From Candidatus Micrarchaeota archaeon (GTDB lineage: Archaea; Micrarchaeota; Micrarchaeia; Anstonellales; Bilamarchaeaceae), in contig JBDRLQ010000003.1 in the NCBI GenBank assembly GCA_043812915.1, positions 128,047-192,046 of the forward strand: 64,000 bases of DNA, written 5' to 3'. Below are positions 1-64,000 of the stretch, one piece after another. Numbering within the stretch: position 1 is the first letter of the stretch; every line of letters starts with the position of its first letter. A program made the translations under genes and the position numbers. Below the pieces are notes generated by a model. The model was given only the letters and a program-made list of their open reading frames with translations. It was not told the DNA's origin and made no database searches.

Positions 1-825
1 CCCGCTCTCATCGCCATGGACTGAAATCAAAGCGGCGTAAATCCTCGAAATGGCAGGGCCGTAGCACGTCTGCCAGACATACTCGTCCTTGCCATTCTCA
101 TCAGTGTACTTGATGTCGAATGCCCTGGAGAAGTTCTGCCCGAGCATATGCGTTGAAGGCAGCTGCAGCGTCCGCCCGTCCGGCATCAGCGTGTCAGCTG
201 CAAAGGTATTGACTGCTCCTGGGAACTTGTCCCATTGGGGCCTCTGGAAGAACAGGAAAGGAATCCCGTACTGCATGTGGAGCACCTCCTCGCTTATTTC
301 CATGTCCTCCCGCACCTGGTTCATCGCATCCTTTTCTGTGGCAAAACAATCGTGCGCCTCAATCCAGTAGAATTCCCTGCTCCTGATGAACGGCTTTGTT
401 GCCTTCGTCTCATGCCTCCACACCTGGCAGCGCTGGTAAAGCTTCAGCGGCAGGTCCTTGAGCCCGTGTATCCACAGCGAGTACATGGTGTACATCGCGG
501 TCTCGCTTGTCGGCCTCATGGCGTATTTCTCTTCCAGCTCATGGCTGCCCGCATGGGTGACCCACATGCACTCTGGAACGAAACCCTCCACATGCTCGCT
601 CTCTTTCGTGAAATAGCTCTCGGGAATGAGCGCTGGGAAGAGCGCCGGCACATGGCCTCTCCTCTCCACTGCCTCCTCCATCATCGCGTACATCCTGTTC
701 ATGGTCATAACCGACCATGGCCTGAATACCACAAAGCCCTTGATTCCATAGCGCAGGTCGCATAGCTCAGCGTCCTTGGTAATCGTATTATACCATTCTG
801 AGAAATCCGATTTGTCGATTTTCAT
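1..825 (-). CDS. proS: Prolyl-tRNA synthetase (archaeal/eukaryal-type class II), N-terminal ~275 codons; the 3' part lies beyond the window start
   Basis: Absent from the ORF track because the frame is open to the window edge. My minus-strand translation from ATG 825-823 gives MKIDKSDFSEWYNTITKDAELCDLRYGIKGFVVFRPWSVMTMNRMYAMMEEAVERRGHVPALFPALIPESYFTKESEHVEGFVPECMWVTHAGSHELEEKYAMRPTSETAMYTMYSLWIHGLKDLPLKLYQRCQVWRHETKATKPFIRSREFYWIEAH. This is colinear with ProRS. Track ORFs 89..370 and 235..765 are antisense shadows. Confidence 0.8.
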   Translation of the reverse strand, partial: MKIDKSDFSEWYNTITKDAELCDLRYGIKGFVVFRPWSVMTMNRMYAMMEEAVERRGHVPALFPALIPESYFTKESEHVEGFVPECMWVTHAGSHELEEKYAMRPTSETAMYTMYSLWIHGLKDLPLKLYQRCQVWRHETKATKPFIRSREFYWIEAHDCFATEKDAMNQVREDMEISEEVLHMQYGIPFLFFQRPQWDKFPGAVNTFAADTLMPDGRTLQLPSTHMLGQNFSRAFDIKYTDENGKDEYVWQTCYGPAISRIYAALISVHGDESG

Positions 826-920
826 TACTATTACCCCGTAGATTGAAGAACAATAATTCCAGCGGGAGTTTTAAAAAAGCAGGAGTATGAAAAACAGACC
901 TTTTTGGGATTTAGAACCAT

Positions 921-929
921 TTTTAAATA
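921..929 (+). promoter_or_regulatory. TATA-box-like element (ttttaaata) upstream of the 951 gene
   Basis: AT-rich octamer 22-30 nt upstream of ATG 951. The same spacing recurs at many genes in this window. Confidence 0.45.
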
Positions 930-950
930 GTTCTTATCACATATATAAGT

Positions 951-2000
951 ATGGATTCCCCTCAAAAATTCAGAAAGCTCAGGCATGATAGCATCTCCAG
1001 GAGAAGGAAGACAGGATACTCCATGGCAAAGTCCATGGTAGTTCCGCTGCTTTCATTTACAACATCAATTCTAGGCTGTGGAATGGGCGCGAGTACTGCT
1101 GATGGCAACAGGCCAGCAGTAACAGCTCCTGATAGCAACCATTCAAAAGCAAGACTAGGCCAGCAGTCGAAAGTGCCGACAGGCCCGGCAAAGCTCACTG
1201 CCCCTCCGGAAGATGAGGTTCTTCCGAACAAGAGGGTGGTAGAGCCAACCAAGAGCGCTGAGCCAAATCCGGATGAACATCCTGGAAAAAGAATGGAGCA
1301 GGTTGAGGATGCCATCTCCAATTTCTTCGGCGGAAGGGGAGAAAATGGCAGAATAAAGAGCGGGACAACCAAGAGCCGCAGCGAGATGCTTGATTTCATT
1401 GACAGCGCAAGATACCCGGAGAGTGATGGCAGCTCCGGAAAAAGGATGTTTCCAGGAGTTGCGGATGCGATAAGGGAGAATCCTCATTATAAGGGAAAAA
1501 GAGGGAGGGTTGCAAGGGCATTCCTGACTGCTTTTTCAGGAGAGAGGATCAGCCTATATAATTCCAGGGCCCTGCTTGAGAACATGCCCAGGACAGTAAC
1601 TGCATACATCGCACAAGCCATTGTAGGTGTTGGCAGGCTGGAAGATCTGCCAGAAAGAGATCCCAGACTGCCGCCCCTCGGCATGAGGAAGACCGCCTAT
1701 TGGTTCACGAATGATATTTCTTTCCTGGTTAGGCTCACTGGCCTGGTGGACCGGGAACCCGTGCACTGGGCATCACTTGATTCTGATTTGGAAAACAGCA
1801 TTCTGACCTGGCACAAGATGGGCCCCCAGACCCGCGAGCTTTGGAGGAGTGCAGGAGTAAATGCGCTCGTTGAGCCTCATGAACTGGCAAGATACGTCCG
1901 CGCCAAGATGAATAGGAGCCACCTGAAAGGGGTAGTTGGAGAATTCCCCCGTGAGCTGAACTACTACTGCCGCGATGATCTTGGAAAGTCAGGAAGATAG
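951..2000 (+). CDS. Hypothetical lipoprotein-like secreted protein
   Basis: 349-aa ORF. It has a basic N-terminus, then a hydrophobic segment ending in a lipobox-like SILGCG, then a Pro/Lys-rich disordered stretch and a globular C-terminal half. I recognise no family. Confidence 0.5.
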   Translation: MDSPQKFRKLRHDSISRRRKTGYSMAKSMVVPLLSFTTSILGCGMGASTADGNRPAVTAPDSNHSKARLGQQSKVPTGPAKLTAPPEDEVLPNKRVVEPTKSAEPNPDEHPGKRMEQVEDAISNFFGGRGENGRIKSGTTKSRSEMLDFIDSARYPESDGSSGKRMFPGVADAIRENPHYKGKRGRVARAFLTAFSGERISLYNSRALLENMPRTVTAYIAQAIVGVGRLEDLPERDPRLPPLGMRKTAYWFTNDISFLVRLTGLVDREPVHWASLDSDLENSILTWHKMGPQTRELWRSAGVNALVEPHELARYVRAKMNRSHLKGVVGEFPRELNYYCRDDLGKSGR

Positions 2001-2861
2001 CACTATTATCGCGGCTCCCAATACCATAAGAAGCGCGCCGGCAAAGCGCTTTAACAATCCTTTTTCTTTCAGGAGAACCCCTCCAAATATTACAGAAAAG
2101 AGGACTGACATCCTGTTTATAGAAATCACATAGGGCACAATCTGCAATGACCATGCGCTGAATGTGAGCGATGTCGCAATGACAAGCGCAAGGGCTGCCA
2201 GGGCAAATGCCCTCTTTTCTTTCCTGAAGCTTTCTACTATCGGCCTTTTCCTGAAAAATGAATAAGCGAGCAGCGCAGTTCCTGATGTCGTCAGGGCTGT
2301 TGCTGGAGTGAACATGAAATCAGAGTTGAGCATGGCAAGCTTGTCGAAATTGGCAAGGAAGGAAAAGAGGAGTGCCGTAATCAGCATGTATATCATGCCC
2401 CTGTTACGGATGATCTCCTCAAAAGGAGAGAGCAAATCATGCTTCGAATTCAGGTTGAGCACGTATGAGCCTCCGACAACAAGGAGAATGCCGAGAATGC
2501 CATCCGGATGCGGGCTCTCCCCGAGTATAATTGATGAGGTGAATATCAGGAAGAGCGGGGTGAATGCCAGCATCGGTATCGCGAGCGAAAGGTCTGTCAT
2601 CTGCAGTGCCCGGAAGTAGAGCGCAGCTGTTGCGATATTCAGCAGGACGGACATCGAGACCGCGAACAGGAACTGCTCTCCTATTTCAGGAAAGCCGTTC
2701 AGCGCTGACAGGGCCAGGAAAGAGAGCCCGGTCAGAAATAATGTCGCCCCGGAGACTATCAGCGGATCCACCCTGGAAACGAGCTTCTTGACCTCCATGA
2801 AATAGATGGCCACAAGAAAAGCGCCGCCAAGGGCGAAGAAGAACCAGAGCATAGCGACCAC
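1989..2861 (-). CDS. DMT/EamA-family membrane transporter
   Basis: 290-aa polytopic membrane protein with about 10 hydrophobic segments in two halves, typical of EamA duplication. Its 3' end overlaps the convergent 951..2000 gene by 12 nt. Confidence 0.65.
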   Translation of the reverse strand: MVAMLWFFFALGGAFLVAIYFMEVKKLVSRVDPLIVSGATLFLTGLSFLALSALNGFPEIGEQFLFAVSMSVLLNIATAALYFRALQMTDLSLAIPMLAFTPLFLIFTSSIILGESPHPDGILGILLVVGGSYVLNLNSKHDLLSPFEEIIRNRGMIYMLITALLFSFLANFDKLAMLNSDFMFTPATALTTSGTALLAYSFFRKRPIVESFRKEKRAFALAALALVIATSLTFSAWSLQIVPYVISINRMSVLFSVIFGGVLLKEKGLLKRFAGALLMVLGAAIIVLSS

Positions 2862-3337
2862 TACGATATTCCCTCGGCAATGGCGAGGAACTTGTCAACG
2901 AACTCATCGGCAACCTGCTTGTTTATCTCGAAGAGGGCATCGACATGCAGCAGGGCGGTCTCCGGGTCGTTCTTGCATAGAGACAAAATGAAAAGCGCCT
3001 TCTCCACTCTCGCGTCCTCCAGCATCTGCAGTGCCTTGAGCACCTCATAGCCTTTGGCATACCTCTTGAGCTCATAATAAGCGCATGCGAGGAAAACCCC
3101 GATTGCGACCATGTCCTCCTGGCTCTCAGCCAGGTTGAATGCCTTGTGCCCTTCGCGCAGGGCAGCGTTGAAGTTCTTCACGCGGTAGCACGACTTGGCA
3201 AAAAGATAGTGCGCCATGAGCGAGCCGGGGAACCCCTCCACGAATTCCTCGCTCAGCTGCACTGCCATCTCGTTATTCCTATTCTGGAGATAGAGGATAA
3301 TCTGCTTCACGAAGGAGTTTTCTCGCTCGAATATCAC
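2861..3337 (-). CDS. Hypothetical helical (TPR-like) protein
   Basis: The ORF is open to ATG 3415 (184 aa). That start would overlap the divergent gene and lie upstream of the shared TATA at 3353-3367. An in-frame GTG at 3337 sits about 27 nt from the TATA centre. ATG 3268 is another option. The sequence is helical with paired-helix character (AHYLFAKSCYRVKNFNAALREGHKAF..ACAYYELKRYAKGYEVL). Confidence 0.4.
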   Translation of the reverse strand: MIFERENSFVKQIILYLQNRNNEMAVQLSEEFVEGFPGSLMAHYLFAKSCYRVKNFNAALREGHKAFNLAESQEDMVAIGVFLACAYYELKRYAKGYEVLKALQMLEDARVEKALFILSLCKNDPETALLHVDALFEINKQVADEFVDKFLAIAEGIS

Positions 3338-3352
3338 AGGGTAACAACACAC

Positions 3353-3367
3353 AAAAAAATTAAATGG
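3353..3367. promoter_or_regulatory. Shared AT-rich TATA region (aaaaaaattaaatgg) between divergent genes
   Basis: ATG 3389 (+) and GTG 3337 (-) lie symmetrically about 27 nt either side of its centre. Confidence 0.4.
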
Positions 3368-3388
3368 TTTGGCATCCCTAATCCCATC

Positions 3389-3643
3389 ATGTTCGGCAGA
3401 CACAGCATCAGCCAATCCCCTGAAGCCAAGAAGAAGAGCCCCAGAGAGAGAAAGCGGGCCATGATAAAAGAATGCGAGAAGAAGTATGGGGTGAGCCTGA
3501 CAGAGGAGGAGCTTGACGGTCTGCTTGATGCGGCGCTTGGTAGTGGAGCGGTTTCCGGGGATACCAAGGGCAAGGTCAGGAAATGCCTGGTGGACAAGAT
3601 GAAGAAGGGAAAGGAATCAAAGATCCCGAAGAAAGGCAAATGA
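3389..3643 (+). CDS. Small basic hypothetical protein (84 aa)
   Basis: This is the downstream part of track ORF 3146..3643. ATG 3389 is about 27 nt from the TATA. Product: MFGRHSISQSPEAKKKSPRERKRAMIKECEKKYGVSLTEEELDGLLDAALG...KKGKESKIPKKGK. It lies immediately upstream of the DHH nuclease gene. An alternative start is ATG 3463. Confidence 0.3.
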   Translation: MFGRHSISQSPEAKKKSPRERKRAMIKECEKKYGVSLTEEELDGLLDAALGSGAVSGDTKGKVRKCLVDKMKKGKESKIPKKGK

Positions 3644-3655
3644 GGCATCATAAGA

Positions 3656-4957
3656 ATGTCTGAATTTCTTGAAAAGTGCGAAGAGGCCAGAAAGCTTGCT
3701 CTTTCTTTCAGCGAGCCGCTGATTGTGCACCATCACGACGCGGACGGCGTGAGCTCGGGGGCCATCGCGGTCGCGGCGCTGCGGGAGGCAGGTAGGAAGC
3801 CCAGGACCGAGTGCATAAAGAAGCTGGATGAGGCGTCCATTGAAAAGCTTGCGAATGAGAAGGAAATCATATTCACTGATCTGGGCGGGGGGAACCGGAG
3901 GGTTAATGAGCTCAATGACGTGCTCATCATAGACCACCACCAGACCGAAGGGATTGAAAAGCCGCAGATAAATCCCATGCTCTTCGGTATTGACGGGGGC
4001 GATGAGCTGAGCGCTTCTGGAACTGCTTACTGTGTTTTTCGAGTTCACGCTGACCTGGGAGTTGTCGGGGCGGTTGGCGATATGCAGTCTCCCCTGCGGG
4101 GCATGAACCGCTTTGTTATGGGTGAGGGGACCAAAAGCGGCGATGTGATGGTCGAGAACGACCTCCGTTTCTATGGAAGGTACTGCAGGCCGCTGGTACA
4201 GTTCCTCACTTATTCCGATGACCCCTACATACCGAATATCTCCTTTCGCGAGGACCGCGCCCTCTCGTTGCTATCAGAGCTCGGGATACCGCTGCTTGAG
4301 GGGGAAAGAAGGAGGGTGTATGCGGACCTTGATGAAGGTGAGAAGACAAAGCTAATCAGCGCGATAGCCAGAATCCTGATTAACACCAACCAGCTCAAAA
4401 AGACGAATGAGCTCCTTGGGGAGAGCTATGTTTTCCCCAAAAGGCCAAAGAACGAAACCTATGAGGCCAATGAGTTGAGCACCGTGCTAAATGCCTGCGG
4501 AAGGCACGGCCGCTCTGATGTCGGGCTGCGCATCTGCCTTGGGGATGAGGATGCGTATGCGGAGGGCAGGAAACTGCTGCAGCAGCACCGGAGGATGCTG
4601 AAGCAGGGGATTGAGTTCGCTTTGGGGAAGGTGCAGGATCTCGGCAGGTTCTATTTCCTTGATGGCAGGGGCGTGGTTGATGAAGGTATAATCGGAATCG
4701 TGTGCGGGATGGCACTCAGGCAGAGCTGGACAAAGCCAATCATCGGGATTTCGCTTGGGGAGAATGACACCATAAAGGCTTCTGGAAGGGCAGGGCGCGC
4801 TCTGGTGGAGGGAGGGCTCAACCTTGGGAAGCTGATGGGCGCTGCCGGAGCAGAAGCAGGAGGGATTGGCGGGGGGCACAGGATTGCCGCTGGAGCGTCC
4901 ATACCAAAAGGCTCCCTGAACAGTTTCCTAGTAGCCGTTGGAAAGTACTTCGGCTAA
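3656..4957 (+). CDS. DHH-family phosphoesterase, archaeal RecJ/Cdc45-like (GAN-type) nuclease
   Basis: 433 aa. DHH motifs are visible: HHHDADGVSSG near the N-terminus and LIIDHHQ. A C-terminal DHHA1-like GGGHRIAAGA is present. Size and layout match archaeal RecJ/GAN. Confidence 0.75.
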   Translation: MSEFLEKCEEARKLALSFSEPLIVHHHDADGVSSGAIAVAALREAGRKPRTECIKKLDEASIEKLANEKEIIFTDLGGGNRRVNELNDVLIIDHHQTEGIEKPQINPMLFGIDGGDELSASGTAYCVFRVHADLGVVGAVGDMQSPLRGMNRFVMGEGTKSGDVMVENDLRFYGRYCRPLVQFLTYSDDPYIPNISFREDRALSLLSELGIPLLEGERRRVYADLDEGEKTKLISAIARILINTNQLKKTNELLGESYVFPKRPKNETYEANELSTVLNACGRHGRSDVGLRICLGDEDAYAEGRKLLQQHRRMLKQGIEFALGKVQDLGRFYFLDGRGVVDEGIIGIVCGMALRQSWTKPIIGISLGENDTIKASGRAGRALVEGGLNLGKLMGAAGAEAGGIGGGHRIAAGASIPKGSLNSFLVAVGKYFG

Positions 4958-4987
4958 GGACGTAATCGACACTGTGGAAAAACGAAT

Positions 4988-4997
4988 GTTTAAATAT
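4988..4997 (+). promoter_or_regulatory. TATA-box-like element (gtttaaatat) upstream of the His-rich ORF
   Basis: Lies 32-41 nt upstream of ATG 5029 in the 71-nt gap after the DHH gene. Confidence 0.4.
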
Positions 4998-5028
4998 TTG
5001 ATGCAACTACTGAAAAGCAGGTAACCCT

Positions 5029-6399
5029 ATGGGAAGGCTCACAACTTTTTGCGTGTTGAGTGGACAAACTGGGAATGCCCAACGAACAAAGCCGGAGCCA
5101 GCGGATGCCCGGCCAAGGAAGCTTCCAGGAACCATGAACCTGGTGATACCCGCCTCTTATCTCCATTCTCTTGATCCTGAGCGGATAAGGAAGCTGCGGG
5201 AGTTCGTTCCATGGCAGTCGTACAGGAAGTGCAGCCGCGGCCTCTACCGCTATTGCAAGAGGGAGCGTGGAAGATGGCATCTTGCGCGAAGGGTAGTTGG
5301 CGGCATGAGGCACAATGCATATGACGAAGAGGGGAAAGCGACGCCTTTAGTGGACCCGCTCCGTCACCTGGCGCCAGGCCTGCCTGCGGGATTGCGCGGA
5401 ATCATTGGTGCTGCCCCTAATGGGAGCATCCTTGAAATGGAGCTGCTTCATGACTCATTCAATATACATATAATGACCCCTGCCCACTCCGCCTGTGAAC
5501 TTGGGCCCCTTTCTGTTTTCGTGCATGTTCCTGTTGCTATGGATGACGGGGTTCCGTTCCGCTTTTTGCATGAGGATTCTCCGCTCGCGGGGATGCAAGC
5601 GCATCCTGACATCGCGCTGACAACGCACGGGCTGGGGGCGGAAACGCGCCCGCATGATCTGGAAGCGCACATCGTTGTCCATGCCGGGCACCATGCACAT
5701 CACGGGCACCAGGAGCATGCCCGCGCTGGGGAGCCCGAGGCGTTTGGCGTATTCTTCCGCGCTTTCCTCAGAATCCCCGGCCTTGATCCGTATGCGGTGT
5801 GCACCGGCGGGCATTTCCATGCCCACCACGAGCACCATGGGCATCACCCAACAACTCATCACGGCCTTCACCATCCGCACCCCGGGCACTATCATTCCGT
5901 TCATGCACATGGGCATAACCAAGGCACTCATCACGCAGGGCACAATGCCTATCCAGAGCACCAAGAGCACCGCCAGCACTCCGGGCATCCACATGAGCAT
6001 CATCAGACCCACCACTCGTCAGGGCGCCCTGGGCCGGGACATCATTCGCGCCATGGGCACCATAATCACGGCGCTAACCGCCATGATGCTCATCACAGTG
6101 CCCATCATGCGGGCCACAACTTGCCAGGGCACCGCGAGCGCCCTACTCATCACGGGCAGGAGCGCTCCCGCCATGAGCACGGATGGAGCCTGAGATTCTT
6201 TGATGCGGTCTGGGGGAAGAAGGTGGGAATTGACCCCACGGCAATCGCGGAAGCCTCAGCTGCAAAGGCAGAGGCAGCCGCGGCCCATGAAGCGTCAAAG
6301 CCGCCGGAAGTCTCGAGATATCATGTGCTAGGAAGGCGGGAAAGAAGGTTTGTGAACCTGAAGGTGACCAGCGCCGCGGACGCGATGCCGCCGCAGTAG
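5029..6399 (+). CDS. Hypothetical extremely histidine-rich protein (putative metal-binding)
   Basis: This 456-aa ORF fills the entire gap between the DHH nuclease and RNase Z genes and has its own TATA. By my count residues ~209-385 contain about 55 His (HHAHHGHQEH, GHFHAHHEHHGHHPTTHHGLHHPHPGHYH, and similar). Two other frames are also open across the biased segment, so the frame assignment is not certain. Confidence 0.45.
   Translation: MGRLTTFCVLSGQTGNAQRTKPEPADARPRKLPGTMNLVIPASYLHSLDPERIRKLREFVPWQSYRKCSRGLYRYCKRERGRWHLARRVVGGMRHNAYDEEGKATPLVDPLRHLAPGLPAGLRGIIGAAPNGSILEMELLHDSFNIHIMTPAHSACELGPLSVFVHVPVAMDDGVPFRFLHEDSPLAGMQAHPDIALTTHGLGAETRPHDLEAHIVVHAGHHAHHGHQEHARAGEPEAFGVFFRAFLRIPGLDPYAVCTGGHFHAHHEHHGHHPTTHHGLHHPHPGHYHSVHAHGHNQGTHHAGHNAYPEHQEHRQHSGHPHEHHQTHHSSGRPGPGHHSRHGHHNHGANRHDAHHSAHHAGHNLPGHRERPTHHGQERSRHEHGWSLRFFDAVWGKKVGIDPTAIAEASAAKAEAAAAHEASKPPEVSRYHVLGRRERRFVNLKVTSAADAMPPQ
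5653..6183 (+). repeat. Low-complexity CAY/ATG-rich segment encoding the His-rich region
   Basis: The compositional bias keeps three frames open: +1 is His-rich, 5654..6193 (+) is Thr/Met/Ile-rich, and 5455..6015 (-) is Met/Val-rich. Confidence 0.6.
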
Positions 6400-6422
6400 G
6401 CTTCCGGAAATCGAGTCTTTTC

Positions 6423-6432
6423 CTTTATAAAA
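6423..6432 (+). promoter_or_regulatory. TATA-box-like element (ctttataaaa) upstream of rnz
   Basis: Lies 13-31 nt upstream of three clustered ATGs (6445, 6448, 6454). The spacing favours a leaderless start at 6454 (MLEITFLGTSG). Confidence 0.45.
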
Positions 6433-6444
6433 CATACCCCTGAA

Positions 6445-7335
6445 ATGATGCTTATGCTTGAGATAACCTTCCTGGGAACATCCGGAAGCATACCGACGAC
6501 AGAACGCGGAATGCCGGCCCTTGCCCTGAAATACGAGAGCGACCTGATGCTCTGGGACTGCGGGGAAGGGACACAGAGGCAGATGATGCGCTATAAGGTG
6601 GGTTACGGCTCAATCTCACAGGTCTGCATCACACACCCGCACCTCGACCATTACCTAGGGCTATCCGGCCTTCTTGAGACTATGAAGCTCTCGGCAGTCT
6701 CCCCGAAGAAAGTTTCTGTCCACTGCCCGGAGATATTTAGCGATGCCCAGAAGGAGCACTATCCATTCGTAGACTTCTCGAGGATGCGGAAGGGCATGTT
6801 ATATAAGAATAATAATTATAGTGTCAGCGCATTTCCGGTCCGCCACTGCAGGGGGTCATACGGCCTGATGTTCGAGGAGGCGGAAACAAGGAAATTCCAC
6901 GAGAAGAAGGCGCACTCCCTTGGCCTCAAGGGAAAGCTGTTCAGGGAAATCCAGCAGAAGGGGCAGGTGAGCGTGGAGGGAAAAAAGGTGACGCTTGACG
7001 AAGTCACCTGGCTGCGGCAAGGGCGCAAGATAGTATATAGCGGAGACGGGAGGCCTTCGGACACCACGGCGGAAGCCGCCAGGGGGGCCGACCTCCTCAT
7101 CCATGAGGGCACATTCGACTCGTCGAAGAAGGCGGAGGCCGAGGAAAGATTGCACTGCACGGTCGCAGAGGCGGCCGGGCTTGCGAAGAAGGCCAAGGTG
7201 TCGAAACTGATAATAACCCACGTCAGCCCCAGGTACTCCGACAATAAGGCTCTCGAGGAGGAAGCCCAGAAAATATTCCCCGGAACAAGCATCGCCTACG
7301 ACGGCATGAAGGTTTCTGTTCCTTTGAGGAAATAG
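6445..7335 (+). CDS. rnz: Ribonuclease Z (tRNA 3' endonuclease, metallo-beta-lactamase fold)
   Basis: 296 aa. It has the N-terminal ITFLGTSGSIPT, the HxHxDH motif as THPHLDHYLG, and the C-terminal ITHVSPRY, all typical of short-form RNase Z. Confidence 0.85.
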   Translation: MMLMLEITFLGTSGSIPTTERGMPALALKYESDLMLWDCGEGTQRQMMRYKVGYGSISQVCITHPHLDHYLGLSGLLETMKLSAVSPKKVSVHCPEIFSDAQKEHYPFVDFSRMRKGMLYKNNNYSVSAFPVRHCRGSYGLMFEEAETRKFHEKKAHSLGLKGKLFREIQQKGQVSVEGKKVTLDEVTWLRQGRKIVYSGDGRPSDTTAEAARGADLLIHEGTFDSSKKAEAEERLHCTVAEAAGLAKKAKVSKLIITHVSPRYSDNKALEEEAQKIFPGTSIAYDGMKVSVPLRK

Positions 7336-7393
7336 GCAAAACTACGTTTCTTTCCGTATGGGTATTTCGGTGATTGTCTTAAACGGAATGATG

Positions 7394-7437
7394 TTTTATA
7401 AACTGGAGTTTATGCTTCTCCAAAGACTTTATAAAGG
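7394..7437 (+). promoter_or_regulatory. Two TATA-like boxes (ttttataaa, ctttataaagg) far upstream of the S-layer gene
   Basis: Both lie about 190-235 nt upstream of ATG 7629, implying a long 5' leader. An SD-like AAGGTGA at 7618-7624 sits 5 nt before the ATG. Confidence 0.35.
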
Positions 7438-7628
7438 TTATGAAGGAGAGGGAAAGAGAATACGGGATAGAAATTGCTCTATCGCGTATCCGAGGGATAT
7501 TTTCCTTCGGGAATTTGGGCCATATCTGTGTCGAAAGGCATGGAGCCAGAAGAAACTTACCGCCGATAATATTTTTTTGTGTGGCCTGAAGGCGGTTTGG
7601 AAAAAAAAACAAAAACAAAGGTGAACAA

Positions 7629-10583
7629 ATGGAACTGAACCTAAAGAAGATGGGGGCAATTGTTGCGGGTGCAACAATTTTGGCCAGCTCAGTCGGTTTT
7701 GCCGGACTTATGTTTGGTGACACCACGCTGGTGGACGACAACGGAGCCCCGTTAGCAAAAGTCGTCCTGGGATCAAAGAGTGCAGCACCTGATGGTGTGG
7801 CAGCTGGTCTCATCGCGGGAAAGATGGTGAGTGAATCGTATGCAGTTGAAGAACTCACCGCACAGGTCGCCGGAACCGCAACTTGCGGTGAGGGCAGCGG
7901 TACCGGAACAGGCACCGGAACTTGTGACATAGCCGATGAGAAAGCTAAACTCCAGATTACAGTACCTGGAAGCGCCATGGAGGGAACTTACACGGTCAAC
8001 AACTTGATCGGTGACTACCTCAACAGGAGGCTCAAGGACAGGGAAGACAATGTCGCAGGAGACTCTGACTCTGACTACCCGATGGGTGGCTCTGACGTCT
8101 CAGAGAACGCGAACCCGTTCACTGACGGCACTGGACCTGGCGGATCAATCGGCCCGAGCGAAACCTTCCTCTACAGGATTGATGGTGGAATGTTCTCTCC
8201 GTTCCAGACGCAGAACCTCGTCGATGACGATGCTGCGAGGAACTACGTCGAAGAGCAGAACATGTGGCTTCAGGGAGACAGCCACTACGATGAATCCCCA
8301 GAGGAAATCGTCGGTGACCTGAGATTCTTGGCATACACGCTCAAGTTCTCTGGCTCAGGTGATGACTTTGGTATCCCGGTGTGTACGACCCCTGATGGAA
8401 CAGACTATGCAGACTGTCTGCTTGGTGCAACTCCGCAGTCCCACTATGAAACCGCAAGCCACAAGGTAAGAGTATACTTCCTTGGCGAGCAGTGGGTCAT
8501 CAGCGACATGAGTCCGCCTTTAACGGCACTCACGTCCGAGACCTCGCTTGTTGATGGTGGATGGGTTAAGCTGGCAAAGGAGTCCATTTCTGGTGTTATC
8601 AACCAGGGTGAGGCACTTCCGGTCGATGACCTGAAGTTCCAGCTGGACGACCTTGAGGCACACGGTGACACGACCGCAGCCATTATCTCTGTCCTTGACG
8701 CGAACGGCAACGTTCTGAAAAAGGACAAGGTTGGTGAGGGTGATACGAAGGAATTCGCAATCGAGGGAACAACTTACAGGTTCCACGTATACAAGGTTGC
8801 ACCTGGTTACACCTTCGGCGCGAAGTGGGCTGATGTAGCTATCTACTCCAAAGAGCTCAAGCTCGAGGATGGACAGCAGCTGGACCCGGACTACGACAAC
8901 AACGAGTACTATGAGGTAGCTCTTGGATGGAAGAACAAGGGCGCTCAGGCTGGTGTTGACGAGCAGCCGGACTTCCTGAGGACCGCGGTGGTCTTCACAG
9001 AAGACATCGGATCAATCTCAAGCGGTGGCGAGGAGCAGTTCGAGGTTGGTGACTACCTGCCTATCGTGCAGGACCCGGTCGCCTGGAGGCTTACCTACCA
9101 GGGCCTGGACATTACCAACAGCGAGAGGACTTACCTTAGGTATGACCTCGAAAGGACAACTGACAAGACCCTTACGGCGAGCCACGGTCCTGTGACCGAG
9201 ACCGCAACTGGGATACGTGTTCAGTGTGACATCACAGCACCCTACGTAGAGGTCAAGTCTGGTGGAACTGGAACTATCTTCGAGATGACCGGTTCAACTG
9301 GTGAAGGTGACCAGGACACAACCCTTGCAGCAACCAGGTTCTATGTAGCAACCAATGGTGCAACTTGTGAAAATGACACAAGCGTTGTGGGTGGTGGATT
9401 CCCGGCTGGATGTCCTCTTGGTGTATGCCCTGCAGGTACTATCTTCATGACTCTCTCCCCGTCGTCCAACGACTATGGGCTCGAGGGCTATGATGAGGTT
9501 GCCGACGGCGGCGCAGCTTGTCCGAACGTATTCCTCAGCCAGGTGGTTGATTACAGCACCATTGGAGATGGTGACACCGACTGGTTGACTGGTGGTATGC
9601 TGGAAGTTTCAAGCTACCTCAGTGCGTCTCCTGCAGCTCAAGGATTTGCAGCAACGGACAACGGATGCAGTTACATGGGAGGCCTCAGGGCAGAGAACAC
9701 AACGCCCTGTATGTCCGACGGTGGAACTGACCCGAGGTGTTTCGGTGACGCGAGGCTGGTTGATGCAGCTGCCAATACCGACTGGTACTTCGGTCTGTCA
9801 GAGAAGGCAGGTGTGGATTCGTCCAACGACTTTGCGGACTACCACCTTGTAGGTCTTGACCTTGATGGTGGGGACTCAACCTTCAACTTCGACAGCCAGA
9901 CTGCCGGTGGTGACTACATCACCAGGGAGGACTACGAACTGTACATGTTCGCAGGACCTGTCTCAAACAGGGGCAACATCCAGACCCAGGAGGAAGGATT
10001 CATCTCTGAAAGGGGCTCTGTCTTCGATGACATCTCTGATACCTCAGTGAGGTATTACATGGCCGACGACCTTGCGTACTCTCAGTGGTACCTTTCGAGC
10101 GTTGAGCAGTCCGAAGCCGAGGCTGGCTCTGTAGTCAGGACCCTTGGTGAGGGCGAGGAAACAACCGTTAACGGCGTTACCGTTAAGGTCCTCGAAATCA
10201 CCGAGACTGTGCTGCCTTGTTCCGTTGGAACTGCAGCAACACCTGCGTGCGGACCTGCCGACATGAGTGGCGTTTCCGCGGTCATCATGCCGCAGAACAC
10301 CGCGACCGTAACCGCCTCGATTCCGTATGCATACAGCAGCTACGGGAACCTGGTTGTCCTTGATAAGGACGCGGTTGGCGTTAACACGCTCGTGTCTGTT
10401 GGTGGTGACAAGGTCAACACTGTAACCAAAGAGCTTCTCTCTGGTTCCGCAGTTGACTGGACAACTACCAAGAAGGTTGTGCGCGAAGTCGTTCAGGGCT
10501 CCAAGATTGTCGTCGCCGGTGCAGAATCCGAGGACACACTCGCAGCAGCTCAGGACTTCGTTAACCAGCTGAGGAGGGTGTAA
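7629..10583 (+). CDS. S-layer protein (Methanococcus-type N- and C-terminal regions)
   Basis: 984 aa. It has an N-terminal signal (LKKMGAIVAGATILASSVGFAG) followed by VVLGSKSAAPDGVAAGLIAGKM. The C-terminus reads LVSVGGDKVNTVTKELL...KIVVAGAESEDTLAAAQDFVNQL, resembling conserved archaeal S-layer termini. There are many Cys pairs and N-x-S/T sequons, and a strong T-rich terminator downstream. Confidence 0.75.
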   Translation: MELNLKKMGAIVAGATILASSVGFAGLMFGDTTLVDDNGAPLAKVVLGSKSAAPDGVAAGLIAGKMVSESYAVEELTAQVAGTATCGEGSGTGTGTGTCDIADEKAKLQITVPGSAMEGTYTVNNLIGDYLNRRLKDREDNVAGDSDSDYPMGGSDVSENANPFTDGTGPGGSIGPSETFLYRIDGGMFSPFQTQNLVDDDAARNYVEEQNMWLQGDSHYDESPEEIVGDLRFLAYTLKFSGSGDDFGIPVCTTPDGTDYADCLLGATPQSHYETASHKVRVYFLGEQWVISDMSPPLTALTSETSLVDGGWVKLAKESISGVINQGEALPVDDLKFQLDDLEAHGDTTAAIISVLDANGNVLKKDKVGEGDTKEFAIEGTTYRFHVYKVAPGYTFGAKWADVAIYSKELKLEDGQQLDPDYDNNEYYEVALGWKNKGAQAGVDEQPDFLRTAVVFTEDIGSISSGGEEQFEVGDYLPIVQDPVAWRLTYQGLDITNSERTYLRYDLERTTDKTLTASHGPVTETATGIRVQCDITAPYVEVKSGGTGTIFEMTGSTGEGDQDTTLAATRFYVATNGATCENDTSVVGGGFPAGCPLGVCPAGTIFMTLSPSSNDYGLEGYDEVADGGAACPNVFLSQVVDYSTIGDGDTDWLTGGMLEVSSYLSASPAAQGFAATDNGCSYMGGLRAENTTPCMSDGGTDPRCFGDARLVDAAANTDWYFGLSEKAGVDSSNDFADYHLVGLDLDGGDSTFNFDSQTAGGDYITREDYELYMFAGPVSNRGNIQTQEEGFISERGSVFDDISDTSVRYYMADDLAYSQWYLSSVEQSEAEAGSVVRTLGEGEETTVNGVTVKVLEITETVLPCSVGTAATPACGPADMSGVSAVIMPQNTATVTASIPYAYSSYGNLVVLDKDAVGVNTLVSVGGDKVNTVTKELLSGSAVDWTTTKKVVREVVQGSKIVVAGAESEDTLAAAQDFVNQLRRV

Positions 10584-10590
10584 TAACCCC

Positions 10591-10621
10591 CTTCTTTTTT
10601 TCTTTTTATTTTCCTTTTTTT
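10591..10621 (+). terminator. Oligo-T terminator after the S-layer gene
   Basis: cttctttttttctttttattttccttttttt immediately after the stop. Archaeal terminators are T-tracts. Confidence 0.6.
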
Positions 10622-10663
10622 ACTCCGCTCTTTCTGACCCTGTTTCCGGCCGTTGAGAAACCT

Positions 10664-10673
10664 TTTTAAATTC
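10664..10673 (+). promoter_or_regulatory. TATA-box-like element (tttttaaatt) upstream of the 10701 gene
   Basis: About 28-37 nt upstream of ATG 10701. A second AT-rich box lies at 10675-10691. Confidence 0.4.
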
Positions 10674-10700
10674 CTCTATACTTATATATAGTGGATTAAT

Positions 10701-11570
10701 ATGGTCAATTCTACTACTGAATCAAAGAACGAATCAAGGAAGCCAATCCAGAGGAAGCTCCAGAATGGTGCAGTTGGCGAGAAGGAGGACTCCGAGAATG
10801 GGGATTCCAAGAGGAAAAGCATCCTCAAGGCGCTCCCGCTGGTCTCGGCTGTCGCTGCGGCGAGCCTTTCATGCCATCTTGATGTCCTTCCGGCAGACGC
10901 TGGCCACGACGCTGGGCAGGACTCGGACGCCCCTGCCGATGCGGACCATGCTGATGCGGATGAGATTGAGGCTGATGTGGAAGCCGATGGCGACCTTGAT
11001 GCTGACATTGACGCGGACCTGGATGTTGATGCGGAGTCTGACGGCGATGTTGAAACCGATGGCGATGCGGATGCAGATGCCGACATGGAGCTTGACGGGG
11101 ACGTTGAGGCTGAGGGCGATGCTGATGTGGATGCAGATGCCGACGCGGATGCAGAGCTCGATGGCGACCTTGACGGCGATGCTGAAACCGATGCAGAAGC
11201 AGAGCTCGACGGTGATGCCCTGACTGATGGCGATGTTGAGGCAGATTCTGAAGCTGACGAGGAAGTTGATGGCTGCCCGTTAATCACGAACGATTCTGAG
11301 CGGGTGACGCTAACTGCGCTGGGCAGTGTGGTTCCAGTCGGAGCCTCGAACGTATCAATAATCCATCAGGGCGAATCCGGCCACATTGTGACCGTGAGGC
11401 TGGTTCTGACGTCCGACCCCTCAGTATTTATCTCGGATGCGGTTCCCTTGGGGAGCGGCCCTGGCCCGGTTGAAATCCCGATGTACTGCGGGGCCACTGC
11501 CACGGCAACGAGCATGACCGTAATAGGTGATGACCTCACAGTAACGATGGCAATAACCGGTGCGGACTGA
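10701..11570 (+). CDS. Hypothetical lipobox-bearing poly-Asp (alternating D-X) protein, paralog A
   Basis: 289 aa. It has a charged N-terminus, then a hydrophobic segment ending in ASLSC, then about 130 aa of D-X alternation (DADADADMELDGDVEAEGDADVDADADADAELDGD), then a ~95-aa non-repetitive C-terminal domain shared with the next gene. The opposite-strand and +2 ORFs are shadows of the repeat. Confidence 0.6.
   Translation: MVNSTTESKNESRKPIQRKLQNGAVGEKEDSENGDSKRKSILKALPLVSAVAAASLSCHLDVLPADAGHDAGQDSDAPADADHADADEIEADVEADGDLDADIDADLDVDAESDGDVETDGDADADADMELDGDVEAEGDADVDADADADAELDGDLDGDAETDAEAELDGDALTDGDVEADSEADEEVDGCPLITNDSERVTLTALGSVVPVGASNVSIIHQGESGHIVTVRLVLTSDPSVFISDAVPLGSGPGPVEIPMYCGATATATSMTVIGDDLTVTMAITGAD
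10881..11270 (+). repeat. GAY-NNN periodic coding repeat (alternating Asp array) in paralog A
   Basis: Asp falls at nearly every second codon over about 130 codons. All three forward frames and the reverse strand stay open. Confidence 0.8.
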
Positions 11571-11600
11571 TTCTTTTTTCTCTTTTTATCTTCATTTTCC
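11571..11600 (+). terminator. T-rich terminator after paralog A
   Basis: ttcttttttctctttttatcttcatttt directly after the stop at 11570. Confidence 0.5.
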
Positions 11601-11635
11601 CATATAATTTGTTTATTTGTGGGGAGTTATGACCA

Positions 11636-11691
11636 ATATTTATAAATGTTGTTATACATTAAACATTCTGATTTAATTTCAAAAAGGAGGG
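11636..11691 (+). promoter_or_regulatory. TATA-like box (atatttataaatg) plus Shine-Dalgarno-like GGAGGG upstream of paralog B
   Basis: TATA at 11636-11648. GGAGGG at 11686-11691 lies 7 nt before ATG 11699. Confidence 0.45.
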
Positions 11692-11698
11692 ATATTGG

Positions 11699-13531
11699 AT
11701 GAGTGGAAATGAAGTGATGAGGCAAGAGAGGACGCTACGGAATGGACAGATTGAGGGCCCAGCAAGAAATCCTGGCAGGTTTGAGAAAGCCGCGAAGAAA
11801 GTCGCGCCGTTTTTTGTCGGCACCACGCTTTTGGCCGGGGCGCTCAGGTGTAGCAGCAGCGGGGAAACCGGGCAGCCGGATGCAGGAACAACTGTTGAGC
11901 TTTGCTCGCAGGAGCCTGGCACATCGTGCAGCGCGCAGACATTCAATACTTTCCTTAACCAGGTAGCGGCCACTTTCAACCACGGCAACGGGCCAGTGGC
12001 ATTCGCCGTCTCACCTTCACTCAATGTGGAGACTCTTGATGTGATTGACCCCGAATCCGGAGTAATCAGCACCAAGAGAATCGTTTCAGCAAGGATTGCG
12101 ACCTTTGTGAGGGTCGATGTCCCAGAAGAGCGCGATGCCGGCGCTGATGCCGGCGACCTTATCTGCGGTGGCAGATGGGAAGTCGTGGAGCAGGCGAACG
12201 TTTATTCAGAAGAGGACGCAAGGGAGATGCGCGCACAGGGATTCGACGCTGTCGGAACCAGGCGCTACAACGCCCTTGGGACCGGGTATGATGTTACCCT
12301 CCTGAACCTTGATGAGGCAGTCCTCACTGATGAAGATGGCAATCCGATTCCTGATGCGGAGGGCAATATGCAGAGGACCTACGCGGTGGGCTTGAGGATT
12401 GACCCGATTTGCGATGGCGAGACCGTCGGCCCGACTGATGGCGATGCGGACGCAGACCTAGACGGAGATGTTGAGGCAGGCGGAGATGTCGACGCAGATG
12501 CGGACATGCATGATGCCGATGTCCTGCCCGATGGCGATATCGTAACTGATGGCGATGCGGATTTGGATGCCGACACGGACAGCGTGGTGGACGCTGACGG
12601 CGATGGCGGTGTCGTCTGCGAGACGAGGGATCACACATGCAACACCGAAAGGCTTGCTGAAGGATGGCTCTCTGCCGGAGAATATTTCATAATGGGAACC
12701 CGCAGGTTCCAGCTTGTCGAGCTTGAGACTGTCGGCGCATATGTGGAGGCAACCTACCGGGTCACCGACAACTGCGCAACCCCGATTCCGGGGCTTGGAG
12801 GGAGCGCCCACATAGGCGAGGAAACGGTACTTGAGAGCGCAGGTGAGGAATCATCCTACACAGTCAGGATAACTGATGTCGTAGGCGGCTCTGTCAGGTT
12901 CGAGGTTGATGAGAACTGCCCGGGAGATGTCACTGATGGCGATGCTGATGTTGACGCTGACGCGGATGCCGACATGGGCCTTGACGGGGACGTTGAGGCT
13001 GACGGCGATGCTGATGTGGATGCGGATGCAGACGCTGATTCGGAACTGGATGCGGATTCCAGCCTTGACAGTGATGTTGAGGCTGACAGCGATGCAGACG
13101 CTGACGCGGATTCAGGATTTGACGCCGATGCCGAAACCGATGTGGATGGGGGTTCGGATGCCGATGCAATAATCCCTGATGCCGATACGGACTTCGATGC
13201 GCCTCTAGGGGCATGCGACGGACTGACAAACGGGGAAGAGAGAATCCGTGTGTTTGCCGAAGTTCCGCGCCACGCACCAGTATCTCCTGATCAGGTTGAA
13301 GACAGTCATATCTCAGTCTATCCGGTCTCAACTGACGACCGGAGCGCCGTTCTAAGGATGGTCCGGACTGATGACCTGTCTGTTGCGGTCTCCGGAGACT
13401 TCGAAGTGTGGGTGGCAACCCCCATAAGGGTGGGGGTTTGCGGCGGAGACGCAACCTTCACAGCAACCACTGTCCTGGGCCGTCAGGTTGAGAGCACTGT
13501 CTCGATTACCGGACTTCCGCCAAGGCCATAG
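11699..13531 (+). CDS. Hypothetical lipobox-bearing poly-Asp (alternating D-X) protein, paralog B
   Basis: 610 aa. It has an N-terminal hydrophobic segment ending in AGALRC, two globular Cys-containing domains, two D-X arrays, and a C-terminal domain alignable to that of paralog A (C..LTN..ER...CG..AT.T..TV.G....ITG). Confidence 0.6.
   Translation: MSGNEVMRQERTLRNGQIEGPARNPGRFEKAAKKVAPFFVGTTLLAGALRCSSSGETGQPDAGTTVELCSQEPGTSCSAQTFNTFLNQVAATFNHGNGPVAFAVSPSLNVETLDVIDPESGVISTKRIVSARIATFVRVDVPEERDAGADAGDLICGGRWEVVEQANVYSEEDAREMRAQGFDAVGTRRYNALGTGYDVTLLNLDEAVLTDEDGNPIPDAEGNMQRTYAVGLRIDPICDGETVGPTDGDADADLDGDVEAGGDVDADADMHDADVLPDGDIVTDGDADLDADTDSVVDADGDGGVVCETRDHTCNTERLAEGWLSAGEYFIMGTRRFQLVELETVGAYVEATYRVTDNCATPIPGLGGSAHIGEETVLESAGEESSYTVRITDVVGGSVRFEVDENCPGDVTDGDADVDADADADMGLDGDVEADGDADVDADADADSELDADSSLDSDVEADSDADADADSGFDADAETDVDGGSDADAIIPDADTDFDAPLGACDGLTNGEERIRVFAEVPRHAPVSPDQVEDSHISVYPVSTDDRSAVLRMVRTDDLSVAVSGDFEVWVATPIRVGVCGGDATFTATTVLGRQVESTVSITGLPPRP
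12437..12610 (+). repeat. Alternating Asp array 1 of paralog B
   Basis: DGDADADLDGDVEAGGDVDADADMHDADVLPDGDIVTDGDADLDADTDSVVDADGDGG. Confidence 0.8.
12926..13198 (+). repeat. Alternating Asp array 2 of paralog B
   Basis: DGDADVDADADADMGLDGDVEADGDADVDADADADSELDADSSLDSDVEADSDADADADSGFDADAETDVDGGSDADAIIPDADTDFD. Nucleotides 12962-13023 are about 90 percent identical to 11073-11134. Confidence 0.8.
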
Positions 13532-13560
13532 TTTTCCTTTAGTTTTTTTCCTTTATTTAT
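13532..13560 (+). terminator. T-rich terminator after paralog B, merging into the TATA-like ctttatttat of the next gene
   Basis: gttttcctttagtttttttcctttatttat. ATG 13586 lies about 27-30 nt from the AT-rich core. Confidence 0.45.
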
Positions 13561-13585
13561 CCAAACGGGTTGGGTGTTGCCTTCC

Positions 13586-15070
13586 ATGAGCTCAAAACTA
13601 CAAAAAAGCCGGAATCTGTCTACAGAAATCAGGAACCCGAATCGCAAGTTCGGGACACGCACAACCCTAAAGGAGTCCATTCTTCTTTCTGCCGCTTCAA
13701 TTGCGGCGACAGTTATATTCACGCTCAGCCCTGCATACGCGCAGAGCGCCAAATGCAGCGCGCGCGTCGTTCCTGGGGAAATTGGAGAGCGCTTCTCGCT
13801 AAAGACAAGCGGAACGAAAGTTGAAGGGCTGACACTGAGGTTTTCCATCCCTGTCAAAGGCTCGCACGGGGAGCTGGCAATCAGCGGGCCCTTCGCGGAC
13901 AGCCTTGTCACAATGCCTGAAGATGTAAGATTCACCGTCCTGAGCAGCAACCTCACAAAGGGCAGGACCCTTCTTTCCTCATCGCGCAGGGCGACATTCG
14001 GATGCATTAGCGGGGATTCAGAAGCCCCGAGCCCTGTTCCAATAGAATCAATCCAGAAGCTTGTTCGTGAAGCTGGGAGCAGGATGAAGCAGCTTGATGC
14101 AACGAGGAAACTAACAGGGGTAAGCTCAAAGACCAAGGGCGATGTTTCAACATTCATATCAAAGCGCGGGCCCCTGATGTCCGCAATCAAGGGCCGTGAT
14201 ATCCCTGGTTTGCAGAGGGCAATCGAGCAGGCAGATTCGCACCTTCTGACCATGAGGTCTGAAGTGGATGCATCGGCCCAGGCGATAAAATCAGAGGCGC
14301 TTGATTTGTCCAGGCAGCTCCGCGAAGCTGCCTCAGAGCTTCCGGAAGGGAGGCAGAAAAGGGCTGCAATCCAATTGGCAGACTCTGTTGAGGCGGAGGC
14401 GGGCCGGGACCAGGTTCGCGTAAGCGCGCTTACAAAGGGCATGGCGAGCATTGGGCGCGCGATTCCGCAGGCCCGGGATGCGGCCGACGCTGCGCGGGAG
14501 AGGCAGGCGACCGCAGACGCAGCTGAAAAGGCACAGGCGGATGCCGCTGAAAAAGTTCGTGTTGAAGCAAGGACGGAAGCTGCAAAAGTGCATGGAATGG
14601 ACAGATGCACGGGGGATTTCCCAGTAAGCATAATCACAGGAAAGGGCGCGGTGGAGAGATATAAGCTCGCTGTTCCGCTTAAGCTTGTCGTGGAGTCCGG
14701 AGGCACTGCGACAAAGGATGGCACGGACCACCCGATAAGGGCCGTCCTGGAGGTTAGCGCCAAATCCATCCTTCCTCAGCATGTCAAAGGCACAATCGAA
14801 TCTGCCACAAAGACAATCAGAAGGAGCCTTGATACAAGATGCCCGGCTGGAAATCCGGCTTCAATCGAAGTAATCGAAACGAATCTGGGAGTTGCCATCA
14901 TGGGACTCCGAAACAAGATGATTAGCAAAATCGATGGCATTACGGCTGATGAGGATGGCAATCCGGAGCGCCCTCTGCTCCTGAAAGTGAGGGGGCTTCT
15001 TGCCGGCAGGTCGAAGGCCGAGGAAGATGCCGCAATATCTGCCGCCAAGCAGAAAGCAGGTGTCCGGTAA
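13586..15070 (+). CDS. Hypothetical secreted protein with a central Ala/Glu/Arg/Lys coiled coil
   Basis: The track ORF starts at GTG 13574. ATG 13586 fits the TATA spacing. The signal-like segment is ESILLSAASIAATVIFTLSPAYAQS. Beta-rich flanks surround a central helical region (ATADAAEKAQADAAEKVRVEARTEAAKV). The 428-aa minus ORF 13483..14769 is a Ser/Ala-rich shadow. Confidence 0.5.
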   Translation: MSSKLQKSRNLSTEIRNPNRKFGTRTTLKESILLSAASIAATVIFTLSPAYAQSAKCSARVVPGEIGERFSLKTSGTKVEGLTLRFSIPVKGSHGELAISGPFADSLVTMPEDVRFTVLSSNLTKGRTLLSSSRRATFGCISGDSEAPSPVPIESIQKLVREAGSRMKQLDATRKLTGVSSKTKGDVSTFISKRGPLMSAIKGRDIPGLQRAIEQADSHLLTMRSEVDASAQAIKSEALDLSRQLREAASELPEGRQKRAAIQLADSVEAEAGRDQVRVSALTKGMASIGRAIPQARDAADAARERQATADAAEKAQADAAEKVRVEARTEAAKVHGMDRCTGDFPVSIITGKGAVERYKLAVPLKLVVESGGTATKDGTDHPIRAVLEVSAKSILPQHVKGTIESATKTIRRSLDTRCPAGNPASIEVIETNLGVAIMGLRNKMISKIDGITADEDGNPERPLLLKVRGLLAGRSKAEEDAAISAAKQKAGVR

Positions 15071-15115
15071 GCCCTTTTTTCTTTGATAATGCCTTTCAGG
15101 CCTTGGCGCAAGGCC
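15071..15115 (+). terminator. T-tract followed by a perfect 7-bp hairpin (ggccttg-gcg-caaggcc)
   Basis: gcccttttttctttg at 15071-15085. The inverted repeat at 15099-15115 lies directly before the next TATA. Confidence 0.4.
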
Positions 15116-15116
15116 G

Positions 15117-15127
15117 CTTTTAAATAT
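15117..15127 (+). promoter_or_regulatory. TATA-box-like element (cttttaaatat) upstream of the lysine-free ORF
   Basis: Its centre is about 26 nt upstream of ATG 15148, so the mRNA is predicted to be leaderless. Confidence 0.5.
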
Positions 15128-15147
15128 CTTTGTTCCTTATCTTTTTC

Positions 15148-17238
15148 ATGGCAGCGCCACCACAACCTCGCGGAATACAGTGCACTGTTGCTATCCAGGA
15201 AATGAATGCCCAGGAGGCCTCCAGGGCAATGGCGAACCCGTTGCAGCGCGAGGGGGAGCGGATTTCAGTCCGTCTGGTTGTCCCGGCAAGGACCGGCTAT
15301 CTTTCCGCCGAGATCCCGGCACAGGCGGTGAATGAGGTGCTTGATTGGGCCTCACATATCCAGAGCCCGCAGGATAGGCGGGATTTTATCAGCCAGTGGC
15401 TCAGCGACAATATCGCGCGCATCAGGCGTGCCCATGACGGCGCCGCCAGGGATGCAACTGCCTTCGATTTCAGCGTTGTTCCTGTCCGGGAAGTGCGCAT
15501 TGTGCGCAGTATCGAGGATATAGTCCCAAGTCTGACTTTCGATCCCACCGCCATTGCCGCGCTCGTTGCCCGGGATGGCCAGGTGGCGGTAGCGAGCCGG
15601 GACACGCGCATATTCTCCGAGAGACGGCAGGCGCTTACTACTTTGGGCAGGGGAATCGGCCGCCTGCTCAGGCTCCACCAAAGAACCAGCGGAGGGCTCA
15701 ACCAGGATCAGATCAGGCTTCTTATCGGCCAGGTCCCTGTCGATCAGATAGAAACACTCCTCCGGCCGCTCGGCCTTGAGCGCAGGGACAGTGCAGCACT
15801 GCAGGAACTGCTTGCAGGTGGCCAGAGGACAACCGCCGGCGATGTCGTGATGGTGCCCGGAATCATCGTGAGAATAAACCAGCTGATGATGGACGAGCCT
15901 GAAAGGGACAGGATTTCCCCGGTCACCCTTGACCGGCGCGCCGCTGATGAGGCAAGGGAGCGCATGACTGAACTCCGGCGCATCGGAAGCGCTGAGGGGA
16001 GAGCGCTTGCCACCAGCATCGAGCGGGCCATCGGAACAGTCCGGAGGCCGCAGCTGCTTTCACTTATAGAGGATGCCGACAGGCTAATCAGCGCCGCTGG
16101 GAGCAGGGACGAAGCTGCTGAAGTCGCTGCAGTGAGGCAGGCAAGCGAGCCTGCACGGACTGCCGCCTCCCGCCTCAGGGAACTTGCCAGGGATACGAGG
16201 GTCGGAAATCTCATGGCATCTGCAACCGTCGCTGCCCTCTCAATCCAGCAGGAACTCGGGCGCGAGGCTCCAAGGTCATCCAGGCTAAGGCAGCTCACAA
16301 CAGAAGCACAGTTACTAATCACGCGCATGGAAGCTGCCATAGCATCGGCCGAAGAGGCTGCTGGAAGGCAGGCTTTGCTTACAGAAAGGCGGGGAATCGC
16401 GCAGGCCAGGATAGCAACCATAGACGGGCTGCAGTCCCAGGATGGGGTTACTCCGGCGCACAGGAGGTCTGCAGCAGCCCTGCTAAGCCAGCTCCGCGCC
16501 GCAAGGGAAGGAACGGATGCCGCACTCCTGCAAAGGAGAGTTGCCGAGGCGGACACCCTGATTGCGCTTTTGCGCGCTGACATTGACAGGCATGCTGCCC
16601 GGGCCCCGCCCGCAGCGCCAACCGGCACCCTGAGGCAGCCCACTGCCGTTGCGGCAGAGCACAGCCAGCTCCTGCAGGAATTCGCCAGGCTCCTCCATCG
16701 GCGCACTGACTTCTACTCCCGCCGCCGGGAAAATCCGATAGTGCTTCACCTTGCGAACCTGTCAGAAACCTACCGGGTTGATGCTGGCGATGTCCTCTAT
16801 GACGGCGGAGTGAGGGAAGCATCCCTCGATTATGAGGGACAGACATTCAGGTATCTTACATTCATTACCGCGGCCGATGTCAGGCAGGTCTATCGTGGCC
16901 TTCCTGAGAGATACAGGACAGCTGCACGGGATGCCCGATTCCGTCCTGCCGGTGCTTCTGCCCTCAGCATGCTAGCGCTTCCTTCGGCCCGTCAGGGCGC
17001 TTCTCCTACTGTGGACGGAGAATTGCTCGAGCAGATACGCACCAGGCTCACAACGCAGTATCTTGCCCAGGCCCGCCGCGCTCTTGAGGCGGCAGGGCTC
17101 AATATGGGTACAAGGATTCAGCTGGAAGGCGGTGCGGAAAGGACCATCGGCCAGATTGTCCAGGACCAGGTTACCGAGGCGGTCCGCGGCGTGCTCCAGG
17201 ATATCACCACAGTTACTACAATAAGGATGGAGCCGTGA
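15148..17238 (+). CDS. Hypothetical large Ala/Arg/Leu/Glu-rich helical protein with no lysine
   Basis: The track ORF begins at TTG 15130. ATG 15148 fits the TATA. I find no K anywhere in the 697-aa product and see no signal peptide. The region is GC-rich and carries a 320-aa shadow ORF on the minus strand. I recognise no family. Confidence 0.55.
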   Translation: MAAPPQPRGIQCTVAIQEMNAQEASRAMANPLQREGERISVRLVVPARTGYLSAEIPAQAVNEVLDWASHIQSPQDRRDFISQWLSDNIARIRRAHDGAARDATAFDFSVVPVREVRIVRSIEDIVPSLTFDPTAIAALVARDGQVAVASRDTRIFSERRQALTTLGRGIGRLLRLHQRTSGGLNQDQIRLLIGQVPVDQIETLLRPLGLERRDSAALQELLAGGQRTTAGDVVMVPGIIVRINQLMMDEPERDRISPVTLDRRAADEARERMTELRRIGSAEGRALATSIERAIGTVRRPQLLSLIEDADRLISAAGSRDEAAEVAAVRQASEPARTAASRLRELARDTRVGNLMASATVAALSIQQELGREAPRSSRLRQLTTEAQLLITRMEAAIASAEEAAGRQALLTERRGIAQARIATIDGLQSQDGVTPAHRRSAAALLSQLRAAREGTDAALLQRRVAEADTLIALLRADIDRHAARAPPAAPTGTLRQPTAVAAEHSQLLQEFARLLHRRTDFYSRRRENPIVLHLANLSETYRVDAGDVLYDGGVREASLDYEGQTFRYLTFITAADVRQVYRGLPERYRTAARDARFRPAGASALSMLALPSARQGASPTVDGELLEQIRTRLTTQYLAQARRALEAAGLNMGTRIQLEGGAERTIGQIVQDQVTEAVRGVLQDITTVTTIRMEP

Positions 17239-17280
17239 TTTTCCGGCATCTCTTTATTCTTTTTATCCCTAATCATCAGC

Positions 17281-17847
17281 ATGGCAAACAGGGCTACTAT
17301 CCAGGAAGAGGTTGTTCGGACTGATTTGGATTTTGTTCCGGTTGATACCAGTTCGACGCAGGAGCAGCGCAGGGAAACCGCGCTGACGCTTGTTGATGAA
17401 CTGCAGGGAAGGCTCCATTCAGCCAGGAATCTGACGAATGCGGACCGGCTCAGGATATTCGATTCCTTATCGGGTCTTGAGGGCGCTGTAGCAGCGGATG
17501 ACAAGGATGGGATGATGGAAGAAATGGCAACTGCGCGGGCCCTTCTGCGCAGGCTTCCGCTGCCACATCCAGGCGGGTACCCTCCCAATGTGGAAACAGG
17601 CACCTTTGAAGAGCAGGATTTCAGGGACACGGCCCAGATGTATGAAGTTAACCTGAGCGGGCAGATTGATGAACTGCGCCAGAGCGGACTTCGGCTCGTT
17701 GTAATGAATTACGCAGAGGAGATTATCAGGCGGCTCCACAACGAGTCCGGGCGCCAGCCGCTGAACAGAACCGCGATAAACGAGCTCATCCAGGAGGCTG
17801 AAGGCATCTCCAGGCAGATTGAGGAAATCATCACTGCAAATCGCTAG
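17281..17847 (+). CDS. Hypothetical 188-aa helical protein with a single lysine
   Basis: Preceded by a T-rich/TATA-like tctttattctttttatccc at 17250-17268. Its composition resembles the upstream lysine-free protein. I recognise no family. Confidence 0.45.
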   Translation: MANRATIQEEVVRTDLDFVPVDTSSTQEQRRETALTLVDELQGRLHSARNLTNADRLRIFDSLSGLEGAVAADDKDGMMEEMATARALLRRLPLPHPGGYPPNVETGTFEEQDFRDTAQMYEVNLSGQIDELRQSGLRLVVMNYAEEIIRRLHNESGRQPLNRTAINELIQEAEGISRQIEEIITANR

Positions 17848-17893
17848 AGGGTTTTTGGCGGACAATCGTTTGCGGCGCTCGTGGCAACCTTAT

Positions 17894-17903
17894 CATTTAT
17901 AAT
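17894..17903 (+). promoter_or_regulatory. TATA-box-like element (catttataat) upstream of the Zn-ribbon gene
   Basis: Its centre is about 27 nt upstream of ATG 17926, so the mRNA is predicted to be leaderless. Confidence 0.45.
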
Positions 17904-17925
17904 CCATCGACTCCCTTATCTGGTG

Positions 17926-18657
17926 ATGGGCAGGTGCATCCGCTGCGGCAGGGAAGGCCATATGGAATACGGCAGTGATGGCCAGGCCTACTGTGGTTCC
18001 TGCGTGTTCTATGGGATGAACAAACCATGCTGGAGGTGTGGGATGTATGTTCCTGCATCAGAGCTCCAGCAGTACAAGGGGCAGTGGATGTGCCCGATAT
18101 GCATAGGGGATGCCAGGGCGGCGGACGCGCGCGTGAGCTACAAAGAGCCGACATACAAGAAAAATGATTATCCTATGCAGGTGCATTCCTACGAGGAGAC
18201 TTGCGAGAAGTGCGGAAGAACTCTTGTCACGGTGTACATCCTCAACGGGAAGAAGCTCTGCTGGACATGCCTGCATGAGGAGCAGGACAAGTGGACAATC
18301 GTTGGTGGGGAGAAGCCGCCGACCGTGCCTATGAAGATGACTGTCGAGGCGCAGAGGAAATCCGCGCTCAGGAAATTCTTCGAGCACGTATTCTCCGAAT
18401 TCCTCGCATTGTTCGGGGTGAGGTGGAAGCCCCGGGAACCAGTCTCGCAGGTTGTCGCGCTCAAGGCAACGCAGTCAAAGAGGCCCAGGCGCTCCTTCGG
18501 CAGGCCGATGGTGTCTGGGATGAGGAAGGAGCGCGAGGATGCGGTTCCAAGCACAGAGGGGATAATCAAGGGGAAGCCGAAAACGCCCCGCAAGAAATCC
18601 TCCGACGTAACCTTCCCGGAATACCAGAAAAAGGACAAAAAGAAGGATAAAAAATGA
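17926..18657 (+). CDS. Hypothetical multi-zinc-ribbon protein with a Lys-rich tail
   Basis: The track ORF starts at GTG 17881. ATG 17926 (MGRCIRCG) fits the TATA. CxxC pairs are CIRCG..CGSC, CWRCG..CPIC and CEKCG..CWTC. The C-terminus reads KGKPKTPRKKSS..KKDKKKDKK. Confidence 0.55.
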   Translation: MGRCIRCGREGHMEYGSDGQAYCGSCVFYGMNKPCWRCGMYVPASELQQYKGQWMCPICIGDARAADARVSYKEPTYKKNDYPMQVHSYEETCEKCGRTLVTVYILNGKKLCWTCLHEEQDKWTIVGGEKPPTVPMKMTVEAQRKSALRKFFEHVFSEFLALFGVRWKPREPVSQVVALKATQSKRPRRSFGRPMVSGMRKEREDAVPSTEGIIKGKPKTPRKKSSDVTFPEYQKKDKKKDKK

Positions 18658-18740
18658 TTACTGCCCTTAAAAAATACTTATAAACCCTACCATACTCTAA
18701 CTAATACAAATAAATCCACGCCCCAGGGCGGGGGAGGGGA

Positions 18741-19244
18741 ATGCTTACATACGCTGTTCTTCGCGATATTCAGAAACGTGAGATGGAATCATCTGCAATC
18801 GTTCAGTTGCAGGATGGCTTCTACACGCAAGTCGCGGAGTTCCTCTCCAGCAAGAAGGACGAGGCCGCCGGTGGGGACATGCTCTCTCTTCGGGAGTATG
18901 AGAACATCAAGAAGATTGTCCGCGATGTCCAGACAAAAAGGGAGGAGAAAATCGTCCTCATGGCAATTCGTGGGAATATTGCGGGCGCGGGGCTCACCTC
19001 CGAGGAGCAGGATATGCTCAGGGAGCTGATATCCACAATCGATAAGGTCCGCGGGAAGCTGGTCGGAATCTGGGGCACCGAGAGAAAGGCCAACCGGAAG
19101 AAGGTCAAGCTCCTTCAGGATGTTGAACAGTATAAAGGTCTTGATAATAAGGTATATGGCCCCTTTAAGCAGGGGGAAGAACAGACGCTGCCAGGCGGTG
19201 AGGCCGAATGGCTTGCCAGATCAGGCATGGCCGAGCTGGCTTAG
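18741..19244 (+). CDS. GINS complex subunit (Gins51/Gins15-type)
   Basis: 167 aa. The N-terminal helical A-domain pattern is LRDIQKRE...LQDGFYTQVAEFL...EYENIKKIVRDVQTKREEKIVLMAI. The C-terminal B-domain is VKLLQDVEQYKGLDNKVYGPFKQGEEQTLPGGEAEWLARSGMAE. This resembles archaeal Gins51. Confidence 0.6.
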   Translation: MLTYAVLRDIQKREMESSAIVQLQDGFYTQVAEFLSSKKDEAAGGDMLSLREYENIKKIVRDVQTKREEKIVLMAIRGNIAGAGLTSEEQDMLRELISTIDKVRGKLVGIWGTERKANRKKVKLLQDVEQYKGLDNKVYGPFKQGEEQTLPGGEAEWLARSGMAELA

Positions 19245-19262
19245 GCAGAAAAGGTGAAGAAA

Positions 19263-19544
19263 ATGAAATTTCCGAAAGAAATCAATGCGTATTGTCCTTT
19301 TTGCATGGCTCACAAGCCGCACAAGGTGAAGCTGGCCAGCAAGGGCAGGCCGCGCACTATGGCAAAGGGCAACAGGGCCCACAACCGCAGCCTCATGGGG
19401 CACGGTGGTAAGAGGGCAGGCGAAAAGTCTGTCAAGAAGCAGGGAAAGAAGCAGAAGGCGATGCTTATGTGCTCGGCGTGCAGCAAGAAGCACGAGAGGA
19501 TAGTCGGCGGCAGGACCACGCGCAAGCTTGAGTTAAGGTCATAG
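19263..19544 (+). CDS. rpl44e: 50S ribosomal protein L44e (eL42)
   Basis: MKFPKEINAYCPFCMAHKPHKVKL...CSACSKKHERIVGGRTTRKLEL, a zinc-ribbon L44e signature. GGTGA lies 8 nt upstream of ATG 19263. The track ORF starts at GTG 19254. Confidence 0.85.
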   Translation: MKFPKEINAYCPFCMAHKPHKVKLASKGRPRTMAKGNRAHNRSLMGHGGKRAGEKSVKKQGKKQKAMLMCSACSKKHERIVGGRTTRKLELRS

Positions 19545-19554
19545 AGGTTTTATT

Positions 19555-19716
19555 ATGAGCAAATATTTCAGAGTGAAGTGCAAGTGCGGCGAGGAGAAGA
19601 ATGTCTTCAGCCATATCACGTCGATTGTTTATTGCGACTCCTGCAAGGAGCCCCTGGCACACCCGTCAGGCGGGGAAGCTGTCATTCATGGCGAAATCGT
19701 CAAAGAGTACGAGTAG
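19555..19716 (+). CDS. rps27e: 30S ribosomal protein S27e (eS27)
   Basis: Below the ORF-track size cutoff. My translation is MSKYFRVKCKCGEEKNVFSHITSIVYCDSCKEPLAHPSGGEAVIHGEIVKEYE, with a C-x-C...C-x2-C zinc ribbon. It sits between L44e and aIF2alpha, as is conserved in archaea. Confidence 0.85.
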   Translation: MSKYFRVKCKCGEEKNVFSHITSIVYCDSCKEPLAHPSGGEAVIHGEIVKEYE

Positions 19717-19755
19717 GTGGTCTAAATCCCGGAACTGCCTGACAGAAATGAGCTT

Positions 19756-20484
19756 GTGATGGCGACCATCAGGAAGATAATGCCCTATGGGGCATTCTGC
19801 ATTCTTCCGGAATACGACAACCTGGAGGCGTTCCTCCATGTTTCCGAGGTCGCCCCCAGATGGATAAAGAACATCCACGAATTCATATCAGAAGGGCAGA
19901 AGCACGTCATGAAAATCCACCGGGTCGACCGGGACAGGAACCAGGTGGATGTTTCCATAAAGCGGGTCAGCGATGAGGAGAGGCGCAGGAAGCAGGAGCA
20001 GGTCCGCACGGAAAAGCGCGCTGAAAAATTGCTGGAGCTTTCCATCAAGACCTCCAAGGCTTCCCTTAAGCCCGAGGAAGCGGCAAAGATAATCGAGGAG
20101 CAGTTCGGAGATGTCTATTCATGCTTCAGGGAGGCGATGGAAGGCGGGGATTCTGTCCTGAAAGAGCTTGACCTCCCAAAGGCGCTCAAGGCAGCAATGG
20201 TTGAAATCGCCAAGAAGAACATCAAGAAGCCAACCGTGATAGTTACCGGGGTTATCTCTCTCACATGCTTTGGCCCCGGAGGGGTATCGGACCTTCACAA
20301 GGCGCTTGATGTGGATGACAAATCGGTCTCAATCCTTTACCTTGGAGCGCCGTCATACAAGATTACGGTCACCGCCTCCGACTACAAGGCTGCAGAGAAG
20401 ACGCTTGCGGCGGTTGTAGAACAAATAAAAGGCTTCGCCCAGAAGAACAATTGCGAGTTCGGCTTTGAGCGGGAAAAGGCCTGA
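19756..20484 (+). CDS. eif2a: Translation initiation factor 2 alpha subunit (aIF2-alpha)
   Basis: S1 domain (MATIRKIMPYGAFCILPEYDNLEAFLHVSEVAPRWIKNI...VDVSIKRV), followed by helical and alpha-beta domains. The first canonical starts are GTG 19756 and ATG 19759. See the finding on the upstream in-frame conserved residues. Confidence 0.85.
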   Translation: MMATIRKIMPYGAFCILPEYDNLEAFLHVSEVAPRWIKNIHEFISEGQKHVMKIHRVDRDRNQVDVSIKRVSDEERRRKQEQVRTEKRAEKLLELSIKTSKASLKPEEAAKIIEEQFGDVYSCFREAMEGGDSVLKELDLPKALKAAMVEIAKKNIKKPTVIVTGVISLTCFGPGGVSDLHKALDVDDKSVSILYLGAPSYKITVTASDYKAAEKTLAAVVEQIKGFAQKNNCEFGFEREKA

Positions 20485-20492
20485 GGGAGCGC

Positions 20493-20651
20493 ATGAAAAA
20501 GATGATGCGCTGTCCGGCCTGCTCCGCATATACTCTTGCTGCGGAACACTGCGGCAGAAGAACGGTATCTGCGCATCCGCCCCCTTTCAAGCCGGATGAC
20601 CGCTACGGAGCTTACCGTAGGCAATGGAAAAAGAGCGGGGTCGTAACATGA
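20493..20651 (+). CDS. nop10: H/ACA RNP component Nop10
   Basis: Below the track cutoff. My translation is MKKMMRCPACSAYTLAAEHCGRRTVSAHPPPFKPDDRYGAYRRQWKKSGVVT, with the Nop10 zinc ribbon and the HP..F.P.D.Y..YR motif. Its stop overlaps the next ATG (ATGA). Confidence 0.8.
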   Translation: MKKMMRCPACSAYTLAAEHCGRRTVSAHPPPFKPDDRYGAYRRQWKKSGVVT

Positions 20652-21406
20652 AAGAAACCACGATAATAGAAAGGGAAGCTGTCAAGCTTAGGGATGGCGT
20701 CCTTATCACGGGATTGCCCGGCATCGGCCTCATCGGCCAGGTGGTCGGCAGGTATCTGGTCAAGGAGCTCAAGGCGAGGAAAATCGCAACGCTCCTTTCC
20801 CCGCATTTTCCGCATCAGGTCTTCATGACCAAGAAAGGCGGGATGCGCATCATCAGGAACAGCTTCTATGTTGTAAAGCGAAAGAAGGCAAACCTGCTCA
20901 TTTTAGTCGGCGACGTGCAGGCGATGAGCTCTGTCGGCCAGTACGAGGTCGCGGACACAATCCTGGATTACGCGCAGAAAGTGGGCGTGAATACTGTCAT
21001 GACTGTCGGCGGGTATAGTACTGGCAAGCTCAGGGAGAAAAGGCGCCTTTTTGCGGTCGCGACATCGGATGAGATAAGAAAGAAATTCAGCAAGTACGGC
21101 GTGATTTTCGGGAAGGCGAAAGGCTCTATCGTAGGGGCCGCCGGATTGCTTCCTGTTCTTGGCAGGCTCAAAGGCCTGGACGGCATCTGCCTGATGGGCG
21201 AAACCCACGGCGGATATGTTGACCCTCTCTCAGCAAGGGAAATCGTGAAGCTGCTTTCGACCTATTTCGAATTCGAGGTAAGCCTGAGGAAGCTGGACGA
21301 GCGCGCAAAAGAGAGTGAGAAGCTCCTCAAGAGGATGGAGGAGGAAATCCAGAAGGGGATGCCGCAGGCCACGCTGCCGACCGAAGGGGTATCATACATA
21401 AGATGA
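20648..21406 (+). CDS. Proteasome assembly chaperone (PAC2) family protein
   Basis: VLITGLPGIGLIGQVVGRYLVKEL...LILVGDVQA...TVGGY match the pattern of archaeal PAC2/COG1938 proteins, and the position after Nop10 is conserved. The track ORF begins at 20624, but ATG 20648 is coupled to the Nop10 stop. Confidence 0.7.
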   Translation: MKETTIIEREAVKLRDGVLITGLPGIGLIGQVVGRYLVKELKARKIATLLSPHFPHQVFMTKKGGMRIIRNSFYVVKRKKANLLILVGDVQAMSSVGQYEVADTILDYAQKVGVNTVMTVGGYSTGKLREKRRLFAVATSDEIRKKFSKYGVIFGKAKGSIVGAAGLLPVLGRLKGLDGICLMGETHGGYVDPLSAREIVKLLSTYFEFEVSLRKLDERAKESEKLLKRMEEEIQKGMPQATLPTEGVSYIR

Positions 21407-21542
21407 GCATGAGTTCCGGGGATATCCATGAGGGCCGGCAGGCACGATTGCCTTAGGCTCTTCATGCGAAATTCTCTCTGCTTCTGCTGACTCAGGAAAA
21501 ACAGCCGTGAGAAACAAAAATGGAAAAATAGCGGTTGAGCGA

Positions 21543-21833
21543 TTATTCAACCGTCATCTTGCCGAATTTGCCAAGGGTGAGCTGGGGGTTTCCCTGCCAC
21601 TCATTGACATAGCCATTCTCAATCTTTATCTTGTTCCCTTCCTTGATTTTGTCAATCTCGTCATTCCAGAGAACAAGTGTTATCGTTCCGCTGTCATCCT
21701 TGATTGTCGCGTTGGCAACCCTCAGCTTCCTGCCATACTTGTTTATCTCGCGGGGCTCTTCAATTGAGACTACTTCGGCGTCAAGATTCACGCTGCCGGT
21801 ACCCGGGCTCAGTTCACTTATTTTCATGTTCAA
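21543..21833 (-). CDS. OB-fold nucleic-acid-binding protein (small SSB/RPA-like)
   Basis: 96 aa: KISELSPGTGSVNLDAEVVSIEEPREINKYGRKLRVANATIKDDSGTITLVLWNDEIDKIKEGNKIKIENGYVNEWQGNPQLTLGKFG. This is a typical single-OB-fold pattern. Confidence 0.65.
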   Translation of the reverse strand: MNMKISELSPGTGSVNLDAEVVSIEEPREINKYGRKLRVANATIKDDSGTITLVLWNDEIDKIKEGNKIKIENGYVNEWQGNPQLTLGKFGKMTVE

Positions 21834-21924
21834 TTACACCTCTCGAATAGATTTCTAAAAATAGAAGGGTAAACTATTTAAAAATTGGCATTACTTCTTT
21901 AGTTGATATCCGGGTGAATATTCT

Positions 21925-24165
21925 ATGAGAGGAGGATACTATCTTGCGGCACTATTCCTGCTGCTTTTCGCATCTGTTTCTGTAGCTGCCCCAGTGGACC
22001 TGTTTCTATCTATTGACAACGGGAACGGGTTCGCCGATTCGGCGTCTGTCACACTGACCATCAACGGAAGCGCGGACGCGATGATATGCGCAATTTCGAA
22101 TGACGGCTCAACCTACGAGAACACAACCGAGGTGCTGACTTTCCCAGCGTCCATGGACATGGCATGGAGCCTTTCAGCTGGCGATGGGGAGAAGACAGTG
22201 CACATGAAATGCGCGAATGCCACGATTAATGCGACATGGTCGCCAGATGTCACTGACACGATAGTATTGGACACCGCCGCCCCCGAAGCCGATACTCCAA
22301 CTCCGGCCGATGGCGGAGCAACCTCAGACACCACCCCGCTCATTTCCATCCATATAACCGACCCTGGCGCGGATCCCTCTGAAATAAATGAGGGGAGCAT
22401 CGAGCTGGAGTTTGATGGGGAGAATGTCACGCACTCCTACAATCCAAGCACAGGGAGCGTGACGTATACTCCGACGGCCGCTTTAGGTGCCGGGACAATA
22501 GAGGCCAGGATATGGTTCGCGGACAACGCTGGCAATGATGCGCAGTTCTCATGGGACTTCACAATAAGCTCCGGGCCCACGCTCTCAGATTTCACTCCAG
22601 AGGACGACTTGGTGACTGATGCGGCCCGCCCGACGATATCGGTAACTGTGGGCGACCCTGGAGTCGGCATAAACACCAGCAGGACCGTATTCAAGATTAA
22701 TGGCGCTGATGAGGCGGATGAGACGCACTACTCGGCATCATCAGGTCTGCTCTCCTACAGCCCGCCCTCGAACCTTGCGGACGGCAATTACACTATCCAG
22801 GTCACAGTATATGACACAAGCGACATGTATGCGATAGCCGAGTGGATGTTCACGGTCGACCGGACCGATCCCTCAATAACGCTGCCCATGCCATCGGACC
22901 TTGAAACATTGTCCTCCCTGAGCGAGATATCCGTTACCGTTGAGGATTCCGGCTCTGGCCTGAACATGTCCACCCTAGAAATGATTGTAGATGGGGTTGA
23001 CGTTATGGACGGTGCCGATTTCGACTCCGATTCCGGAAGGCTCTCCTTCGAGTATGTGCAGGGCCTTGAGGCTGGCATCCACACCATCGAGGTGACCGTC
23101 GAGGACAATGCAGGCAATGGTCAGTCATATTTCTGGAGCTTCACGCTTGAGGCCAAGAAGCCCGTCGTATCAGGCATGTCCCCCAAGGATGACTCGGTAA
23201 TCTCAGACCTGATGCCCGAGATTTCCGCGATTCTCAGTGACAGCGGAACTTCCGGGCTTGACCTGGAGACCATCCGGCTGTATGTCGACAGCGATGAGGT
23301 CACTTCTGATTCCACATTTGATGTCAGCAGCGGAAAGATTTCTTACACCCCCGAGGAAGAGCTTGGGGAAGGGAAGCACACCGTGCGCGTGCGCGTCTCC
23401 AACAACGCAGATTACGAGACTGATGCGAGGTGGGAATTCAACATAGATTCCACGCTTCCCGAGAGGGCGACAAGCCTGCTCGTAACCCACGAGGGTGGCG
23501 TCAATACGCTCACATGGAAAGGCTCAACATCCGATGATGTTGCCGGGTACAAGATTTTCGCCTCAACAACAAAGTTCACTACGACCAGCGGAATCGGCTC
23601 TGTCGGGACCGTTGATTCGGACACCTATGAATTCACCCATACTGGTGGGGGTGTGAGGTACTATTACGCGATTGTTGCCTATGATGAATCCGGCAATGAG
23701 GGCGAGGCTGCCTTCGCCACGAACTGCGGAACGTACAAAAACGGCGTCTGGAATGACCTCGAGTGCTGCTGGGATTCGAACTGCGCATCCGGAAACTGCG
23801 ATGTCGGAACCAACACCTGCGCTGAAGGGGATGATTCAGAGCCCGAAGACCTCATAACCGCGGCAGAGGCTTCGGACAAAATCGATGAGGCTGAGGAAGC
23901 CCTTCTTGATGCCGCAGTTGCCGGAAAGGACATCACAATCGCAGGTTCGCTTATTGACCAGGCCAGGAGCGCTTTCAATGTGGGCAACTACCCGCAGGCG
24001 TACGAGCTTTCAGTCCGTGCCCTGAACGCGCTCGCGGCCGCCCCGCAGGAGGGCCTTCCAGAAGCAACGGAAGAGGGCTCCGGAAAAGAGCCGAACCCAT
24101 GCTGCCCGAGCATGTTCGTCATTCCACTGCTCCTTGTTTCAGCTCTTTTGTTCAGGAGAAGCTGA
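21925..24165 (+). CDS. Secreted surface protein with tandem Ig-like domains, an FN3-like domain and a C-terminal membrane anchor
   Basis: 746 aa. It has a signal peptide (YYLAALFLLLFASVSVAAP) and an N-terminal Ig-like domain. Four ~100-aa repeats share the pattern P.IS..v.D.G.Gi......DG......fd..SG.lSY.P...L..G.HT..V.V.D.AGN....W.F. These are followed by an FN3-like segment, a Cys-rich segment and a terminal CCPSMFVIPLLLVSALLFRRS. Confidence 0.65.
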   Translation: MRGGYYLAALFLLLFASVSVAAPVDLFLSIDNGNGFADSASVTLTINGSADAMICAISNDGSTYENTTEVLTFPASMDMAWSLSAGDGEKTVHMKCANATINATWSPDVTDTIVLDTAAPEADTPTPADGGATSDTTPLISIHITDPGADPSEINEGSIELEFDGENVTHSYNPSTGSVTYTPTAALGAGTIEARIWFADNAGNDAQFSWDFTISSGPTLSDFTPEDDLVTDAARPTISVTVGDPGVGINTSRTVFKINGADEADETHYSASSGLLSYSPPSNLADGNYTIQVTVYDTSDMYAIAEWMFTVDRTDPSITLPMPSDLETLSSLSEISVTVEDSGSGLNMSTLEMIVDGVDVMDGADFDSDSGRLSFEYVQGLEAGIHTIEVTVEDNAGNGQSYFWSFTLEAKKPVVSGMSPKDDSVISDLMPEISAILSDSGTSGLDLETIRLYVDSDEVTSDSTFDVSSGKISYTPEEELGEGKHTVRVRVSNNADYETDARWEFNIDSTLPERATSLLVTHEGGVNTLTWKGSTSDDVAGYKIFASTTKFTTTSGIGSVGTVDSDTYEFTHTGGGVRYYYAIVAYDESGNEGEAAFATNCGTYKNGVWNDLECCWDSNCASGNCDVGTNTCAEGDDSEPEDLITAAEASDKIDEAEEALLDAAVAGKDITIAGSLIDQARSAFNVGNYPQAYELSVRALNALAAAPQEGLPEATEEGSGKEPNPCCPSMFVIPLLLVSALLFRRS
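22270..23445 (+). repeat. Four tandem ~100-codon Ig-like domain repeats within the surface protein
   Basis: Protein-level repeats at approximately aa 116-213, 214-311, 312-408 and 409-507. They are divergent at the nucleotide level. Confidence 0.6.
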
Positions 24166-24182
24166 GCTCTGGAGAATTTGAA

Positions 24183-24303
24183 AGCCTCAGGGGGTATTCG
24201 AAACCCCGACCTCCCGCTTTCCTTGGAGGAGGGCAGTGAACGCAGTTCACAAAAACCTCCCGCTTACAAGGCGGGCGCTCTGACCAGGCTGAGCTACTGA
24301 GGC
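24183..24303 (-). tRNA. tRNA-Thr (anticodon UGU) with a 46-nt intron
   Basis: Manual fold of the minus strand: acceptor GCCTCAG/CTGAGGC, D arm GCTC-AGCCTGGTCA-GAGC, anticodon arm CCCGC-CTTGTAA-GCGGG, variable AGGTC, T arm GGGGT-TTCGAAT-ACCCC, discriminator T. The mature length is 75 nt and no CCA is encoded. With a canonical 37/38 splice the intron is 24219..24264. It contains a 6-bp hairpin, GTGAAC-TGC-GTTCAC. Confidence 0.8.
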
Positions 24304-24329
24304 ATTAGATTCTCTTTTGTATATCACAA

Positions 24330-24340
24330 CTTTTTAAAAC
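24330..24340 (-). promoter_or_regulatory. TATA-box-like element (gttttaaaaag on the minus strand) upstream of tRNA-Thr
   Basis: Its centre is about 32 nt upstream of the tRNA 5' end. Confidence 0.4.
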
Positions 24341-24404
24341 CGATAATCGCAGCGCGGAAATGACGTCTGTTTTTCTTTTTATAATAAAGAGCGGGTAGTT
24401 ATGC

Positions 24405-25487
24405 ATGAGGACCGGAACAGTCGACCTTCCGCTTCATCCTGGGAAGTGCCCGCCATGGCTGTTCAGGCGAATGCGGCCCCTCGCAAAAGCACTGAGTGTG
24501 ATAATCATTGATGAGTATGGCACAGCCGAGCTTCTCCGCCGCCTCTCAGACCCGATGTTCTTCCAGGCGCTTTCGTGCATCCTTGGTTTCGATTGGCACA
24601 GCTCGGGCACGACCACCACTTCCTGCGGCGCGCTAAAGGAAGCGCTCACTCCGGAAATGGGCGTTGTCGCGTGCGGGGGCAAGGGAAAGGCGGGCAGGAA
24701 AGCTCCGGAGGAGATTGCGGGGCATGCGGACATCTTCAATCTCTCCGAGTCGAAAAGGAAGGCTTTGCTTGAAGCAACGAAATTATCCGCGAAGGTGGAC
24801 AGCTCCTGCGTTCAGGACAACCACAATCTGTACCACCATTCTTTCTTCATGGATGAGAAAGGCGGCTGGGCGGTTGTGCAGCAGGGCATGAACCCTGCCA
24901 CTAAATATGCGCGCAGGTATCATTGGCTGCAGACGGAAAACTTCACTAAGAACCCTCCGGAGAGCATTGCGGGCGTGCGGTCTGGTGAAGTGCTCAACCT
25001 TGTTGGCGCCGATGCGGAGGGGGCCAGGGAGGGCAGCGTGGCGCTGGTCTCTGACAATCCGAACCGTCTGAGGAAATACTTCACCGGCCAGACCTGCCTT
25101 TTCGATTATGGGATGAAGACGCTTCCTGCAAGGCATGAAATTCTGCAGTGCGACTTGACCAAAAAGGACTGGCAGGTGCTCAATGACGCCTACGAACTCC
25201 AGCCCGAGAATTACAAGGAGCTTGTTTCGCTAAGCGGGATGGGGAAGAAGAAGCTGCGCGCCCTTGCCCTGGCTTCCAGGCTCCTTTACGGAAGCCGGCT
25301 GGACTGGGAGGATCCGGTGAAATACTCGTTCGCGCACGGAGGGAAGGATGGAATTCCGTATCCTGTGGACAGGAAGAACTACGACCACACGATAAGCTTC
25401 CTGCAGGGCGCGGTGGAGGGCGCTGAGCTCGAAAGCCGGGAGAAAACCGGGGCGCTAAAGACGCTGGCCGCCTTGGGAAGGGTTTAA
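24405..25487 (+). CDS. Conserved archaeal protein, DUF763-like
   Basis: 360 aa. The N-terminal LPLHPGKCPPWLFRRMRPLAKALSVIIIDEYGTAELLRRLSDPMFFQALSCILGFDWHSSGTTTT matches my memory of the DUF763 family signature. A TATA-like tttttataataaa lies at 24376-24388. Confidence 0.55.
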   Translation: MRTGTVDLPLHPGKCPPWLFRRMRPLAKALSVIIIDEYGTAELLRRLSDPMFFQALSCILGFDWHSSGTTTTSCGALKEALTPEMGVVACGGKGKAGRKAPEEIAGHADIFNLSESKRKALLEATKLSAKVDSSCVQDNHNLYHHSFFMDEKGGWAVVQQGMNPATKYARRYHWLQTENFTKNPPESIAGVRSGEVLNLVGADAEGAREGSVALVSDNPNRLRKYFTGQTCLFDYGMKTLPARHEILQCDLTKKDWQVLNDAYELQPENYKELVSLSGMGKKKLRALALASRLLYGSRLDWEDPVKYSFAHGGKDGIPYPVDRKNYDHTISFLQGAVEGAELESREKTGALKTLAALGRV

Positions 25488-25527
25488 TTTCTATTTCTTC
25501 CAATCTTTCTCCTTATTGGTGTTTCTG

Positions 25528-26589
25528 ATGGACATTGAAAGAAAAATTGAGCTCGTTAATAGAAAACCAACAGAAGAGGTGATAACCGAGGAAGGCCTTC
25601 GCGAGATGTTCGAGAATTACGCGCACCCAAAGCACTACATCGGGTTTGAGATTTCCGGAAAGGTGCATCTTGGAACTGGCCTATGCACCGCGCTCAAGCT
25701 CAGGGACTTCATCGAGGCCGGCATAAGGCCAACAATTTTCCTTGCTGACTATCATTCCTGGATAAACGGGAAGCTTGGCGGGGACTTGGAACAGATAAGG
25801 AAAATCGGGACCGGATACTTCAAGCACGCATTCATCTCACTCGGCCTTCCTGAAGACAAAGTCGATTACGTCCTTGCGAGCGACATTTATGACGAATCCT
25901 ACTGGCCGGAAGTATTGCGCATAACCAAGGACACCACAATCAAGCGCATGCTCCGCTGCATCACAATCATGGGAAGGAAAGAGAGCGAGGGCACAAAATC
26001 CTCCGCGATAATGTATCCAGCCATGCAGGCTGCCGACATCTTCAAGCTCGACGTCCAGATTGCCCACGCGGGCATGGACCAGAGGAAAGTGCACATGCTA
26101 GCCTGGGAAGTTGCCAGGAAGCAGGGAAAGAAATTCATCTCTGTCCACGGGCACCTTCTCCCGGGGCTGCAGGGGACGCAGAGGATGAACCCCACGGAGG
26201 ATGAAAAGATCGACGCCAAGATGAGCAAGAGCGTTCCTGGAAGCGCGATATTCATACATGATTCAGAGGATGACATAAGGAAGAAGATTAACAAGGCCCA
26301 TTGCCCTGATAAGGTGATTGAGGGCAATCCGATAATCGAGTACGCCGATTACCTTGTTTTGCGCGACGGCCCGCTTAGGATAGAGAGGCCTGAGAAGTTC
26401 GGAGGGGATATGGAGATTGCAGATGTCCAGGAGCTGGCAAAGGAATTCTCATCCGGCTCGCTCCACCCGGCAGACCTAAAATCAGCAGTCTCATCAGCGC
26501 TCATTGAGATACTCAGGCCAAGCAGGGAATACTTCCAGAAGCACAGCCAATACCTGAAGGATATTGAGTCGGTCACGGTCACTCGGTAG
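25528..26589 (+). CDS. tyrS: Tyrosyl-tRNA synthetase (class I)
   Basis: The Rossmann-fold N-terminus reads IGFEISGKVHLGTG. KMSKS is present (DAKMSKSVPGSAI), and there is a TyrRS-like C-terminal LHPADLKSAVSSALIEIL. The track ORF starts at TTG 25516; ATG 25528 is more likely. Confidence 0.8.
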   Translation: MDIERKIELVNRKPTEEVITEEGLREMFENYAHPKHYIGFEISGKVHLGTGLCTALKLRDFIEAGIRPTIFLADYHSWINGKLGGDLEQIRKIGTGYFKHAFISLGLPEDKVDYVLASDIYDESYWPEVLRITKDTTIKRMLRCITIMGRKESEGTKSSAIMYPAMQAADIFKLDVQIAHAGMDQRKVHMLAWEVARKQGKKFISVHGHLLPGLQGTQRMNPTEDEKIDAKMSKSVPGSAIFIHDSEDDIRKKINKAHCPDKVIEGNPIIEYADYLVLRDGPLRIERPEKFGGDMEIADVQELAKEFSSGSLHPADLKSAVSSALIEILRPSREYFQKHSQYLKDIESVTVTR

Positions 26590-26595
26590 CTTCCG

Positions 26596-27297
26596 CTAGG
26601 CCATCTTGGAGGAAAAGATTTCGAATATCTCCTTGGCATGGGGATGGTATATGCTGACGATGCTGCCGGGAATCCAGTTGACGCGCACATAGTCCCCGAT
26701 TTCGTCATTTCCTAGGCTGATATCCCTTATCCTGCTTTGTTGGGGATAGTAGTTGTATTCGAGATGGAAATCCAGCCTTGACTTGACCTCTGGCAGCTGG
26801 TCAATGCCCTTGTGCCATGCATTGACCTCGCCGAAGACTATGGGCATTATGAAAATGAACTTCGATTCGAATCCAGGGATGGCCTTGGGAGGCTGGATGC
26901 CTATCGTAATCCTTTTGTTGGTTACGATTACCTCGAATATCCGTTTGTGCGAATCCGGAATCAAGCACGGGGTTGGGCCGTAGACTATCCTCTCGCCTTC
27001 AATCAAGTCGAGCCTTGTGTCCACGTTGATGGTATATTTTTTGTGAAGTTCCCATATTACCCTGTCCAGCTCGGCAGCCCGCCTCTTCCCGATCCGTCGT
27101 TTGTAGACCTTTATGAGAATCCCGAAGACAATCGCATATAGGATCACCGCGATGAAGTATGCAGGTCCAATATTTATCGCGCCAGCCATGCCGGACGATT
27201 CCAGAATTGCACCGATTATGAACACGGGGATTGTGGCAAGTAGGAACAACAGCAGCGAGAATCCAACATAGGAAAAAAAGCGCATGAGCCTATCCAT
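26596..27297 (-). CDS. Hypothetical membrane protein (N-terminal TM helices plus soluble C-terminal domain)
   Basis: 233 aa. There are two to three hydrophobic segments in the first 65 aa, followed by a beta-rich domain. I recognise no family. Confidence 0.5.
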   Translation of the reverse strand: MDRLMRFFSYVGFSLLLFLLATIPVFIIGAILESSGMAGAINIGPAYFIAVILYAIVFGILIKVYKRRIGKRRAAELDRVIWELHKKYTINVDTRLDLIEGERIVYGPTPCLIPDSHKRIFEVIVTNKRITIGIQPPKAIPGFESKFIFIMPIVFGEVNAWHKGIDQLPEVKSRLDFHLEYNYYPQQSRIRDISLGNDEIGDYVRVNWIPGSIVSIYHPHAKEIFEIFSSKMA

Positions 27298-27334
27298 CGA
27301 TAATAACGTACATGGACATCTATTTATTCTTTCT

Positions 27335-27934
27335 TCAGATTCGCCCCAGCTCGTCCCCGTCGAACAGGAAGTTCTTCAGGATTTTCTCTCCGTATTCGGA
27401 GTGCCACACCTCGGGATGGAACTGCACGCTGTATATCGGCAGCTTCTCATGGCACATCCCCTCGATATTGCAGTCATCCGAGTGCGCCAGCTTGATGAAA
27501 CCTTTCGGGAGCTCTTTCACTTCGTCATAATGGGATACCCACGCGTTGAAGGTGCGCGGAAGGTCCGCCAGGATGGTGTCCTCCTGCTCGATAGTTATCT
27601 CCCCGATTCCGTACTCCGCGCTCTTTCCCTTATCCACCTTCGCGCCTGCCATATATGCAATCGTCTGGTGGCCATAGCAGATGCCAAGGAGCGGAATGTT
27701 CAGCTGCCCTGTCAGGACCTTTTTCGCGAGTATCTTGGCAAGGTTCTCAGGGTCATTGTATACGGAACTGGGCCCGCCCGAGAGGACTATCTTCTCCACG
27801 CCGCGCAGCAGCAGATCCTCTATCCTCTGGTAGCGGTCGTTGTTCCGCACCATTTCGGCTTCAAACCCGAAGTCGCGGCACTTCCTCTTTATCAGGTGGG
27901 TGTACTGGGAGCCGTTGTCAATGATGAGAATCAT
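27335..27934 (-). CDS. guaA: GMP synthase, glutamine amidotransferase subunit A
   Basis: 199 aa: MILIIDNGSQYTHLIKRKCRDFG...LLGICYGHQ...VQFHPEV. This is a class I GATase catalytic triad context typical of the separate archaeal GuaA-A subunit. Confidence 0.8.
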   Translation of the reverse strand: MILIIDNGSQYTHLIKRKCRDFGFEAEMVRNNDRYQRIEDLLLRGVEKIVLSGGPSSVYNDPENLAKILAKKVLTGQLNIPLLGICYGHQTIAYMAGAKVDKGKSAEYGIGEITIEQEDTILADLPRTFNAWVSHYDEVKELPKGFIKLAHSDDCNIEGMCHEKLPIYSVQFHPEVWHSEYGEKILKNFLFDGDELGRI

Positions 27935-28020
27935 ATGCTAGTGGATTTGCGGTGGAATGTTTAAATAATTTCTACTAGTGAGTGCTTGCCTACTGCCATC
28001 TTTTGGCAGGGGATGAAAAT

Positions 28021-28446
28021 ATGAAAAACTGGAAAATAGGACTATTAGCAGGCTTTTTGCTTGTCGTTTTGGCGGGGAACGCTTTCGCTTCTCCGTATGA
28101 ATGGCTCAGGAGTCCATGGGCTTCAACGTCAGGCACATTCAATGCGAATGCGAACAACACCAATAAGATTTATTGGTATCCTGAGACCAGTGGAAACTAC
28201 TATGAGTATAGGGCCCTTTACCTGCATGATGGTGATGATTGGGTCAGAATTACCGAATGTGACCATGCTGGCTACATAAACGGCAAAGCGACTGACGGAT
28301 GCTTCAACGTTCCATTCTGGGGGTGGTCTGCCGGCACTTACACTGCCAGGGCGACGATACAGTGGAGCGGATGTGGCAGCTACACGCCAACCCCCAATAC
28401 GGCTACTTGTGGCGATTATCACCAATTCAGCCTGACTTTGACATAG
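28021..28446 (+). CDS. Hypothetical small secreted Cys-containing protein
   Basis: A Sec-type signal (MKNWKIGLLAGFLLVVLAGNAFA) is followed by a Trp/Tyr/Gly-rich beta-type sequence with four Cys. The track ORF starts at GTG 27982. Confidence 0.5.
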   Translation: MKNWKIGLLAGFLLVVLAGNAFASPYEWLRSPWASTSGTFNANANNTNKIYWYPETSGNYYEYRALYLHDGDDWVRITECDHAGYINGKATDGCFNVPFWGWSAGTYTARATIQWSGCGSYTPTPNTATCGDYHQFSLTLT

Positions 28447-28452
28447 CCTGGC

Positions 28453-28475
28453 TTTTCTTTTTCCTTTCTTTTTTT
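28453..28475 (+). terminator. T-rich terminator
   Basis: ttttctttttcctttcttttttt directly after the stop at 28446. Confidence 0.5.
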
Positions 28476-28507
28476 CGGAATCATGCCATTTCAACTCCCA
28501 ACTCTAC

Positions 28508-28519
28508 CCTTTTTAAACC
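28508..28519 (+). promoter_or_regulatory. TATA-box-like element (cctttttaaacc) upstream of the RNA polymerase operon
   Basis: Lies about 90 nt upstream of the rpoH start. GGTGG at 28599-28603 serves as an SD before TTG 28610. Confidence 0.35.
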
Positions 28520-28609
28520 TTCCTATGGTAATCTATGATACTCAGGGGTTAGGCTGTTTAGTGGCAACGCTAGACTGTTTGCTGTGAGAGCGTTAAATGG
28601 TGGTCTCGT

Positions 28610-28864
28610 TTGGTAAAGAAGAAGAAAAAAACTACTCAGATAGTTGATGTTTTGGCTCATTCTCTCGTGCCGGAGATGAAGATACTTTCCGACGCTGAGA
28701 AAACAAAAGTCCTGAAAAAATACGACATTAGCGAGGACGAACTTCCGAGGATGCCTGCCAGCGACCCTGCAGTCCTTGCGCTCAAGGCAACTGCCGGAGA
28801 CGTAATCAGGATTGACCGGGATGAGCCCACGGGGAAATATCAGTGCTATAAATTAGTGGTCTGA
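28610..28864 (+). CDS. rpoH: DNA-directed RNA polymerase subunit H (Rpo5)
   Basis: 84 aa: HSLVPEMKILSDAEKTKVLKKYDISEDELPRMPASDPAVLALKATAGDVIRIDRDEPTGKYQCYKLVV. This is the RpoH signature, and the gene sits first in the rpoH-B-A string. The apparent start is TTG. Confidence 0.8.
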   Translation: MVKKKKKTTQIVDVLAHSLVPEMKILSDAEKTKVLKKYDISEDELPRMPASDPAVLALKATAGDVIRIDRDEPTGKYQCYKLVV

Positions 28865-28952
28865 AAAGGGCTGCGCACGTTCATTTGGTTTTATTTAGAG
28901 TTATCTCCGCATTTGCCGGGGATATCGGCCGGCAACGGCCAGAAACAAAGGT

Positions 28953-30413
28953 GTGGCTATGGTCAAAGGGTTAATTGATTCGTATTATAAAGCAAATACG
29001 CTGGTGAACCAGCAGCTTGTTTCATACAACAAGTTCCTGGATGTCGGCATTCAGAGGGTCGTCGACAGGATTGGGAGAATCCAGACAAATGTTGAGGGCT
29101 TCGAGCTCAAACTCGGAAAAGTGAGGATTGAGCAACCCCGATACTACGAGGTCAAGGGAGGGTATCGCCAGATAATGCCCAGCGAGGCTAGGCTGAGGAA
29201 CATCAGCTACTCCGCGCCCATCTTCCTTGAGATTGTCCCTGTTTTCAACGGCGTTGAAAGGCCGGTATACTCAGACGTCTTCATCGGTGAAATCCCGGTG
29301 ATGTCCAAGTCCAAGCTCTGCTACCTATCCCACATGGGCAGGGATGAGCTGATTGCGAACGGCGAGGACCCTGATGACCCTGGGGGGTACTTCATCATCA
29401 ACGGCAGTGAGAGGGTGCTCGTCAGCATCGAGGATCTTGTGCCGAACAAGCTCATAGTCACTAAGGAGAGGAAGGGCATCGTATCAAAAATCTTCTCCAC
29501 GCACCACGGTTTCAGAGCACGCTGTGTGGTCGACCGCAACGCAGACGGGATATTCACGGTGGAATTCCCTTCCACACCAACCGGCATATCATTCATCCAG
29601 ATGGTCAAGGTACTAGGTCTAGAGAGGGACGCTGACATCAAGAAGGCATTCTCTGAAGAGAAGAGGCTCCAGAATGATATCATCCTCAACCTGGAGAATG
29701 AGGCTACGACCACGAAGGACGAGGCCGTCGATGCCCTTAGCCGGAAGCTCTCTCCGGGGCAGCCGCCCGAATTCAGGCTAACCAGGATGGAGAACCTTCT
29801 TGACAACTACCTGCTTCCACACATCGGGGTCACCAAGACCGCGAGGATGGATAAGGCAAGGTTTCTGGTCAGGATGGCCGAGCGCGCCGTGCGCGTCGCC
29901 ACAAAGGAGATACCCTCCGATGACAAGGACCACTATGCCAATAAGCGCGTGAAGCTCGCAGGGGATCTTATGGAAGAGCTGTTCAGGTACGCATTCCAGT
30001 TCCTCATAAAAGACCTGGTCTACCAGGCATCGCGCGCCAACGCGCGAGGGAGGAGGCTGCAGGTGCACACGCTCATCAGGCAGGACGCGATGGGGGACCG
30101 CATCAGATACGCGATGGCGACAGGAAACTGGATTGCCGGGCAGACCGGTGTGTCTCAGCTCCTTGATCGTGTGAGCCACATCTCCACGATATCGCACCTG
30201 CGGAGAATCATCTCGCCGCTGAGCAAGAAGCATCCGCACTTCAAGGCCAGAGACCTGCATGGCACGCATCTGGGGAAGCTCTGCCCGAACGAGACGCCCG
30301 AAGGTCCAAGCTGTTCACTGGTGAAGAACCTTGCGGTGCAGGCCGAAGTCTCCATAGGCGTGGAGGAGGATGAGATTGTCCGCATCCTGAAGGCATATGA
30401 CGTTAAAGAATAG
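28953..30413 (+). CDS. rpoB2: DNA-directed RNA polymerase subunit B'' (N-terminal half of the split Rpo2)
   Basis: 486 aa with conserved blocks (LVNQQLVSYNKFL, GGYFIINGSERVLVS, GTHLGKLCPNETPEGPSCSLVKNL). Confidence 0.9.
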   Translation: MAMVKGLIDSYYKANTLVNQQLVSYNKFLDVGIQRVVDRIGRIQTNVEGFELKLGKVRIEQPRYYEVKGGYRQIMPSEARLRNISYSAPIFLEIVPVFNGVERPVYSDVFIGEIPVMSKSKLCYLSHMGRDELIANGEDPDDPGGYFIINGSERVLVSIEDLVPNKLIVTKERKGIVSKIFSTHHGFRARCVVDRNADGIFTVEFPSTPTGISFIQMVKVLGLERDADIKKAFSEEKRLQNDIILNLENEATTTKDEAVDALSRKLSPGQPPEFRLTRMENLLDNYLLPHIGVTKTARMDKARFLVRMAERAVRVATKEIPSDDKDHYANKRVKLAGDLMEELFRYAFQFLIKDLVYQASRANARGRRLQVHTLIRQDAMGDRIRYAMATGNWIAGQTGVSQLLDRVSHISTISHLRRIISPLSKKHPHFKARDLHGTHLGKLCPNETPEGPSCSLVKNLAVQAEVSIGVEEDEIVRILKAYDVKE

Positions 30414-32258
30414 GTGAGCTTGATGGTCAAAAAGAAAAGAAAAATCCCGGAAAGAACCAGCGTCTTCCTGAACGGTAAGATGGTCGGATATCACCCGGAT
30501 GGCAAGAGCCTTTCCAGCAGGCTTAGGGAAAGAAGGAGGATGAACGAGCTCAACAACCAGGTCAATATATATTACAATCCCAAAGTGAACGAGCTCCATC
30601 TTATTACTGACAAAGGGAGGGTGAGAAGGCCATATATCGTAGTGGAGAACGGGAAATCCAGGCTCACCCCGGAAATCGCGGCAAGAATCAAGAACAGCGA
30701 GCTCACTTGGAACCACCTCGTAAAGATGGGGATCATCGAGTATCTGGATGCTCTTGAAGAGGAGAACTGCCTCATCGCAATCAGGGATGAGGACATATCC
30801 GAAGAGCATAGCCACCTTGAAGTGGATTCCGCGAACATATTCGGTGTTGTGGCATCAGTGCTCCCTTACCCTGAGCACAACTCATCACCGAGGATTACGA
30901 TGGCCTGCGCTATGGCCAAGCAGTCATTGGGCATGTATACCTCAAACTTCAACTCCAGGTATGACACCAGGGCGTATGTGATGTACTACCCCCAGCAGCC
31001 CATTGTGCAGACCAGCGTATATCGCGCCCTTGGCCTGAAGAACAAGGCGGCCGGGCAGAATGTCGTTGTCGCGCTCACGAGCTTCCACGGATACAACATG
31101 GCGGACGCTATCGTTGTGAATCGGTCCGCAATCGACCGCGGCCTCTCAAGGGTCGTCATGTTCAAGACCTATGAGACCGAGGAGAGGATGTATCCGGGCG
31201 GCCAGAAGGACAAGATTGAGCTTCCAACCCCGGAGGTGGTAGGATTCAGGGGAGAGGAAGCTTACAGGCACCTTGATGATGATGGCATTGTTATGCCGGA
31301 AGCGGAGGTCGGAAGCAAGGATGTCCTTGTTGGAAAGACCTCGCCCCCAAGATTCCTTGAGGAAATCTCCGTCTTCGGGGCAGTCGAGGAGAAGAAGAGG
31401 GAAAGCTCACTGTCGCTCAAAAGCGGGGAAGCCGGAAAGGTCGACTCCGTGCTTATTACTGAGGGGCCTAGCGGAAACAGGCTCGTGAAGGTGAGGATGA
31501 GAGCGATAAAGACCCCGGAAATCGGGGACAAGCTCGCGTCCAGGCACGGGCAGAAGGGAGTCATCGGGCTTCTTGTCCCGCATGAGAACATGCCGTTCAC
31601 CGAGAGCGGAATAACTCCTGATTTGATTGTCAATCCGCACGCCATACCTTCCCGTATGACGGCAGGTCACCTGCTTGAAACCCTTGGGGGGAAGGCCGGC
31701 TCTCTTGCGGGCGTGCTCAATGACGGGAGCGCGTTCAGCGGAAACACGGAAGAGGAGTATCAGGAAGTGCTCAAGAAGGCAGGCTTCATGGAATCCGGGG
31801 AGGAAGTCCTCTATGACGGCCTTACCGGGAATAGGATTCATGTTAAGATATTCATTGGAGTGACCTACTACCAGAGGCTCCACCACCTCGTGTCCAACAA
31901 GATGCATGTGAGGAGCAGGGGCCCTGTACAGCTGCTTACCCACCAGCCGACCGAAGGGCGTGCAAGGGAGGGAGGTCTGCGTTTCGGAGAGATGGAACGT
32001 GACTGCCTCATCGGCTATGGCGCCAGCATGCTGACCAAGGAAAGGCTGCTCGAAGAGAGCGACAAGACGATACAGCTTGTCTGCAAGGATTGCGGCTCTA
32101 CCGCCACCCACGACTATGCGCGCAACAGGGACATCTGCCCTATCTGCGAGAGCGAGAATGTGGAGCCGGTGGAGATGAGCTATGCGTTCAAGCTGCTGCT
32201 GGATGAGATTAAATCTCTGTACATATTCCCGAGGCTGCTGCTGAAGGAGAAGGGTTGA
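30414..32258 (+). CDS. rpoB1: DNA-directed RNA polymerase subunit B' (C-terminal half of the split Rpo2)
   Basis: 614 aa with conserved blocks (PEHNSSPRITMACAMAKQSLG, ASRHGQKGVIG, GLRFGEMERDCLIGYGA) and a C-terminal Zn ribbon CKDCG...CPIC. Confidence 0.9.
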   Translation: MSLMVKKKRKIPERTSVFLNGKMVGYHPDGKSLSSRLRERRRMNELNNQVNIYYNPKVNELHLITDKGRVRRPYIVVENGKSRLTPEIAARIKNSELTWNHLVKMGIIEYLDALEEENCLIAIRDEDISEEHSHLEVDSANIFGVVASVLPYPEHNSSPRITMACAMAKQSLGMYTSNFNSRYDTRAYVMYYPQQPIVQTSVYRALGLKNKAAGQNVVVALTSFHGYNMADAIVVNRSAIDRGLSRVVMFKTYETEERMYPGGQKDKIELPTPEVVGFRGEEAYRHLDDDGIVMPEAEVGSKDVLVGKTSPPRFLEEISVFGAVEEKKRESSLSLKSGEAGKVDSVLITEGPSGNRLVKVRMRAIKTPEIGDKLASRHGQKGVIGLLVPHENMPFTESGITPDLIVNPHAIPSRMTAGHLLETLGGKAGSLAGVLNDGSAFSGNTEEEYQEVLKKAGFMESGEEVLYDGLTGNRIHVKIFIGVTYYQRLHHLVSNKMHVRSRGPVQLLTHQPTEGRAREGGLRFGEMERDCLIGYGASMLTKERLLEESDKTIQLVCKDCGSTATHDYARNRDICPICESENVEPVEMSYAFKLLLDEIKSLYIFPRLLLKEKG

Positions 32259-34924
32259 TTTTTACCGAGGTAATCGCTATGGAAGTCAGTAAAGTCCTTA
32301 ACAAAATAAAATTCTCAATCTTCTCACCGGAGATGATTAGGAAGATGTCCGCATCAAAGATTGTGGTGCCGGATACCTATGATGACGACGGCTACCCGAT
32401 TGATGGCGGCCTTGTCGATACCCGGCTTGGTGTCGTCGACCCGGGTCTGCGCTGCAAGACATGCGGTGGAAGGGTGAAGGAGTGCCCCGGCCATTTCGCG
32501 CACATCGACCTGGTGCGCCCGGTCGTGCACGTTGAGTTCGCAAAGCACATCTACCTTGTGCTCAAGAACACCTGCCCGCACTGCCACAAGCTGATTGGCA
32601 AGATGGGAAAGGCGGTTGCGAAGGCGAAGGCGGAAGAAGCCCTGCCGGAACAGGCTGAGAATCCGAAGGAAGATGCCAGCGCCGAAGTGCCATCACTCCT
32701 AGAGATTACCAAAGAGGAGGCGAATGCGGAAAATCCTGCCGGAGACACTGTTGAGCCCCTTCCGGAGAAGCCGAAGAAGAAGGAGAAGGGTGCGGCAAAG
32801 ACCTGCAATAATTGCGGAACTGAACTTCCCGAGATTAAGCTCCTGAAACCATCATCATTCTTCAAGGAGAAGGAGATGATGCTGCCCACAGACGTGCGTG
32901 ACTGGCTTGCGAGCATCAGCGACGATGACCTCCGGGAACTCGGCTTCGACCCGCTTTACGCAAGGCCGGAATGGATGATCATTACTGCGCTGCCGGTGCC
33001 TCCTGTCAATGTCAGGCCGTCGATTACGCTTGAAACGGGTGAAAGGAGCGAAGATGACCTCACGCACAAGCTGGTCGATATCATCAGGATTAACCAGAAG
33101 CTGGAGGCCAACATCAATGCAGGCGCCCCACAGCTGATTATCGAGGACCTTTGGGAGCTTCTGCAGTATCACGTCACCACCTATTTCGACAACGAGACCG
33201 CCAACATCCCGCCGGCGAGGCACAGGAGCGGAAGGCCGCTCAAGACCCTTGCGCAGAGGCTTAAGGGGAAGGAGGGCCGTTTCAGGTACAATCTTTCAGG
33301 AAAGCGTGTAAACTTCTCGGCCCGTACTGTAATTTCACCGGACCCGCGAATCAGCCTCAAGGAAGTCGGCGTCCCGATGCCGATTGCCCAGGAGCTCACT
33401 GTCCCTATGCACGTTACGGAATGGAACGTCGAGAAAGCCAAGGAATATATCCTCAGCCCAGGATATCCGCGCGCCATATACATCAGCAGGCCTGACGGAA
33501 AGCGCCTGAAAGTGGGCGATACGGATGAAGTCCGCAATGAGCAGGCGGAGAACCTGAAGGTGGGATGGACAATCGAGCGCCAGATAGTGAACGGCGATAT
33601 TTCCATATTCAACAGGCAGCCTTCCCTCCACAGGATTTCTATGATGGGCCATGAAGTGAGGGTTCTTCCAGGAAAGACATTCAGGCTCAACCCGGTGACA
33701 ATCTCGCCATACAACGCGGACTTCGATGGAGACGAAATGAACCTGCATATCATCCAGACTGAAGAGGCCCAGGCTGAGGCGCGCTACCTTATGAGCGTGG
33801 ACAAGCAGATGCTCTCACCGCGTCACGGGCATGCGATTATCAAGCCGCAGGAGGACCACGTATCCGGATTCTACTTCCTTACGCAGGATAGCATGGAGTT
33901 CAGCAAGGACGAGGCTTCCAGCCTTCTATACCTTGTTGGCATCACCGAGCTGCCAAAGCCCGATCGGAAGGATGGCAGGTTCTCAGGAAAGCTCCTGTTC
34001 TCTCTTCTCCTTCCGGACGACCTTTCAATAAAGGTCCAGTCGAAGATGAGGGAGGAGGTCATCATCCGCAATGGAAAGCTCATCAAGGGCGCCGTGGACA
34101 GCAAGGTTGCCGAGAGCGAGCTCATCGAGAAGATTTTCATAAACAACGGGCCCGAGGCCGCAAGGCAATTCCTGGATATGGGGACGAGGATGGCTCTTGA
34201 GGCGATTTCAATCCACGGGCTTTCAGTATCCCTGAAGGATTATACCCTCTCTGAAAAGGCCGAGGTCAAGAAGAAGGAGATAACCGACAAGATGAACCGG
34301 GAAATCGACAACCTGGTGATGCAGTACAAGAACAGGTCCCTGGAGCGCTCTCCGGGCATGAGCCTGAAGGAGACCCTCGAAGGCCTTATTGTCAATATAA
34401 CCTCTCTAACCCGTGAGGAGATTGGAAAGCTCGTTGAGCAGGATCTTACCCTTGCGAACCCGTCCATCATCATGGCCAAGATTGGAGCGCGTGGAAGCCT
34501 GCTTAACGCCATCCAGATGTCCGCGACAGTGGCGCAGCAGACAGTTAGGAGCAAGAGGCCATCCCGCGGCTACAAGGGAAGGCTGCTTCCGTACTTCAAG
34601 AAGGGGGTGCTCACCGCAAAGGAACGCGGGTTCGTATACTCATCCTTCCGCGAGGGGCTCACGCCCTACGAGTTCATGAGCCACTCCATGGGAGGCCGTG
34701 AAGCCCTTGTCAACACGGCTATCCGCACGGCCCGCTCAGGTTACATGCAGCGCAGGCTGATTAACGCGCTTCAGGATCTTGTGGTGTTCGATGACCTCAC
34801 GGTGAGGAATGCGGACATGAGCGTTGTCCAGTTCATATACGGCGGTGACGGGAGAGACCCGATGTTTTCCAGCAGCACGGAGGCAGTAGATATCGTGAAG
34901 CAGGACGATATCGATACAGCATAG
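32255..34924 (+). CDS. rpoA1: DNA-directed RNA polymerase subunit A' (Rpo1N)
   Basis: 889 aa with conserved blocks (GHFAHIDLVRPVVHVEF, NADFDGDEMNLH). The likely start is ATG 32279. A low-complexity insert lies between the zinc-binding Cys pairs. Confidence 0.9.
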   Translation: MIFTEVIAMEVSKVLNKIKFSIFSPEMIRKMSASKIVVPDTYDDDGYPIDGGLVDTRLGVVDPGLRCKTCGGRVKECPGHFAHIDLVRPVVHVEFAKHIYLVLKNTCPHCHKLIGKMGKAVAKAKAEEALPEQAENPKEDASAEVPSLLEITKEEANAENPAGDTVEPLPEKPKKKEKGAAKTCNNCGTELPEIKLLKPSSFFKEKEMMLPTDVRDWLASISDDDLRELGFDPLYARPEWMIITALPVPPVNVRPSITLETGERSEDDLTHKLVDIIRINQKLEANINAGAPQLIIEDLWELLQYHVTTYFDNETANIPPARHRSGRPLKTLAQRLKGKEGRFRYNLSGKRVNFSARTVISPDPRISLKEVGVPMPIAQELTVPMHVTEWNVEKAKEYILSPGYPRAIYISRPDGKRLKVGDTDEVRNEQAENLKVGWTIERQIVNGDISIFNRQPSLHRISMMGHEVRVLPGKTFRLNPVTISPYNADFDGDEMNLHIIQTEEAQAEARYLMSVDKQMLSPRHGHAIIKPQEDHVSGFYFLTQDSMEFSKDEASSLLYLVGITELPKPDRKDGRFSGKLLFSLLLPDDLSIKVQSKMREEVIIRNGKLIKGAVDSKVAESELIEKIFINNGPEAARQFLDMGTRMALEAISIHGLSVSLKDYTLSEKAEVKKKEITDKMNREIDNLVMQYKNRSLERSPGMSLKETLEGLIVNITSLTREEIGKLVEQDLTLANPSIIMAKIGARGSLLNAIQMSATVAQQTVRSKRPSRGYKGRLLPYFKKGVLTAKERGFVYSSFREGLTPYEFMSHSMGGREALVNTAIRTARSGYMQRRLINALQDLVVFDDLTVRNADMSVVQFIYGGDGRDPMFSSSTEAVDIVKQDDIDTA

Positions 34925-35983
34925 GTGATTATGATGTCAGCAAAAAAACCAGTAGCCATGATTCCGCCCTTCGAGGCGGTCGGTGTTGTGTGCGCTCAGA
35001 GTATTGGTGAGCCGGGCACGCAGATGACAATGAGAACATTCCACTACGCGGGTGTCGCCGAGCACGTGCCGACAGGCCTGCCCAGGCTCATCGAGATTGT
35101 GGATGCGAAGAAGGAGCCAAAGAAGGCAATTATCGACATCTACCTCAAGAGAGCGGCCGCAAGGAGCAGGACTGAGGCCGAGAAGGTGGCCAGGGACCTT
35201 AGCTCTGTCTTCGTTTCAGATGTCGCCTCAGTTGGTGATGATCTTGAGAGCCTCACCATATTGGTCGTGGTCAATGAAAGGGACGCCAAGGCGCTTGGCG
35301 TGACCCTTCCGGCAGTGAGGAAAGCGCTTGAGGAGTTCTCCCCGGGCCTGAAGGCGAATGGCAACAAGTTCCTCCTGCAGCCGGTTAAGGACGTCGCTAA
35401 GGACCCCAAGACTGGCGAGAAGAAGGAGAAGAAGGTGACTGCAAAGGCGGTGAGGAGGCTTGCCAACAAGGTGCGCGAAGCCCTCGTCAAGGGGGTCAAA
35501 GGCGTTTATCGGGCCGTCGTAATCAAGGGGGACAATGAGTATTTCGTCCGGGCCGGAGGATTCAACATACTCGGCACAATGACTCATCCTATGGTTGACC
35601 CGAAGCGCGTATATACCAATAACATAAAGGAAATCGAGAAGGTTTTCGGCATTGAAGCTGCAAGGAACGCCATTATAAAGGAAGTGAATGACGTCCTTAA
35701 GCTGCAGAACCTTTATGTTGACATGCGCCACATAATGCTTCTTGCTGACGCCATGACCTTCGGTGGCATTGTAAAATCAATCGGAAGGCATGGGCTTTCC
35801 GGTCAGAAGGTCGGCGTCCTCGGAAGGGCGGCATTCGAAGAGACTGTAAAGCACCTCGTGAACGCGAGCGCTACGGCAGAAGAGGAGAATCTTATCGGAG
35901 TGACGGAGAATATCATCGTCGGGCAGACGGTGCCTGTCGGGACTGGCAAGGTCCGCCTGATTATGAAGAGAACCAAGAAATGA
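34925..35983 (+). CDS. rpoA2: DNA-directed RNA polymerase subunit A'' (Rpo1C)
   Basis: 352 aa: [28 protein letters not shown] and a C-terminal [14 protein letters not shown]. Confidence 0.9.
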
Positions 35984-36005
35984 TATTTGATTGCAGGTGA
36001 ACGAA

Positions 36006-36443
36006 ATGGCAGAAGAGGAAGAGACAATCACAGAAGCTATTCAGGAAGATGTTGAAGTTTCTGAAGAAGATGAAGAAAAGCCCAAAAAGAAAAGGAAAAA
36101 GGTCGTTCGAAGGAGGAAGACCAAGAAAGAGAAGGAGAATCCTCTTGATAGCGCCCTCAGGCTGACTGTGGAGAGCGGGAAGGTTGACTTCGGCGCAAGG
36201 ACCGGAATCGTTGCCTCCCTTATGGGTAAGGCGAAGGCCTTCGTCCTCGCAAAGAACACGCCCGCGGAAACCCGCAAGCGCGTTAGTGAGTATGCAAAGA
36301 AATCGAAAATCCCAGTACTTGAGTTCGACGGAAGCACAATGGAGCTTGGCTCTGCGTGCGGAAAGCCGTTCTCTGTATCGGTGCTTTCGGTGTATGATGT
36401 TGGCGCGTCCAACCTCATGGACCTGGCAGGGGAATCTAAGTAA
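36006..36443 (+). CDS. rpl30e: 50S ribosomal protein L30e (eL30) with an N-terminal acidic/basic extension
   Basis: The core LDSALRLTVESGKVDFGARTG...AKKSKIPVLEFDGSTMELGSACGKPFSVSVLSV matches L30e. AGGTGA lies 5 nt upstream of ATG 36006. There is no in-frame start between that ATG and the conserved core. Confidence 0.8.
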   Translation: MAEEEETITEAIQEDVEVSEEDEEKPKKKRKKVVRRRKTKKEKENPLDSALRLTVESGKVDFGARTGIVASLMGKAKAFVLAKNTPAETRKRVSEYAKKSKIPVLEFDGSTMELGSACGKPFSVSVLSVYDVGASNLMDLAGESK

Positions 36444-36456
36444 CCTGGTGTCATTG

Positions 36457-36891
36457 ATGGTTGAACTAACGGGGGAGGACCTTACTTTTTTTTCCAAATT
36501 CGAGTCGATTACCGGCGTTATGCCCAAAGACTATGTGGCCTCGGAAAATGTGCTCACATTCCTTGTCGATGGGAATAAGCTCGGCAAGGCCATCGGGAAA
36601 AAAGGGGCGAATATACAGAAGCTTGGGAAGATTTTCAGGAAGAAGGTCGTCATCACAGGAGACAGCGATGACCTTGAGCAGTTCGTCCGCGGATTCTTCA
36701 GCAACATCGGGATCCAGAACATCGAAGTCCGGGACATTATGGGTGAGAAAGCCGTGATGATGATTATCGATGAGAAGGACCGCGGAATCGCCATTGGAAG
36801 GGGCGGGGAGAGGATAAAGGCCGCCAAGTCCTTCCTGGGCAAGAAGTTCAAGGCAACCATCCATCTTAGGACAAGAAGGACTGCAATCTAG
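36457..36891 (+). CDS. nusA: Archaeal NusA-like transcription factor (two KH domains)
   Basis: This is the downstream part of track ORF 36184..36891, starting at ATG 36457: MVELTGEDLTFFSKFESITG...GKAIGKKGANIQKLGKIF...RGIAIGRGGERIKAAKSFLGKKF. It carries two GxxG KH motifs and sits in the conserved position after L30e. Confidence 0.8.
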   Translation: MVELTGEDLTFFSKFESITGVMPKDYVASENVLTFLVDGNKLGKAIGKKGANIQKLGKIFRKKVVITGDSDDLEQFVRGFFSNIGIQNIEVRDIMGEKAVMMIIDEKDRGIAIGRGGERIKAAKSFLGKKFKATIHLRTRRTAI

Positions 36892-36911
36892 TCCTTTTCT
36901 TTTTCTATTTT

Positions 36912-38033
36912 TCAATAATGCCCTGCGAGGTATTTCTCTATTTTCTGCAGCTGCACTACGAAAATCAATCCGGGTGCTGGTCCGAGCGCCTTGGCAACCG
37001 CAACGAACATCGGCCCGACAATGTTGTCAGGCGTTATCTGCCCTGTGCTAGCCAGATATGCGACTATTGGCAGCCGGAGCCCCTGGATCAAGATGAATAG
37101 CGACTCCATCACGCCCGCGTAGAATCCGGCTTCGCGATATGTAGTGTTCAGTTCTTCAACCTCGACTCTCTTCCCTCTCCAGGTGCTCCTGAATCCATCA
37201 ACAAACCCTTTTCCGAATTCATAGGCACCTCTGAATATTCCGCAGTTTTCATCCCTGTTCCTTCTAACCGCAATTTTCCATAGAATGCCGAATGTCGGCC
37301 AGAGCGCTGCTGTGCCCACAGCGGTTCCGAATGCTACTGCGGCCATCGCACCTAATGGAGTGACAGTAGTATCCGAGAACTCTCCTGCCAGAAATGTGGT
37401 TCCGGCGGCCAGGCCTGCAATTCCAAGGGTATCACTAATTTCCATTGCTCCTAGGAATGTCGGCAGGTTAGGGCCAAGGGACTTCCTCTGCATCTCGAAT
37501 CCCATAAGGCGCTTTGCCGGCCTGATGACTAAACTGCTAAGCAGGAAGGGCGTGGAGAATACCAGCGGATATGCAAGGCTGCCTGTTATCCCACCCCCGA
37601 TTGCGGAATCAAGGGCCTTTCCGGCAACTGCAAGCCCGACGCAGGCACCCCAGAGGCTGGCAATGTCAATCGCCTTTGACAGATATAAGAGTCCTTTGCT
37701 CTTGCTAAGTATCGCCAGTCTCTCGTCAATACGGCCAATCTCCAGATTCATCATCTTATTAAGCATCCTACTCGAGATTGTGAGGCCTGCCGTTTCAAGG
37801 GCACTAAGGGCCACGGCTCTCTCTTTTTCATTGTCCGGCGCTTTCACCGTCTCCCTGCATGTCTTGAGCTTGATATCATCATCTCTGTTCCTGCGCTTCT
37901 CCACAAGGCTGAGGCTGGCAATGCCCTTGGCCATCTCGTTCCTCTCTTTCCAGACAAGTGCCCTGGCCTTCAGACTGGACACGCGCTTGCCTATTGTGCC
38001 GAATCCAGGATCTCTATGATAAATCCTCCTCAT
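36912..38033 (-). CDS. Hypothetical membrane protein
   Basis: 373 aa. A charged N-terminal region is followed by several Gly/Ala-rich hydrophobic segments. An AT-rich promoter region lies upstream at 38034-38147. The + strand ORF 37285..38019 looks like a shadow. Confidence 0.5.
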   Translation of the reverse strand: MRRIYHRDPGFGTIGKRVSSLKARALVWKERNEMAKGIASLSLVEKRRNRDDDIKLKTCRETVKAPDNEKERAVALSALETAGLTISSRMLNKMMNLEIGRIDERLAILSKSKGLLYLSKAIDIASLWGACVGLAVAGKALDSAIGGGITGSLAYPLVFSTPFLLSSLVIRPAKRLMGFEMQRKSLGPNLPTFLGAMEISDTLGIAGLAAGTTFLAGEFSDTTVTPLGAMAAVAFGTAVGTAALWPTFGILWKIAVRRNRDENCGIFRGAYEFGKGFVDGFRSTWRGKRVEVEELNTTYREAGFYAGVMESLFILIQGLRLPIVAYLASTGQITPDNIVGPMFVAVAKALGPAPGLIFVVQLQKIEKYLAGHY

Positions 38034-38147
38034 GATAATCCTCCTTTCTTGTGTGTGCTTAAGAACAATAATGATATATTAATGAAATTGAGAATTTTTT
38101 TGACAAAAACATATTTTTATAAACTAAATTTATAAGAAAGTAAAATA

Positions 38148-39113
38148 ATGGAGAAAATCGATAAAAAGGATAAAATCCTGCTATACGAGCTTCGCCGGAA
38201 CTGCAGGCAGCCCTACAGCAGGCTAGCCAAGGCAGCAAAGCTCTCAAAGCAGATGGTTCAATACCGAGTAAGCCGGCTTGTTAGGCTGGGCATCCTTGAT
38301 GGCACCGTGCTTGCAATGGATGCCGGCCGCCTGGGCTTTCAGAATTACGCAGTATATTTCCAGTGGGGGGATGATTCTCCGAAGGAATCCTTCGTAAAGG
38401 ATGTCATGAATGATGCAACAACCCGGTATGCCGCTGAAAGTAGCGGGAGGGTGGACTTCATCGTTTCATTTTTCGCCAGGAATCCGCTTGAGTTCCAGCA
38501 GGTCTGGGATAAATATGTCTCCAAGTACGGGGCTGCAATCAGGAGCCATTCGATATATATTTCTACAGAGCACCGCGCATTTGAAAGGACCGGGCTACTC
38601 GGGGAAAAACCGAGCAAGGAAAGGGAGGTTTTCCTCGGGAGCGCAGGAGAGCCGGTCAAGACTGATGATTCTGATCGGAACATAGTGAAAGCACTTGCGA
38701 AAACCCCGAGGGCATCTATCGTTTCAATCGCCAATACCTGTTCCCTTGCCCCTGATACTGTGAAGTCGAGGCTGAAAAGGCTGGAAAAGAGCGGCCTGAT
38801 ACAGGGCTATGCGTGGCTTTACAATCCCGAGACCCTTGGCCTGAGGATGTATGAGCTTCTTCTTTCCCTTAGGGGCATGGACTCAAGGAAATGGGAAGAA
38901 TTGCGCGCATACTGCCAGAGCAATTCGAAGATAACATACTTCATACGCAGCATAGGTGCATTCGACGCAGATATCATATTCGAGGTCGGGGATGATTCAG
39001 AATTCTACGAAGAGCTCCATAAGCTCAGGAAGCTTTTCTCAATCCACATCCATGACTTTGATGTGGTAAAAATACTGAAGGAGCACAAGTTCTCCTATGC
39101 TCCTTTCCTGTAG
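38148..39113 (+). CDS. Lrp/AsnC-family transcriptional regulator, tandem-duplicated
   Basis: There are two HTH_AsnC-like modules (DKILLYELRRNCRQPYSRLAKAAKLSKQMVQYRVSRLVRLGIL and DRNIVKALAKTPRASIVSIANTCSLAPDTVKSRLKRLEKSGLI). Each is followed by a RAM-like domain. Confidence 0.7.
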   Translation: MEKIDKKDKILLYELRRNCRQPYSRLAKAAKLSKQMVQYRVSRLVRLGILDGTVLAMDAGRLGFQNYAVYFQWGDDSPKESFVKDVMNDATTRYAAESSGRVDFIVSFFARNPLEFQQVWDKYVSKYGAAIRSHSIYISTEHRAFERTGLLGEKPSKEREVFLGSAGEPVKTDDSDRNIVKALAKTPRASIVSIANTCSLAPDTVKSRLKRLEKSGLIQGYAWLYNPETLGLRMYELLLSLRGMDSRKWEELRAYCQSNSKITYFIRSIGAFDADIIFEVGDDSEFYEELHKLRKLFSIHIHDFDVVKILKEHKFSYAPFL

Positions 39114-40942
39114 CTCTTTTCAGGCAGTTCCTGTATGAATCTTGAGGGCTCGAGCTCCTCGAAGGTGTAAAACTTCCCGCTGGTCTTAGGATAGCTCATG
39201 ACGAGCTTTTTCCTTGCCCTGGAGGCGGCCACATAGAACAGCCTCCTCTCCTCATCAAAATCAGTCGCCCTGCCGATAGGGAGCATACCGTCAGCAGCGC
39301 AGATTATGTAAACAGAATCCCATTCAAGCCCCTTTGCCTGGTGGATTGTTGAAAGTATCGTCTGGCTCGCCCTCTCCTTTGGCCGGACCTCATCCAGTGA
39401 GAAAGAGCTAAGGAAGTCCCCAACGCTCTCGAATCTGGAGGCTGTCCCAATCAGCGCTTCGATGTCCGACTGCCTCTCCTCCCAGTTGTCGAACTCATTC
39501 TTCATGTAATCCCTGTAGAACTGCTCATAGAACCGGTCAAGCATGCCAGCAGCATTCCTTCCTTCTGAGAATATCCCCCGGAGCATCTTGGCCAGCCCGC
39601 CGCCCTTCTTCTCTATTGCGGCAAGCGCCTTAACGGCATCCTCAGCAGTCCCAATATCATCTGCCGCGCTCTCGGCCTTCTTCCCCCCTATTCCGGGGAA
39701 AAGAGTGAAAAGCCTCAGCACTCCGGAGGAATCGAGAGGGTTCTCAAAGACTTTAAGCAGGGCAACCATGTCCTTCACATGCTTCTGCTCGAAGAATTTC
39801 ACCCCTCCGCGCAATTCATACTGGATTCCCCTCTGCGTAAGCTCTGTTTCCAGCTCTGCAGCAAAATACGCCGCCCTGAACAGAACCCCGACAGTCCTGC
39901 CTTCCTTGAGGTCCTTCTCAATCATGCCGGCAATGTTCCAGGCCTCATCAGCCTTGTCATCCAGCCCGATGAGCGCAGGCAACTCACCTTCAGAGCCAAT
40001 CGCGTTGAGTTCCTTCTTCATTCCCTGTCCGCTCTGTTCCATGCACCCGTTCACGAGCCCAACGATGCTGGAGGTGCTTCGGTAATTGGATTTGAGGTAA
40101 TGCACCTTTGCCCCGAACTTGTCCTTGAATTCGAGGATATTGCGGATTTCTGCCCCCCTGAACGAATAGATGCTTTGGAAATCGTCCCCGACCACCATCA
40201 GGTTCTTTCCATCAGCGTATAGAAGCTCGAGAATCTGCGCCTGCAGCCTGTCAGTATCCTGGAACTCGTCAACAAGTATGTTGGCGAACCTTCTCTGGTA
40301 CCCCTGTCGCACACCCTCATTCTCAGAGAGCAGCTTCCAGGCAAAAAGAAGCAAGTCATCGAAATCAAGGGCGTTCATCCTTCTCTTGTTCATGGTATAT
40401 GCGGAGGCAATCTTCCCAACAGTCTCATCATACTGCCCCCTGAAGAGCACGAACTCACTGTCATTTTCGATGATGTCTGAAACCGGCTGCATCCTGAGCG
40501 TTGAAAGGGATATGATCCGCCTCACCATGGAGATTATGTTCTTCTTGGTGCCGGCACCGCACTCGGCAACTACCGCCTTCTTGAGCGCCTGCATGGCATC
40601 CTGCTCATCCAGGATTGTGAAATTGCTCTTCAGGCCGACGCGGTCGGCATGTTTCCTAAGAAGAAGATTCGCGAAATGATGAAACGTGCCGGCAGTAATC
40701 CTGTCAGCGTCATCCCCTATGAGCTTCCTAGCCCGCTCTTTCATCTCCCTGGCGGCCTTGTTCGTGAAAGTAAGAAGGAGCACGCTCTCAGGGGCCGCTC
40801 CCTGCCCGAGAATCCTGCAAATCCTGAAAACAACTGTGCGGGTCTTTCCTGAGCCCGGCCCGGCAATCACCAGCGTGGCTCCATCCCCGTTAAGCACAGC
40901 CTCGGCCTGCTCGCTGTTAAGTTCCTTCCTATAGTCCACCAT
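39095..40942 (-). CDS. UvrD/Rep/PcrA-family superfamily 1 DNA helicase
   Basis: 615 aa: LNSEQAEAVLNGDGATLVIAGPGSGKTRT (Walker A), ILVDEFQDT (DExx), VGDDFQSIYSFRGA and TIHQAKGLEWDSV. Confidence 0.8.
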   Translation of the reverse strand: MVDYRKELNSEQAEAVLNGDGATLVIAGPGSGKTRTVVFRICRILGQGAAPESVLLLTFTNKAAREMKERARKLIGDDADRITAGTFHHFANLLLRKHADRVGLKSNFTILDEQDAMQALKKAVVAECGAGTKKNIISMVRRIISLSTLRMQPVSDIIENDSEFVLFRGQYDETVGKIASAYTMNKRRMNALDFDDLLLFAWKLLSENEGVRQGYQRRFANILVDEFQDTDRLQAQILELLYADGKNLMVVGDDFQSIYSFRGAEIRNILEFKDKFGAKVHYLKSNYRSTSSIVGLVNGCMEQSGQGMKKELNAIGSEGELPALIGLDDKADEAWNIAGMIEKDLKEGRTVGVLFRAAYFAAELETELTQRGIQYELRGGVKFFEQKHVKDMVALLKVFENPLDSSGVLRLFTLFPGIGGKKAESAADDIGTAEDAVKALAAIEKKGGGLAKMLRGIFSEGRNAAGMLDRFYEQFYRDYMKNEFDNWEERQSDIEALIGTASRFESVGDFLSSFSLDEVRPKERASQTILSTIHQAKGLEWDSVYIICAADGMLPIGRATDFDEERRLFYVAASRARKKLVMSYPKTSGKFYTFEELEPSRFIQELPEKSYRKGA

Positions 40943-40954
40943 GAGAATACCGGA

Positions 40955-41689
40955 TCATACTTCGAAATACTCGAGCGATATCTTGGTTACCGTGATATTC
41001 TTGTTAACCGCGATTTCCTGGAGGTCCGTTCCACTCTCGAATCCGACTGGCTTTCCGCTCACCCAGAAGTATGCCTCCCCATTCGGGTCAAACTTCTTTG
41101 TTACCTGGGTGTCGAACCTCTTTTTCTGAAGGTTCTTTGTCATCACCATCTTCGGGCTGGTAAGGTCGTCCGGAAGGTTCACGCTGAAGAAGCTGTCAGT
41201 CTCCATCCCGTTCTTTGTGAGCTTTTTAGAGACCTCAAGCACAAGCTTCTTCATCTTCTTCAGATCCCCCCATGAAGCCTTGTCCCTCCAGTCACGGTGT
41301 GTGGTATATCTGGAGAATCCGATACCTGGAACCCCCTCAAGGATTCCCTGCCAGCACGCCCCTAGCGTACCTGAGCCAAGAAGCGGCCCAAGCCCCGCGT
41401 TGTCCCCCCAGTTTATCCCAGAGAGAATCATATCAGGCTTCTCTACCTCTTTTGAATAGCAGGCAAAGAGCACGCAGTCGGCCGGGGTGCCGTTTATCTC
41501 ATAAATGTCCTTCTCCCTTTTATGCAGCCTGAGCGGCTTGTGGAGGGTCAGCGCTCCTGAAACCGCGCTCATCTGCTTTGCCGGAATGACGGCGTAAGCG
41601 TCCCCGAGCTTCCTGGCGACTTCCATCAGCACCTTGAAGCCCTCACTGTATCCGTCATCGTTGGTGACAAGTATCTTCATTAAGAGCAC
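40955..41689 (-). CDS. surE: 5'/3'-nucleotidase SurE
   Basis: MKILVTNDDGYSEGF...SGINWGDN is the SurE signature. The likely start is ATG 41680. Confidence 0.8.
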   Translation of the reverse strand: MLLMKILVTNDDGYSEGFKVLMEVARKLGDAYAVIPAKQMSAVSGALTLHKPLRLHKREKDIYEINGTPADCVLFACYSKEVEKPDMILSGINWGDNAGLGPLLGSGTLGACWQGILEGVPGIGFSRYTTHRDWRDKASWGDLKKMKKLVLEVSKKLTKNGMETDSFFSVNLPDDLTSPKMVMTKNLQKKRFDTQVTKKFDPNGEAYFWVSGKPVGFESGTDLQEIAVNKNITVTKISLEYFEV

Positions 41690-42994
41690 CTACGGATGCA
41701 GCCTCGTCCTATCCCTTGGGAACAGCATGCACTCCCTGATATTCTCCTGGTTGCAGATTTTCATTGTGGCCCTCTCAAGCCCGATGCTCCATCCTGCGTG
41801 CGGCGGCGCCCCCATCCTGAACGCGTCTATGTAGAACTCGAAGTCATTCGGGTCAAGCCCCCTTTTCTTGAGCTGCCTCTCAAGTATTGCGGGAATGTGG
41901 ATACGCTTTGCACCGCTTGCAAGCTCCATGCCCTTGTACATAAGGTCGAAGGCATGGCAGACATTCTCGTCCTTTTCATCAGGCATGGAATAGAATGCGC
42001 GGATCTCGGTCGGCCAGTCGTAGATGAAGTAGATGTCCTCACCAAGAAGCTCGTACATCTTCTTTTCGGCTTCCCTTGAGAAGTCCTCCCCCATCTCAAT
42101 CTTGTAACCTGCGGCCTGCAGCTTCTCAATCAGTTCCTTGTAGGTGTACCTTGGAATCTTCTTTGGAATGCTTATCTCATTGCCCATTTTGGCAATCTCG
42201 GGCCCGGCCTTCTCCTTCACCCTTGCCAGAATATGCAGGAACACCTCCTCAAGCACGCCCATTGCGTCCTCATGGTCCGCAAATCCCATCTCCACATCCA
42301 TCTGGACTATCTCATTGAGGTGTGATGTGGTATTGTGCTTCTCCGCGCGGAAGACCGGCACGGTCATGCTGACCTTATCGAAGCCCCCGACCACTGCAAG
42401 CTGCTTGTAAAGCTGGGGCGACTGCACGAGGAACGCCTTGTTCTCGAAGTACTGTATCGGGAAGACGTCTGCCCCGCCTTCTGTTGCGGCGCCGGTAATC
42501 GCGGAAGGATGGATCTCAATGAATCCGAGCTCTGCCAGCTTCTCCCTGAACGCCCCTGCTATTACGGCTTTCGCCTTGAAAATAGTTGAAATATCCTTCT
42601 TCCGAAGGTCAATGTACCTGAAATCCAGCCTGGTGTCGAGCTCTGAAGGCACCTTCCCTGTCGGATCGACCGGGAGCTTCCTCTCGACCTTGCCCAGGAG
42701 CTCGAAAGAAGAGGGCACCAGTTCAACGCCATCAGGTGAAATCTTGTTCTCCCTAAGCTCCCCCTCGAAGGAAACCACATCCTCCTTGTTCACCTGGACG
42801 GCCTCGAGCAGCGCATCATCCACAACGCCTTTCTTCATGGTAACCTGCATGATGCCCGTGATGTCCCGAAGGTGTACGAACTTGAGCTTTCCAAGATCCC
42901 TAACGTCATGAACCCAGCCGGCAATCTTGACCTTCTTGCCGGTTCCGGTCTCCTTCTTTGCCTCTTCAACATAATGACTTCTGTTCATTGTCAA
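41690..42994 (-). CDS. aspS: Aspartyl-tRNA synthetase (archaeal-type class IIb)
   Basis: 434 aa. The N-terminal OB anticodon-binding domain reads VKIAGWVHDVRDLGKLKFVHLRD. Class II motifs are present (FRAEKHNTTSHLNE, GMELASGAKRIH, GAPPHAGWSIGLERATM). Confidence 0.9.
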   Translation of the reverse strand: MTMNRSHYVEEAKKETGTGKKVKIAGWVHDVRDLGKLKFVHLRDITGIMQVTMKKGVVDDALLEAVQVNKEDVVSFEGELRENKISPDGVELVPSSFELLGKVERKLPVDPTGKVPSELDTRLDFRYIDLRKKDISTIFKAKAVIAGAFREKLAELGFIEIHPSAITGAATEGGADVFPIQYFENKAFLVQSPQLYKQLAVVGGFDKVSMTVPVFRAEKHNTTSHLNEIVQMDVEMGFADHEDAMGVLEEVFLHILARVKEKAGPEIAKMGNEISIPKKIPRYTYKELIEKLQAAGYKIEMGEDFSREAEKKMYELLGEDIYFIYDWPTEIRAFYSMPDEKDENVCHAFDLMYKGMELASGAKRIHIPAILERQLKKRGLDPNDFEFYIDAFRMGAPPHAGWSIGLERATMKICNQENIRECMLFPRDRTRLHP

Positions 42995-43103
42995 TCAGCC
43001 TCTGCAGAACCGAAAATTCTTATTCATTCTAGTTAGTACAATAACCGTTTAAATACATCCCGTATCCAGCCTTTTTTCTGCCCTGCCCGCGAAATCTCTC
43101 TCC

Positions 43104-43116
43104 GATATAATAAAAA
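43104..43116 (+). promoter_or_regulatory. TATA-box-like element (gatataataaaaa) upstream of leuS
   Basis: Its centre is about 30 nt upstream of ATG 43141. Confidence 0.45.
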
Positions 43117-43140
43117 CCCTTTCCAGCTAATACCGACGTT

Positions 43141-45882
43141 ATGGATGCTAATGCTATTGAAGCGAAATGGCGCAAAAGGTGGGCTGAGGAGAAGTGCTTC
43201 GAGCCAGATCTGGACGCCAGCAAGGAGAAGCGATACATCACAGCGGCGTTTCCCTATCCTAACTCGCCGCAGCACATAGGGCATGGGAGGACCTACACCA
43301 CTGCGGACATCTATGCCAGATACCTGAGGCTAAGAGGCTTCCATGTCCTTTTCCCGATGGCATTCCATGTCACCGGCACCCCAATCCTGGCGATGGCCAA
43401 GAGGATTGCCAAGAAGGACAAGGAAGTGCTTGAAGTATTCGAGAACATCTACGGGATTGACGCCAAAACCGCCGAGTCCCTCACGGACCCCGAGGCCCTC
43501 GTCACCTATTTCTCCAAGGAAATAGAGCAGGGGATGAAGGAAATCGGCTATTCCATGGACTGGAGGCGCAAGTTCTACTCGTTCGACCCTAAGTTCAACA
43601 AGTTCATCCAATGGCAGTTCCGGAAGCTCAAGGAGCTTGGCTACCTGATAAAAGGCGAATACCCCATTGCCTGGTGCCCCTCTGACGGGAACGCGCTCAG
43701 CGCCCACGACACGAAAGGGGACGTGGACCCTGAATTGGAGGATGTCACCGTAATCAAGTTCAGGACCGGAAAGGGCCAGCCTTCACTGGTTGTCACAACC
43801 TACAGGCCCGAGACTATCTACGGGGTTACAAACATCTGGGTCAATCCTGATGCGGAATATGTCAAGGCGGAATACAAGGGAGAGCAGATTTACATCGCCA
43901 AGAAGGCGGCTGAAGTGCTCAATCTGCAGATGAAGCTCAAGATTCTTGGGGATGTGGATGCTGATAAGCTCCTCAGGCTTGAGGCTGAGAATCCGATGGA
44001 CGGCAAGAAGGTGCCGGTGTACGAGGCAAGCTTCGTCAGCCCGGAAGTTGGGACCGGAATCGTGATGAGCGTCCCTGCCCACGCGCCGCTTGATTACCTC
44101 GCCTTGCGCGACCTTGGAAAAGGGGACATGGAGATGCCCCAGGTGCTCTTCCTCAAGGGATACAGCAGCATGCCTGCCAAAGACGCGGTCGAGAAACTGG
44201 GCGTTAAGGACCAGGACGACCCGACGGCCGAGGAAGCAACAAAGGAAATCTACACAAAAGAAGCGCATGAGGGCGTGATGGTCACCGGCAAGTACAAGGG
44301 CCAGAAAGGGATAGATGCCAAGGTGAAGATTGCAAAAGACCTGGAAGAAGCCAACAGCGCATTCCAGATAGTCACCCTGGCAAACGGCCCTGTCTTCTGC
44401 AGGTGCGGAACGCAGGGGGTGGTGAACATCCTCAAGGACCAGTGGTTTATCGACTATGGCCAGCCCGAATGGAAGAAGAAGGCGATGGAATGCCTCGGGG
44501 AGATGAGCACGATACCGGCAAAGACCCGAGATGAGTATGTTTATACCATAGACTGGCTCAAGACCCGGCCGTGCACGCGCGCCTCCGGACTGGGAACGCG
44601 GTTCCCGTTCGATGAGAGCAAGATGATTGAGGCCCTTTCCGATTCAACAATCTACATGGCATTCTATACGATCAGCCATATGCTCGGGGATTTCGAGCCG
44701 GAGGCTCTGGGCGAGGCTTTCTTCGACTATGTGCTTCTTGGCAAGGGAAAGCCCAAGGGCAAGGATATGGAGGCTCTAAGGAAGAGCTTCCTTTACTGGT
44801 ATCCGGTCGATTCCAGGCACAGCGCCGGGGACCTTATCCGGAACCACCTCACGCTCTACATATTCAACCATGTGGGCATATTCGAGAAGAAGCTCTGGCC
44901 CAGGCAGATTGTCACGAACGGATTCGTAACCATGGACGGGGCGAAGATGAGCAAGAGCATGGGCAACATCCTGCCTCTAAGAAAAGCAATCAGGGAATAC
45001 GGCGCGGACGTGGTGCGATTCTCTGTCGTGTGCGGAGCCGACCTTACCCATGACACTGACTTCAACCGGACAGTTGCGGATGGAATGAGGGGAAGGCTGG
45101 CATTCATCAATGAGCTTATTGCCGAGGCCGCCAGGCAGAAGGACGGCAAGGAGCACAGCAGGGCCGACAAGTGGCTTCTCTCAAGGCTCAACCGCAGAAT
45201 CAAGCGCGCCCAGGAGCTCTATGAGCAGGTTGCGATAAGGCACCTCGCCCTCGAGATATTCTATGACCTAATCAATGACCTCCACTGGTATGACAAGCGC
45301 ACCAAGGAAAGGAACCTCCACGGATTCTTCAGGAACTGGGCCGTTATGATTGCCCCGTTCATGCCCCACCTCGCTGAGGAGTGGTGGTCAATGCTCGGTG
45401 GCAAGGGCCTGGTGTCCTTCGCGCAGTTCCCCGAGCCGGATGAGAAACTGATTAGCGATGAGGTGGAGAAGGGCGAAGAGCTTGTCCGGTCTGTCCATGA
45501 GGACATCGATAAGATATCAAAGCTCATCGGAAAGAAGCCAGGGGGTGTGTTTGTGTATGTCGCGGGTAACTGGAAGAGGAAGGCATATGAACTTCTCAAG
45601 AAGGAAAAATCCTTCGACGGCTTCATGAAGGGCGCCTATGCGGATGCGGAGCTCAAGCCCCACATGAAGGAGCTAACCGGCATGGCCAAGCAGCTAATGA
45701 AGAATGTCCATTCCCTGCCTGATATCCTCGGGGCGGAAGAGGAGCTCGCTTCACTAAAGGACGCCCAGATGTTCCTCTCTGAGGAGTTCGGCTGCACCGT
45801 TACAGTGCTCCCTGATTCAGAGGGCAAGCATCCCAAGGCGAAGAATGCCAGCCCGAACAAGCCGGCAATTGTCATCGAGTGA
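43141..45882 (+). CDS. leuS: Leucyl-tRNA synthetase (archaeal type)
   Basis: 913 aa with a HIGH-type PYPNSPQHIGHGRTY, an editing-domain insert and KMSKSMGN. Confidence 0.9.
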   Translation: MDANAIEAKWRKRWAEEKCFEPDLDASKEKRYITAAFPYPNSPQHIGHGRTYTTADIYARYLRLRGFHVLFPMAFHVTGTPILAMAKRIAKKDKEVLEVFENIYGIDAKTAESLTDPEALVTYFSKEIEQGMKEIGYSMDWRRKFYSFDPKFNKFIQWQFRKLKELGYLIKGEYPIAWCPSDGNALSAHDTKGDVDPELEDVTVIKFRTGKGQPSLVVTTYRPETIYGVTNIWVNPDAEYVKAEYKGEQIYIAKKAAEVLNLQMKLKILGDVDADKLLRLEAENPMDGKKVPVYEASFVSPEVGTGIVMSVPAHAPLDYLALRDLGKGDMEMPQVLFLKGYSSMPAKDAVEKLGVKDQDDPTAEEATKEIYTKEAHEGVMVTGKYKGQKGIDAKVKIAKDLEEANSAFQIVTLANGPVFCRCGTQGVVNILKDQWFIDYGQPEWKKKAMECLGEMSTIPAKTRDEYVYTIDWLKTRPCTRASGLGTRFPFDESKMIEALSDSTIYMAFYTISHMLGDFEPEALGEAFFDYVLLGKGKPKGKDMEALRKSFLYWYPVDSRHSAGDLIRNHLTLYIFNHVGIFEKKLWPRQIVTNGFVTMDGAKMSKSMGNILPLRKAIREYGADVVRFSVVCGADLTHDTDFNRTVADGMRGRLAFINELIAEAARQKDGKEHSRADKWLLSRLNRRIKRAQELYEQVAIRHLALEIFYDLINDLHWYDKRTKERNLHGFFRNWAVMIAPFMPHLAEEWWSMLGGKGLVSFAQFPEPDEKLISDEVEKGEELVRSVHEDIDKISKLIGKKPGGVFVYVAGNWKRKAYELLKKEKSFDGFMKGAYADAELKPHMKELTGMAKQLMKNVHSLPDILGAEEELASLKDAQMFLSEEFGCTVTVLPDSEGKHPKAKNASPNKPAIVIE

Positions 45883-45891
45883 CGTGTTCCT

Positions 45892-46911
45892 ATGAAATTC
45901 ATCAGGGTTCCGAGGAGCGAAGGCGAAAGAATCCGCAGGCAACTGATTGACGCGGGGGCGTTCGTCCATGGCTACAGCATTATATCAGGGGAGCAGTTCC
46001 TCCTTTTCCCGGTGAACGTTGAAAAATGGCATGATTATGAGATTGTCGAGCGGGACGCCAAGAAGCTGCCGGAGAAGTATCTCAAGCTCAAGGGCCTGCT
46101 TATGAATTGCCTCACCGAGACAGAGTTGGAGGAGCTCACAACCTCCTACGATGTTATAGGGGACATAATAATCGCCGAAATCCCCGAAGGCCTGGAGGGC
46201 AAGGAGAAGATAATCGCCGACGCGCTCCTGAAGGTGAACCCCTCGGTGAAAGTCGTCACCAAGAAGCTTGGGCCGATGGAAGGGGAATTCCGGGTCCGCA
46301 GGATAAAGGTAATCGGCGGGGAAGGGCGGACAGAAACCGTTTATAAGGAGCACGGCTGCCGGATGAAACTGGATGTCGGCAAGGTGTATTTCTCAGTGCG
46401 CCTTGGAACAGAGCGCAAGAGGATAGCAGAGCTGGTGCAGCCAGGGGAAAAGATACTTGCACTCTTTGCCGGGGTTGGGCCGTTCGCCCTGGTGATTAGC
46501 AAAACCCATCCGGATTCCGAAATAGTTGCAATCGAGCTCAATCCTGATGCCGTGGAATACATGAAGGAGAACATCGCGCTCAACAAGATGGAGAATATCA
46601 CGCCGGTCCTGGGGGATGCGCGCGAAATCGTCATGAAGAGTTATCAGGGCTTTGCGGACCGGATAATCATGCCGCTTCCAAAGAGCGCAGCCCAGTTTCT
46701 GGACGTTGCCATTGCCGGGGCAAAAGACGGCGGGACAATCCACTTCTATACGTTTGATGCCGAGGGCAAGAGCTTTCCGGAAGCCAGGAAAGCTGTAATG
46801 GAAGCGGCCGGAAAGGCAGGAGTGAAAGCGGAATTCCTTAATGAGAAAATTGTACGCCCCTATGCTCCAGGGCTTGTCCAGGTTGTTATCGATTTTAAGG
46901 TCAGAAAATAA
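45892..46911 (+). CDS. tRNA (guanine37-N1)-methyltransferase Trm5 / Met-10 family
   Basis: 339 aa. SYDVIGDIIIAEIPEGL, YFSVRLGTERKRIA and the SAM-binding ILALFAGVGPFALVI, IELNPDAVEYMKENI are typical of Trm5/Taw22. Confidence 0.75.
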   Translation: MKFIRVPRSEGERIRRQLIDAGAFVHGYSIISGEQFLLFPVNVEKWHDYEIVERDAKKLPEKYLKLKGLLMNCLTETELEELTTSYDVIGDIIIAEIPEGLEGKEKIIADALLKVNPSVKVVTKKLGPMEGEFRVRRIKVIGGEGRTETVYKEHGCRMKLDVGKVYFSVRLGTERKRIAELVQPGEKILALFAGVGPFALVISKTHPDSEIVAIELNPDAVEYMKENIALNKMENITPVLGDAREIVMKSYQGFADRIIMPLPKSAAQFLDVAIAGAKDGGTIHFYTFDAEGKSFPEARKAVMEAAGKAGVKAEFLNEKIVRPYAPGLVQVVIDFKVRK

Positions 46912-46967
46912 TCGGCCGCTACAGTTTCCTTAATTAACCTTATCTTTGATTTCAAGTCAGTGATTTC

Positions 46968-47300
46968 ATGAAGGCCGAGACCAAGAACAGAGCCATATGG
47001 TTAAACCTGCTCAAGATAGCGTCAGTTTTCTTCTTCATAATCGGATTCGTGATGGTGCTGCTGGACACCCGGTATATCGAAGGAATCCAGTATTTGCTGA
47101 CCGCGTCGCTGTTCATGTTCACAATCCTGTTCATCAGCTATGACCGGATGGAGCTGGACTTTACGAACCCGGAAAAATCCGTTTTCCTGACGCTAGGCTT
47201 CATATTCTCGGTTATCGGCCTGAATATGAATCTTGGAATCTGGGCGCTTGGAATCGCCTTCTTTGTTACTGGCACGTTCAATGGCAGCAAAAAAGCCTAG
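46968..47300 (+). CDS. Hypothetical small membrane protein (about 4 TM)
   Basis: 110 aa with four hydrophobic segments. Its 3' end overlaps the convergent protease gene by 4 nt. Confidence 0.4.
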   Translation: MKAETKNRAIWLNLLKIASVFFFIIGFVMVLLDTRYIEGIQYLLTASLFMFTILFISYDRMELDFTNPEKSVFLTLGFIFSVIGLNMNLGIWALGIAFFVTGTFNGSKKA

Positions 47301-48133
47301 TAGAACCCAAGGAGCATCCCAAGGAGCAGGAAGACAATCATCCCGGCGACTATTGGAGGCAATGCGGGCAGGACCATCTTCTTTTTCCACACAATCCCCA
47401 GGAAGAGCGCCATCGATATCAAGGACCCTATGAATACGAACGCGGTCGCGACAGGGTTGAATGCCAGAGTGGACACTTCCAGCATTATCGGGGCAATCAG
47501 GTCTCCTGTCCCAAGGTCAATCCGCTGCTCTTTCTTTCCAGGGAGTTTTTCTCTTGCGGTAATCGTGAACGCTAAGTCCTTCTTGACTACATAATCGGCA
47601 AGCTCCACCATGTGCTTTGTGAAGAAAACTGCCGAATAATCATAGATTGAGAGCAGGATGAGGAAAAGTATCAGCGGGATCAGCCCGAGGGATACTCCGA
47701 AAACGACACCCACCCCTGCAGTTGCCAGAATAACAGCGAAGTTCTTGAGGCCTGGCCTGAAAAATTTAGCGGCGGATAGGGCAAGCCCGAACAAAATGCC
47801 TGCGAGCATGCTTACCTCGAATCCGAAGGCAAGCCTAAGGACAGAGTAGAAAACTATTGAGGAAGCCCCAGCGATGAGGACTATCTCAAGGAACCTGAAT
47901 ATCGCCGGAAGCTTGAGCAGCCGGATTGCCAGAATCATGCCGATTGCGCCCGCAAGAATATACGCGATGAAGAACACCGCGTTCGCAGGGTCATCCGCAT
48001 CGGAAGTGACTATGAGGGCATTGACATAAGGGTTCTCCATGATGTCAAGCAGCACAATGACTCCGGTGAAAATGCCGACAACCTGGGCGAGGATAAACAA
48101 AAGGAGCAATTTGTCCACGAGCTTCATCATCAC
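47297..48133 (-). CDS. Presenilin/signal-peptide-peptidase family (A22) intramembrane aspartyl protease
   Basis: 278-aa polytopic protein carrying the YD motif (LSIYDYSAVF), the GxGD motif (LGTGDLIAP) and the PAL motif (LPALPPI) in the canonical order. Confidence 0.75.
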   Translation of the reverse strand: MMMKLVDKLLLLFILAQVVGIFTGVIVLLDIMENPYVNALIVTSDADDPANAVFFIAYILAGAIGMILAIRLLKLPAIFRFLEIVLIAGASSIVFYSVLRLAFGFEVSMLAGILFGLALSAAKFFRPGLKNFAVILATAGVGVVFGVSLGLIPLILFLILLSIYDYSAVFFTKHMVELADYVVKKDLAFTITAREKLPGKKEQRIDLGTGDLIAPIMLEVSTLAFNPVATAFVFIGSLISMALFLGIVWKKKMVLPALPPIVAGMIVFLLLGMLLGFY

Positions 48134-48159
48134 AATCCTCCGACAAGGTATAAAAACCG

Positions 48160-50205
48160 CTATCTCTCGCCGACTATCCTTACATGGCCGTGCTCTTTCT
48201 CGTAAATTTCCCCTTTTCGGAGAAGCTCGGTGATTATCCTTCTTGCGACTTTGTCGTCAAGATCATATTTGGCGGCATCCTGGATAATCTCCTCAATGTC
48301 CGCAGTGTCTTTCTGCCGCAGGTGCTCCCTTACGATTTCCATTATGGTGTCCGTGCGCTGCAGCTTCTCCCTCTCTGATCTGGGCTTTCCTGTGGCTACG
48401 ACATCCACATCGAACGCGCCCGTCTCTTTGTCCGTCATAATCTGCCGCATTACATAGTTGAACAGCTCTATTGCCACATTGGCGTCATTCTCATCGACCG
48501 AATGGCTCAGGCGAAGCTTCGCGTTGGCCTCAGCCAGCCTGACTAAGCCCTCAAGATAACGCGGGGTGATTGCGACAGAGCCGGCTTCCTTGCTCTTTCC
48601 CCTCAAATCAACGTAGAATTCCCTGATTTTCTCAGATGCCGGCATGGTGAGCTTCGGGAAGACGGTTCTCCTCGCGAACGATATATACTTCCTTAGAAGG
48701 TCCTTGTCAAGTTCCTCAATCTCAGACTTCTCCTCCTGGCCCATGTGCGTTGCCAGGATATGCTTTGCCAGTTTCGAGTCCCTTTCCTCATCAAGGACGT
48801 CTACAATCGGGAATATCAGGTCGAACCTGGAGAGCAGGGTCGGGGGCACATCGAATTGGTCAGCCAGATTCTTCGTCTGGTCGAACCTGCCATACTTGGG
48901 GTTGGCAGCAGCGAGGATTGCGGTTTTGGTCTTGAACTTGGCGACTATGCCTGCCTTGGCGACAGAGACGGTCTGCGTTTCCATCACTTCATGCAGGGCA
49001 GAGCGGTCCTCCTCCGGAATCTTGTCGAACTCGTCCACCTGCGCGCTTCCACCGCTCGCAAGCACAAGCGCTCCAGCCTTCAGGGTCCAGCCCCCTTCCC
49101 CGAGCTCATCCTTCTCAGCTGTAACTGTAAGTCCTGCTGAAGACACGCTTTTTCCGCTCACATATATGCTTTTTGGGGCGATTTCTGAAACGGAGTGCAG
49201 GAATCTCGATTTGGCAATGCCCGGGTCACCGATAAGCAGGATATGGATATCATCCCTGATTTTGGCGCCGCCCTTCATGGTCTTCCCTTTCGTCCCTCCG
49301 AAAAGCTGAAGCGCGATTGCGCGTTTCACTTCATCATGCCCGTAGATGAAGGATGCGATGGAATGCCGGATTATCTGGTCTATGTTCGGGTCCTTTGAAA
49401 GGTCGATAAGGCGCTGCTCATCCTCATTGGTGATTTCAATCTCCTCGAAATCCCGCTTCATGCTCTTTGCGCTGTTGACTTCGATGAACCTTCCATACAC
49501 CAGCTCCTGCTTCTGCTTCACCTTCAGTGGCGGCCTGAGCCTCAGCGTCCCTACGACCTCGATATTGTCCCCAGGAGAGACGGTGTTGACCATGTCGTCC
49601 TCAAGGTATAGCTCGATATGCGCAGCCGGAGCACCTCCGCGCACCCTCTCAAGCAATTCCTGCACCTCTGCCCTCTGGATATCAGTGAATGTGCTCTGCT
49701 CCTCATCCTGCTGCAGGCTCATCTTCTTGCAGCTGTCGCAGCGCTTTGGCGGAACGAAGTTTTTCCCGACAAACAGGCGGATTTCAGAGTCGCACAGCTG
49801 GCATTTGTACACCGCCACCTTCACCCTGTGCATCACCTCTGCCCGGCGCGTGATGACCCCCTTGAAATAGACCATCTCATTGATGCTCTTGGAGCCGATA
49901 TGCTCAATCATCGTCTCATTGGAGCACATATTGAAGAACCTGACATGCGGGGCGAACTTCTGCCCGGTCGGTATGATAAGGTTCATCTCCAGTATGGACT
50001 CCTTTGCGGCATCCAGGACAACGTCCGGGTCCTTTACCAGCTTATCCGCCAGCTCGGGGTCGAATTTCTCAAGGTCAAGATAGTCCACCTCGATGCTCCT
50101 GATGGTCGGATAATTGAGGAGCACCCTGTTGACCTTCTCCTTATATACTAAAGTGAAGAAATCATGGAACAGGGAGATTAGGGGTGACAGGTCTACTTTT
50201 TCCAT
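48160..50205 (-). CDS. mcm: Replicative helicase MCM
   Basis: The N-terminal OB/Zn domain contains CQLCDS..CDSC. The AAA+ core shows Walker A ILLIGDPGIAKS, Walker B DEFDK and the arginine finger SRFDLIF. A C-terminal winged helix is present. The start is set at ATG 50205 (MEKVDLSPL); the track extension to 50442 overlaps apgM and looks non-coding. Confidence 0.9.
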   Translation of the reverse strand: MEKVDLSPLISLFHDFFTLVYKEKVNRVLLNYPTIRSIEVDYLDLEKFDPELADKLVKDPDVVLDAAKESILEMNLIIPTGQKFAPHVRFFNMCSNETMIEHIGSKSINEMVYFKGVITRRAEVMHRVKVAVYKCQLCDSEIRLFVGKNFVPPKRCDSCKKMSLQQDEEQSTFTDIQRAEVQELLERVRGGAPAAHIELYLEDDMVNTVSPGDNIEVVGTLRLRPPLKVKQKQELVYGRFIEVNSAKSMKRDFEEIEITNEDEQRLIDLSKDPNIDQIIRHSIASFIYGHDEVKRAIALQLFGGTKGKTMKGGAKIRDDIHILLIGDPGIAKSRFLHSVSEIAPKSIYVSGKSVSSAGLTVTAEKDELGEGGWTLKAGALVLASGGSAQVDEFDKIPEEDRSALHEVMETQTVSVAKAGIVAKFKTKTAILAAANPKYGRFDQTKNLADQFDVPPTLLSRFDLIFPIVDVLDEERDSKLAKHILATHMGQEEKSEIEELDKDLLRKYISFARRTVFPKLTMPASEKIREFYVDLRGKSKEAGSVAITPRYLEGLVRLAEANAKLRLSHSVDENDANVAIELFNYVMRQIMTDKETGAFDVDVVATGKPRSEREKLQRTDTIMEIVREHLRQKDTADIEEIIQDAAKYDLDDKVARRIITELLRKGEIYEKEHGHVRIVGER

Positions 50206-50278
50206 ATGACCACGCGAATAATTAGTGGTATTACTAACGCCTAGCAAGTCTTTAATACTTTGTTTCGTATAGTGGGCT

Positions 50279-51484
50279 ATGAATAAGGTCATTCTTTTTA
50301 TCATAGACGGACTTGGGGACCTACCGACGCCAAAGACGCCTCTCCAGGCTGCAAAAACTCCAAATCTTGACAAGATTGCACACAAAGGAATAACCGGCCT
50401 GCTCGCTCCCTTGGGAAGGGGGGTCGTGCCTGGCAGCGACACCTCTCATCTTGAGCTTCTTGGATATGACCCGAGGCTCTTTTACTGCGGAAGGGGCCCC
50501 CTGGAAGCCCTTGGGATAGGGATGGAGCTGGAAGAGGGCGATGTCGCCTTCAGGGCCAACTTCGCCACTGTCAAAGACGGCAAGATTGTGGATAGGAGAG
50601 CCGGCAGGATTGACACCGCCTCGGCCTCAAAGCTCGCTGAGGGCCTTTCTATGGAGATCGAGGGCACCCGGGTGATGTTCCAGAACTCAGTTGAGCACCG
50701 CGGCGCTGTTGTACTCCGCGGAACAGGCATAAGCCACATGGTCAGCAGCACCGACGCCAAGCCGGGCTACCCGCCCGCGCTAAGCCATCCCTTTGACCAG
50801 TCCGGGGAATCCCAGAAGACCGCCAGGATAGTGAATACCTACATGCAGAAAGTCATGGAGAAGCTTGGCAAGTCCCCCGAGAATGAAAGCAGGGTGAAAA
50901 AGGGCCTTCCACCTGCCAACGCCCTGCTGCTTCGGGGCGCCGGCTCATTCGTTGAAGTGCCCACCTTCGAGGAGCGCTTTTCTGTAAAAGCCGCCTGTGT
51001 CGCGGGCGGAGCGCTATACCGCGGAGTGGCTAAATATCTGGGCATGGATGTCTTCATGCTAGCCGGGGATACGGGCGATAAGAACACCGACCTGAAAGCC
51101 AAGGCTATCGCGGTCGTAAAGGCCCTGGAGGACTATGACCTGCTTTTCGTGCACGTCAAGGGGTGCGACAACTACGGACATGACGGCGATTTCAAGGGCA
51201 AGACGGAAATGCTGGAGCGCATTGACCGGGATATGATATCCGCCCTCGCAAAAACCGGCGCGGACCTTGTTATTACCGGGGACCATTCCACGCCCTGCAT
51301 CAGGAAGGCTCACTCAGGCCACGAAGTCCCAATCCTGTTCTTCGGCGACAACGAGAGATATGATAATGTGAAGAAGTTCGATGAAATCAGCTGCATGGAT
51401 GGCGGCCTTGGGCATATTGAGGGAAAAGACGTAATGCCCATGATTCTGAACATGCTTGGAAAAGCGAGGAAATACGGGAGCTAG
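50279..51484 (+). CDS. apgM: 2,3-bisphosphoglycerate-independent phosphoglycerate mutase (archaeal ApgM type)
   Basis: 401 aa: ILFIIDGLGDLP, TPNLDKIA, FVHVKGCDNYGHDGD, TGDHSTP. Confidence 0.85.
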   Translation: MNKVILFIIDGLGDLPTPKTPLQAAKTPNLDKIAHKGITGLLAPLGRGVVPGSDTSHLELLGYDPRLFYCGRGPLEALGIGMELEEGDVAFRANFATVKDGKIVDRRAGRIDTASASKLAEGLSMEIEGTRVMFQNSVEHRGAVVLRGTGISHMVSSTDAKPGYPPALSHPFDQSGESQKTARIVNTYMQKVMEKLGKSPENESRVKKGLPPANALLLRGAGSFVEVPTFEERFSVKAACVAGGALYRGVAKYLGMDVFMLAGDTGDKNTDLKAKAIAVVKALEDYDLLFVHVKGCDNYGHDGDFKGKTEMLERIDRDMISALAKTGADLVITGDHSTPCIRKAHSGHEVPILFFGDNERYDNVKKFDEISCMDGGLGHIEGKDVMPMILNMLGKARKYGS

Positions 51485-52500
51485 GCCCTCTTGAGCCTTG
51501 CCAGGACTTCTGGCCTGGCCGTTTTACTCTTTCTTATTGTTTCATGCCTGGCTCTTAGCCTCCTTCTGGACTGGCAGATCTCGAGGTCGGTACAGTCCTG
51601 GTTGAATCCCTGGATTCTCAGCACAACTCCCTGCTCACGGAGCTTTCTTGTAAATACATGCGCCCAATGATTCCTTCGCGGGTCCTGGCTGGCCTCATAA
51701 AGTCCCTTTTCAAGCTTCCTGATGGTCCAGTCATCCGGATACCCGAAGAACCTCACTTCCTCCAGCCTGTCGAGGATGGCTGTGGCTTCTGACAATATGT
51801 CTTCCCTCTTGCAGCCCTCCACCATCGGCACGATCCAGTAGATGAGGTCGTTCCTGCGCTCATCAATAATCTGCGGGAGCAGTTTCCGTATCCACGGAAG
51901 CGCATTCCCATCAGCCATTGCCTTGCAGCAGACGATTGCCAGCTTCTCCAGGGTGCCGGGGCAGGTCATGCCCAGCTCCTTCCCCCCCAAAGAATGCAGG
52001 AGCTCCTCTGCCCGCTTCGATGAGAATGGGTCCCTCAATGCTGCGATGAGCGGAGCGATAATCGTGATTCCCCTATTCCCCGCAATCTCCACAAGCAGCC
52101 CGAAGGCGAATTCCGTCCTTCGCATATGCAGCGCTTTTTCATCTTCGTCCAGCCCACTCTTTCCTGCAGTGCCAGCAAGGCATGAAACGAGGGCGCCGGC
52201 AATCCCGTGCCTGGCCTTCAGGCTGGGCTTGAGGCTTTCCTGCTCTTCCAGGGAGAGGATAAGCCTCCTTAGTATCTCCTGCTTGCCCGGGTCTCCAGCA
52301 TTCTTGAAGTGCATCACGGCCTTGCGGACTATCAGGTGGTCGAGCTTTGACTCTGCAGCCATCCCAACCAATATCACGGCATTATCCGGATTGGTGCCAA
52401 GCGAATCGGCGAGCCTGAATATCTCCCTGCGGGCATCTGCTACCATTTCCACCAAACCTGTGTATGCAAATATCTTGGTGTGGAAATGTTTAAAAATCAT
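51481..52500 (-). CDS. Hypothetical helical-repeat protein
   Basis: 339 aa, predominantly helical with a basic C-terminal tail. I recognise no family. It lies downstream of the pilin gene on the same strand but after a T-rich terminator. The + ORF 51842..52522 is a Ser-rich shadow. Confidence 0.45.
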   Translation of the reverse strand: MIFKHFHTKIFAYTGLVEMVADARREIFRLADSLGTNPDNAVILVGMAAESKLDHLIVRKAVMHFKNAGDPGKQEILRRLILSLEEQESLKPSLKARHGIAGALVSCLAGTAGKSGLDEDEKALHMRRTEFAFGLLVEIAGNRGITIIAPLIAALRDPFSSKRAEELLHSLGGKELGMTCPGTLEKLAIVCCKAMADGNALPWIRKLLPQIIDERRNDLIYWIVPMVEGCKREDILSEATAILDRLEEVRFFGYPDDWTIRKLEKGLYEASQDPRRNHWAHVFTRKLREQGVVLRIQGFNQDCTDLEICQSRRRLRARHETIRKSKTARPEVLARLKRA

Positions 52501-52525
52501 GGATAGAACTGGACAAATGTGATTT

Positions 52526-52556
52526 TAGAAAAAGAGAAAATAAAAAGAAAAAAGGA
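52526..52556 (-). terminator. T-rich terminator (on the minus strand) after the pilin gene
   Basis: The plus strand reads agaaaaagagaaaataaaaagaaaaaaggaa, which is an oligo-T run on the coding strand directly after the pilin stop. Confidence 0.5.
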
Positions 52557-52561
52557 AACAA

Positions 52562-53125
52562 TCAGCTTGTTTCCTCAAGCACGTTCCCTGTGAGCTTCGC
52601 GGTAGCCTTCCTTGCGGGCGCGTCTGGCACCTCATCATGGAAGTTGTACCACACCACCAGGAATCCATTGAAGTTTGAATTCGGGGTGAGTTCTACCTGG
52701 TTCCCTTCAGCATCAATGCAGGGCAGCCTATTCGGACTTCCTATAAGGAGGCTTCCGCCTGACCCAATGGTTCCGTCTGCGTCTGCCGGCAAATTAGCGG
52801 AATCAATCGCATACTCGTCATCCAACCGTATGTCTCCTGCAGGCGCGGTCGTGCAAAGAACGTGCGAAACCGTTATCTGCTGGCCCTGGTAGTTGTTCAG
52901 CTGGAACGTCACATGGACGTTGTCCGAGGCATCAGCCACGATGACCGGCTTTCGGTCCTGGCAGCTGAACCCAGATTCCTGGAACAGGCAGCTCTCTGGA
53001 GCCCTTAGGAACTGTGGAAGGAATCCCACCAGTATCACGAGAACAATGACAATGACGAGGATGGCCCAGCCATAGGTCATCAGGTATTCCATAGCGGCCT
53101 GCCCTTTCTTTTTCTTATCAAACAT
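52562..53125 (-). CDS. Archaeal type IV pilin-like protein (class III signal peptide)
   Basis: The N-terminus MFDKKKKGQAAMEYLMTYGWAILVIVIVLVILVGFL has the KG/Q-x-x-x-E-Y-L prepilin motif followed by a hydrophobic helix. The rest is a beta-rich globular domain with Cys pairs. Confidence 0.7.
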   Translation of the reverse strand: MFDKKKKGQAAMEYLMTYGWAILVIVIVLVILVGFLPQFLRAPESCLFQESGFSCQDRKPVIVADASDNVHVTFQLNNYQGQQITVSHVLCTTAPAGDIRLDDEYAIDSANLPADADGTIGSGGSLLIGSPNRLPCIDAEGNQVELTPNSNFNGFLVVWYNFHDEVPDAPARKATAKLTGNVLEETS

Positions 53126-53136
53126 AGCATTTCACC

Positions 53137-54216
53137 TTACATAAACATCGAGAAGAACGATGTGAGCACGTTATCTGTGAACCAGTAAATCAGGTACGAG
53201 GCCACCAGGAGGAACGGGAAGTATTTCAGCCCCTGGCTCTTGGTGCCGGTCCTAATCACGCTGATGATGAATGAAGAAATCAGCGCCGTCACGAACATCG
53301 TCGGAAGCGCAAAATACAGGAAATCCGCCGAAGTGATTATCGGCCCTGAGAGCGTGAATGTGGATGCCGCCCCGAATGCCCCTCCGCCTACGTTCGAGCT
53401 GGATGGAAGATGCGGGGAGATATTCTCGAACACCTGGATTAGCTTGGTGGCTACCGCGAACAGGAACGGGGTTCCGATTGCGGATGCGAAAAGCACGAAA
53501 ATCTCGTACATGATGAGCGAGGCCGCAATCTCCTTCTTCATAATGATGGTGTTGCGCACGTCATCGGCGGTCCTTTCAAGCACTTCAGTGAGTTCGCCTC
53601 CGGTCGCGGTGGCCTGCTTCAGGAGCAGGATTGTCCTGTTGAACACCTTGGAATCGAACCTCTTTGCCAGTTTGTCGAGGGAAATCTCCAGAGATTCACC
53701 GCTGAACGAGCCCTTGATGACATGCCTCACGTCTTCTGAGAGCAGCCCGAATTCAGGCTTCGCGGAATACCACATCGCCTGGTCAAGCGTCATCCCTGCC
53801 TTTATGTTGGAAGCGACAAGGGTTAGGAAATCTGGCAGGGACTCTTCCAGCACGTTCCTCCTGTTCTCCGCCTTCATGATAAGGTATGTGGACATCAGCA
53901 CCATGGTAGCCAGATAGACGATTATAAGCATCACAATCAGGAGCAGCAGGGCGATGATCACAACTGGCAGCTCGAAAGGCAGTGCGCCATTCATAAGAGA
54001 AACAAGGGTCTGCCTCACAGGCTCGAAAGCCATTAGGATAAGGGTGATGAAGAATGCCACGACCAGGATGTTTATCGCGGCGTATCCTGCGAATGCCTCT
54101 GCGGGCAAATCAACGCCCGCAGTGCTCAGTTCCTTTTCCAGGCGCCTGACGCGGTTCCTGCTGAAGAAGAACCTTCCGGCATATTCAAAGAGCGATTCGT
54201 TGACCATTGTAATCAC
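53137..54216 (-). CDS. Type II secretion system F-domain platform protein (TadC/EpdK-like, single domain)
   Basis: 359 aa. The T2SSF-like cytoplasmic helical domain reads LPDFLTLVASNIKAGMTLDQAMWYSA...LLKQATATGGELTEVLERTADDV, flanked by TM segments. Confidence 0.7.
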   Translation of the reverse strand: MITMVNESLFEYAGRFFFSRNRVRRLEKELSTAGVDLPAEAFAGYAAINILVVAFFITLILMAFEPVRQTLVSLMNGALPFELPVVIIALLLLIVMLIIVYLATMVLMSTYLIMKAENRRNVLEESLPDFLTLVASNIKAGMTLDQAMWYSAKPEFGLLSEDVRHVIKGSFSGESLEISLDKLAKRFDSKVFNRTILLLKQATATGGELTEVLERTADDVRNTIIMKKEIAASLIMYEIFVLFASAIGTPFLFAVATKLIQVFENISPHLPSSSNVGGGAFGAASTFTLSGPIITSADFLYFALPTMFVTALISSFIISVIRTGTKSQGLKYFPFLLVASYLIYWFTDNVLTSFFSMFM

Positions 54217-55071
54217 CTATATGAGGTATCTGGGCCTGGAGCTTTCCATAACCCCAAGGAACAGGAACTGCACTATGGCAATCAGGAAGAACGTCGGAAC
54301 GAGTATCACTGATGTGAGGCCCAGCTCCCCGCCGCTGATTGCGGAGAATACCACCGTCGCGAGCACCACGCCCAATGAGGGCACGATGATGCCAAAGACC
54401 ATGTAGAACATCACAATCGGGGTTAGCTTCTGGCTGTATTCCTTGAGCTGAATCATCTGCTCCTTTGATATCTGGTTGAGAACCGACTCCAGTGCCTCGC
54501 CGACATCAGCGCCGCTCGCCAGGGAGTTGGCTATCTGCATCAGAATCCTCACAAAGTATGGAGAGGGATTCTCGTGGGCCACTTCCCGGATGGCCTGGGT
54601 GGTCGGGACACCGACAATCACCTTATCCACAATCTTCACGAACTCCTTGCTGACCGCCCCGTAGCCGCTTGAGGCACCTACGAACGTGTCGAAGAGTGGC
54701 ATGCCGGACTGCAGCGCAATCACGATGTGTCTGCATGCGAATACAATCTCATAATTAAGCTCCTTCCTTCTCTTGATTATGGCTGCTTCAGGATAGAGCA
54801 TGAAATAGCCGAAGACTGCCAGCGGGAAGACGAATGCGAGAAGGACAATCCATAAGAGGCTTATGCCATTGGTGAACATGAAAAGCGCTGAGACAAGCAG
54901 CAGCGAAAGGCTGATGAACACTGTTGATGTCACGGCCTTGAGCAGGAAGGTTATAGGCTGCTCTTTGGAATCAGCCATCCGGAGCTTCTTTCTCAGATCC
55001 GGGAACCGTGGGGCAATCGTCTCGGCTATCGAGAGGAAAACTCCCCTTTTTCTTGAAGTCGTATCGGCCAT
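54217..55071 (-). CDS. Type II secretion system F-domain platform protein (TadB/EpdJ-like, single domain)
   Basis: 284 aa: ACRHIVIALQSGMPLFDTFVGASSGYGAVSKEFVKIVDKVIVGVPTTQAIREVA...MQIANSLASGADVGEALESV, flanked by TM segments. The stop and start abut the next gene. Confidence 0.7.
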   Translation of the reverse strand: MADTTSRKRGVFLSIAETIAPRFPDLRKKLRMADSKEQPITFLLKAVTSTVFISLSLLLVSALFMFTNGISLLWIVLLAFVFPLAVFGYFMLYPEAAIIKRRKELNYEIVFACRHIVIALQSGMPLFDTFVGASSGYGAVSKEFVKIVDKVIVGVPTTQAIREVAHENPSPYFVRILMQIANSLASGADVGEALESVLNQISKEQMIQLKEYSQKLTPIVMFYMVFGIIVPSLGVVLATVVFSAISGGELGLTSVILVPTFFLIAIVQFLFLGVMESSRPRYLI

Positions 55072-55072
55072 T

Positions 55073-56713
55073 TTACCCCTCTGATTCGCTGAAATACTTC
55101 CTAATCATATCATCACTTAAACCCTTCTCCTTCGCCATGAGCGCCTTGGCTTTAAGGAGCGCTTCTGCCTTCCCGACATTCCTGCGCTCGTACTTCTTGT
55201 AGTAGTCCCTGTCCTTCGAGTGGAGGTAGAAGAGCAGCGTGCCCTCGTCCATCTCGTTTATCTCAAATATCCTGTCCTGGTCCTGCGTGGCTTTATCCTC
55301 CTTTTTGGGTTTCGTCTCAATCTCCTCTTCCTTTTTCTCATCTTTCTCGACGAAAACCTCGCGGCCCGCGGCCTCTATGACATTATCTATTTCCTTAGTG
55401 ACTATGTTCCTGATTGAGGAAAGCTCTTCAGGATATGAGCTTTCAATCTCATTCATCCTCTTCCCCGCCGTGGATGCGGTCTTGGTGTCCTTCGTGCCAA
55501 GGCTCTCCTGGAGCCTCTTCAGCTCGGCCATGTGCTTCTTCATCAGGAAGTCCTCATACTTCTCGACGATATTCGGAATCTGCTCTGACAATGAAGTGAG
55601 CGTGAACACGAGGGCCTCGTACCTCTCCTTCTTCTCCTTCTCATCGCTAAGCCCCTTCATGCTCTCATAGAATCTGGCCTTGGCGGTATTGAGCTGTTCC
55701 CTGAACGGCCCAGTAATCTTGTCCTTTGTGGAGGCTATCTCGGATTCCTGGCTCTTCACGAGCGAGTCAAGGACCTGCGCATTGGCCATGGTGTCCGTGA
55801 CCTTCTTGCCCTTGGCGGCTGTGCCTTTTACCGCCTTCCCTCCGAGCATGTTCTTGAGTATCGCAATCTCTGCCTTGATCTCTTCCCTGCGGTTGACGCT
55901 CTTCTCCTTGAATAGCTGCTTTGTCAGCTCGAGCATCTTCTTCTTGAGCTCGGTCTCATTGACATTCTCGCCCAGGGCCCCCTTTACAGTGCCTTCAATC
56001 TCCTCGAACTTCCTGCTCGCAGCCTCATCCGGGTCTTCCTGGAGGATTGGGGGTATGGCGATGACCATCTTCTTCTCGATCTTCTGTTCTGCCCTGGGCT
56101 CTGCCGCCTCCGGCTTCTTTGGCTCCTCCTCTTTTTCCGGAGTCTCCAATTCGATTTCCGGGTGCTCCTTCCTCTCAAGGGTCTCGAATTCTATGGCCTC
56201 GGGCCCCTCTTCTTCGGCCGCCATCCCCTCTTTTGGTTTTTTGCCAGCCCTCTCCCTTTCTTCAGCAGGAATGGTTTCGAATTCGATTCCCTGCGATTTG
56301 GGTCTCTCAACTTCGGGCGGCCGGGCAGCCTCGGGCTTTCCTTCCGCGGCATTCTTCTGGTCCTTGCGCATCTCGACGCCGATTTTCTCAGCCATCTCAA
56401 CGCTTTCAGTGCTCATCTCCTTGAGCCTGCTCTCCACCTCCTCGCTCTTTTCAGTTTCGTTGGCGGCTGGAATGGGCGTTTTCTCGGCTGCCATCGCCTC
56501 CGCGCCATAGATGTCGAGCTTCGCGGCGCTCCTGATCTTCTCCGTCCTCTCAAAAAGGTTGAGCAGGTCCCGGTAATTCATGTCAATATATTCCTGCGGC
56601 GACAAATCTACCGCCATCTCCACGCGCACGTCTCCTGTGTATGGCTTGTACTCAAGAGCCTTTTTCTCAAGCTTCTTGGCATCATCCTGAACATCGTGGA
56701 AATTGTCATCCAT
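55073..56713 (-). CDS. Hypothetical Glu/Lys-rich protein embedded in the pilus operon
   Basis: 546 aa with no TM segment. It contains three copies of an IEFET/IELET motif, long charged helical stretches and a short globular C-terminus (LLFYLHSKDRDYYKKYERRNVGKAEALLKAKALMAKEKGLSDDMIRKYF). It is tightly packed between the ATPase and platform genes. Confidence 0.55.
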   Translation of the reverse strand: MDDNFHDVQDDAKKLEKKALEYKPYTGDVRVEMAVDLSPQEYIDMNYRDLLNLFERTEKIRSAAKLDIYGAEAMAAEKTPIPAANETEKSEEVESRLKEMSTESVEMAEKIGVEMRKDQKNAAEGKPEAARPPEVERPKSQGIEFETIPAEERERAGKKPKEGMAAEEEGPEAIEFETLERKEHPEIELETPEKEEEPKKPEAAEPRAEQKIEKKMVIAIPPILQEDPDEAASRKFEEIEGTVKGALGENVNETELKKKMLELTKQLFKEKSVNRREEIKAEIAILKNMLGGKAVKGTAAKGKKVTDTMANAQVLDSLVKSQESEIASTKDKITGPFREQLNTAKARFYESMKGLSDEKEKKERYEALVFTLTSLSEQIPNIVEKYEDFLMKKHMAELKRLQESLGTKDTKTASTAGKRMNEIESSYPEELSSIRNIVTKEIDNVIEAAGREVFVEKDEKKEEEIETKPKKEDKATQDQDRIFEINEMDEGTLLFYLHSKDRDYYKKYERRNVGKAEALLKAKALMAKEKGLSDDMIRKYFSESEG

Positions 56714-56729
56714 GCTCGCGCACCCTCAA

Positions 56730-58376
56730 TTATCTTTTGAACTGCCAGCGGGCGTTCTTCTTCACCGCATCAAGAACGAATGCCGGGTCCAGGTAATAAT
56801 GGGCTACGATCTCACCCACTTCATCAACGTCCTCGTAGTCGTTCTTGACCATCCAGTTCAGCACGCTGATTTTCTCATCGACATCGTCTTCGATTTCCTT
56901 CTCGTCCATTCCCGCGTACAGCGAAAGCAGCTCCACAAGCCGCTCCATCTTCCCGACCCCCTTGACCCGGTCGTTCTTGACGTCCCAGCGGTAGAGCGTA
57001 TTCTCAGTGCCCTTCTTGGTGACCTCTGCGAATTCAAGCACCCTCCTGATATTGAATCTCCTGTGCCTGAAGGTGACCACGATTCCGGCAAGCGCATCAA
57101 GCATCTCCTTGGGCACATTCACCGGCGGGTTCGTAAGCCTTGAGATTGTCTGCTCGGCATTGTCCGCGTGCAATGTCGCGTAAACAGAGTGGCCAGTGTG
57201 CATGGCCTCGAACATCACTTCAGCTTCCCTCTGCCTCCTGATTTCTCCGACCAGTATGCGGTCAGGCCTCTGACGCAGGGCGTTCACCATCAAGTCAAGC
57301 ATTGTGACCTCGCCCTTCCCCTCAGGGTTCGGCTCCCTGACCACCATCGGCACCCATTGGAGGAACGAGGGCAGTGTCAGCTCCCGTGTATCCTCGATGC
57401 TGATAATCCTCTGGTTGGCCGGGATAAGCCCCGCCATCGCGTTCAGGAAAGACGTCTTACCTGAACCTGTGCCTCCGGAAACAAGCAGTGAGAGCTCGTT
57501 CTGGATGCAGAGCCATACTATTGCCGCAACTTCAGGGGAAATCGTCTTGGACTTCAGGAAATTGGTAATGGTCCAGGGGTTTCTGGAGAACTTCCTGATT
57601 GTTAGCGTGTTTCCGAAGTTTGAAATCGGGAACAGGGTCGCGTTCACACGGTCCCCGTTCGGAAGGTGGGCGTCCATCATCGGGTTGAGGACGTTTATCT
57701 GCCTTCCGATTTTCCTGGCAATCATGCTCGAATAATCATATACCATATTCTCGTTCTTGATGTGCAGGTTTGTCTTGCACCATCCGAATGTCTTGTGGTA
57801 AACCCAGACAGGTTCGTTCGCGTTGTTGACAGCGACTTCTTCCAGGTAGTCGTCCGAGAGGAGCGCTTCAATCTCGCCTAGGCCCAGGGTGTGCTGGATG
57901 AGGTAGACTGCAAGAATCTCTTTCTTGTCGGGTGGCAGTGACGGGAAGCTCCTCTGCAGTATGTTGTTCGCAGAAAGCAGGAACTTCGCCTTCACTTCCT
58001 CGTATTTCTTCGGATCGAGTATTTCGCTGATGTCCAGTTTGACATCTGTTACCAACTCTCCCTTGAGCTTAGTCTCAAGGATGAGCTTGGTCCCCTCAGC
58101 GATGCCTGGGATGGTGACTTCGTATTTCGGGACGAAATCCCGGCCACGGATAATCCTGATTTCTACCGGAAGGCCCTCGCTGTTGTATGAGTATGCTGCA
58201 AGGAGTGCGGACTTTGCCCTCGGGACTTCTGCGGGCGGGGGTGCTGCCGGGGCCTTTATGGGGGGCGGCGCTCCAGCGCCTTCAGCCTCGGATTCCTTCT
58301 TTTCCGAGACCCTCTTCATCTCCTCGGCCTTCAATTTCTCCTTTATCTTTTCTTTAATGTTATCTCCCTTCGGCAT
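56730..58376 (-). CDS. Type II/IV secretion system ATPase (FlaI/ArlI / TadA / EpdL-like pilus assembly ATPase)
   Basis: Walker A is LVSGGTGSGKTSFLNAM (codons at about 57453-57476). Also present are Walker B/Asp box LVGEIR and the His box HTGHSVYATLHA. The N-terminus is Lys/Pro/Ala-rich. The track starts at GTG 58388; ATG 58376, preceded by GGTGAT, is more likely. Confidence 0.85.
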   Translation of the reverse strand: MPKGDNIKEKIKEKLKAEEMKRVSEKKESEAEGAGAPPPIKAPAAPPPAEVPRAKSALLAAYSYNSEGLPVEIRIIRGRDFVPKYEVTIPGIAEGTKLILETKLKGELVTDVKLDISEILDPKKYEEVKAKFLLSANNILQRSFPSLPPDKKEILAVYLIQHTLGLGEIEALLSDDYLEEVAVNNANEPVWVYHKTFGWCKTNLHIKNENMVYDYSSMIARKIGRQINVLNPMMDAHLPNGDRVNATLFPISNFGNTLTIRKFSRNPWTITNFLKSKTISPEVAAIVWLCIQNELSLLVSGGTGSGKTSFLNAMAGLIPANQRIISIEDTRELTLPSFLQWVPMVVREPNPEGKGEVTMLDLMVNALRQRPDRILVGEIRRQREAEVMFEAMHTGHSVYATLHADNAEQTISRLTNPPVNVPKEMLDALAGIVVTFRHRRFNIRRVLEFAEVTKKGTENTLYRWDVKNDRVKGVGKMERLVELLSLYAGMDEKEIEDDVDEKISVLNWMVKNDYEDVDEVGEIVAHYYLDPAFVLDAVKKNARWQFKR

Positions 58377-58464
58377 TTCAATCACCACGAGGAACCTCTT
58401 TCATAAGGCGGTTCCTACGGTTTCTCCACCTTGGGTGGATGCTCATCATGAATTGGTTCGTGAA

Positions 58465-58473
58465 GTTTATAAG
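58465..58473 (-). promoter_or_regulatory. TATA-box-like element (cttataaac on the minus strand) upstream of the ATPase gene
   Basis: Lies 9-17 nt after the stop of the upstream coiled-coil gene and predicts a roughly 60-70 nt leader containing two hairpins. Confidence 0.4.
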
Positions 58474-58481
58474 AGCTCCAG

Positions 58482-60203
58482 TCATGATTCTTCCCACAGT
58501 TTTTTGATAAGTCTCTTTAGTTCTGTCCTCTTTCTCTTGAATTCCTTCTCCTCATCCTTTGTGAGCTCAAGCCTGTCCTTCACTTCCTTTGGCGTTGGAG
58601 CTTCCCCGCTGCTGGGTTCTGTTGGCGGCGGCGCTCCACCGCCTCCGCGCAGCTCGAGCAGCCTCGCTTCCCTTGAGAGCAGCGTCACTCTCTTGTTGAG
58701 GTTCTCGGAAGCGCTCTTGAGCTCCTGGAGAGAAGCCCGGATGTTATCGAGAGCCTCCCTCTTGGCGCGCACTTCTTCGGCAAGCTTGCTTACCTCTCCA
58801 ACTTCCTTGCCCTTAAGGGTGCTCTTGAACTTCGCCATCTCTTCCTTGGCTTCCTTCTTTGCCGCCAGGACATCCTCCTTCGCTTTCTTCATCTCATTAT
58901 CAAGGCCTTCCAGCTCCTTCCGGTAGTTGTCGATTGAGGGTGCTATTCTCTCCTTGATTTTCTGGAATGTTAAGTATGTCGATTTTTCATCCTCTAGCGA
59001 AGCCGAGAGGCTGTCCGATTCCCTGCGCAGCGACTCCACCTTGTGGCCAATCCTCTTGCTCAGCTCCTCGAATTCCCTGATTGTCACCTGCCTTCCGCCC
59101 ACGGCATCAAGGATTTTCTTGAGCGAGTTGTTCTGCTCCTCAACCCTCGCCTCTTCCTCCTTGATTTTCTCAACTTCATCCGCCAGTTTCTTGGCTGACG
59201 GGAAGCGCGTAAGTATCCCTCGTGCGACTTCCAGGGAATCGGCGAACCTTTCAACGGTATCCGCGTTCTCCCGAACGTGCTTTACTATCTCACTGCTCCT
59301 TTTCTCCAGCACGTCCGCCTCTTTCAGCGTGGCTGCAACATCCTTCTGGAGTTTCGTCATCTGTTTTTCGTGGCCCTTGAGCGAGGAGGTAACCTCACTC
59401 AGGATTCCCTGGGTCTCCTGGATGTTGATTAATTCCTCCCTCAGGCGCGCATTCCTGCTCTTGATGTCCGTGAACTCCTTCCGCATGGCCTCGAATTTAT
59501 TCTTGATTTCATGCATGTCCGGGAGCTTGACGTCCTGGGGCAGGCCCTTTTGCTGCTGGGCGGTCCTTTCCCTGAGCGCATCCCCTTCCTTCTCCAACTC
59601 GGCAAGCTCTTTTTTGAGCTGCTCTATCCTCTCAAGCGAGAGCGTGCTCTTTCCCGCCTTTATTCCCTTGCCCATGGTGTCCAGTTCCGACAATGCTTCG
59701 GAAAGCGACTGCTTCACTTCGTCAAGCCTGCCGGCAAGCTCGTCCAGCTTGTCTGACTTGGTGTCGAAAGAGCCTTCTGCCAGCGCCCTTTTTGCAAGTG
59801 CGGGCGAGGCCGCTTTCTCAAGCTTCTCCAGGCGCGGGTGAACTTTCTTGTAGAATTCCTCGAATTGCGCTTCGAGTTCAGAAATGCTTTCTATCTCCGG
59901 AGAAATCCGGGTCTTTACTCCTTCCACTTCCTTCTGCAGGGTCTCCCTCTCGGAATAGAACGATTCCCTCTCCTCCTCTATTTCTGATTCGGTCGGGGTG
60001 ACCCACACAATGTAGATTTTTGTGAGCCGGTACTCCATGGAAAGGATTCCCTCCTCCTCGAGCACCCTTGCCCACTCCTCGATTGTTGAGATAGGTATAT
60101 TCAGGAGCCGCGAGCATTCCTCAAGTTCGATTTTCCCCTTCCTTTTGACAAGACGCACTAATGCATCTACGCCTGTAGTGATGAGGAGTTCATCGAATTC
60201 CAT
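58482..60203 (-). CDS. Hypothetical protein: N-terminal winged-helix-like module plus a ~480-aa coiled coil
   Basis: 573 aa. The N-terminus GVDALVRLVKRKGKIELEECSRLLNIPISTIEEWARVLEEEGILSMEY is followed by a continuous heptad-like Glu/Lys/Leu-rich sequence. It is the first gene of the pilus gene string. A TATA-like attaataaag at 60225-60234 is centred about 27 nt upstream of ATG 60203. Confidence 0.55.
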   Translation of the reverse strand: MEFDELLITTGVDALVRLVKRKGKIELEECSRLLNIPISTIEEWARVLEEEGILSMEYRLTKIYIVWVTPTESEIEEERESFYSERETLQKEVEGVKTRISPEIESISELEAQFEEFYKKVHPRLEKLEKAASPALAKRALAEGSFDTKSDKLDELAGRLDEVKQSLSEALSELDTMGKGIKAGKSTLSLERIEQLKKELAELEKEGDALRERTAQQQKGLPQDVKLPDMHEIKNKFEAMRKEFTDIKSRNARLREELINIQETQGILSEVTSSLKGHEKQMTKLQKDVAATLKEADVLEKRSSEIVKHVRENADTVERFADSLEVARGILTRFPSAKKLADEVEKIKEEEARVEEQNNSLKKILDAVGGRQVTIREFEELSKRIGHKVESLRRESDSLSASLEDEKSTYLTFQKIKERIAPSIDNYRKELEGLDNEMKKAKEDVLAAKKEAKEEMAKFKSTLKGKEVGEVSKLAEEVRAKREALDNIRASLQELKSASENLNKRVTLLSREARLLELRGGGGAPPPTEPSSGEAPTPKEVKDRLELTKDEEKEFKRKRTELKRLIKKLWEES

Positions 60204-60224
60204 GAGCTAGATATCATTCAGCAC

Positions 60225-60325
60225 ATTAATAAAGATTATGACGGTCTCCGGGAAGTTATGGCGCCGTTGATGCTGTTTTTTTCATGATATGTGTGAGGGA
60301 ACTGAGACAAGTTAATAAACATTTT
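60225..60325. promoter_or_regulatory. Divergent promoter region with two TATA-like boxes
   Basis: attaataaag (60225-60234) serves the minus-strand gene at 60203. gttaataaacatttt (60311-60325) serves the plus-strand gene at 60351/60360. Confidence 0.4.
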
Positions 60326-60359
60326 GGAGATAGATAAGTAGAAACTCAGTGTGGTGCCG

Positions 60360-61886
60360 ATGAAGCAAGGTGCGGACTATAGGATTACTAAATTAGAGAA
60401 GGGCCCTCTCCAGAGATTCAAGAATCAGAATCTTATCCTGAAAAAATTCGGGGAGTCAGGCCTCCAGATTTACAAGGCCATTACCGGAAAAAGGACTTCA
60501 AATGAGCTGAAGGCAGACCTCGGAATTGATGATGATGTTTTTTACAGCGCGCTCAGCTTCATGGAGGAGCAGGGCATGCTGGAGCTCACGCCCGCTGATG
60601 CCCAGAGGCCTCCTGCGCCGGCCGATGAAGAGCTCGAAATAGAAGAAGGGGAAGCTCCGGAAGAGGCACCCGAAGAGGCCCAAGAAGATTCACATGCCGA
60701 GCTGGAGGAGCTCCCTCCGGATGATGAGGAAGCGCCCGATGAAGAGGCGGCTCCGCTTGAAGAGGAGATTGAGGCACCTCCTGAAAATGAGGATGAGGAA
60801 ATCACCCACGAGAGCGCTGAGGATGAGATAAAGCCGATTACTTTTGACGATATGGACGAGGAACCTCCTGAGGACGAGAAGCCCAAGGGGGAGGATGAAG
60901 AGGAGCCCCAGCCCGAGGAGTACAAGCCTGAAGAGGAAGCTCCCGACGAGGAGGAAGCGCCCGAAGAAGAGCAGCCCGAGGGGGGGCAAGAGGGTGACAT
61001 TGAGCTCGAGGGCCAGGGTGATGAGCTTCCATTGGAGGACGAAACCCTCAGTCCCGTGGAAAAAATAATCAAGGACAAGTATGGGGATACTGGTCTTAGG
61101 GTGTACGCGCTTATTGATGGGGCGAGGACTGCTGAGGAAATCATGAATGACACTGGCCTTACTGAGTCCAAGCTTGTCGAGATTCTTGACTTCATGGATG
61201 CGCAGGGGATAATCAAGCTTGACTACCCGAAAGGGAAGCCGCCTCCAAGAGGCGGAAAGAAAGAGAGGGCTAGTGAGCCTAGCGCTTTCGGCGGGCGGAG
61301 AGACACCGGCAGATATGCGCCACCGGTCCTGCCAAAGGAAAAATCGGGAGGGCCCGGCTTTGCACCCATGATTGAGGATGATGATGCGCTTGAAGTTGCC
61401 AGAGGAGTTTCATCTCCGGTGGAAAAGCCTGTCAAGGCCCCGGTCGATTTAATCAAATCAGTGCAGATGAAGACCAAAATCATGTTCAAGTTCGGGAAGA
61501 AGGGCAGCAAGGTGCTTGAATTAATCGATGGCAAGAACGATGTCATCGATATCGCGCTGAAGGCGGATATTCCGCTTTATACGGTCGTCGAAGTGCTCTC
61601 GTTCCTTCTTGAGAATGGATTCGTCCTTCTCAAGCCGCTGACAAGAAGTGACGTACACAAGAAATACGGTGATGATGGCTACTCGGTGTACAAGGTCTAC
61701 GGGAAAGAGGGCCTGATGCTATACGAGCTCATCGGAAAGGAGCTTACAATAAGGCAGATGGCGGACAAGATTACCAAGGAGCGCGCGATGATTGTGGACA
61801 TGTTCATATTCATCCACCAGGTCCTTGGCATAGAGCTCCCGATAGACAAGGACGTCCTCATGAAGCAGCTGGAGCTTAAGGGCTAG
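60360..61886 (+). CDS. Hypothetical protein with four winged-helix-like modules and a long acidic linker
   Basis: The track ORF starts at GTG 60351. The four modules fit the pattern kyG..G..vY.lI.G.rt..EI....gl....v.eil.fl...G.i.L. Examples are FGESGLQIYKAITGKRTSNELKADLGIDDDVFYSALSFMEEQGMLEL and YGDTGLRVYALIDGARTAEEIMNDTGLTESKLVEILDFMDAQGIIKL, with two more in the C-terminal third. About 140 aa of Glu/Pro/Asp/Ala-rich linker follows module 1. Confidence 0.55.
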   Translation: MKQGADYRITKLEKGPLQRFKNQNLILKKFGESGLQIYKAITGKRTSNELKADLGIDDDVFYSALSFMEEQGMLELTPADAQRPPAPADEELEIEEGEAPEEAPEEAQEDSHAELEELPPDDEEAPDEEAAPLEEEIEAPPENEDEEITHESAEDEIKPITFDDMDEEPPEDEKPKGEDEEEPQPEEYKPEEEAPDEEEAPEEEQPEGGQEGDIELEGQGDELPLEDETLSPVEKIIKDKYGDTGLRVYALIDGARTAEEIMNDTGLTESKLVEILDFMDAQGIIKLDYPKGKPPPRGGKKERASEPSAFGGRRDTGRYAPPVLPKEKSGGPGFAPMIEDDDALEVARGVSSPVEKPVKAPVDLIKSVQMKTKIMFKFGKKGSKVLELIDGKNDVIDIALKADIPLYTVVEVLSFLLENGFVLLKPLTRSDVHKKYGDDGYSVYKVYGKEGLMLYELIGKELTIRQMADKITKERAMIVDMFIFIHQVLGIELPIDKDVLMKQLELKG

Positions 61887-62269
61887 ATTCTGCCAAGCGA
61901 AATCCGCTCCAGCGCGAGCGGCTCGGCCTTTTTCTTCATATTGAGGGGCTTCTCCCTCATTTTCAGTTTATTCAGATCCATCCCTCCCTTGAGGAACACC
62001 AGCAGGAAATCCTTCCCGCTCTCCGCGCCCGTTGCCTTCAGCGCGCGCCTTATATCCGTCTTCCCGGAGAGCCAGAGCAGGAATTCATACTTCAGTTTCT
62101 TGGCGATATTCCTCTTCTTCTCAAAGGCGTCGCTGGCCAGGTGGAGGGCGAGCATGAGCTCCTCATCGGACTGCACGCAGTCCGGCCGTATCGCAACTGC
62201 TTCCTCGTCAATGAGAAGCCCCTCGATTTCCTCAGCCGAAAGGGAGCTTGACGCCTTGAGCACTATCAT
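61883..62269 (-). CDS. cgi121: KEOPS complex subunit Cgi121
   Basis: ALHLASDAFEKKRNIAKKLKYEFLLWLSGKTDIRRALKATGAESGKDFLLV aligns well with my memory of the archaeal Cgi121 core. The ORF is open to ATG 62332, but MIVLKASS at 62269 matches the family N-terminus and lies downstream of the TATA-like gttttaaaatc at about 62305-62315. Confidence 0.6.
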   Translation of the reverse strand: MIVLKASSSLSAEEIEGLLIDEEAVAIRPDCVQSDEELMLALHLASDAFEKKRNIAKKLKYEFLLWLSGKTDIRRALKATGAESGKDFLLVFLKGGMDLNKLKMREKPLNMKKKAEPLALERISLGRI

Positions 62270-62360
62270 AACTGGATTCCACCGTATTTTCGTCCTATGA
62301 CAATGTTTTAAAATCTCTCCAATCAATAGCAATAGCTACCAACTTCTATAAGTGATAATT

Positions 62361-62744
62361 ATGGATGAGTATCATAGACCTCATGGCAAGAAAGTAGGCT
62401 CCGGAACCGGAGGCCGAAGAAGGAAGGCAAGGGACAAGAAGCTCTCCCATATCGGGGGCGTATTCAGCGCGACCAAGGTCAGCCCCAAGGATGTCCGCAA
62501 GGAGAAACGGACAAGGGGTGGCAACCGCGGCATCAAGCTCAAGAAGGCCGCATTGGTCAATGTCATCACGAAAGAAGGCGGCAAGAAGACTGAGATTGTT
62601 CGTGTCATCGAGAGCCACAATCCAGAATTCGTGAGAACCAACACCATCACAAAGGGCGCGGTTTTAGAAACCAAGCTCGGGAAAGTGAGGGTGACCAACC
62701 GCGTCGGGCAGGATGGAGTTGTGAACGGCGTTCTCTTGGCTTAA
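62361..62744 (+). CDS. rps8e: 30S ribosomal protein S8e (eS8)
   Basis: MDEYHRPHGKKVGSGTGGRRRKARDKKLSHIGG...GGNRGIKLKKAALVNV...VRVTNRVGQDGVVNGVLL is the S8e pattern. The track ORF starts at GTG 62352. Confidence 0.85.
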   Translation: MDEYHRPHGKKVGSGTGGRRRKARDKKLSHIGGVFSATKVSPKDVRKEKRTRGGNRGIKLKKAALVNVITKEGGKKTEIVRVIESHNPEFVRTNTITKGAVLETKLGKVRVTNRVGQDGVVNGVLLA

Positions 62745-62774
62745 TGTTTCCTTTTTACTTTCTTTTTGGGCTTT

Positions 62775-64000
62775 TCAGCTGATTTTCCCATCCTTTATCT
62801 TGGTGGTCTTGAGCCTCTGCCCTCCGGCTGAGAGCGCCTTCCCTTCCGCCAGGGCCAGGTAGTCCTTTACTTCAAGCTTCACTTTGCCGAATTCCTTGAA
62901 CGAGATATGCCCCTTCGGCTTGCTTTCTATTCCTTCCGCTGTAATCTTGTCGCCGACTTTAGCGTCCTTGCAGTCAAAGACTTCCACCATGTCTCCTTCC
63001 GTATCTGCGACAAGCAGCATCCCCTGTGATTCCACCCCGCGCAGCTTTGCCGGCAGCAGGTTGCGCAGCACCACAATCCTCTTTCCTAAAAGCTGCTCCT
63101 CGCTGTAGTGTGGAACGAGCCCGGAAACAATCTGGATTTCCCCATCGCCGAGCCTCACTTTCTCTATGTAGAGCTTCTCGGCGTCAGGATGCCTCTCGAT
63201 AGCAGTGATTTCGCCGACTTCAAGGTCAAGGTCTAAGAAAGATACGACTGGGGTTTTTGGGGCGTCCTTCTCCTGAATCTCTTTTGGGTCAAGCTTCGTG
63301 AAGAGTATTTTTGCATCCCCGACCGGATGGCCGCTATGAACTGACATATCCCCAAGGTTATTCCATTCCTGCGCCTTGATATTCAGCTGCGAGAAAATCC
63401 CATTTGACGTGTGTGGCATGTATGGCGCTACTAATATTGCCGCGTCCTTGACCTGGTTTATAAGAACATACAGGAGAGTTCCCGCCCTTTCCTTATCACT
63501 CTTCACAGCCTCCCATGGCTTGTTGTCCTGGAAGTATTTGTTCGTGTTTTTCGTGAAGTGCATTATGTGCTGCAGCGCTTCTTTCAGTTCCATATCATCG
63601 AGAAGCCCAGTCACTGTTTGGATCGTTTTTTTCTGGGCTTTGAGGAATTCCTCATCCACGTCCTGAAGCCTGCCCTCCGGCACTTTCCCGTCAAAGTTGT
63701 TCTTGAGGAAAACCATGGTCCTATTTACAAGATTCCCCAGGTTCGCAAGCAATTCGGTGTTATTCTTCTCAACCAATGCCTTTTCCGAGAAATCCCCGTC
63801 GTCGAAGGTAGGGACCTCGCTGAGAAGGCAATATCTGAGCGGGTCGACGCCATATGTTTTCGTAAGGAAAAAAGGATCTATGATATTGCCAAGGCTTTTG
63901 CTCATTTTCTGTCCTTCAACCGTGATGTATCCATGCACGAAAATCGTTTTTGGCAATTCCAAGCCCGCGGACAACAGAATTGCCGGCCAATACACTGCGT
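62775..64000 (-). CDS. metG: Methionyl-tRNA synthetase, C-terminal part (5' end beyond the window)
   Basis: The sequence shows KMSKSLGNIIDP, an anticodon-binding helical domain and a C-terminal EMAP/Trbp111-like tRNA-binding domain (DLEVGEITAIERHPDAEKLYIEKVRLGDGEIQIVSGL...LRGVESQGMLL). The frame is open to the window end. Confidence 0.85.
   Translation of the reverse strand, partial: AVYWPAILLSAGLELPKTIFVHGYITVEGQKMSKSLGNIIDPFFLTKTYGVDPLRYCLLSEVPTFDDGDFSEKALVEKNNTELLANLGNLVNRTMVFLKNNFDGKVPEGRLQDVDEEFLKAQKKTIQTVTGLLDDMELKEALQHIMHFTKNTNKYFQDNKPWEAVKSDKERAGTLLYVLINQVKDAAILVAPYMPHTSNGIFSQLNIKAQEWNNLGDMSVHSGHPVGDAKILFTKLDPKEIQEKDAPKTPVVSFLDLDLEVGEITAIERHPDAEKLYIEKVRLGDGEIQIVSGLVPHYSEEQLLGKRIVVLRNLLPAKLRGVESQGMLLVADTEGDMVEVFDCKDAKVGDKITAEGIESKPKGHISFKEFGKVKLEVKDYLALAEGKALSAGGQRLKTTKIKDGKIS

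Follow-up and report, generated by a model that had tools for sequence, protein, structure and literature searches.

Gene Organization of the Locus

The window, i.e. the whole stretch of 64,000 nucleotides that was analysed, belongs to a 1.3-Mb Micrarchaeota (DPANN) MAG that is 89.6% complete. The lineage is described as a tiny symbiotic archaeon. Six pilus ORFs, all on the minus strand and tightly packed, follow each other in the order wH-CC protein (winged helix plus helical rod), ATPase, Glu/Lys-rich protein (here termed X), two platform proteins, and pilin (Table 1). The junctions along this operon, taken from the ORF coordinates, are 93, 16, 1, 0, and 11 nt. Thereby, the six-gene order, the positions, and the tight junctions given in an earlier note on this DNA were borne out, as was its statement that one large protein precedes the ATPase while the other lies between the ATPase and the platform genes. 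The data support the view that these six genes make up a type IV pilus locus of archaeal kind, its platform being split in the Tad/Epd style.

Table 1. Genes and features of the pilus locus, with positions in the window.
Feature	Position	Strand	Characteristics
wH-CC protein, 573 aa	58482..60203	-	winged helix + helical rod (AF2 model)
FlaI/GspE2/CpaF-type pilus assembly ATPase, 552 aa	56730..58388	-	T2SSE match
X protein, 546 aa	55073..56713	-	without Pfam or NCBIfam family
Platform half 1, TadB/EpdJ-like, 284 aa	54217..55071	-	one T2SSF domain
Platform half 2, TadC/EpdK-like, 359 aa	53137..54216	-	one T2SSF domain
Pilin, 187 aa	52562..53125	-	class III signal KKKKG-QAAMEY + hydrophobic helix + acidic globular domain
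Divergent acidic multi-winged-helix protein, 511 aa	60351..61886	+	HTH_47, TrmB matches
Divergent intergenic region	60204..60350		two A/T-rich TATA-like boxes, read from sequence

In most Micrarchaeota loci, a gene for the 511-aa protein lies divergent to the wH-CC gene. The protein comprises several winged-helix modules (Pfam HTH_47, E=9.5e-7; TrmB, E=6.4e-6), which weakly resemble the winged helix of the wH-CC protein (hhalign probability 50%), and is possibly a regulator or partner of the operon. Between the two genes, the TATA-like boxes TTAATAAA (at ~60226) and GTTAATAAAC (at ~60312) are putative promoters.

ATPase and Split Platform

The ATPase matched Pfam T2SSE (E=4e-40) as well as NCBIfam FlaI (E=9e-85, which is below the FlaI equivalog cut-off) and TadA (E=2e-56). 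Its nearest solved structures are A. fulgidus GspE2 (2oap, E=1.7e-66), FlaI (4ii7, E=3.9e-61), and CpaF (E=4e-49). The Walker A motif is located at residue 305, the N-terminal extension is K/E-rich and Pro-rich, and an alternative ATG start is present at 58376. No other T2SSE match was found in the 89.6%-complete genome.

Each of the two platform proteins contains a single T2SSF domain above the Pfam cut-off, with E=1e-16 for the 284-aa and E=7e-15 for the 359-aa protein, and TM-like segments. The former can be aligned with UpsF over positions 29-250 (N-terminal half), the latter over positions 237-482 (C-terminal half) and also with the C-terminal part of ArlJ. Two distinct platform genes were present in all loci examined, i.e. 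~100 related DPANN loci. Therefore, the pair does not result from a frameshift in a single gene, and the two half-size platform genes of Tad/Epd style noted earlier were confirmed.

Pilins and Prepilin Peptidase

As seen by direct reading and a regex scan, the local pilin begins with MFDKKKKGQAAMEYLMTYGWAILVIVIVLVILVGF; this class III signal leads into a hydrophobic helix, with a TM-like segment at residues 10-44. The pilin itself stays below the Pfam PF04021 (Class_IIIsignal) cut-off. In related loci, orthologues are found at the corresponding place, and that of one Micrarchaeota family (f2) starts with the identical GQAAMEYLMTYGWA motif.

It was correct that no prepilin peptidase and only one pilin are encoded locally; both kinds of genes were found on other contigs. 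A single Peptidase_A24 gene (G000:C5:9220-10068) lies outside the locus and scored above the cut-off with 33 bits in the genome search and 30 bits at the protein level. Also, other contigs encode a minor-pilin cluster of five genes as well as two further pilins, with GQxxxE signals on contigs C20, C12, and C11. In all candidate pilins, G is followed by Q, with Glu at +5 (QAAME, QSAIE, QVSTE, QVATE, QASIE), and only the pilin on C12 passed PF04021 (E=8.7e-6). Judged by these motifs, the pilins carry Q at +1 and may belong to the EppA/DUF361 type with its QxSxE motif.

The Winged-Helix/Rod Protein

In the AF2 model (mean pLDDT 68), the wH-CC protein starts with an acidic winged helix (residues 1-67) that is followed by long helices (72-520), a Pro/Gly linker (521-538), and a conserved amphipathic C-terminal helix, ELxxLIxKLWEE. 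Glu and Lys account for 16.8% and 11.9% of the residues. There is no TM segment, signal peptide, or Walker A motif, the maximum 19-residue hydropathy being 0.97, and Foldseek against the PDB returned winged-helix regulators and coiled-coil noise only.

The family, for which 178 homologues were collected, is represented in 132 of the 151 genomes from this phylum and is almost free of indels among 120 aligned members. Its gene immediately precedes that of the orthologous ATPase in 68/77 Micrarchaeota loci and in 24/32 other DPANN loci; in five of the remaining eight, the sequence available upstream is shorter than 1.5 kb. Among the Micrarchaeota loci inspected, which cover 13 families, the upstream position on the same strand is kept except in family f2, and it recurs in Woese-, Nano-, Aenigmat-, Nanohalo- (locus L115), and Parvarchaeota. 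By this distribution, the wH-CC family would be DPANN-wide. In most cases, the wH-CC stop and the ATPase start are -4 to +30 nt apart, 4-nt overlaps being frequent, and translational coupling is thus suggested. In family f2, the wH-CC gene and the gene for the divergent fourfold winged-helix protein lie 6-10 kb from the ATPase gene or on another contig; therefore, the operonic link is not obligatory. In addition, a wH-CC paralogue distant from all pilus genes is present in each genome; in this one, it lies at C20:161-2173 beside PEP carboxylase. Proteins of the family range from 73 to 862 aa due to variable rod length, and family f17 retains the winged helix alone (73-86 aa) without the rod. 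The acidic N-terminal winged helix thus appears to be the conserved core of the family.

According to one alternative, the wH-CC protein, perhaps together with the divergent fourfold winged-helix protein, regulates transcription of the pilus operon by binding DNA, stands outside the machine, and uses its rod for oligomerization only. The N-terminal fold resembles ArsR, MarR, AspA, and TFE, with weak similarity to the Lrp/AsnC and TFE DNA binders (Lrp/AsnC sequence match, E=0.016); the gene borders the divergent region with its two TATA-like boxes and stays paired with the multi-winged-helix gene even apart from the ATPase gene in family f2. Also, the wing residue K62 is conserved (80% basic). 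However, across 95 homologous domains, acidic residues occupy the charged positions that are conserved in the "recognition" helix (E42 in ~80%, E49 in ~90%), no basic residue is conserved in this helix, and the domain has a median net charge of -3, while W44 is invariant. The wH-CC gene often overlaps the ATPase start by 4 nt, which points to stoichiometric co-production, and a nearly indel-free rod of ~500 aa is unusual in repressors. We therefore regard a regulator as unlikely and prefer a cytoplasmic accessory part of the pilus motor.

The position of the gene is not without precedent. Hamm et al. (2024, Nat Commun 15:6449; PMC11291902) describe coiled-coil proteins (CCPs) beside CpaF/TadC in "cluster 2" DPANN and in Undinarchaeota, those of Nanohaloarchaeum loci having been detected by proteomics. 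Here, likewise, a coiled-coil gene stands beside genes for a CpaF-type ATPase and a TadC-type platform in a DPANN genome, and wH-CC homologues occupy the CCP position in Nanohaloarchaea, Woesearchaeota, Nanoarchaeota, and Aenigmatarchaeota. Since both share the position beside CpaF/TadC, the wH-CC protein is probably a homologue of the CCPs. The earlier view that both large proteins fall outside described pilus systems hence did not hold for the 573-aa protein. The Micrarchaeota operon differs from the CCP loci by the extra X gene between ATPase and platform. Moreover, in the available part of the paper (PMC11291902), Micrarchaeota are not among the groups covered and the CCP is likened to a viral fibre with no mention of an N-terminal winged helix.

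In line with this likeness, the coiled-coil protein could be an exported, sigma-1-like attachment fibre that is displayed or secreted by the pilus machine and contacts the host. The CCPs made by the cell were predicted to be sigma-1-like (PDB 6GAO; PMC11291902), and the wH-CC protein shares the long helical rods. Yet neither a Sec, Tat, or class III signal nor a hydrophobic segment is present, its winged helix stands at the very start, in family f17 the winged helix is retained without any rod, and a Foldseek search of the PDB yielded no significant match to a fibre. This makes export as a fibre highly improbable, and a cytoplasmic location is favoured.

Protein X

Both large proteins had been described as soluble, charged coiled-coil proteins. 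Solubility agrees with the lack of TM segments and signal peptides in both, and both are E/K-rich. The AF2 model of X, however, shows a disordered acidic linker combined with a compact helical domain rather than mainly coiled coil. Along X (E 17.4%, K 13.2%), a helical module at the N-terminus (1-123) is followed by the linker with its IEFET repeats (124-212), the helical domain (220-460), and a module at the C-terminus (478-546). The AF2 model reaches pLDDT >90 for residues 220-546 and stays <50 for residues 124-212; E146 of the IEFE motif is invariant. Like the wH-CC protein, X has no Walker A motif. Neither a Pfam or NCBIfam family nor a relative in the PDB was found, either by structure (best E=0.15) or by sequence.

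Only 130 matches to X were obtained among 1.84 billion representative proteins. The X (A2) family is found in 34 of the 151 genomes, corresponding to two families of one order, always directly 3' of the ATPase gene and nowhere else. The space that it fills, termed slot X, is more widespread. The gap between ATPase and platform genes has a median of ~6 nt in other DPANN, while it amounts to 590-2300 nt in most Micrarchaeota loci and to at least 258 nt in 66/69. From these gene distances, slot X appears to exist only in Micrarchaeota, and in the ATPase tree the loci with an occupied slot make up the Micrarchaeota part. The C-terminal module of X is detectable in slot proteins of 210-732 aa in families f4, f5, and f7, and the N-terminal module in families f7 and f15. 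The slot is empty in family f3 (L016, 3-nt gap) and tiny in f17; X is therefore dispensable for the machine. Motor, platform, and pilin are ordinary, but they are accompanied by the two large soluble helper proteins, one common to DPANN archaea (wH-CC) and one restricted to Micrarchaeota (X).

Both proteins might also be housekeeping factors of SMC/Rad50-like or cytoskeletal type, with the pilus genes merely adjacent. Homologues are annotated as "chromosome segregation ATPase" or "SbcC" in source databases, weak NCBIfam matches to SMC, Rad50, and ASRP coiled-coil segments occur (E=1e-12 to 1e-6), and the wH-CC paralogue lies outside any pilus locus. The NCBIfam matches, however, comprise the coiled coil only and are far below the cut-offs (at most 47 bits vs. 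at least 300). Neither large protein has an ATPase head or a Walker A motif, and they are therefore not SMC/Rad50 proteins. The ATPase-adjacent position is kept across DPANN phyla whose ATPases share only ~50% identity, and the few relatives of X occur only directly after the ATPase gene. Widespread SMC- or Rad50-like factors unlinked to pilus genes, which according to the earlier note would have spoken against its reading, were hence not found; apart from the wH-CC gene of family f2, both proteins are linked to pilus genes across many genomes. Of the readings considered, we give housekeeping factors the least credence, and dedicated pilus accessory proteins are retained.

Proposed Function of the Pilus Machine

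All in all, the locus probably represents the core of an Epd/Tad-like pilus operon, the only one of the genome, together with two dedicated cytoplasmic accessory proteins. Judged by homology, the machine would have a two-protein, TadB/TadC-like membrane platform driven by a hexameric-type FlaI/GspE2/CpaF ATPase; on this platform, class III-signal pilins with Q at +1 would be assembled after processing by the A24 prepilin peptidase encoded elsewhere. Minor pilins would be supplied from other contigs.

The two large proteins are most likely a cytoplasmic accessory or scaffold of the motor, and we assume that both are dedicated soluble parts of it. The acidic winged helix of the wH-CC protein most likely docks on the ATPase and not on DNA. 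The rod, lineage-specific in length and very tightly constrained in this protein's own family, may oligomerize or space the motor from another structure, a scaffold role analogous to ArlX/ArlCDE. Slot X would have arisen in Micrarchaeota, the conserved N- and C-terminal modules and the invariant IEFE motif of X probably forming contacts with ATPase and platform, and the middle part would have been enlarged in its own family by the disordered acidic linker and the novel helical domain. Most plausibly, the pilus serves attachment to the host cell.

Comparison with Known Systems

The Epd pili of Methanococcus maripaludis comprise the EpdL ATPase, the EpdJ/EpdK platform, and EppA-processed pilins, and represent "clade 1" of Makarova, Koonin and Albers (2016; PMC4858521). 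The locus shares with them two separate TadC-like platform genes, Gln at +1 of the pilins within a QxSxE-like motif, and minor pilins in a separate cluster. In the Mia14 paper, a Micrarchaeota locus with an ATPase gene, an unlisted gene, and two TadC genes was assigned to Epd clade 1; the putative membership of the present ATPase in this clade draws on that assignment of a similarly ordered locus. In contrast to Epd, neither DUF2341 adhesins nor a FleN/MinD gene were found here, and the part of Makarova et al. (PMC4858521) that is available lists neither a winged-helix/rod nor an X-like protein for Epd loci.

Bacterial Tad/Flp systems have an ATPase of the same family, as reflected by the CpaF structures (E=4e-49), and a platform likewise made of two single-domain T2SSF proteins. 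Unlike there, pilins and peptidase are archaeal, and a TadZ/CpaE-type ParA/MinD ATPase, a secretin, and the TadD/E/F/G set are absent; a secretin is not expected because the organism is an archaeon. The only AAA_31/MinD-like gene of the genome (C7:3401-4225) is unlinked to the locus and contains an inserted 2x[4Fe-4S] ferredoxin motif.

ArlX (FlaX) and ArlCDE are helical or coiled-coil cytoplasmic accessory proteins that are thought to surround or position the archaellum motor, ArlX being anchored via an N-terminal TM helix that is followed by the coiled coil. As in our locus, they are encoded together with a FlaI-type ATPase. The analogy is functional only: the 573-aa protein showed no sequence or fold similarity to ArlX/ArlCDE in Pfam, NCBIfam, and Foldseek searches, and unlike ArlX it lacks a TM anchor and starts with a winged helix.

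Another intracellular coiled-coil protein, arCOG07564, has been proposed to be regulatory in the pilus loci of halobacterial subclade 4F (Makarova et al. 2016). Going by its description there, its ATPase clade and its lineage differ from those of the present locus; like the wH-CC protein, however, it is cytoplasmic, forms a coiled coil, and is specifically tied to a type IV pilus ATPase/TadC module of archaea.

Pilus locus and split platform

All six minus-strand ORFs that the earlier note had claimed at 52562-60203 are present (573, 552, 546, 284, 359, and 187 aa), the sizes it gave being correct, and the gaps between them, calculated from the coordinates, are 93, 16, 1, 0, and 11 nt. Family searches upheld the assignment of the ATPase and the platform proteins (T2SSE, FlaI, and T2SSF matches). 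The 552-aa ATPase matched T2SSE with E=4e-40 and the FlaI model with E=9e-85, the latter under the equivalog cut-off of this model, and its closest solved structures are A. fulgidus GspE2, S. acidocaldarius FlaI, and CpaF. Each platform protein carries one T2SSF domain: the 284-aa protein covers UpsF positions 29-250 (N-terminal half), the 359-aa protein positions 237-482 (C-terminal half). The 187-aa pilin starts with MFDKKKKGQAAMEYLMTYGWAILV... and has a class III signal, position +1 being Gln. The remaining two proteins, the winged-helix rod protein wH-CC (573 aa) and protein X (546 aa), are Glu/Lys-rich and soluble, and both lack a Walker A motif. With the genome at 1.3 Mb in 26 contigs and 89.6% completeness, the ATPase at the pilus locus is its only T2SSE-family ATPase. 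The names borne by close homologues assign this genome to Micrarchaeota.

ATPase orthologues were taken from two contigs with X homologues, 30 Micrarchaeota loci, and 80 named loci from the genome collection. In the loci compared, the two T2SSF domains are encoded by distinct genes lying side by side, which excludes a frameshifted single gene; the two half-size platform genes are thus real. Homology identifies the system as a predicted Tad/Epd-like type IV pilus machine, whose pilins and peptidase are in part supplied from other contigs.

In the 93-nt spacer between the wH-CC and ATPase genes, a TATA-like CTTATAAAC stands right behind the upstream stop codon, and two hairpins (CCACC-CAA-GGTGG and AGGAACC...GGTTCCT) are present as well; the spacer is a candidate internal promoter or leader.

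Coordinates of pilus genes and further features (plain positions refer to the window, C3:128047-192046; C, contigs of the same genome, G000; L, compared loci)
Feature	Position	Strand	Remark
wH-CC, 573 aa	58482-60203	-	
Protein X, 546 aa	55073-56713	-	
4x winged-helix protein, 511 aa	60351-61886	+	divergent neighbour
Spacer before ATPase gene	58389-58481		93 nt
339-aa ORF	51481-52500	-	basic, pI 9.3; 61 nt 3' of pilin gene
MCM gene, 760 aa	48160-50442		intein-free
tRNA match	24183-24303	-	sole match; 121 bases, 71-position model
A24 prepilin peptidase	C5:9220-10068		
Protein with G|Q..E signal	C20:21551-22072		signal shared with local pilin
Protein with G|Q..E signal	C12:38951-39403		passes Pfam Class_IIIsignal
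Five genes with class III-like G|Q..E signals	C11:3852-7483		171, 173, 143, 522, 208 aa
2412-aa ORF	C11:10523-17761	-	~3 kb from five-gene cluster
MinD/ParA-like P-loop gene	C7:3401-4225 (L118)	+	two CxxCxxCxxxC ferredoxin motifs inserted
wH-CC paralogue, 670 aa	C20:161-2173 (L119)	+	
Bare winged helices, family f17	L036 2944-3204; L037 10798-11019		73-86 aa, no rod
Long ATPase ORFs, other DPANN	L091 10534-12810; L113 4490-6751		775 and 728 aa
MCM gene of a distant relative	L003 13294-16851		1185 aa; intein with LAGLIDADG endonuclease

Candidate pilus genes on other contigs

Locally, the earlier note had seen no prepilin peptidase and only one pilin; a search outside the locus found both a peptidase (contig C5) and candidate pilins (C20, C12, and C11). 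The five-gene cluster on C11, on the minus strand, probably encodes minor pilins. A FleN/MinD-type gene was not found in the 89.6%-complete genome, the sole MinD/ParA-like P-loop gene being the one with inserted ferredoxin motifs on C7. The 2412-aa ORF on C11 may encode a giant surface protein.

Winged-helix rod protein upstream of the ATPase

In its AF2 model, wH-CC consists of a winged helix (residues 1-67) and long helices, then a Pro/Gly linker and, at the end, a conserved helix. The alignment of the 120 closest homologues is nearly indel-free, with the first 20 residues ~97% conserved. In a sample of 151 genomes of the phylum, the wH-CC profile matches 132; beyond the window's family (f1) and family f6, matches are limited to the first ~170 positions, and in family f17 the gene 5' of the ATPase encodes a bare winged helix.

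The wH-CC gene is located immediately 5' of the ATPase gene and on the same strand in every Micrarchaeota family checked but f2. This holds for 68/77 Micrarchaeota loci and for 24/32 loci of other DPANN; too little upstream DNA is available in five of the eight exceptions among the latter. These counts support co-occurrence of wH-CC orthologues with the ATPase, f2 excepted. The distances to the ATPase start are mostly -4 to +30 nt, and the adjacency was also found in loci labelled Woesearchaeota, Nanoarchaeota/Nanobdellota, Aenigmatarchaeota, Nanohaloarchaea, and Parvarchaeota. A homologue search seeded with a Micrarchaeaceae homologue was confined to Micrarchaeaceae; the reach past the phylum came via the comparison of related loci.

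Pfam and NCBIfam contain no annotation for the X family and returned nothing meaningful for either protein, the matches to Snapin, EzrA, SMC, and Rad50 being coiled-coil noise. Housekeeping roles of the kind these names recall are unlikely for wH-CC and X, the former standing next to the pilus ATPase in most loci. A Foldseek search of the wH-CC model against the PDB gave nothing at E<=0.001, only winged-helix regulators and coiled-coil noise. While a DNA-binding regulator of the pilus operon would be in keeping with such a domain, the conserved charged residues of its third helix are acidic in 95 winged-helix domains (E42 and E49, around an invariant Trp), and the median net charge of these domains is -3. 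From these residues and this charge we infer that the winged helix would serve for docking and not for reading DNA; regulation of the operon by wH-CC keeps a low probability. The C-terminal helix, conserved within the window's order only, is amphipathic (muH 0.65) with low hydrophobicity; there is a weak possibility that it might be a MinD/FtsA-like membrane-targeting helix.

In a 670-aa paralogue of wH-CC, the same winged helix (E=1.3e-15) is combined with a disordered region of very acidic composition, a coiled coil, and a tail of poly-Lys/Arg. There are no pilus genes beside it, its neighbours encoding PEP carboxylase and argininosuccinate synthase. A comparable second match occurs in many Micrarchaeota genomes. 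The 4x winged-helix neighbour shows a weak likeness to the winged helix of wH-CC (hhalign probability 50%, 31 columns) and was unmatched when the genome was scanned with the winged-helix HMM.

A Micrarchaeota-specific slot between ATPase and platform

In other DPANN, the gap between the ATPase stop codon and the first platform gene is ~6 nt. In Micrarchaeota it amounts to 590-2300 nt in most loci and to at least 258 nt in 66/69, the gap in f17 being as small as ~260 nt. The proteins encoded in this slot comprise 146-732 aa; the C-terminal module of X (profile A2_C) was detected in those of three families (f4, f5, f7) and the N-terminal module (A2_N) in those of two (f7, f15). The Micrarchaeota part of the ATPase tree consists of loci in which the slot is filled, apart from a single loss in f3. 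Therefore, from gaps, module distribution, and tree, X is a modular, lineage-specific insertion. The slot is specific to Micrarchaeota and predates the X family, which is present in 34/151 genomes of the phylum sample, essentially two families of one order, and whose profile has 130 matches among 1.84 billion representative proteins. Neither module profile matched in non-Micrarchaeota loci, ATPase ORFs included, so that in other DPANN the ATPase does not conceal the N-terminal module of X as an extension.

The X of the window's family has grown by the addition of a linker and a new helical domain. In the AF2 model, helices at the N-terminus are followed by an acidic, disordered region (124-212) and by a helical domain predicted with confidence (220-546, pLDDT >90); the invariant E146 is part of the first IEFE motif of the linker. 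Foldseek found no match in the PDB at E<=0.001, designed bundles and ClyA being the only matches (E>=0.15), and the X profile searched against PDB sequences gave one chance bL9 match and no relative. Paralogy of X and wH-CC was rejected (hhalign probability 0.2%).

Relation to published loci

According to Makarova et al. 2016 (PMC4858521), euryarchaeal clades 1 and 2 typically have two TadC genes, and several lineage-specific cytoplasmic partners appear in the part of that survey considered here, none of them resembling wH-CC or X. The paper on the Mia14 genome, a previously published Micrarchaeota genome, lists an ATPase (0170) and two TadC genes (0172, 0173), omits gene 0171 between ATPase and platform, and places the locus in the Methanococci/Thermococci clade. 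Conserved loci of CpaF, TadC, and a coiled-coil protein (CCP) are reported for cluster 2 DPANN by Hamm et al. 2024 (PMC11291902). Judged by gene position, wH-CC most likely belongs to the same family as these CCPs, and this kind of locus has thus already been reported. The CCPs were seen by proteomics and compared to the viral sigma-1 fibre in the same paper; an extracellular fibre is nevertheless unlikely for the soluble wH-CC, and caution is advisable in taking the published CCPs as such fibres. In contrast to the present loci, those treated in the relevant passages of Hamm et al. do not include Micrarchaeota, and the winged helix is not recognised there.

The interpretation in the earlier note was largely right. 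The general pattern, which recurs across DPANN, had already been published. New here are the extension of wH-CC to Micrarchaeota, the winged helix as its minimal core, and the X slot specific to this lineage.

Proposed role of wH-CC and X

DPANN archaea rely on physical contact with their hosts, and type IV pili are prime candidates for making it. The core DPANN pilus motor is nearly always accompanied by a dedicated winged-helix protein, and in Micrarchaeota a further protein, confined to this lineage, has been inserted between motor and platform. Both accessory proteins would act at the motor, in the cytoplasm: wH-CC would dock via its winged helix and supply a rod of constrained length, and X would connect the ATPase with the platform through its terminal modules and the IEFE motif. 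Against a strict structural role count the loss of the wH-CC/ATPase linkage in f2, the wH-CC paralogues away from pilus genes, and the empty slot in f3. wH-CC and X lend themselves to interaction studies, and the cultivated Ca. Micrarchaeum sp. A_DKE has the same gene arrangement (locus L112).

A more far-reaching reading, which we regard as quite improbable as a whole, is that wH-CC, X, and the 4x winged-helix protein form a submembrane cytoplasmic structure of fixed size (cage, plate, or cone) that would place a single pilus motor at the site of host-cell contact. The acidic winged helix would then be a domain, so far overlooked, on which type IV pilus ATPases dock across DPANN; in these genomes, which have no FleN/MinD gene, it would stand in for the TadZ/FleN or ArlX/ArlCDE solutions found elsewhere.

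Further observations

The 339-aa ORF behind the pilin gene has no Pfam or NCBIfam match and shares 4 nt with the end of the convergent apgM. What comes directly after the pilin gene in distant relatives is apgM itself or an unrelated gene of 186 aa on the opposite strand; the 339-aa gene is therefore a local addition. The MCM gene beside the operon carries an intein in one distant relative and none in the window. The only tRNA gene matched in the window probably contains an intron, as its span exceeds the model length.

At the two other-DPANN loci with unusually long ATPase ORFs, a second, distant ATPase-like gene (E ~1e-36) follows ~1 kb downstream, and no platform gene was detected. Some record labels conflict with the ATPase tree (L098 and L099, Micrarchaeota; L070, Marsarchaeota; L104 and L113, Methanosarcinales): L098 and L099 cluster with other DPANN and are without the X slot, and L070 falls inside Micrarchaeota. 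These are probably mislabelled MAGs.
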